Below, piece by piece: positions 1 through 16,680 of a stretch of DNA of 16,680 nucleotides. The translations under genes were made by a program, and so were the position numbers. Each line of letters begins with the position of its first letter. Within the stretch, counting starts at the first letter, position 1. The notes under the pieces were generated by a model that ran no database searches, was not told the DNA's origin, and worked only from the letters and a program-made list of their open reading frames with translations. The stretch is from an uncultured Oscillospiraceae bacterium (GTDB lineage: Bacteria > Bacillota > Clostridia > Oscillospirales > Oscillospiraceae), in assembly GCA_934661135.1 (NCBI GenBank), contig CAKUJA010000050.1, forward strand, positions 1 through 16,680, in the 5' to 3' direction.

Positions 1-48
1 AAGGATATGATTTGAAACGATCTTGATAATTGACCGACATATGAAGAT

Positions 49-90
49 GCGCTGCTTGTAATTCTGCAAGCAGCGCGTCTTTATGTTTTT
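49..90 (+). terminator. Rho-independent terminator of a gene ending upstream of the window
   Basis: Perfect 10-bp stem GCGCTGCTTG (49-58) / CAAGCAGCGC (67-76) with an 8-nt loop, followed by the T-rich tail GTCTTTATGTTTTT. Confidence 0.5.
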
Positions 91-122
91 CCTGAAATGT
101 TGTTCTGGCAATGATATGACCG

Positions 123-143
123 TGACTACTATTTGACTACTAT
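123..143. repeat. Tandem direct repeat TGACTACTAT x2 with 11-bp period; possible protein-binding site
   Basis: TGACTACTAT at 123-132 and again at 134-143, in the non-coding region upstream of the Mrr-like gene. Confidence 0.4.
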
Positions 144-413
144 CATCCGAAATCCCAAAAAAGCCGGTTTGTCCAGTGTTTTCAATGGCTTTGCAATCAT
201 TCAGAAAAGACGAACATTCTCGCAAAAAACCGTATAACCCTTGAAAATACAGCATTTTATCAGATGATGTCTGAAAACTCCGACTCTGTAGGTCGCTCGT
301 TCGAATCGTATCGGGCGTACCATAGAAATACCCACCCCATCAGCGCATTTTGCGTCTCGAGCGTTGCTTTTTTCAGGAGCGTCGCGTAAAATGGAGAAAA
401 AGGAGGGGGCGCG

Positions 414-1436
414 ATGCAGACTTGGACGGATGAAGCGCTGCGGGGAGTGCTGTGTGAGGAACTGGCGGCGGCTGCGCCGCTGCGGCGCAAGCAGCTTATT
501 GAGCGCTGCGCGGGGCGGCTCGGAGAACAGGTGAGAAGTAAAGCGGATCTGCGGCCGGACTCGGCGGTGGTACGCGGCAAAAGCCGGTTGGGAATGCTGC
601 TGACAGAGCTGATTCACAGCGGCGTGATTACGGAAGATGCGGTTGGCTTTTTGCGGGTGCAGCCGGAACAGCTCATCGGCGTGAGTCCGGCGAAGGTGCG
701 CGAGTTTGTACTCTCGGAGCTTGGCGGCGGACAGACGCTTGGCAAGCAGACGCTTTTTCGGCGTGCGGAGCACCATTTCGGCACGGATCTGACGGCAGGA
801 AAGGCCGATGACAACGCGCTGCGGAGTATCGTCGGACGAGTGCTGCTGGAGCTGGAGCGGGAGCAGCACATCCGCAAGACGAGCCGCGGCTACCGGCTTG
901 CGGACGAGGGCGGCTATCCGGGCACGGAGCTTGGAAGCTGGCTGCGGCAGGCCGCCGAGGGAGGCGATCTGCGGGAATGCTTCCTCGAAGCGGTGCACAC
1001 GAAGGGCGGCGAATGGTTTGAGGTCTACTGCGTGGAGCTGCTGCGGCGGTACTATGTGCTGACGGGCAAGGTGGTTGACGAAGGAACCGTGACCGGCGGT
1101 TCGGACGACGGCGGAATTGACGGCGTGATCCATACGCAGGACGACCTTGGATACCGGGAGACGGTGCTCATGCAGATGAAAAACCGCCATGCCGTGATGT
1201 GCAGCAAGGATGTGCGGGAGTTCTATGGCGCGGTGTGCGCGGAAAACGGCTCGCGTGGGATTTTTATCACGCTTTCGAGCTTCCATCCGGATGCGCAGAA
1301 GTTCCTCGATAAGGTTGATAATCTGACCGGTGTGGACGGCGACAAGCTGTTTGAAATTGCAAAGAAATGCGGATATGGGATTTTGGAGCAAGATGGCCGG
1401 TATCGGATTGATGAGAAGCTGCTGATGGAAGAATAG
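414..1436 (+). CDS. Mrr-like (type IV) restriction endonuclease domain protein with an unassigned ~200-aa N-terminal region
   Basis: 340-aa ORF with a GGAGG RBS about 7 nt upstream of ATG 414. The C-terminal third follows the Mrr_cat pattern (GGSDDGGIDGVIH...VLMQMKNR...VREFYGAV...GIFITLSSFHPDAQKF). A terminator follows the stop codon. Confidence 0.8.
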   Translation: MQTWTDEALRGVLCEELAAAAPLRRKQLIERCAGRLGEQVRSKADLRPDSAVVRGKSRLGMLLTELIHSGVITEDAVGFLRVQPEQLIGVSPAKVREFVLSELGGGQTLGKQTLFRRAEHHFGTDLTAGKADDNALRSIVGRVLLELEREQHIRKTSRGYRLADEGGYPGTELGSWLRQAAEGGDLRECFLEAVHTKGGEWFEVYCVELLRRYYVLTGKVVDEGTVTGGSDDGGIDGVIHTQDDLGYRETVLMQMKNRHAVMCSKDVREFYGAVCAENGSRGIFITLSSFHPDAQKFLDKVDNLTGVDGDKLFEIAKKCGYGILEQDGRYRIDEKLLMEE

Positions 1437-1445
1437 AAGGAAAAC

Positions 1446-1474
1446 GGGGACGCTATTGTGTCCCCATTCTTTTC
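1446..1474 (+). terminator. Rho-independent terminator after the Mrr-like gene
   Basis: GGGGAC (1446-1451) / GTCCCC (1460-1465) stem with an 8-nt loop, then ATTCTTTTCG. Confidence 0.5.
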
Positions 1475-1608
1475 GCCTCTATTCGGAAAATGTTTTTCGA
1501 CCCCGTTTCCTGTTCTCCTTTGCGTGCGGAGGAAACCGGAAAAGCGGGCGGACAGAGTCATCCGCCCCTACAAGGTGCAGCAGAATAGGGGGAACAGGGC
1601 GCGGGATG

Positions 1609-1643
1609 TAAAAAGGCGGCTCGCATTGGAAAATGCGAGCCGC
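1609..1643 (-). terminator. Rho-independent terminator of the phosphoribosyltransferase gene
   Basis: 12-bp stem GCGGCTCGCATT (1616-1627) / AATGCGAGCCGC (1632-1643) with a GGAA loop. On the minus strand it is followed by a T-run (A-run 1610-1614 on plus). It sits about 20 nt past the minus-strand stop at 1662. Confidence 0.7.
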
Positions 1644-1661
1644 TGATGTGTCCATAGGGAG

Positions 1662-2219
1662 TTAAGCCTTGACGGTGCCGTCAGCGTTAAAGACCGGGAG
1701 CTTTTCCAGGTAGATGATGTCGCTGCGCTGCTGCGCTTCGCCCTCGGCGAGGACAGCCATACGGCCGGCGACGGTTGCGCCCGCTTCTTCGACGAGCTTT
1801 TCCAGCGCCTTGAGTGATTCGCCGGTCGAGATCACGTCGTCGACGATCAGAATGCGCTTGCCGCGCATCAAGGCGGCATCCGCGCCGGAGAGATAGAGGT
1901 GCTGCTCATGCTGCGTGGTGATGGAGTTGACATCGACGCAGAGCGGATCGGTCAGGTAGACCTTCAGTCCCTTGCGGGCAACGAAATAGGTCTTTGCGCC
2001 GGACTGACGCGCCATCTCGTGAATCAGGGGAATGCTCTTGGCTTCGGCCGTGAGCAGATAGTCATAGTCTTTCGGCGCGCGGGCGAGAAGCTCCTTTGCG
2101 CAGGCCACGGTGATCTCCGCGTCACCGAACATGATGAACGCGCCAATGTACAGATCGTCTGCCACCTTACAGAGCGGAAGCTCCCGCTTGACACCGGCGA
2201 TCGTCATGGGATAGGTCAT
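1662..2219 (-). CDS. Phosphoribosyltransferase family protein (purine/adenine-xanthine PRT-like)
   Basis: The ORF track gives 1662..2297. I trim the start to ATG 2219 (MTYPMTIAGV...) because the minus strand reads AAAGGAGACGACAGT-ATG there, giving a GGAG RBS. The PRPP-binding loop RILIVDDVISTGES is typical of type I PRTases. Confidence 0.85.
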   Translation of the reverse strand: MTYPMTIAGVKRELPLCKVADDLYIGAFIMFGDAEITVACAKELLARAPKDYDYLLTAEAKSIPLIHEMARQSGAKTYFVARKGLKVYLTDPLCVDVNSITTQHEQHLYLSGADAALMRGKRILIVDDVISTGESLKALEKLVEEAGATVAGRMAVLAEGEAQQRSDIIYLEKLPVFNADGTVKA

Positions 2220-2268
2220 ACTGTCGTCTCCTTTATTACACAGTTTTTCCGTGTATATTATCTTTGTT

Positions 2269-2297
2269 ATTATAGTCAGGCCTGGTTTGCTTGTCAA
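2269..2297 (-). promoter_or_regulatory. Sigma-70-type promoter for the PRT gene
   Basis: The minus strand reads TTGACA (2297-2292), a 17-nt spacer, then TATAAT (2274-2269), about 45 nt upstream of ATG 2219. Both hexamers are consensus. Confidence 0.65.
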
Positions 2298-2369
2298 ATA
2301 AATTTGCGATTTTCGTCTTTTTGCAAAAAATCTAAAAATAATTTAGCGCAAAACGCACGTCCTAACAGC

Positions 2370-2398
2370 TTGTTTTTTCGGGCAATATTCACTATAAT
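2370..2398 (+). promoter_or_regulatory. Candidate promoter for the purine permease gene
   Basis: TTGTTT (2370-2375), a 17-nt spacer, then TATAAT (2393-2398), about 60 nt upstream of ATG 2458. Confidence 0.5.
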
Positions 2399-2457
2399 AT
2401 GTGTAAAGGGTTCGCCCATACCGGACGAACTGGGAGAAATGAAATGGAGGAATTTGT

Positions 2458-3861
2458 ATGGAAAAACGCTTTCATCTGAAGGAACACGGTACGACCGTCC
2501 GGACAGAGATCATGGCCGGTATTACCACCTTCATGGCGATGGCCTACATTCTGATGGTCAACGCCGGTATGTTCGCTGAGCTTGGCACGGTGAGCTACGG
2601 CGCGGTCTACATCGCAACCGCCATCTCCGCTGTCATCGGCACGGTTCTCATCGGCCTGCTGTCCAACCTGCCGCTGGCGCAGGCGTCTGGCATGGGCCTG
2701 AATGCGTACTTCGTTTACACAGTCTGCTTCGGCATGGGTCTGAGCTATGCCAACGCGCTGGTCATGGTTCTTGTCGACGGCATCGTGTTCGTGCTGCTGA
2801 CGGTCACCGGTCTGCGCAAGATCATCTTCGACGCGATCCCGCAGGCGGTCAAGGTCGCCATCTCCGCTGGTATCGGCCTGTTCATCGCCTTCATCGGGAT
2901 GCAGAACGCCGGTATCGTTGTGGACGACGGCGCAACGCTGGTCAATCTGGTTTCGTTTAACGTATTCTCCGGTTCGGCGACTTGGGCAACGGTGTTCCCG
3001 CTGCTGCTCACGATCATCACGGTCTTTGCCATCGGCGCGATGTCCAAGAAGAAGGTCAAGGGCGCGGTTCTGTGGGGCATCCTCGGCTCCGCTGTGATCT
3101 ACTACATCGTCGGCCTGATCTCCATCCCCGATTTCTACGCCACTGCGGTTGCTCCCAACCTGACGAGCGACTTCTTCGGTGCGTTTAAGGACTTCGGCTC
3201 CATGGCGTTCGGCAAGGTCTTTACGGAAGGCTTTGACTTCTCTGCGTACATTGCGGCCAACGGCTCCGGCGCGTTCATCGTCATGTTCATCACCTCGATG
3301 CTTGCGTTCTGCATGGTCGATATGTTCGATACCCTTGGCACGCTGTACGGCGCCTGCGCCTGCGGCAATATGCTGACCAAGGAAGGCAACGTCCCCAACA
3401 TGGACAAGGCGATGCTGGCTGACGCCATCGCTACCTGCTGCGGCGCAGTCTGCGGCACGTCCACTGTTACCACGTTCGTCGAGTCCTCCGCGGGTGTCGC
3501 TGAAGGCGGCCGCACCGGTCTTGCGTCCATGGCGACCGCTGCGCTGTTCTTCATTGCGATGTTCCTCGCGCCGGTTGCGCAGCTCATTCCGACCTACGCC
3601 TGCGCGGCTGCGCTGATCTACGTCGGCGTGCTTATGATGAGCAACGTCCGCAACATCAACTGGGATGATCCTGCGGAAGCGGTTGTCGGCTTCCTGACCG
3701 TGGCCATCATGCCGCTGACCTACAATATTTCCTATGGTATTGCGTTCGGCCTGATCTCCTATGTGTTCGTTAAGATCTTCACCGGCAAGATCAAGGAAGT
3801 CAACGTCGGCACCTGGGTCATCACGATCCTGTTTGCACTGATGTTCTTCCTGACGCACTAA
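2458..3861 (+). CDS. NCS2/AzgA-family purine permease (adenine/guanine/hypoxanthine type)
   Basis: 467-aa polytopic membrane ORF with a GGAGG RBS 7 nt upstream. The N-terminus (MEKRFHLKEHGTTVRTEIMAGITTFMAMAYILMVNAGM) is characteristic of AzgA/PbuG-like permeases. A strong terminator follows. Confidence 0.9.
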   Translation: MEKRFHLKEHGTTVRTEIMAGITTFMAMAYILMVNAGMFAELGTVSYGAVYIATAISAVIGTVLIGLLSNLPLAQASGMGLNAYFVYTVCFGMGLSYANALVMVLVDGIVFVLLTVTGLRKIIFDAIPQAVKVAISAGIGLFIAFIGMQNAGIVVDDGATLVNLVSFNVFSGSATWATVFPLLLTIITVFAIGAMSKKKVKGAVLWGILGSAVIYYIVGLISIPDFYATAVAPNLTSDFFGAFKDFGSMAFGKVFTEGFDFSAYIAANGSGAFIVMFITSMLAFCMVDMFDTLGTLYGACACGNMLTKEGNVPNMDKAMLADAIATCCGAVCGTSTVTTFVESSAGVAEGGRTGLASMATAALFFIAMFLAPVAQLIPTYACAAALIYVGVLMMSNVRNINWDDPAEAVVGFLTVAIMPLTYNISYGIAFGLISYVFVKIFTGKIKEVNVGTWVITILFALMFFLTH

Positions 3862-3874
3862 GCGGATTGGTTTG

Positions 3875-3908
3875 CCGCCCCGGCTCGAAAGAGCCGGGGC
3901 GGTTTTCT
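3875..3908 (+). terminator. Rho-independent terminator of the permease gene
   Basis: 12-bp GC-rich stem CCGCCCCGGCTC (3875-3886) / GAGCCGGGGCGG (3891-3902) with a GAAA tetraloop, then TTTTCT. Confidence 0.85.
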
Positions 3909-4015
3909 GCTTCAGCGCGACAAAAGTTGGAGCCGGCGGAGCTTGGCGGGGCGATTGCGTTTAGCGGGAGAGTGTGGTATGCTGAATGTAAATATAATTT
4001 ACGGGGGACGGTAAT

Positions 4016-4897
4016 ATGACACTGGGACAGAAGCTCCGGCAGACGCGGCTGAAGGCGGGCTTGACACAGAGCCAGGTTGCGGGGGATCGGATTACGCGGA
4101 ATATGCTGTCGCAGCTCGAGAACGATCTGGCGACGCCGAGCGTAAAGACGCTGGAGTATCTGGCTTCCGTGCTGGGGGTGAGCGTCGGATGGCTGATGAC
4201 GGATGAAACATCTGATTTAGAATTGAAAATAATTGGGAATGCTAGGAGAATGCTGCAGGAGCGGCAGTTTGCGGCGTGTTTAGCGCTGATGGAGCGGCAG
4301 AAAGCGGCAAAAACGGAGGAAGAATTGCTGATTTTAGCGGTTGCTGCGGCAGAGGTTGCGGAAGCGCTGCTGCAAGAGGAGCAATTTGCTGCGGCAAAGC
4401 AGCGGGCGGAGCAGGCGATTGCGTGGAATGAATGCGGCATTTACCGGCAAACGTCAATTTCATTGCGGTCGAAAGCGGTACTTGTGCGGTGTGCGCAGCG
4501 GCAGGGCGATGCGGCAGATGCGGTTGCGGCGTACCGAGCGCAGTATTTGCAAGCGGCAGATGCGGTGGACTATCATCTGCTGATGGCGCGGTATCAGCTG
4601 GAGCAGGAGCACATTCAGGCGGCGGAGCGGGAGATCTGGTCAATCGCGGAGCTGCCGGAGCATAAGCGCGCGGAATATCTGATTCTGCGCGGGCGGATCG
4701 CCTACAAGAAGGAGCAGTATGAAAATGCGATTCTCTACTTGCAGCAGGCGGAGGAGTGCGGCGCACTGCCGCGGCTGCTGAAGCGGGAGCTTTGGCGCAC
4801 GATGGAGCTTTGCTGCAAGGAGACGGAGGACTACCAGCAGGCGTATCAGTATGCGAGCAAGCAGCTTGAGTTGCAGAATGAGACGCAGACACAGTAG
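4016..4897 (+). CDS. XRE-family HTH transcriptional regulator with a C-terminal TPR-like helical repeat domain (RNPP-like architecture)
   Basis: 293 aa. The N-terminus (LGQKLRQTRLKAGLTQSQVAG...ISRNMLSQLENDLATPSVKTLEYLASVLGV) is a classic HTH_3 domain. The remainder is A/Q/E/L-rich helical repeats, including the TPR-like stretch LILRGRIAYKKEQYENAILYLQQAEE. Confidence 0.8.
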   Translation: MTLGQKLRQTRLKAGLTQSQVAGDRITRNMLSQLENDLATPSVKTLEYLASVLGVSVGWLMTDETSDLELKIIGNARRMLQERQFAACLALMERQKAAKTEEELLILAVAAAEVAEALLQEEQFAAAKQRAEQAIAWNECGIYRQTSISLRSKAVLVRCAQRQGDAADAVAAYRAQYLQAADAVDYHLLMARYQLEQEHIQAAEREIWSIAELPEHKRAEYLILRGRIAYKKEQYENAILYLQQAEECGALPRLLKRELWRTMELCCKETEDYQQAYQYASKQLELQNETQTQ

Positions 4898-5064
4898 GGA
4901 TATGGAAAGAAATCTGCCCGCCGGGAACGAGTTTGGTCTCGGGGGGCAGAAGGCGCGTCATACGTTGGGCGCGTCAGGCAAGAATGCAGGTCGATCCGCG
5001 AAAAAACCGGCCGCCGGGACTGGCGAACACGCACAAGGACAACAACAAAATACCGCGCAGAGCA

Positions 5065-5107
5065 AGAGAAGTCCTTCCGGGAAACCGGAAGGACTTCTCT
5101 TTTGCCC
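5065..5107 (+). terminator. Strong hairpin terminator about 170 nt downstream of the regulator gene
   Basis: Perfect 16-bp stem AGAGAAGTCCTTCCGG (5065-5080) / CCGGAAGGACTTCTCT (5085-5100) with a GAAA loop, then TTTGCCC. Confidence 0.6.
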
Positions 5108-5260
5108 AAAAGTCTGCTGGTTTACGCTTTGGAGCCCTGCAATAAAAATGCGAATTGCATTAGGCTTCGGTTTTGCCGTTCTGCTTGTGTCGGCATCCAG
5201 GCCAGAGGATGCAGTATAATGACCTCCTGAATCAAAGAACGATTTGCAGGAGGGACTGCT

Positions 5261-6106
5261 ATGAACGAGAGAAAATTATCTGCAACCATACTCGCAGAAT
5301 ACGACCGCTGGCTGCGGCAGGAGGAGCGAGCCGATGCTACGCGGGAAAAATATCTGCGCAGCATCCGAGCCTTTGCCGCGTGGCTGGGCAGCGCGGCGGT
5401 CACGAAGGATGCCGTGACGGAATGGAAGGCACATTTAGTCCAGCAGCGGCAAGCACCATCTACCATCAACACCGCGCTTGCCGCGCTGAACGGCCTGCTC
5501 CGCTTCCTCGGCTGGGAGGACTGCCGCGCAAAATTTCTGAAAGTCCAGCGCTGCATCTTCCGCGCACCGGAGCGCGAGCTGGCGCACGCGGAGTATGCCC
5601 GTCTGCTCGCCGCCGCAAAAAATTCCGGCGATGCGCGGCTTGCGCTGCTGATGGAGAGCATCTGCGCGACCGGTATCCGCGTCAGCGAGGTGAAGTTTCT
5701 CACCGTGGAAGCCGCGCAGTGCGGCCGTGCCGAGGTTGCATTGAAGGGCAAGATCCGCACCATTCTGCTGCCCGCGAAGCTCTGCCGCAAGCTGCTGAAA
5801 TACGCCAAAAAGCAAAAAATCGCCCGCGGCGAGATTTTTCTCACCACGGGCGGAAAAGGCATGGACAGGCGGCAGATCTGGTCTGCCATGAAGCGGCTGT
5901 GCCGCAAGGCGGGCGTCGCGCCGTCGAAGGTGTTTCCGCACAATCTGCGGCATCTGTTCGCAACGGCGTACTACCGCGTGTATCGCGACATCGTGAAGCT
6001 CGCGGATATGCTCGGCCACAGCTCGATTGAAACGACGCGCATCTATCTCGTCGAGAGCGGCGCGGAGCACCAGCGCCAGCTCGACCGGCTTGGCCTGATC
6101 ACATAG
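5261..6106 (+). CDS. Tyrosine site-specific recombinase (phage-integrase/XerCD family, small ~280-aa type)
   Basis: 281 aa with an AGGAGGG RBS 7 nt upstream. Catalytic signature residues are present: ATGIRVSE (Arg), HNLRH (His-x-x-Arg), GHSSIETTRIYL (His...Tyr), plus an N-terminal SAM-like core-binding domain. Confidence 0.9.
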   Translation: MNERKLSATILAEYDRWLRQEERADATREKYLRSIRAFAAWLGSAAVTKDAVTEWKAHLVQQRQAPSTINTALAALNGLLRFLGWEDCRAKFLKVQRCIFRAPERELAHAEYARLLAAAKNSGDARLALLMESICATGIRVSEVKFLTVEAAQCGRAEVALKGKIRTILLPAKLCRKLLKYAKKQKIARGEIFLTTGGKGMDRRQIWSAMKRLCRKAGVAPSKVFPHNLRHLFATAYYRVYRDIVKLADMLGHSSIETTRIYLVESGAEHQRQLDRLGLIT

Positions 6107-6127
6107 GACAGAATCCATATTCTGTCC
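6106..6127. repeat. Left recombination-site candidate (IRL): palindromic GGACAGAAT-CCAT-ATTCTGTCC
   Basis: 6106-6122 (GGACAGAATCCATATTC) is the exact reverse complement of 6374-6390. The site overlaps the recombinase stop codon TAG at 6104-6106. Confidence 0.75.
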
Positions 6128-6174
6128 ATGCCTGTACCAGCAGAGCGCAGTATTCCACATTGCTATCTATTGAA

Positions 6175-6203
6175 AATATAGCACGGAATATGTCAAAAAT
6201 CAA
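6175..6203 (-). promoter_or_regulatory. Promoter inside the invertible segment, pointing toward the recombinase gene in this orientation
   Basis: The minus strand reads TTGATT (6203-6198), a 17-nt spacer, then TATATT (6180-6175). An overlapping TTGACA lies at 6196-6191. Confidence 0.55.
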
Positions 6204-6233
6204 TAGTGGGGCTACTTCTGCGCGCAAAAAATC

Positions 6234-6263
6234 CAGTCTCAAAAACTCGGTTTTTTGAGACTG
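6234..6263. terminator. Bidirectional terminator-like hairpin inside the invertible segment
   Basis: 12-bp stem CAGTCTCAAAAA (6234-6245) / TTTTTGAGACTG (6252-6263). T-rich tracts follow on the plus strand (TGCTTTTGTGCGCTTTTTTCTTTTT) and on the minus strand (GATTTTTTGCG). Confidence 0.5.
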
Positions 6264-6367
6264 TGCTTTTGTGCGCTTTTTTCTTTTTCGTTGGTCGTTT
6301 AGCCTGCGTTTCAAGGGAGCTTTTCCCTATTTCATCATGATTCTCATCTCGCTCTGCGGCAAGCGGT

Positions 6368-6390
6368 GGAACGGAATATGGATTCTGTCC
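6368..6390. repeat. Right recombination-site candidate (IRR): GGAACGGAAT-ATGG-ATTCTGTCC
   Basis: GAATATGGATTCTGTCC (6374-6390) is the reverse complement of 6106-6122. The central ATGG is inverted relative to CCAT in IRL. Confidence 0.75.
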
Positions 6391-6477
6391 ATGCCAAAAA
6401 GCGTGGCACGAAACAAGGTAGACCCAGCCCGTGGAAGCGGACAAAACATAAAGATATTTGATTTAGGAGGAACGATC

Positions 6478-9400
6478 ATGAAAAAACGATTCTTGGCAGG
6501 CTTGCTCATGCTTGCCATGATCCTCACCCTGCTGCCGGTCAGCGCACTGGCCAGCAACAGCAATGCAGCACCGCTTCAGGTGCTTATGATCGGCAACAGC
6601 CACACGGTCGACATGACCGAGTGGACCGATCAGGTGCTTCAGGACTCCGGCCTGAAGGATCAGATCCAGATCACGCCGCTCACGCCGATGGGCGGACGGA
6701 AGCTGTTCACCAACGATACGGTGCGCAGCTCGCATATTACGGCTGCGACATGGTCCGGTACGGAGGATGCGTGGAATGCCACGCATCAGGACAATGGCCG
6801 CGATGTCGGCTCTAAAAAGAGCCAGTATGACACGCTCCTGAACGACAGCGGCAAGACCTGGGATCTGGTTGTCGTGCAGGACTGGGAAGAATCCACAGTC
6901 AATTCCGATTCTGCCGCAGTCGCATCCGGCATTCAGCGTGCGGTGCAATGGCTGAGAAGCTATCCTTCCGTAACGGCGGATACGAAGATCGCATGGGCTG
7001 CCGACTGGCCTGACGCGGCCAACCATGCGGGTGCGCAGGGCAATATGACCGGCGCGATCGCTGCTGTAAATGCGCTGACGGAAAACGGCGTGAACTTTAT
7101 CATCCCCACGGGCCTGACCGTTGAAAATGCGCGCACCAGCTATTTTGATAAGGTCAACAACGCAGACGACAGCTATCTGCCTGGCAGCGAAGAGACCTAC
7201 GGCGGAATTGCGAACGTGGCGAAGTACCATCTGATGGAGCGCGACGCGAACCACCTGAGCTATGAACTGGGCTGCTACTCCGTGGCCGCAGTCACGATTG
7301 CAGAAATTGCCACGCAGTTTAACCTGATGAATCTGGATGCATTCCTGACTTCTTTGAAAACGGCACCGAAATGGACGAACCCCGCTGAGTGGAAGGGTAC
7401 ATTCAACGACAATATCTGGGCCATCGTGAAGGAGAGCGTGAAAAACGCGGTGGAATCCCCCACGCAGGTCACGCAGTCCGTCTATACGGAGGACCCGGCA
7501 GACATGATCGCCGCGCAGATCCTCGCGGCGGACTATACGGAAAGCGCCGCTGCCGCCGCAAAGGCGGACTCAGAGGATGCGCTGCGCACTATCGCTGAGG
7601 CTGTGAAGGCCACGGCGCAGGCCGCAGTAGGGGAAACTACCACGCTCAGCGTTTCCTCGGCCTATACCGCTCCGGTTGACGGCACAAAGGACAACAAGAC
7701 CGGTACGGCGGGCAAGTACGAGATCAAGGTATCCTTCCTGAACGGATACACGCAGAAAAACCTTGCTGTAATCTCCGGCGCGATCAAGCCGGATTATTAT
7801 GAAGGCGGCGAGGAAGAACTGACTGCAGCGAAGACGGCAGCAGCTGCGGATCTTGCGAAGACTGCAGCGCTTGTCGGCAAAGATGCGGAAGCATATAGCA
7901 GCGAGATCAACGCGGCCTACAGCACCAACGATGTGAATACCGCGCTGGCAGCGGCGAAGGCGGCCATGGTCGCAGACGCCGGGTATCTGTACGCGGACTG
8001 GATCGGTGCCGATGGCTGGAGCGTCGGCACGAAGATGCCTCTCGGCGAGGATACCGGTGTGCGCTTTACGATCCGTGAGGAAGGCGCCGATACCGTTCTG
8101 ACCATCAGCGGCAATGGCACAATTCCAGACTTGGTCATGAGTGGTGTACCGGAAAGAAGCTATTCTTCCCCCGCTTGGATGAACAGTGATGCGAGCGGTA
8201 ATATTACGAAGGTCGTGATTGAAGACGGCGTTGCGCTGGGCCATATGTCCTTGTGGCTGAGCCGCGTGAAGACGATGGAGATCGGGGAAAACGTCACCCT
8301 CCCCGCCAATGCAATTTACCTGAACGGCCAGAACTGCGACAGAACCATTACCTTCAAGGGCGCCGCTACCGTGAACAACCGCGCGATCGACGGCTACACC
8401 GGTTCTGACGGTAAGGGCAGTCAGGCCGCACAGAATGCACAGATTTTCGTGTATGCAGACTTTAATAAGCTCGGTGTTTCGAGCGCGGAGAGCTTTGTGG
8501 GCTCCACCGTTCTGAAAAACAACAACTACGGCCTGCCTATCGTTGTTGTCATCAACACCGGCAGCAGCGTGGAGCCGGAAGATGCCGTCCTTGCGCAGGG
8601 CAATGTTCCCGCGAAGGGTTGGAAGGATGACGGCACAGCCGACGGCGGCGATTCCGGCGTGACCTATACCATCAAAAAGATCGGCGATGAGGTCGTGCTG
8701 GAGTTCTCCGGCAGCGGCACGATTCCGACCTTTACAACATCGACACCGCATTACGTCAAGGCGCCGTGGTGGGGAACCAACAGCGGCAGCGCCGTCACAA
8801 AGGTCATTGTCAACAGCGGTGTTACCGTTGGCGGCTTAGCGCTCTACATTCCCACGGCAAAAGAGATCATCCTGAAGGATGGCGTGATGCTGAAACCGAA
8901 TGCAATCTATTTCAACACGCAGAATGTCGATACCGAAATCACCTTTGAGGGTGCGGCCACCGTTTCCTCCGGCTCGATTAGCTGGTATTCCGACAGCAAT
9001 CAGAAGAACAAGGCTGTGCAGATCACGGTGACGGCCGATTTCAGCAAGCTGCAGAAGTCCGGCAGCCGCGTGACGAAGGCCTCCGACTTTATCGATAGCG
9101 GCCTGCTGACGACGCTCAACAAAAACGGTCTGCCGATCGTGGTCGCGGTCAACACGGAAGACTCGAAAGCTGACGCACAGGAGTTTGGCATCACGACCGG
9201 CGGCTGGGATGAAAATGGCAATACGGTCGGCGATTCGACCGGCATCAAATACAAGATCTACACCGTCGGTGCGGATACGATCGTGGAATTCAGAGGCAAT
9301 GGCACTATGCCGGATTATGCTGCAACCGGCGTTACGAATCAAAATCTGCATACCAACCGTATGCCATGGCGAAATGACCAGGTGACGAAGATCATTGTCG

Positions 9401-11091
9401 GTGACGGCGTGCAGCCCGGACAGATGAGCCTGTATGTCAAGAACAATGTGCGGGAGATCGTGTTTGAAGGCAACGTCAATCTGAAAAAAAATACGATCTA
9501 TTTCAATACCCTGACACAGGATGTCAGCATTTTCTTTAACGGCACACAGGCGCAGCTTGTAAGCGGAGCCTTGGATGGTTACGGTGTAGGCACGGCACAC
9601 CACATTTACGTCTACGCAAAGTCCGGCACATTGACGGTTGGAGACAATAAGGTAACGACTATCAATGACTTTGCTGGCAGAGGCGTGACCACGACTGCGG
9701 ATGACAGCAAGACCGTCGCACTTCTGGTGTTTGACGATCAACTCTCCGCAGCGAAGAGCGCCGTCAACACCTCCGAAATCATCGCCCTGACCGGCACCTG
9801 CCAGCAAAACTCGGAAGATGGCAAGAAAACAGCGGTTGAGACCTATGTGAAGAACAAACTCGGTGAGCAGTACGCTTCCATTACGGTGAGCGCGACCAAA
9901 AAGACAGCGGCGGTTTACACAATCACCCTCTCGACGGACGGGAAGAGCACCAGCTTTGATCTGAAATTCACCTTCACCTTCTCCCACAGTTGGAGCTACA
10001 CCGCAACCGGCGCGACGATCACGGCGGAATGCGCACATTGCCACGACAAGCAGGCCGCGCGCCTGATCGCCTCCGATCAGAAAGAGACCGGCAACGCGAT
10101 TGAGGCCACGGTGAGCTACGGTACGGCATGGCCGGGCGGTGCGCTGACGGTCAGCTATACGAAGGACAGCGCTCCGTTCGACGGTATGCCGAAGGATGCC
10201 GGCAGCTATACGGCCAGCATGACGATCTCTGACGCTACCGCTACCGTGAACTTTACGATCAGTCATGCTTTGACGCACCATGAGGCGGTTGATGCGACTT
10301 GCACAGAAAACGGCAACAATGAATACTATACCTGCGAGACCTGCCACAAGGTTTTCAAGGATGCAGCAGGTACGCAGGAGACCACTGTTGCAGCCGAGAT
10401 CATTAAGGCACCCGGTAAGCATGACTGGTCCAACAAGGACGGCGTCTGCAAGGTCTGCCAGACCAAGTGCAGCGAAGCGCACACCGCGGGCACGACCTGC
10501 CCGGTCTGCGGCAAATACACGCCGATCCCGGTCGTTCCTGCGGGCGAACCCGCGAAGAATCCGTTCAACCCCAACGCCGGTAAGACCAGATTTGCAGACG
10601 TTTCCAGCAACGCTTGGTATGCCTCCGCGGTCGATTATGTGGTCGACAAGGGTCTCATGAACGGCACGGGCGAGAACAAGTTCTCCCCGAACGCGGATAC
10701 GACGCGCGGCATGATCGTTACGATCCTCGCCCGTCTCGACGGCAAGAACACGTCCGGCACGCCTTGGTATCAGGCTGGCCAGCGCTGGGCGATGGAGTAC
10801 GAAATTTCGGACGGCACGAACATGACCAACGCCATCACCCGCGAGCAGCTCGTCGCAATGCTGTTCCGCTATGCGGTCAAGAACGGCCTCGAAGCGGTCA
10901 CGCTCTCTGAGAATCTGACCCAGTTTACGGACGCTTCAGACATCAGTGCGTGGGCCGTCTCCGCGATGCAGTGGGCCGTCGGTCAAGGCCTGATTCAGGG
11001 TTCGAACGGCCAGCTGCGCCCGCAGGCGAACGCCTCCCGCGCCGAGGTCGCCACGATTCTCATGCGCTTCTGTGAGCTGATGAAAAAGTAA
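6478..11091 (+). CDS. Large secreted cell-surface protein: signal peptide, SGNH/GDSL-like hydrolase domain (DUF4886-like), three ~200-aa tandem modules, Cys-rich region, three C-terminal SLH domains
   Basis: I place the start at ATG 6478 (GGAGG RBS 7 nt upstream; MKKRFLAGLLMLAMILTLLPVSALA signal peptide) rather than the track's 6271. SGNH block I (LMIGNSHT) and block V-like (RDANHLS) motifs are present. SLH motifs occur at FADVSSNAWYASAVDYVVDKGLMNG and FTDASDISAWAVSAMQWAVGQGLIQG. A terminator follows the gene. Confidence 0.9.
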   Translation: MKKRFLAGLLMLAMILTLLPVSALASNSNAAPLQVLMIGNSHTVDMTEWTDQVLQDSGLKDQIQITPLTPMGGRKLFTNDTVRSSHITAATWSGTEDAWNATHQDNGRDVGSKKSQYDTLLNDSGKTWDLVVVQDWEESTVNSDSAAVASGIQRAVQWLRSYPSVTADTKIAWAADWPDAANHAGAQGNMTGAIAAVNALTENGVNFIIPTGLTVENARTSYFDKVNNADDSYLPGSEETYGGIANVAKYHLMERDANHLSYELGCYSVAAVTIAEIATQFNLMNLDAFLTSLKTAPKWTNPAEWKGTFNDNIWAIVKESVKNAVESPTQVTQSVYTEDPADMIAAQILAADYTESAAAAAKADSEDALRTIAEAVKATAQAAVGETTTLSVSSAYTAPVDGTKDNKTGTAGKYEIKVSFLNGYTQKNLAVISGAIKPDYYEGGEEELTAAKTAAAADLAKTAALVGKDAEAYSSEINAAYSTNDVNTALAAAKAAMVADAGYLYADWIGADGWSVGTKMPLGEDTGVRFTIREEGADTVLTISGNGTIPDLVMSGVPERSYSSPAWMNSDASGNITKVVIEDGVALGHMSLWLSRVKTMEIGENVTLPANAIYLNGQNCDRTITFKGAATVNNRAIDGYTGSDGKGSQAAQNAQIFVYADFNKLGVSSAESFVGSTVLKNNNYGLPIVVVINTGSSVEPEDAVLAQGNVPAKGWKDDGTADGGDSGVTYTIKKIGDEVVLEFSGSGTIPTFTTSTPHYVKAPWWGTNSGSAVTKVIVNSGVTVGGLALYIPTAKEIILKDGVMLKPNAIYFNTQNVDTEITFEGAATVSSGSISWYSDSNQKNKAVQITVTADFSKLQKSGSRVTKASDFIDSGLLTTLNKNGLPIVVAVNTEDSKADAQEFGITTGGWDENGNTVGDSTGIKYKIYTVGADTIVEFRGNGTMPDYAATGVTNQNLHTNRMPWRNDQVTKIIVGDGVQPGQMSLYVKNNVREIVFEGNVNLKKNTIYFNTLTQDVSIFFNGTQAQLVSGALDGYGVGTAHHIYVYAKSGTLTVGDNKVTTINDFAGRGVTTTADDSKTVALLVFDDQLSAAKSAVNTSEIIALTGTCQQNSEDGKKTAVETYVKNKLGEQYASITVSATKKTAAVYTITLSTDGKSTSFDLKFTFTFSHSWSYTATGATITAECAHCHDKQAARLIASDQKETGNAIEATVSYGTAWPGGALTVSYTKDSAPFDGMPKDAGSYTASMTISDATATVNFTISHALTHHEAVDATCTENGNNEYYTCETCHKVFKDAAGTQETTVAAEIIKAPGKHDWSNKDGVCKVCQTKCSEAHTAGTTCPVCGKYTPIPVVPAGEPAKNPFNPNAGKTRFADVSSNAWYASAVDYVVDKGLMNGTGENKFSPNADTTRGMIVTILARLDGKNTSGTPWYQAGQRWAMEYEISDGTNMTNAITREQLVAMLFRYAVKNGLEAVTLSENLTQFTDASDISAWAVSAMQWAVGQGLIQGSNGQLRPQANASRAEVATILMRFCELMKK
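8011..9738 (+). repeat. Three diverged tandem protein-level repeats (~194-202 aa each) within the surface-protein gene
   Basis: Units start near 8011 (DGWSVG...), 8617 (GWKDDG...) and 9199 (GGWDENG...). They share the landmarks G-(V/I)-x-(F/Y)-x-I...(S/R)G(N/S)GT(I/M)P(D/T)...VTK(V/I)(V/I)(V/I)...NAIY(L/F)N...GLPIVV(V/A)(I/V)NT. The repeats are diverged at the DNA level. Confidence 0.75.
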
Positions 11092-11158
11092 ATCGTGATG
11101 ATTCATCGTTGCGCTTGCGGCATACGCCGTTTGCCGGAACATCACATCGCAAAACCCG

Positions 11159-11190
11159 GAAGGGGCGGCTACGGCCGCCCCTTCTTTCTA
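11159..11190 (+). terminator. Rho-independent terminator of the surface-protein gene
   Basis: 11-bp stem GAAGGGGCGGC (11159-11169) / GCCGCCCCTTC (11174-11184) with a TACG loop, then TTTCTA. Confidence 0.8.
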
Positions 11191-11278
11191 TTCGAATACC
11201 TTCCTTGGGCCGTGCCCCATTTGAAGAATAATCGTTAGCCGTTTCGTTCCAATATCAAAAAGTTACTCAAATGCGCTA

Positions 11279-11307
11279 TTGACAAACGTTTGTTCAGACG
11301 TTATCAT
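11279..11307 (+). promoter_or_regulatory. Near-consensus promoter overlapped by a perfect 12-bp palindromic operator
   Basis: TTGACA (11279-11284), a 17-nt spacer, then TATCAT (11302-11307). The palindrome ACAAACGTTTGT (11282-11293) overlaps the -35 hexamer and the spacer. Confidence 0.6.
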
Positions 11308-11313
11308 GTGAGA

Positions 11314-11412
11314 CATAGCAGGAAATCCTGCCGACAACAGAATATTCCGAAGCGCACCATAAAACGTAATGAAGGAGCGCTGCGACCGAATAATGGCCGC
11401 AGCGCTCCTTTT
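11314..11412 (+). ncRNA. Candidate short (~100 nt) transcript or leader from the 11279 promoter to the 11372-11412 terminator
   Basis: A promoter and an intrinsic-terminator-like hairpin lie ~100 nt apart, with a small GCAGG-AAAT-CCTGC hairpin at 11328-11341. There is no SD-preceded ORF; ATG 11369 (32 codons) lacks an RBS. Confidence 0.3.
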
Positions 11413-11422
11413 GGTGCTCTTT
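11372..11422 (+). terminator. Intrinsic-terminator-like hairpin (possible attenuator of the rep leader)
   Basis: 13-bp stem AAGGAGCGCTGCG (11372-11384) / CGCAGCGCTCCTT (11398-11410), followed by TTGGTGCTCTTT. Confidence 0.5.
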
Positions 11423-11525
11423 AGGAGAAATACGGGGGTGGGATCACAATCCCAAACAACTGAATAACCAGCAACGCGGATCACACCGCAGGTTAGGAAA
11501 CGCGCACGGCGCGCGCGACGACCTC

Positions 11526-11826
11526 GTCGAAGCAAGCTGCGTATCTTTCGCTTCCGTGCAAGCACGAAAGCTCAATCACTACGCTGCTTCTCCTCTCCCC
11601 ACAAAGCCATCCGGCTTTGCGGGGTCCCCAAGACGGGCGAGCGAGAAACGCGCCGTGGGCAGCCTTGGCAGGCTGCATCATGCTGCCCAATCTGTTTGGA
11701 CACACAATGTCCGGCCATAGTTGGGGTTCCCACGAAGTAGCCTACTTCGTGGGGAAAGGAGAAACAAACGGAGCGACTGAGCTTTCGCGCTTGCGCGGAA
11801 GCGAAAGATACGCAGTTTGTTTCGAC
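11526..11826. repeat. Long imperfect inverted repeat with 75/76-nt arms (11526-11600 and 11751-11826) around a 150-nt GC-rich, hairpin-rich centre
   Basis: The arms are about 85% complementary, including a 20-nt perfect core CTGCGTATCTTTCGCTTCCG (11537-11556) paired with CGGAAGCGAAAGATACGCAG (11796-11815). All substitutions but one are transitions, and there is one 1-nt indel. Confidence 0.8.
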
Positions 11827-11976
11827 GCAAGACAGGCTGCTATGCGCTGGGGTTGAAAGCAGTAAAGACCCCAGTCACAGGCTGTGAGAGCTGCCAAGCT
11901 CTGTCCGCGCTGTTCCCCATCGCCGGGGCGCGAGCTGCAAATACGGCGGAAACAATTTCAAAAGAATGGAGTGTTT

Positions 11977-13344
11977 ATGTCAGAAAACAAAAAATATTAC
12001 TACATGAAGCTCAAGGAAAATTTCTTCTCCAGTGAACGGATGGTTGTTCTGGAAACGATGCCGGACGGAATTCTGTATTCCAATTTGCTGCTCAAAATGT
12101 ACCTGATGTCGCTCAAGCACAACGGAATTCTACTGCTGCATGAAAATCTGCCGCACACGCCGCAGACCATTGCAACGTTTACCCGCCATCAGATCGGCAC
12201 CGTAGAACGCGCGCTGCAAATCTTCCTAAAACTCGGCTTTGTCGAGCTGCTGACCGATGGTGCGTACTATATGCCGGATATTCAGCTGCTGGTCGGGCGA
12301 TCCTCCACCGAAGCGGAGCGAAAACGCCGGGAGCGGCTGCGTTTACAAGCACAGAAGCTCCTGTCTAACTCAAAAGCGGACATTTGTCCACCAGAGAATA
12401 GAGATAAAGAGATTAGAGAACAGAAGCGCGCGGACAAATATCCGAACTTACGAAGTAAAGGAGGAAGATGTCGTATGATGCCAATTACAGAAGAAGTCCA
12501 TGCGTTTTTGACGGCAAATGCAGCTGCGCAGATACAGCGAGATAATGAGTATCTCGATCCCGCTGATGGATTGCTGCACTGCAAGACCTGTCATGGCTTG
12601 CGGCAAACGGTCATTCCTGCTCCCGGCGGGACAGGTTTTCTCCGGCCACGCTGCCTGTGCCCCTGCCAGAGTGCTGCGGAAAAACAGCGCAAAGCAGCAG
12701 AAGAAAAACGGGAGCGTCTGGAACGCATTCAGCGGCGAAAAGCACATGGGTTACAGGATCGCCGCCTCTACGATTGCACGTTTGCCAACGATAACGGAAA
12801 AACGCCAGGGCTGACTGCCAAAGCCAAGCGCTATGTGGAACATTGGGAGGATGCGGCACGGAAAAATATTGGACTGCTCCTGTTTGGCGATGTGGGAACC
12901 GGAAAATCCTTTCTTGCCGGGTGCATTGCAAACGCGCTGCTGGAGAAGGACGTGCCGGTTCTGATGACAAACTTTCCAACGATTCTGAATCGCATAACCG
13001 GACTGTTCGGTTCTGAGCGTGCTGACTTTCTTGCCAGCCTGAATGCCTATGATCTTCTGATTCTGGATGATCTTGGTGCAGAGCGAGGAACAGAGTATGC
13101 ATTAGAACAAGTCTTCGCCGTGATCGACGCCAGATACCGAAGCCGCAAGCCGTTGATCGTCACAACAAATCTGACGCTGGATGCGCTCAAGCACCCAGAC
13201 GATCTTTCACATGCCCGCATCTATGACAGGATCTTGGAAATCTGCGCCCCGATTCTGTTTGGCGGCGAAAATCTGCGCGTGGAAAAAGCAAATGAAACAA
13301 AAACTGCTGCCAGAAGTCTCCTGCTGCCGGGCAATGCCGCCTGA
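11977..13344 (+). CDS. Replication protein: phage replisome-organizer N-terminal domain fused in frame to a DnaC/IstB-like AAA+ ATPase
   Basis: I place the start at ATG 11977 (GGAG 5 nt upstream; MSENKKYYYMKLKENFFSSERM..., typical of replisome organizers). The C-terminal half has Walker A (LLLFGDVGTGKSF) and Walker B (YDLLILDDLGAE) motifs. An internal AAGGAGG RBS precedes in-frame ATGATG at 12475, so a separate ATPase product is possible. Confidence 0.8.
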   Translation: MSENKKYYYMKLKENFFSSERMVVLETMPDGILYSNLLLKMYLMSLKHNGILLLHENLPHTPQTIATFTRHQIGTVERALQIFLKLGFVELLTDGAYYMPDIQLLVGRSSTEAERKRRERLRLQAQKLLSNSKADICPPENRDKEIREQKRADKYPNLRSKGGRCRMMPITEEVHAFLTANAAAQIQRDNEYLDPADGLLHCKTCHGLRQTVIPAPGGTGFLRPRCLCPCQSAAEKQRKAAEEKRERLERIQRRKAHGLQDRRLYDCTFANDNGKTPGLTAKAKRYVEHWEDAARKNIGLLLFGDVGTGKSFLAGCIANALLEKDVPVLMTNFPTILNRITGLFGSERADFLASLNAYDLLILDDLGAERGTEYALEQVFAVIDARYRSRKPLIVTTNLTLDALKHPDDLSHARIYDRILEICAPILFGGENLRVEKANETKTAARSLLLPGNAA

Positions 13345-13354
13345 ATCGCTGCCG

Positions 13355-13417
13355 TAGCGACTATTGTAGCGACTGCAAAGGACATTTCAAATTTCCATAG
13401 CGACTAATGTAGCGACT
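13355..13417 (+). repeat. Iteron-like direct repeats: four copies of TAGCGACT arranged as two 20-bp units
   Basis: TAGCGACTATTGTAGCGACT (13355-13374) and TAGCGACTAATGTAGCGACT (13398-13417) differ by one mismatch. The units are 43 bp apart and the copies within each unit are 12 bp apart. They lie between rep and mobC. Confidence 0.7.
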
Positions 13418-13494
13418 ACGGAATCCAAGGTATAAAAACTCTAGATTTTATGCGGTGTACGAAACGGTGGCAGGAGACTCAGGCTGCGTTTCAG

Positions 13495-13549
13495 GCTTTT
13501 CTTGCTGCGCAAGAAAAGCGCAAGCATCGCCGTTTGATATCAAAACGGC
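13495..13549 (+). promoter_or_regulatory. Candidate oriT region: two adjacent inverted repeats upstream of mobC
   Basis: 11-bp perfect hairpin GCTTTTCTTGC-TGC-GCAAGAAAAGC (13495-13519) and near-palindrome GCCGTTTGATATCAAAACGGC (13529-13549). The position immediately 5' of mobC-relaxase is typical for an oriT. Confidence 0.4.
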
Positions 13550-13608
13550 ACTTGCAGGGAGAACCCTGACCCCAATATGCCGCCCTTTGGCGGTGGAAAG
13601 GAGACTCG

Positions 13609-13920
13609 ATGAACGAAGAACCATACAAGATCTGTTTGCGACTGAACGCCGATGAAGCCCAAAAGCTGATCACGAACGCCAAAGCCTGCGGCCTGACACG
13701 AACCGCGTACTTGCGCAGGCTGCTGAACGGATATGATCTCAAACCAAGACCATCCGCAGAGATGGAAGCGCTGCGCACTGAAATCCATCAGATCGGCAAC
13801 AACATCAACCAGATCGCCCGCAAAGCAAATGCCGGATTTGCCAGCCGGGAAGAAACCACGCGGGCATTACGAATGCTGGACGAGGTCTACGGTCTACTCT
13901 ATGAGGTTGCGAAACGATAA
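13609..13920 (+). CDS. mobC: MobC-family relaxosome accessory protein
   Basis: 103 aa with an AAGGAG RBS. The conserved MobC motif IHQIGNNINQIARKAN is present. Its stop overlaps the relaxase start (TAATG at 13918-22), indicating translational coupling. Confidence 0.85.
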   Translation: MNEEPYKICLRLNADEAQKLITNAKACGLTRTAYLRRLLNGYDLKPRPSAEMEALRTEIHQIGNNINQIARKANAGFASREETTRALRMLDEVYGLLYEVAKR

Positions 13921-15287
13921 TGGCAATTACAAAGATTCTGTACCGGAACGGCGGCTTGCGGCAGGCGATCGATTACATCACGAATCCTGCTAAAACGAAC
14001 GAGCAACTGCTGACTGATTATGTCCGCTGCGATCCCGGTCATGCCGCGCAACAGATGATGGACACAAAGCGCGCCCTTGGCAAAACCGCCGGACGGCAGT
14101 GCTATCACATCATTCAGTCTTTCAAGCCGGACGAGATCACGCCGGAGCTGGCACATGAGATCGCCAGACAATTCGCAGCCGAGCATTTGCCGGGATACGA
14201 AGCCGTCATTGCGACCCATGTGGACAAAGCACATATTCACTCACATATTGTGTTCAACTCGGTCAATGCCGTCACCGGGAAAATGTATCACAGCACCCGC
14301 GAAAACAACTACAAGCAGATTCGCGGCGTTTCAGACCGGCTGTGCAAAGCGCATGGTTTGAGCATCGTTTTGGAAAACGATGAAAAGAAAGCTGTCAGCT
14401 ATGCGGAGTGGTTGCGTCAGAAAAAGAGCCAGCCGACGTTCCGCTCTATGCTCGAAGCGGACTTGCACGATGCCATCGAGGATGCCAACGATCTCGGTCA
14501 CTTTTTCCTTCTTATGGAGCATAGGGGCTATGAGATCCATCACGGCAAACGCCTTGGATTTCGGTTACGCGGGCAGGAACATTTCATGTGTCCGGAACGC
14601 AGAAATCCAGCCTTCTCAGAAGAACGTATTGAACAGGCCATTCTGGGCAATCTGGAGCAAATCGAAGCTGGAAGAAAACCTGCCTTCACGCCGAAGCCAA
14701 AGCTGCAGCCATATCGCCCACATCCAAAGTACACGGGATTCCTTGCGCTATATTATCACTACTGCTATCTGCTTGATCGAATTGAAAAACGGCAGTACCC
14801 GCCGCGCATGACGCCACACTTACGAAAAGAGATCATGAAGGCTGATATTTACAAAGCACGTCTGAAATTTTTACAGGAACAGAATATCTGCACACCGGAC
14901 GATTTGGCTGGCTGCATACAGAATATAGAACAGAAGATTGCAAAACTGTCCAAACAGCGAACGGTTCTGAACGTGCGTAAGAAAAAGCGAAAGACGCTCT
15001 ATGATGCTCTGGCGGCAGAAGCTGCCTTCGAAGGATTTGAGCCAAAGAAAGCAGAATATGACGATGCAAAAGAGGTTCTGGATACTTGCGGCATTTCGCG
15101 GCAAACCCTCACGGAGGAAAAAGCGGATCTCTATGAGCAGCTTGCGCAGGTCAATCAGCAGATCCGGCAAGAGCGCTGGAAGCTCAAGCAATGCAAGGAA
15201 ATCTCGGAGACGGCAGTCATCATGCAGCGGGACATCGACCGCGTTGAACAGCAGCCGCAGCGGATAGCTGTCACACGGCAGCGGTAA
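13920..15287 (+). CDS. Relaxase/mobilization nuclease (MobA/VirD2 family)
   Basis: 455 aa. The N-terminal relaxase domain has the histidine-triad motif HVDKAHIHSHIVFNSV and a Tyr-containing N-terminus (MAITKILYRNGG...). The C-terminal part looks coiled-coil-like. Confidence 0.9.
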   Translation: MAITKILYRNGGLRQAIDYITNPAKTNEQLLTDYVRCDPGHAAQQMMDTKRALGKTAGRQCYHIIQSFKPDEITPELAHEIARQFAAEHLPGYEAVIATHVDKAHIHSHIVFNSVNAVTGKMYHSTRENNYKQIRGVSDRLCKAHGLSIVLENDEKKAVSYAEWLRQKKSQPTFRSMLEADLHDAIEDANDLGHFFLLMEHRGYEIHHGKRLGFRLRGQEHFMCPERRNPAFSEERIEQAILGNLEQIEAGRKPAFTPKPKLQPYRPHPKYTGFLALYYHYCYLLDRIEKRQYPPRMTPHLRKEIMKADIYKARLKFLQEQNICTPDDLAGCIQNIEQKIAKLSKQRTVLNVRKKKRKTLYDALAAEAAFEGFEPKKAEYDDAKEVLDTCGISRQTLTEEKADLYEQLAQVNQQIRQERWKLKQCKEISETAVIMQRDIDRVEQQPQRIAVTRQR

Positions 15288-15382
15288 GGCGTGTCGTGCC
15301 GATGTGTGCGGTTTTATAGGCCGACCGCGCAGCCGTGCAGGTCTGCGCCACGCAAACGCCGCGTCCGCCCACCGTGCGGCGC

Positions 15383-15416
15383 AAAAAAACGAGGGCTGGC
15401 ATCAAGCCAGCCCTCG
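15383..15416 (-). terminator. Rho-independent terminator of the minus-strand membrane-protein gene; may also stop relaxase transcription
   Basis: 11-bp stem CGAGGGCTGGC (15390-15400) / GCCAGCCCTCG (15406-15416). A 7-nt A-run on plus (15383-15389) gives a U-tail on the minus strand. The stop codon of the minus-strand CDS lies in the loop. Confidence 0.7.
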
Positions 15417-15638
15417 CCTTGCAAATCGAATGAGGGAGATGATCCATGACAGCATCACGCAGCCCAGCATCACCAGAAAAATCCCATCCGCCAGTGTCGC
15501 GTGCACACGATACCACGGTTGAAATACAGTGAGCATCAGCACCAGGTACACCAGCGGAATGGATAATCTTAATTTCATTGCAATACGAATCAGCAAAAGC
15601 AGCAGTTGAATCATCACGGAAAAACAGGCAGTTAACAT
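15402..15638 (-). CDS. Small hydrophobic membrane protein (78 aa, about 3 predicted TM segments), function unknown
   Basis: The minus strand reads GAGGAGG, 7 nt, then ATG at 15638. The sequence is strongly hydrophobic (QLLLLLIRIA, LVYLVLMLTVF, IFLVMLGCVMLSWIISLI). A dedicated terminator follows. Confidence 0.6.
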   Translation of the reverse strand: MLTACFSVMIQLLLLLIRIAMKLRLSIPLVYLVLMLTVFQPWYRVHATLADGIFLVMLGCVMLSWIISLIRFARRGLA

Positions 15639-15730
15639 CGGCGATCCTCCTCAAACAGTTTGTCGGATGTTAACTCTCCTGGCTGCTTTTTGCAAGTACA
15701 TTTTTTGAAAATCAAATCAGGGAGGTCGTC

Positions 15731-15910
15731 ATGAACCAAACTACAAAACCAGCGGCCTGCCCTGATTCCGTCCGTGTTGAGCGCATTCAGATCTCGCACG
15801 GGCGAACTATCCGCATCGTCTCCGTTTTCCCCAAAAACGGAAGTCAGACAGCGGAAGAAAAACTCAGGGTTTTGGCCGCGTTGGAACTTCAGCGAAAAAA
15901 GTCGGTATAA
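15731..15910 (+). CDS. Small TnpW-like transposon-encoded protein (59 aa; below the ORF-track cutoff)
   Basis: GGGAGG RBS 6 nt upstream of ATG 15731. The product is MNQTTKPAACPDSVRVERIQISHGRTIRIVSVFPKNGSQTAEEKLRVLAALELQRKKSV. From memory, its pattern (...R-I-x-x-x-x-Y/I-x-V...F...T-x-E-(D/E)-K-L-x-x-L) resembles small proteins found beside serine recombinases in clostridial elements. Confidence 0.5.
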   Translation: MNQTTKPAACPDSVRVERIQISHGRTIRIVSVFPKNGSQTAEEKLRVLAALELQRKKSV

Positions 15911-15927
15911 GGGCTAGACTTCTCGCG

Positions 15928-15965
15928 CCGCTTGGAGTATTGTGTGCTCACAATGCTCTGAGCGG
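15928..15965 (+). promoter_or_regulatory. 17-bp RNA hairpin just upstream of the serine-recombinase RBS
   Basis: CCGCTTGGAGTATTGTG (15928-15944) pairs with CACAATGCTCTGAGCGG (15949-15965) around a TGCT loop. The three non-Watson-Crick positions are all G-U wobbles on the plus-strand RNA. Confidence 0.45.
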
Positions 15966-15975
15966 TTTGACTTAA

Positions 15976-16680
<705 letters not shown>

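Follow-up and report, generated by a model that had tools for sequence, protein, structure and literature searches.

The closest described counterparts of the switch reported here are the fimS element of E. coli, the cwpV switch of C. difficile, the promoter invertons of Bacteroides and the gut microbiome, and the ipuS element of UPEC. Joyce and Dorman reportedly found in 2002 that expression of fimE depends on orientation via a Rho-dependent terminator inside fimS, and RecV is not encoded beside cwpV and serves several switches. We know of no antisense terminator in the recombinase genes of ipuS. The fimS element is a 314-bp invertible element that carries the promoter of a surface structure between short inverted repeats, and it is flipped by tyrosine recombinases whose genes adjoin it upstream (PMC8777976). 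The 195-bp cwpV switch precedes the gene of a very large cell-wall protein, is OFF in most cells and involves a terminator; its promoter lies outside the invertible region, and the OFF state results from a terminator formed in the transcript (PMC2784873). In Bacteroides and gut-microbiome invertons, the promoters lie near genes for surface structures, and the adjacent invertase gene is not itself regulated by the inverton (PMC11892184). The ipuS element is a promoter-containing invertible element that switches the UpaE autotransporter by means of the tyrosine recombinases IpuA and IpuB (PMC6083910). In the sections of PhaseFinder-type surveys that were searched, fewer invertons were reported from Clostridia-like Firmicutes_A, and the family of cassettes described below did not appear among them.

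The human gut harbours abundant Oscillospiraceae, and to our knowledge little is known about surface variation in this family. We analyzed a stretch of 16,680 nucleotides from an uncultured member of the family (contig CAKUJA010000050.1; hereafter, the window), in which the original prediction had placed an inverton caught OFF between a tyrosine recombinase gene and a gene for a large SLH surface protein. The features of the locus, listed from left to right, were as follows; the promoter, the transcription start and the terminators are predictions from consensus or structure.

5022-5063, plus strand: left boundary shared by the conserved cassette and the mobile element around it, beginning GGCGAACACGCAC
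5064-5105, plus strand: perfect 17-bp stem-loop (17 nt, 100% complementary, 4-nt loop) followed by TTTTG, within the conserved cassette
5261-6106, plus strand: Xer-like tyrosine recombinase of 281 aa, the presumed invertase
5852-5807, minus strand: predicted intrinsic terminator within the recombinase ORF (hairpin 5852 to 5821, T-run 5820 to 5807)
6168 to 5807, minus strand: predicted non-coding antisense RNA of ~360 nt in the present OFF orientation, deduced from promoter and terminator
6106-6127: left core site (IRL), a perfect 9-4-9 palindrome, GGACAGAAT-CCAT-ATTCTGTCC
6128-6368: invertible segment, 241 bp between the full 22-nt sites and 245 nt between the 20-nt arms
6203 to 6175, minus strand: predicted extended -10 promoter, TTGATT-17-(TG)-TATATT, now facing the recombinase gene
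6220-6276, both strands: two-way terminator-like hairpin from structure prediction, with a U-tract on the plus strand to 6288
6369-6390: right core site (IRR), GAACGGAAT-ATGG-ATTCTGTCC, with two mismatches to the palindromic pattern
6391-6477, plus strand: 87-nt 5' leader of the surface-protein gene, with the RBS AGGAGG at 6465-6470 and no promoter detected
6478-11091, plus strand: surface protein of 1537 aa, the presumed switch target, with a signal peptide, DUF4886 and C-terminal SLH repeats
Predicted ON-state junctions: GGACAGAATCCATATTCCGTTCCACC on the left and GGCATGGACAGAATATGGATTCTGTCC on the right

The locus represents a known kind of switch, the invertible promoter, and the putative antisense terminator inside the recombinase ORF is its new part. 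As in fim, a short invertible element, here with a predicted promoter, lies between inverted repeats with a recombinase gene adjoining on the upstream side, and recombinase expression is here proposed to be tied to orientation. Unlike fim, which has two recombinases and 9-bp repeats, this locus has a single recombinase outside the FimB/FimE family and 9-4-9 palindromic sites, the left of which starts on the final base of the recombinase TAG stop codon; the proposed coupling would act through an antisense RNA that ends at an intrinsic terminator in the recombinase ORF, and the host is a Gram-positive gut anaerobe that carries the unit on a mobile element. With cwpV and RecV the locus shares an origin in gut Clostridia, a short switch before a very large surface or cell-wall protein gene, a site-specific recombinase, a predicted terminator and an OFF majority; however, the promoter match is internal to the segment here and the hairpin is two-way, an arrangement outside the cwpV type, and, unlike RecV, the recombinase is adjacent, with each paralogue having its own site centre. 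The likeness to PhaseFinder-type invertons consists of a promoter inverton near a surface gene, an adjacent tyrosine-type invertase and the human gut as habitat, whereas the invertons of Bacteroides differ in phylum, promoter type (sigma-70 extended -10 here) and repeat motif. The ipuS element toggles a large surface protein from an invertible promoter by tyrosine recombination, as is proposed here, but it is proteobacterial and has two recombinases.

The inverted repeat, the near-palindromic sites, their CCAT and ATGG centres and the overlap with the stop codon, all described in the original prediction, were borne out by the sequence. Positions 6106-6122 and 6374-6390 are exact reverse complements over 17 nt, the repeat lengthens to 20 nt at 95% (6106-6125 and 6371-6390), and the IRR centre ATGG is the reverse complement of the IRL centre CCAT, which places the two sites in inverted orientation. 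Exact inverted repeats of at least 17 nt with a gap of 50-400 nt arose in 0/300 first-order Markov randomizations of the window (maximum 16), and IRL and IRR were the only matches to the palindromic pattern in the window, against 0.00 expected from 200 shuffles. A multi-site shufflon was unsupported, since the whole window contained no third core site at up to 3 mismatches. The inner right arm of the window (GAACGGAAT) has one mismatch more than the arm GAACAGAAT of the contigs seen flipped, at a position where the logo of the family allows A or G.

Both orientations were found in related assemblies. Among 29 assemblies with a recombinase at least 92% identical and the same 17-nt repeats, the cassette was OFF in 26 and ON in 3; the segment was found inverted in L170, L171 and L185 and in the opposite (OFF) orientation in L166 and L167. 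Between L167 (OFF) and L171 (ON), there were 6/800 differences upstream, 0/1006 downstream and, once the interior was flipped, 0/251 in the 251 nt between the exact 17-nt repeats. Of 414 positions in the ON form predicted for the window, L171 matched 401. An orthologue of the window's surface-protein gene is carried by L185, with the ON-oriented switch ahead of the gene; in BLAST comparison with the window, L185 was colinear over 5073-6125 (94.5%) and 6371-8608 (92.7%) and inverted over 6106-6390 (92.3%). At the exact locus (the window, L001 and L164), all three assemblies were OFF. Sister cassettes with the same promoter and recombinases 83-85% identical also occurred in both states (L099 versus L098 and L106; L092 versus L104), and more distant homologous interiors lay on opposite strands in different genomes. 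The k141_ contig labels name a 141-mer, which exceeds the repeats (17-22 nt) in length, and the k-mers of other assemblers are also longer than these; therefore, an assembler could not have flipped the segment unaided. As in invertons of the fimS type, inverted repeats flank a short segment, and both orientations exist in natural populations (in other samples). Comparison with other assemblies strongly supported an inverton at this locus, and the segment presumably flips in the source strain itself. The prediction of a tyrosine-recombinase inverton caught OFF thus gained support from the two orientations in related assemblies and from the conservation of sites and promoter across the family.

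The 281-aa tyrosine recombinase adjoining the left site was confirmed, with a complete catalytic set. The protein contains Phage_integrase (PF00589, E 4.4e-25) and SAM-like N-terminal domains, and its residues R140, K164, H227, R230, H253 and Y262 align with the catalytic residues of XerD (XerD and XerC-like structures), giving the R-K-H-R-H/W-Y set of the superfamily in an intact ORF. It is not a member of the FimB/FimE profile NF007370 (23 bits against a cut-off of 221), and it also scored below the equivalog cut-offs of XerA (125.8 vs 220), XerD (113 vs 329.6) and XerC (105 vs 335). Judged by these profiles, the recombinase is Xer-like and not an equivalog of XerA, XerC or XerD; its sites form an inverted pair beside the gene, unlike the single dif site. 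The inversion is presumably catalysed by this protein, and a recombinase encoded elsewhere may be an alternative catalyst.

More than 100 homologous loci, from gut Clostridia and mostly from Oscillospiraceae, share this architecture. The repeat pair was present in 118 of the 161 fetched loci, with 185-326 nt between the arms, and usually began no more than ~15 nt from the recombinase stop codon; the site logo of the family, xGACARAAT-N4-ATTYTGTCx, occupies the same position relative to the stop codon as in the window. Left and right centres were reverse complements of each other in ~70 of 99 distinct loci, with at least 25 different centres. Members of the recombinase family often occur several per genome, and the differing 4-nt centres would prevent cross-reaction between such paralogues in one genome. 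In most of the 118 loci, an extended -10 promoter lay 30-60 nt from one repeat (TTGnnn-17-TGnTATAAT in nearly all), directed towards the recombinase in 85 loci and towards the target gene in 26, and a hairpin with A or T tracts was found in 44 of 96 distinct interiors, upstream of the -35 in 36 of these. The family comprises at least 7,976 clusters at 90% identity, and most of the retrieved genomes were uncultured MAGs. Its presumed targets fall into several classes, among them DUF4379 zinc-finger genes, further recombinases and giant surface proteins; the SLH pairing that the original prediction singled out is one of these classes and not the commonest. Some ~19 contigs stop within ~110 nt past the recombinase stop codon. 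Because the cassettes break metagenome assemblies, the family may have gone unremarked for this reason. Literature searches on the cassette family, and on DUF4379 with inversion, found nothing specific, and the repeat motif did not occur in two short supplement files of PMC11892184; the family of recombinases and switches is apparently undescribed. An identity as a phage feature was rejected, as IMG/VR held only two weak relatives, both at contig ends.

Within the segment, the minus-strand promoter TTGATT-17-TATATT predicted at 6203-6175 was recovered, with a TG extension in addition, and matches the consensus at 9 of 12 positions in the window. The end of its -10 hexamer lies 49 nt from the repeat that it faces, where ~50 nt had been predicted, and the scan for plus-strand promoters between 6107 and 6477 gave none at its threshold, in agreement with the predicted absence of such a promoter before ATG 6478. 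The hairpin predicted at 6234-6263 was also recovered, as a core of 12 pairs in a structure that extends to 6220-6276 (dG -29.5 kcal/mol, z -6.3 on the plus strand; dG -28.3, z -6.25 on the minus strand) and that is upstream of the promoter whichever way the segment lies. No known RNA family in Rfam matched across the window. Beyond the right site, the leader and the signal peptide were conserved up to 6551 in the P0008 loci.

The original prediction had also proposed that antisense transcripts enter the recombinase gene at its 3' end, and this is backed by a conserved, apparently minus-strand-specific terminator in the ORF. The stem consists of 14 pairs, 10 of them G-C, and the hairpin was kept in 85/85 distinct family genes, with 8-13 T among the 15 nt beyond the stem. 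It was retained, too, in the ~13 family loci whose left site had no partner within the fetched flank, so that these loci gave no contrast as a natural control. Across the 85 distinct genes, 95.8% of cells in the stem were paired, compared with 44-48% when the 3' partners were slid; double-sided changes occurred at 9 of the 14 pairs, and compensatory cells numbered 70 versus 15.8 in shuffles. There were 216 G.U cells on the antisense RNA versus 7 on the sense strand (A.C cells on the antisense), so that 95.8% of cells paired in the antisense RNA, compared with 78.2% in the sense mRNA. Column shuffles still paired at 88.5%, and the hairpin overlaps the conserved protein motif SGEIFLT, so that its conservation partly reflects coding constraint. 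These data suggest that the hairpin and T-run function as a terminator on the minus strand only. Given such a conserved terminator, the OFF-state promoter would probably make a defined antisense RNA of ~360 nt, which would cover recombinase codons H227 to Y262. An antisense ORF (6160 to 5435, 241 aa) was rejected as a gene because its length varies across the family (median 52 aa, range 9-317). Literature searches on antisense control of invertases found nothing specific.

We proposed, as the best explanation of the locus and with a probability of about 0.85, a promoter inversion switch with antisense coupling that is cargo of a mobile element. The two orientations in related assemblies are the directly observed part of this mechanism, and most other steps follow from sequence and comparison. 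The 281-aa recombinase would recombine the 22-bp sites at 6106-6127 and 6369-6390, and, because their CCAT and ATGG centres are oppositely oriented, recombination would flip the intervening 241 bp. The window would represent the OFF state of the SLH gene, with the internal promoter facing away and no other promoter before ATG 6478, and the hairpin at 6220-6276 with its U-tract would halt read-through from the recombinase gene. After inversion, the promoter would lie ~49 nt from the right site and transcribe through this site and the 87-nt leader into the SLH gene. In the OFF state, it would transcribe ~360 nt of antisense RNA covering IRL and the final third of the recombinase gene, ending at 5852-5807. 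Recombinase expression would in this way be coupled to the orientation of the switch; the antisense RNA could repress the recombinase and act as a latch favouring OFF or, alternatively, the terminator in the ORF could limit antisense interference. We give even odds to the broader proposal of a two-output promoter, which serves either the target operon or a ~360-nt antisense RNA against the recombinase mRNA, with a latch that sets the ON/OFF bias, in portable cassettes of a large family with orthogonal centres.

The position of the cassette invites another explanation. It lies exactly at the left end of the element, where at least 12 other contigs, whose left flanks are unrelated, become homologous to the window (5022-5063); the element encodes a replication organiser, a relaxase and a large serine recombinase, and the cassette's recombinase is Xer-like. 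This recombinase could be the integrase or resolvase of the element, its sites attachment or resolution sites, and inversion a non-regulatory by-product. We consider this extremely unlikely, since over 100 loci have both sites on the same flank of the gene, inverted and separated by ~245 nt, a large serine recombinase belonging to the element is encoded at the end opposite the cassette, and a promoter is conserved in the segment at a fixed distance from one repeat. The left boundary of the element bears no resemblance to the core site and was rejected as a core-site-like att site. Moreover, sister cassettes turn unrelated from the outer half of the right site: homology to L082, L084, L086 and L087 ends at 6389, inside the IRR outer arm, where ATTC is followed by TGTCC in the window and by CGTCT in these four.

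The very stable hairpin with U-tracts inside the segment, and a promoter with only a 9/12 consensus match in the window, would suit a cwpV-like mode, in which transcription begins outside (read-through from the recombinase gene would be one source), orientation governs only terminator formation, and the internal promoter match is irrelevant. However, the hairpin is terminator-like on both strands, so that read-through would be stopped in either orientation; it occurs, by the criteria applied, in only 44/96 distinct interiors, whereas the promoter is found at a conserved distance in nearly all; and a conserved antisense terminator in the recombinase ORF would make sense only with a firing promoter. 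This mode of control is thus very unlikely. It is also improbable that the source strain carries a frozen relic, locked OFF, with the SLH gene silent or driven by an unrecognised promoter. All three assemblies of the exact locus and 26/29 of the cassette type are OFF, and the right site departs from the palindrome by 2 mismatches, but the intact recombinase ORF retains every catalytic residue, the repeats agree without mismatch over 17 nt, and the orthologue with the same target gene in L185 is ON. An OFF majority is usual across the family (85 to 26), and CwpV is expressed by only ~5% of cells under standard laboratory conditions (PMC2784873).

Under the promoter inversion switch with antisense coupling, the whole unit would travel as cargo of an integrative mobilizable element, at its left end; as switch and target lie together on this element, a phase-variable surface trait could spread horizontally. 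The stem-loop at 5064-5105 resembles a terminator and would shield the recombinase gene from transcription arriving from upstream. With thousands of members in the recombinase family, promoter inversion appears to be used on a large scale by Oscillospiraceae, and among its targets are giant SLH-anchored proteins, which are probably exposed to phages, host immunity and other cells. If the terminator in the ORF works as proposed, it would provide a simple, sequence-encoded means to bias switching rates and set ON/OFF ratios, and the orthogonal site centres could serve as recombinase parts in engineering. Some cassettes of the family are carried on mobile elements, and the cassettes appear portable.

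The 14-nt direct repeat to which the original prediction drew attention, ATTCTGTCCATGCC, is present at 6119-6132 and 6382-6395, and it is missing from the sister cassettes L082, L084, L086 and L087 and from the subfamilies at 83-85% identity. On this ground, it was rejected as a functional element and probably has no function of its own. In the ON state, it turns the right site into a 14-4-14 palindrome, which may matter.

The sequence features underlying the original prediction of a tyrosine-recombinase inverton captured OFF were all recovered at the positions claimed for them: an exact inverted repeat of 17 nt (6106-6122 and 6374-6390), an extended -10 promoter on the minus strand within the segment (TTGATT-17-TG-TATATT, 6203 to 6175), a hairpin at 6234-6263, and a downstream gene (6478-11091) encoding a 1537-aa protein with C-terminal SLH repeats. 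The inverted repeat reaches 20 nt at 95% identity, and an exact repeat of such length with a gap of 50-400 nt was found in 0 of 300 randomised windows. The first base of the left core site is the last base of the recombinase stop codon TAG, consistent with the proposed overlap, and the core-site pattern matched the window only at the left and right sites, compared with zero matches expected in shuffles.

Features of the switch
5261-6106: tyrosine recombinase ORF, 281 aa, with a Phage_integrase catalytic domain and a SAM-like N-terminal domain
6106-6127: left core site, a perfect 22-bp quasi-palindrome, GGACAGAAT-CCAT-ATTCTGTCC
6369-6390: right core site, a 22-bp quasi-palindrome, GAACGGAAT-ATGG-ATTCTGTCC
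5852 to 5821, minus strand: terminator-like site, scored strong in the promoter scan, within the recombinase ORF and followed by ATTTTTTGC

The hairpin in its extended form (6220-6276) is highly stable, folding at -29.5 and -28.3 kcal/mol on the two strands, with a z of about -6.3. As previously proposed, the promoter scan found no plus-strand promoter from the left site to ATG 6478. The internal promoter of the segment is predicted to be active. An 11-mer, CTGTCCATGCC, occurs three times in the window (5858-5868, 6122-6132 and 6385-6395), with one copy, a reverse complement, lying within the recombinase ORF and adjoining the antisense terminator. Flipping of the segment would turn the right site into a 14-4-14 palindrome, GGCATGGACAGAAT-ATGG-ATTCTGTCCATGCC; this may reflect an extended half-site, different in the two states, or chance.

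Inversion was assessed by searching for matching DNA across other assemblies and comparing its orientation. The exact locus was present in two more assemblies (loci L001 and L164), both oriented as the window. Among 29 cassettes with recombinases 92-96% identical, the same 17-nt repeats and interiors 92-98% identical, 26 showed the window orientation and three (L170, L171 and L185) were flipped. In the cleanest pair, L167 and L171, the 800 nt leading up to the switch differed at 6 positions and the 1006 nt beyond it at none; between the exact repeats, the segment showed 0 of 251 mismatches when reverse-complemented, compared with 173 of 251 when not. The predicted ON form of the window, with the promoter facing the surface-protein gene, was equal to L171 at 401 of 414 positions. 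L185, a Logan assembly contig, is an orthologue of the window's own locus: it is colinear with the window over 5073-6125 (94.5%) and 6371-8608 (92.7%, the same surface-protein gene), and inverted over 6106-6390 (92.3%). Two sister cassettes (recombinases 83-85% identical, the same promoter hexamers and an analogous hairpin) were also inverted between samples; once flipped, L099 had 1 of 233 mismatches against L098 and L106, and L092 had 0 of 224 against L104. At 17-22 nt, the repeats fall short of the 141-mer given in the k141_ labels of the contigs, and the k-mers of other assemblers are likewise longer; thus, the assembler alone could not flip the segment, and each orientation therefore represents the majority in its sample. 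These results showed that near-identical cassettes exist in both orientations, and the flipped cassettes L170, L171 and L185 supported the inverton reading.

The 281-aa recombinase is the presumed agent of flipping. Its residues R140, K164, H227, R230, H253 and Y262 were all in place when it was aligned to XerD and XerC-like structures; it failed the FimB/FimE model (23 vs 221 bits) and fell below every Xer equivalog cut-off. There are 14 differences between the window and L164, a copy of 8.6 kb from a different sample, and 13 of them fall within a 167-nt stretch of the recombinase gene (5826-5992); this cluster adjoins the antisense-terminator stem, spans the H227 and R230 codons, and looks like a gene-conversion patch from a paralogous recombinase.

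Relatives of this recombinase number at least 7,976 (clusters at 90%, E no higher than 1e-60), and the genome hits were gut Clostridia, mostly Oscillospiraceae (e.g., Dysosmobacter, Lawsonibacter, Flavonifractor, Agathobaculum, Oscillibacter and Butyricicoccus), often with several family recombinases per genome. Of the 161 fetched loci, 118 had a repeat pair; it usually started no more than ~15 nt from the stop codon, and its arms were 185-326 nt apart. When aligned on their centres, the sites gave the logo xGACARAAT-NNNN-ATTYTGTCx, in which the four central bases vary widely across loci (at least 25 variants). Identity of the crossover region, as the tyrosine recombinase mechanism entails, predicts matching (reverse-complement) centres; among 99 distinct loci in which a simple centre-finder located both centres, the right one was the reverse complement of the left in ~70. 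In one locus the centre is palindromic (ATAT) and the neighbouring bases are asymmetric, which suggests an overlap region of at least 6 nt. A TTGnnn-17-TGnTATAAT promoter occurs in most interiors, its -10 ending at a distance of 30-60 nt from one repeat. This promoter faces the recombinase in 85 loci and the downstream gene in 26, with 6 ambiguous cases; homologous interiors sit on opposite strands in different genomes. In addition, ~19 contigs terminate within roughly 110 nt past the recombinase stop, and most recombinase clusters are known solely from contigs of 1-2 kb, which fits heterogeneity or repetition at the switch. Overall, the site, promoter and hairpins were conserved and co-varying. 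Paralogous switches of one genome usually carry different 4-nt centres, such as TAAC and CAAC or GAAT and TCAC (sets compared included L049/L064/L072, L005/L018, L048/L066 and L071/L076, the last pair having TTTT in common); differing centres would block cross-recombination between them.

The putative terminator inside the recombinase gene lies ~320 nt downstream of the OFF-state promoter, and its structure recurs in all 85 distinct family genes, even at protein identities as low as 58%. Standard pairs occupied 95.8% of cells, compared with 44-48% when the 3' partners were slid by 1-3 columns, and 9 of the 14 stem pairs had changes on both sides. Compensatory cells numbered 70, against 15.8 +/- 3.3 in shuffles, and some of these changes alter the protein on both sides (e.g., I-A-R-G...T-T-G-G vs T-V-S-G...T-R-N-G). 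G.U pairs on the minus-strand RNA, which are A.C mismatches in the mRNA, filled 216 cells, and the reverse case only 7; thus, the stem pairs at 95.8% in the antisense transcript and 78.2% in the sense transcript. The 15 bases after the stem include 8-13 T on the minus strand only, and the structure is strand-specific. Column shuffles still paired 88.5% of stem cells, so the conservation is partly a coding constraint, and it is the strand asymmetry together with the double-sided changes that argues for selection on an RNA.

Since the invertible promoter in its present orientation was the sole minus-strand promoter found at the locus, we infer that it would produce a discrete antisense RNA of ~360 nt (~6168 to 5807), covering the codons of H227, R230, H253 and Y262. 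A long antisense ORF (6160 to 5435) was considered as a gene and rejected; this ORF was not conserved, and the predicted RNA is therefore probably non-coding. The antisense RNA may repress the recombinase and so act as a latch stabilising OFF; alternatively, the terminator might merely confine antisense transcription. In assemblies the OFF orientation outnumbers ON by 3:1 to 9:1, which is consistent with a latch, without being proof of one.

The targets of the family are diverse. DUF4379 treble-clef zinc-finger proteins were the commonest (35 of 98 loci; e.g., L099 3637-4752, L176 3446-4475 and L087 1281-2161), and a second tyrosine recombinase of ~290 aa lay under the invertible promoter in ~20 of 98 loci (e.g., L119 3679-4551, L005 5131-5994 and L068 5118-5924), suggesting recombinase cascades. 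A smaller group comprised large secreted proteins (BspA-type LRR, Big_3 and SLH). The closest relatives of the window carry DUF4379 genes or frameshifted remnants between the switch and the large SLH protein gene; the window has none there, and this part appears to have been lost. Compared with the related locus L175, the surface gene retains its leader and signal peptide (up to 6551) and its SLH end (10541-11091), and the middle is replaced, which is a cassette-like variation of the exposed part. The swap was also seen against L165 and L166; the window's middle contains the DUF4886 match of the 1537-aa protein, and the L175 protein (1767 aa in whole) has Big_2 and Listeria-Bacteroides repeat matches.

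Homology to relatives of the window has an abrupt start at 5022 (GGCGAACACGCA...), and at least 12 unrelated left flanks precede this point.

Features of the putative element
5022-6551, 10541-11559, 11781-11955, 13398-13584 and 15288-16676: stretches in common with L175
11884-13344: replisome-organiser/DnaC-like gene
13920-15287: MobA/VirD2 relaxase
15991-16680+: start of a large serine recombinase with Resolvase and Recombinase domains, running off the window

The last shared stretch includes the serine recombinase start. L175 carries this element minus the replication and relaxase genes; there, a chromosomal amylase gene comes next after the serine recombinase gene. On the basis of the shared stretches, the serine recombinase, the replication gene and the relaxase, we infer that an integrative mobilizable element carries the switch with its target as cargo at its left end, and that the serine recombinase probably moves this element. 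The element spans 5022 to past 16680, with its right end beyond the window.

The inverton itself belongs to a well-known kind of switch, and surveys of invertons in gut bacteria already exist. It follows the same logic as fimS with FimB/FimE, namely a promoter within the segment, an adjacent recombinase and, presumably here, orientation-dependent control of the recombinase, but its enzyme fails the FimB/FimE model; it also differs from cwpV, whose promoter is outside the invertible region (PMC2784873) rather than inside. Our literature search, which was incomplete in coverage so that absence does not equal novelty, found no account of the recombinase family or of its site, and none of an invertase gene containing an antisense terminator. 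The novel side would be an antisense terminator shared across the family, together with a portable and insulated cassette, and both merit experimental follow-up; the antisense RNA with its effect and the mobility of the element are predictions.

A second long inverted repeat (11525-11583 and 11769-11827; 59-nt arms, 88% complementary, 185 nt apart) lies upstream of the replisome-organiser gene, with no promoter inside; in L175 it lacks the spacer, leaving the arms directly adjacent. This repeat could form an origin-like hairpin, or it could mark a deletable segment. The upstream chromosomal flank encodes a 340-aa protein with an Mrr_cat restriction-endonuclease domain (414-1436), adjoining a xanthine/uracil permease and an HTH protein and unrelated to the switch.

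Follow-up and report, generated by a model that had tools for sequence, protein, structure and literature searches.

A long hairpin upstream of rep in an Oscillospiraceae mobile element, read as an inverted pair of a dispersed structured repeat module

Introduction

A long imperfect hairpin lies in non-coding DNA upstream of a replication gene in an uncultured Oscillospiraceae bacterium, raising the question of whether it serves that gene or is something else. The window, here the whole stretch of 16,680 nucleotides that was analysed, had been given a sequence-only reading in which the ~300 nt were treated as one unit that might be a replication origin or priming (ssi/sso) site, a Frpo-type single-strand promoter, a rep-specific leader or antisense regulator, or a MITE-like insertion. 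The present analysis favours another composition: with a probability of roughly 0.78, the hairpin is a tail-to-tail (convergent) pair of copies of a dispersed, structured repeat module of ~106 nt.

The hairpin and its surroundings

The hairpin and the genes and signals around it are as follows.

4016-4897: HTH protein gene (Pfam)
5261-6106: tyrosine recombinase gene (Pfam)
6271-11091: gene for an S-layer-homology protein of 1606 aa (Pfam), with a terminator-like hairpin of its own at 11158-11185
11092-11976: non-coding stretch
about 11270-11278: left boundary of the mobile element, just upstream of the promoter (homology start, GC drop)
11279..11307, plus strand: sigma-70-like promoter TTGACA-17-TATCAT (promoter scan, 11/12 matches)
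11372..11410, no strand assigned: 16-bp GC-rich hairpin followed by TTTTGG, terminator- or attenuator-like, in the leader upstream of the modules (repeat search and promoter scan)
11526..11826, no strand assigned: long imperfect hairpin (repeat search, arm alignment, folds, inter-copy energy comparison)
11977..13344, plus strand: rep gene, Phage_rep_org_N plus DnaC/IstB-like AAA ATPase (Pfam), 149 nt downstream of the right module copy
13609-13920: MobC/NikA-like protein gene (Pfam)
13920-15287: MobA/VirD2-type relaxase gene (Pfam)
from 15991: serine recombinase gene (Pfam)

The fall in GC content from ~0.60 to ~0.50 after about 11100, together with the start of homology with three related loci (L157, L138, L162) at ATTGACAAACG, about 11275, identifies the non-coding stretch as the left-end leader of a small mobilizable element. 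The same three loci keep the 11372-11410 hairpin in alignment, and the promoter-like site at 11279-11307 is the likely start of a leader transcript carrying both module copies. Megablast of the whole mobile-element part against plasmids returned no match.

Repeat search of the window recovers inverted-repeat arms at 11525-11583 and 11769-11827 (59 nt, 88% complementary). Over the longer extent proposed by the sequence-only reading, 11526-11600 aligns with the reverse complement of 11751-11826 in 65 of 76 columns (85.5%), with one gap, ten mismatches and a longest perfect run of 20 nt, reproducing the ~85% complementarity and 20-nt core described there. Nine of the ten arm substitutions are transitions and one is a transversion, as had been noted, and the pairing that results (3 G-U pairs and 7 mismatches on the plus strand, 6 G-U pairs and 4 mismatches on the minus strand) is identical to the earlier count. 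The smaller structures are also where they had been placed: repeat search finds the near-perfect palindrome of 12+1+12 (25 nt) at 11729-11753, the central hairpins AAAGCC/GGCTTT, GGGCAGC/GCTGCCC and GGACA/TGTCC appear both in the sequence and in predicted folds, and the internal palindrome within each arm corresponds to hairpin A of the module described below.

The region is predicted to fold far better than chance. As RNA, 11500-11850 reaches -205.5 kcal/mol on the plus strand (z -13.1) and -216.5 kcal/mol on the minus strand (z -16.4), and the corresponding DNA folds have z scores of -10.9 and -13.1; no shuffled sequence folded as well as RNA or as DNA on either strand. The ORFs over the region are all short and mirror one another, bearing out the view that none is credible. 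A search of the whole window against Rfam 15, a check that had been proposed earlier, found zero families at gathering score, with only two terminator-like chance matches (11126-11189) at E<=10 within 11100-12100, and scans for tRNA and tmRNA were likewise empty, in keeping with the judgement that this is not a standard RNA.

A dispersed module with covarying structure

What is repeated is shorter than the hairpin. In BLAST against plasmids and phages, matches covered only one arm and the neighbouring small hairpin, the other arm matching the same place reversed, and unrelated records contain one arm with its small hairpin as a single copy. The repeated unit is a module of ~106 nt and the spacer is leader sequence of the mobile element, which contradicts the treatment of the ~300 nt as one unit. 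The module runs from a TCGTCG head through a long imperfect hairpin A, a CTCCTCTCCCC linker and a CCCC/GGGG-closed hairpin B to a GGGGNCCCC tail, and is predicted to fold on its own into two hairpins behind the head. Covariance model R1, run with search filters off, finds exactly two copies in the window, which are laid out as follows.

11524..11629, plus strand: left module copy (R1, 137.7 bits, E 8e-34)
11524-11529, plus strand: head of the left copy, TCGTCG (module alignment)
about 11530-11589, plus strand: hairpin A of the left copy (module alignment)
between hairpin A and hairpin B, plus strand: linker of the left copy, CTCCTCTCCCC (module alignment)
11603-11618, plus strand: hairpin B of the left copy, AAAGCC-ATCC-GGCTTT with a CCCC/GGGG extension (module alignment)
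11621-11629, plus strand: tail of the left copy, GGGGTCCCC (module alignment)
11630..11722, plus strand: spacer of 93 nt between the facing tails (aligned relatives)
11657-11688, plus strand: spacer hairpin GGGCAGC...GCTGCCC (sequence, predicted folds)
11698-11712, plus strand: spacer hairpin GGACA-CACAA-TGTCC (sequence, predicted folds)
11723..11828, minus strand: right module copy, inverted (R1, 112.9 bits, E 2.8e-27)
11723-11731, minus strand: tail of the right copy, GGGGTTCCC in plus-strand letters (module alignment)
11729-11753, minus strand: hairpin B of the right copy, which is the 25-nt palindrome (module alignment)
11823-11828, minus strand: head of the right copy, CGACGC in plus-strand letters (module alignment)

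The right copy is 74% identical to the left overall and 85.5% identical over the hairpin A part. With the copies inverted, separated by only 93 nt and 85% alike over hairpin A, the region as single-stranded RNA or DNA can pair copy to copy; the long hairpin would arise when hairpin A and the linker of the left copy pair with their counterparts in the inverted right copy. This inter-arm structure is predicted to be better than purely local folds by ~50-60 kcal/mol as RNA and by ~35 kcal/mol as DNA.

The two copies belong to a large family. An exact-pattern scan, with one genome per species, gave at least 120 loci. In the fetched loci R1 finds 93 matches (window and L001-L099) plus 37 more (L100-L129); 117 of these score >=55 bits, at ~100 loci, a copy total that is a lower bound among the loci listed by the genome scan. 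The same kind of pattern scan in viral contigs returned 2 loci only. The family is apparently undescribed: keyword-level literature searches, covering Oscillospiraceae repeats and palindromic or stem-loop repeats of the genera concerned, turned up no account of it.

Conservation of the family lies in its pairing. RNAalifold predicts 31 pairs from a seed of 10 sequences, 22 of them with compensatory changes. Across the first 93 matches, 91.4% of cells are standard pairs and double changes occur in 30 of the 31 pairs, with a covariation score of 0.512 against 0.164 for shuffles and <=0.09 for slid controls in which partners were moved by 1-3 columns. The comparison of homologues suggested by the sequence-only reading thus yields pairing that is kept through compensatory change. 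Among 2703 cells, 45 are G-T and 59 are A-C, equally rare, and this symmetry holds for copies sense and antisense to neighbouring genes alike. The equal rarity indicates that both strands are constrained to Watson-Crick pairing, rather than showing the tolerance of wobble typical of RNA.

Among unpaired stretches, the TCGTCG head is conserved best (column identity 0.8-0.99). Head and tail sharply bound the conservation, and the flanks are unrelated. A small-RNA gene was considered and rejected, since conservation ends at head and tail, the 5' flank has no conserved promoter, and no U-tract follows the module in either orientation.

Hosts and genomic contexts

Among the matches listed, hosts are mostly Oscillospiraceae, including Pseudoflavonifractor, Flavonifractor, Oscillibacter, Enterenecus, Colidextribacter and Pusillibacter. 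A few copies come from genomes labelled Merdibacter, Lachnospiraceae and Coriobacteriaceae, in stretches that also bear mobile-element genes. The module is widespread both in Oscillospiraceae chromosomes and in mobile elements that move between gut Firmicutes. A Pfam census of 150 neighbour genes is led by PGK, TIM and HTH (7 each), followed by relaxase and PRPP-type transferase (4 each) and by PemK and Cys_rich_VLP (3 each).

The pgk-tpiA junction carries the module in at least nine genome assemblies, both genes being in view in seven of these stretches while two end at the module. The orientation is the same throughout (antisense to the model), and wherever pgk is in view the module tail lies 0-32 nt from its stop codon. 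Taken alone, ten pgk-tpiA copies retain 91% pairing and have 14 doubly changed pairs, so the structure is maintained at one orthologous site and not only across the repeat family. Another copy lies between a tRNA and a 5S gene inside an rRNA operon; some flank ArdA-like genes and a Dam-type methyltransferase, and some abut relaxase or mobC genes. The search for copies elsewhere that had been proposed as a test for a MITE therefore finds a dispersed module that also occupies housekeeping operons and is not always upstream of replisome-organizer genes.

Orientation relative to neighbouring genes was read from crude GC3-based gene calls, which miss lower-GC mobile-element genes including the window's own rep, making the following figures qualitative only: flanking genes are co-directional with the module antisense in 42 copies and sense in 20, divergent in 20 and convergent in 15. 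The commonest and closest arrangement in these crude calls is a gene 3' end facing the tail. Longest-ORF gene calls produce spurious ORFs over the GC-rich modules.

Copies can occur close together. Up to 6 fall within 8 kb (L019) and several genomes are matched on 2-3 contigs, while a single 50-kb stretch of Pusillibacter faecalis holds two copies only. Tandem pairs occur in L011, L076, L036 and L120, and inverted tail-to-tail pairs like that of the window in L051 and L019. The partners in L051 and L019 are only ~60% alike, and in L051, which was folded, each module folds on itself. Copies are 68% identical within a genome against 64% between genomes, and the nearest neighbour of a copy is usually the copy at the same position in another species; these sequence relationships suggest that the family may be old, its copies individually maintained and not recently amplified.

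A mobilizing enzyme was sought in the fetched loci, with flanks of ~8 kb. A tblastn search for IS200/IS605-type transposases, using an approximate IS608 TnpA query, matched only L160, a module-free locus, and none of the 25 commonest Pfam families, out of 157 in the 150 neighbour genes, is a transposase family.

Presence and absence in close relatives

A metagenome scan with the window Rep gave 80 human-gut loci in which Rep is 86-97% identical (nearly all 93-97%). The left copy is present in 20 of the 80 and the right copy in 8. Module states were then counted, from covariance-model matches and sequence anchors, in the 60 relatives that have >=560 nt upstream and Rep 94-97% identical.

Neither copy: 36 of 60 relatives
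Left copy only: 17 of 60 relatives
Right copy only: 5 of 60 relatives
Both copies: 2 of 60 relatives

Both copies are also found in L208, whose upstream sequence is shorter; the two-copy loci are the window, L152, L157 and L208. In the aligned alleles each module is either cleanly there or cleanly missing, and the spacer and the rest of the leader, as far as the rep start codon, are conserved. The 93-nt spacer is conserved and collinear in 7 of 7 aligned relatives spanning all four module states, and is recognisable in the more distant L009. Its conservation in all four states identifies the hairpin-packed centre as ancestral leader and not as part of the repeat.

The right site reads GTCCGGCC-TGCACG-CAAGACAGG in empty alleles and GTCCGGCC-ATAGTT[module]TTCGACG-CAAGACAGG in filled ones. 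This one comparison (GGCC|TGCACG|CAAG empty, GGCC|ATAGTT...TTCGACG|CAAG filled) reveals no target-site duplication, and the empty site already has a CGTC-like motif at the head position. The right copy is restricted to one sublineage. Three alleles occur at the left site, namely the full module, TCGTCGAAGCAGGACGA and CGGAGGCAGCGAGCTTCCGG, and we take the two short ones to be what internal deletions have left, with the head or the base of hairpin A retained. The left module holds the same leader position in L003, L004, L005 and L099, each of which carries the pemK motif RF02913 60-80 nt downstream of it; L009 (71%), too diverged for exact boundaries, holds only a remnant at the left site.

The polymorphism is compatible both with insertion and with precise deletion. 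The rarity of the pair in relatives indicates that the element does not need it; the pair is optional.

Relation to described repeats

The closest parallels are with REP sequences. REPs have a conserved unpaired tag (GTAG or CGTC) at one end, and the CGTC-tagged super-family has no known dedicated transposase (Di Nocera et al., 2013, PMC3733652). REPs often lie near the 3' end of the upstream gene and form head-to-head or tail-to-tail pairs with spacers of 20-100 bp (PMC3733652; Bertels and Rainey, 2011, PMC3116915). Spacers of REP dimers may hold stem-loops, and a dimer can fold into one large hairpin (PMC3733652; PMC3116915). The module is similarly dispersed, extragenic and palindromic, its TCGTCG head contains CGTC, it tends to sit just after gene 3' ends, it occurs as inverted pairs (window, L051, L019), and it too has no transposase partner among those sought. 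A REPIN, or tail-to-tail REP dimer, would then be the counterpart of the long hairpin in the window.

Several features set the module apart from REP/BIME elements, of which it is not a member in the strict sense. A REP is a single palindrome of 20-40 bp with a stem of 8-9 bp, whereas the module, at ~106 nt, is about three times longer and has two hairpins, 31 pairs and conserved internal loops. Its hosts are Firmicutes, which the REP survey does not mention (PMC3733652). Unlike REPs, its copies are only ~68% alike within a genome and have been kept at orthologous sites in several named genera, and no RAYT gene was seen near modules within flanks of ~8 kb.

Of the options raised by the sequence-only reading, a MITE-like insertion comes closest. 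The insertion part of that proposal agrees with a dispersed ~106-nt repeat whose copies are each present in some near-identical relatives and missing from others, independently of one another. A classical MITE does not fit: the 300-nt unit is not repeated, the module has no terminal inverted repeats (the head TCGTCG is not an inverted copy of the tail GGGGNCCCC) and there is no target-site duplication.

ERIC, BOX, RUP and Correia elements and the bcr repeats of Bacillus cereus are dispersed intergenic sequences of 100-170 nt that are predicted to fold stably and occur within operons in either orientation. Strong compensatory evolution across genera is not known to be typical of these families. 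The module has no known sequence relation to them and differs in that neither terminal inverted repeats nor a target duplication was seen for it.

Within Gram-positive conjugative elements, the nearest described analogue, likened by its description, is EGeRS1, a GC-rich region with multiple inverted repeats that recurs upstream of operons, for which a ~300-nt ssDNA or RNA branch is predicted (Val-Calvo et al., 2021, PMC8708921). EGeRS1 is 400-600 bp long and reported only on pLS20-family plasmids and pBS72 (PMC8708921), whereas the module is also found in housekeeping operons and is dispensable in relatives. The Frpo/ssi sequences of F and ColIb-P9 (Masai and Arai, 1997; PMC11541004) resemble the window's hairpin as ~300-nt structures upstream of first-entering genes on what may be the template strand. 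By features they differ, as no -35/-10 is reconstituted in the window stem and the module occurs outside mobile elements too and is absent from most relatives. Published searches for Frpo homologues, by BLAST with five known Frpo/ssi sequences, gave no significant match in the one Gram-positive island that they covered (PMC11541004). The pemK RNA motif RF02913 shares the leader family but is a distinct 61-nt motif, not detectable in the window.

Weighing the alternatives

The many dispersed copies, an observation that the sequence-only reading had itself held to rule out a dedicated regulatory or origin role, combine with the 36 of 60 copy-free relatives to contradict each such role put forward for the hairpin: the replication origin or ssi/sso site, the Frpo-type promoter, and the rep-specific leader or antisense regulator. 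The long hairpin might be a structured 5' leader, formed in the transcript from 11279-11307 and controlling the stability or translation of rep mRNA, and such an effect could coexist with the repeat pair as a co-opted, secondary one. The pair does sit between the promoter-like site, with its attenuator-like hairpin, and rep; the left copy has its conserved position in related leaders bearing RF02913; and the long hairpin is thermodynamically dominant. We still consider this account unlikely, given the rarity of the two-copy state (2/60), the near-identity of Rep in relatives that have no copy, the occurrence of the module in both orientations and within pgk-tpiA and rRNA operons, and the fact that neither strand has an excess of G-U. 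Any co-opted effect on rep regulation, while possible, cannot be essential. The transferred single strand offers another setting, in which a leading-region element, acting as a Frpo-like promoter or priming (ssi/sso) site, would allow rep to be expressed early in the recipient, or the complementary strand to be made there. All genes between 4016 and 15287 point toward the relaxase, so that the transferred strand would be the rep template if the relaxase enters last; some modules are near ArdA-like genes, a Dam-type methyltransferase or relaxases; Watson-Crick-only covariation fits a DNA-level structure; and the establishment genes of pLS20 are preceded by GC-rich regions with multiple inverted repeats (PMC8708921). 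Yet a promoter scan of 11000-12100 gives only 11279-11307, outside the hairpin, no -35/-10 pair lies in the arms, where hexamers were not found by eye either, and modules occupy housekeeping operons in both orientations while most relatives go without them. This second account is accordingly improbable.

We regard two further explanations as highly improbable. Long inverted repeats around a short segment, in a window that encodes a tyrosine recombinase (5261-6106) and a serine recombinase (from 15991), could mark an inverton, with the copies serving as recombination sites and the 93-bp segment switching rep expression by inversion. The orientation of the spacer is nevertheless identical in 8 of 8 aligned sequences including the window, two of which are two-copy alleles (window, L157), the spacer is conserved even where flanking repeats are lacking, it contains no promoter-like site, and each repeat is a copy of a dispersed family whose members are usually single. 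A replication origin, or a cruciform bound by the product of the adjacent replisome-organizer gene, would account for a structure that adjoins rep and can extrude as a cruciform, but the module is dispersed in chromosomes, is not co-inherited with Rep (the 36 copy-free relatives have a near-identical one), and no iterons (direct repeats) are found in 11200-12100. An origin of transfer was also considered, as some copies abut mobC or relaxase genes; it is rejected by the pgk-tpiA and rRNA copies and also by the window's own gap upstream of mobC, which holds no copy.

Proposed nature and action

We read the module as an undescribed, REP/BIME-like family of interspersed palindromic repeats. It would be an intergenic unit able to form hairpins, which comes and goes beside CGTC-like motifs, tends to have its tail just after a stop codon, and may act on single strands, whether as a transcript barrier or processing site or as an extruded or single-stranded DNA hairpin. 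The seat after stop codons suggests a role at transcript ends or in processing, while the symmetric, wobble-poor covariation and the independence of orientation point to a hairpin at the DNA level, instead or additionally. Here the most that the pair would do is alter the leader transcript of rep that starts at the 11279-11307 promoter, or the single strand that is transferred; for example, its imperfect duplex of ~75 bp might be a target for a double-strand-specific RNase. Neither replication nor transfer would depend on the pair. The effect on a transcript is the weakest step of this proposal, since covariation that is symmetric and poor in wobbles speaks against a role at the RNA level alone.

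A stronger DNA-level interpretation would make the module a single-stranded DNA site recognised through its hairpins, either by an HUH-type or other enzyme or in strand-specific processes of conjugation or replication. Large and CGTC-headed, the modules would then make up a new class of mobile or recombination element, retained by Oscillospiraceae also at fixed sites such as pgk-tpiA. Watson-Crick-only covariation, orientation independence, the TCGTCG head, and gain and loss by CGTC-like sequences without target duplication would all fit this interpretation, which we nevertheless hold to be unlikely.

Significance

The big hairpin upstream of rep is best understood as an optional pair of repeat copies and not as the element's origin or as a special single-strand promoter. 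Beyond this locus, strong covariation defines a family dispersed through gut Clostridia that are abundant but have received little study (Pseudoflavonifractor, Flavonifractor, Oscillibacter and their relatives), as well as through the mobile elements they carry. Repeats of this kind complicate assembly and gene prediction, besides giving rise to long hairpins and to substrates for recombination. The symmetric, wobble-poor covariation makes the family a useful test case for whether a conserved, 'RNA-like' structure acts as DNA. Given its compensatory upkeep at fixed sites in glycolytic and rRNA operons, the module probably has a role at the level of the host, one that is worth testing.

Possible insertion at the pgk-tpiA junction

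The ~106-nt repeat module is found, among other places, between pgk and tpiA. At two such loci, the final 20-60 nt of pgk, stop codon included, recur as extra pseudo-copies on the flanks of the modules:

L011, 7100-7725: modules flanked by pgk pseudo-copies
L012, 3440-3760: modules flanked by pgk pseudo-copies

The sequence TTAGGCGTCCAGCAGGCAGGC, from these pseudo-copies, occurs three times in L011, and one of the pgk-tpiA modules splits a pseudo-copy at a point that reads ACGCC in the intact gene. This pattern suggests that the module inserted into the end of pgk and that this end was duplicated or replaced.

Setting of the left module in the window

The left module of the window sits inside a short outer helix formed by CC(T)CGTC and GACGGG (11517-11529 and 11630-11637), and its left flank, CGACGA-CC-TCGTCG, is a palindrome in its own right. 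In type A of the 0-copy allele (TCGTC-GAAGCAG-GACGA), found in relatives whose leader carries neither module copy, just the outer helix is retained, as a mini-hairpin.

Homology of the window to the Rep-based relatives L157, L138 and L162 starts at ~11275, and a promoter-like site and hairpin kept in all three lie at this end:

Window 11279-11410: strong promoter-like site TTGACA-17-TATCAT with downstream hairpin

The hairpin, a GC-rich stem of 16 bp followed by TTTTGG, falls ~65 nt past the promoter-like site, and the two together may represent an attenuator or a brief leader transcript at the extreme left end of the mobilizable element. Window 4016-11091, upstream of the element, encodes an HTH protein, a XerC/D-like tyrosine recombinase and an S-layer-homology protein of 1606 aa whose codon GC3 is host-like. 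In one relative, L160, an IS200/IS605-type TnpA-like ORF (6608-7012, minus strand; 32% identity, E 5e-22, against an IS608 TnpA query) lies ~2.2 kb downstream of the end of the rep gene; no module copy was detected in this locus.

Module-bearing leaders and other loci

Several mobile-element leaders share a conserved box 5' of the module resembling CCTTGAAAACTGAATATCC, which reads CAAACAACTGAATAACC in the window:

Window 11455-11472
L003, ~92-110
L001, ~3900-3918
L009, ~2009-2030

Similar sequence probably also occurs in Firmicutes rRNA spacer regions. In four leaders the pemK RNA motif (Rfam RF02913; 67-70 bits) lies 60-80 nt 3' of the module:

L003, 357-420
L005, 2346-2409
L004, 8089-8152, minus strand
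L099, 848-911, minus strand

At least three of the four stand before pemK/mazF-like genes. The window leader is collinear with them, yet the motif is undetectable there.

The module also occurs in an rRNA operon of Pusillibacter faecalis (L002, 3776-4230, minus strand), in the order 23S, tRNA, tRNA, module, promoter-like site (TTGACA...TATAAT), 5S. A weak antisense module-like match (7478-7604, 32.9 bits) lies between the post-16S spacer tRNAs and 23S. In L053 (1383-4924), two divergently oriented modules lie on either side of a gene that weakly matches ArdA; a second ArdA-like antirestriction gene adjoins the pair, its ORF call overlapping the second module. In L019 (600-6550), six copies inside 8 kb, in both orientations, are scattered among genes for a D12-class adenine methyltransferase, a protein with a sortase domain and unknown products; the locus is possibly an accessory or anti-defence island in which almost every gene junction carries a module.
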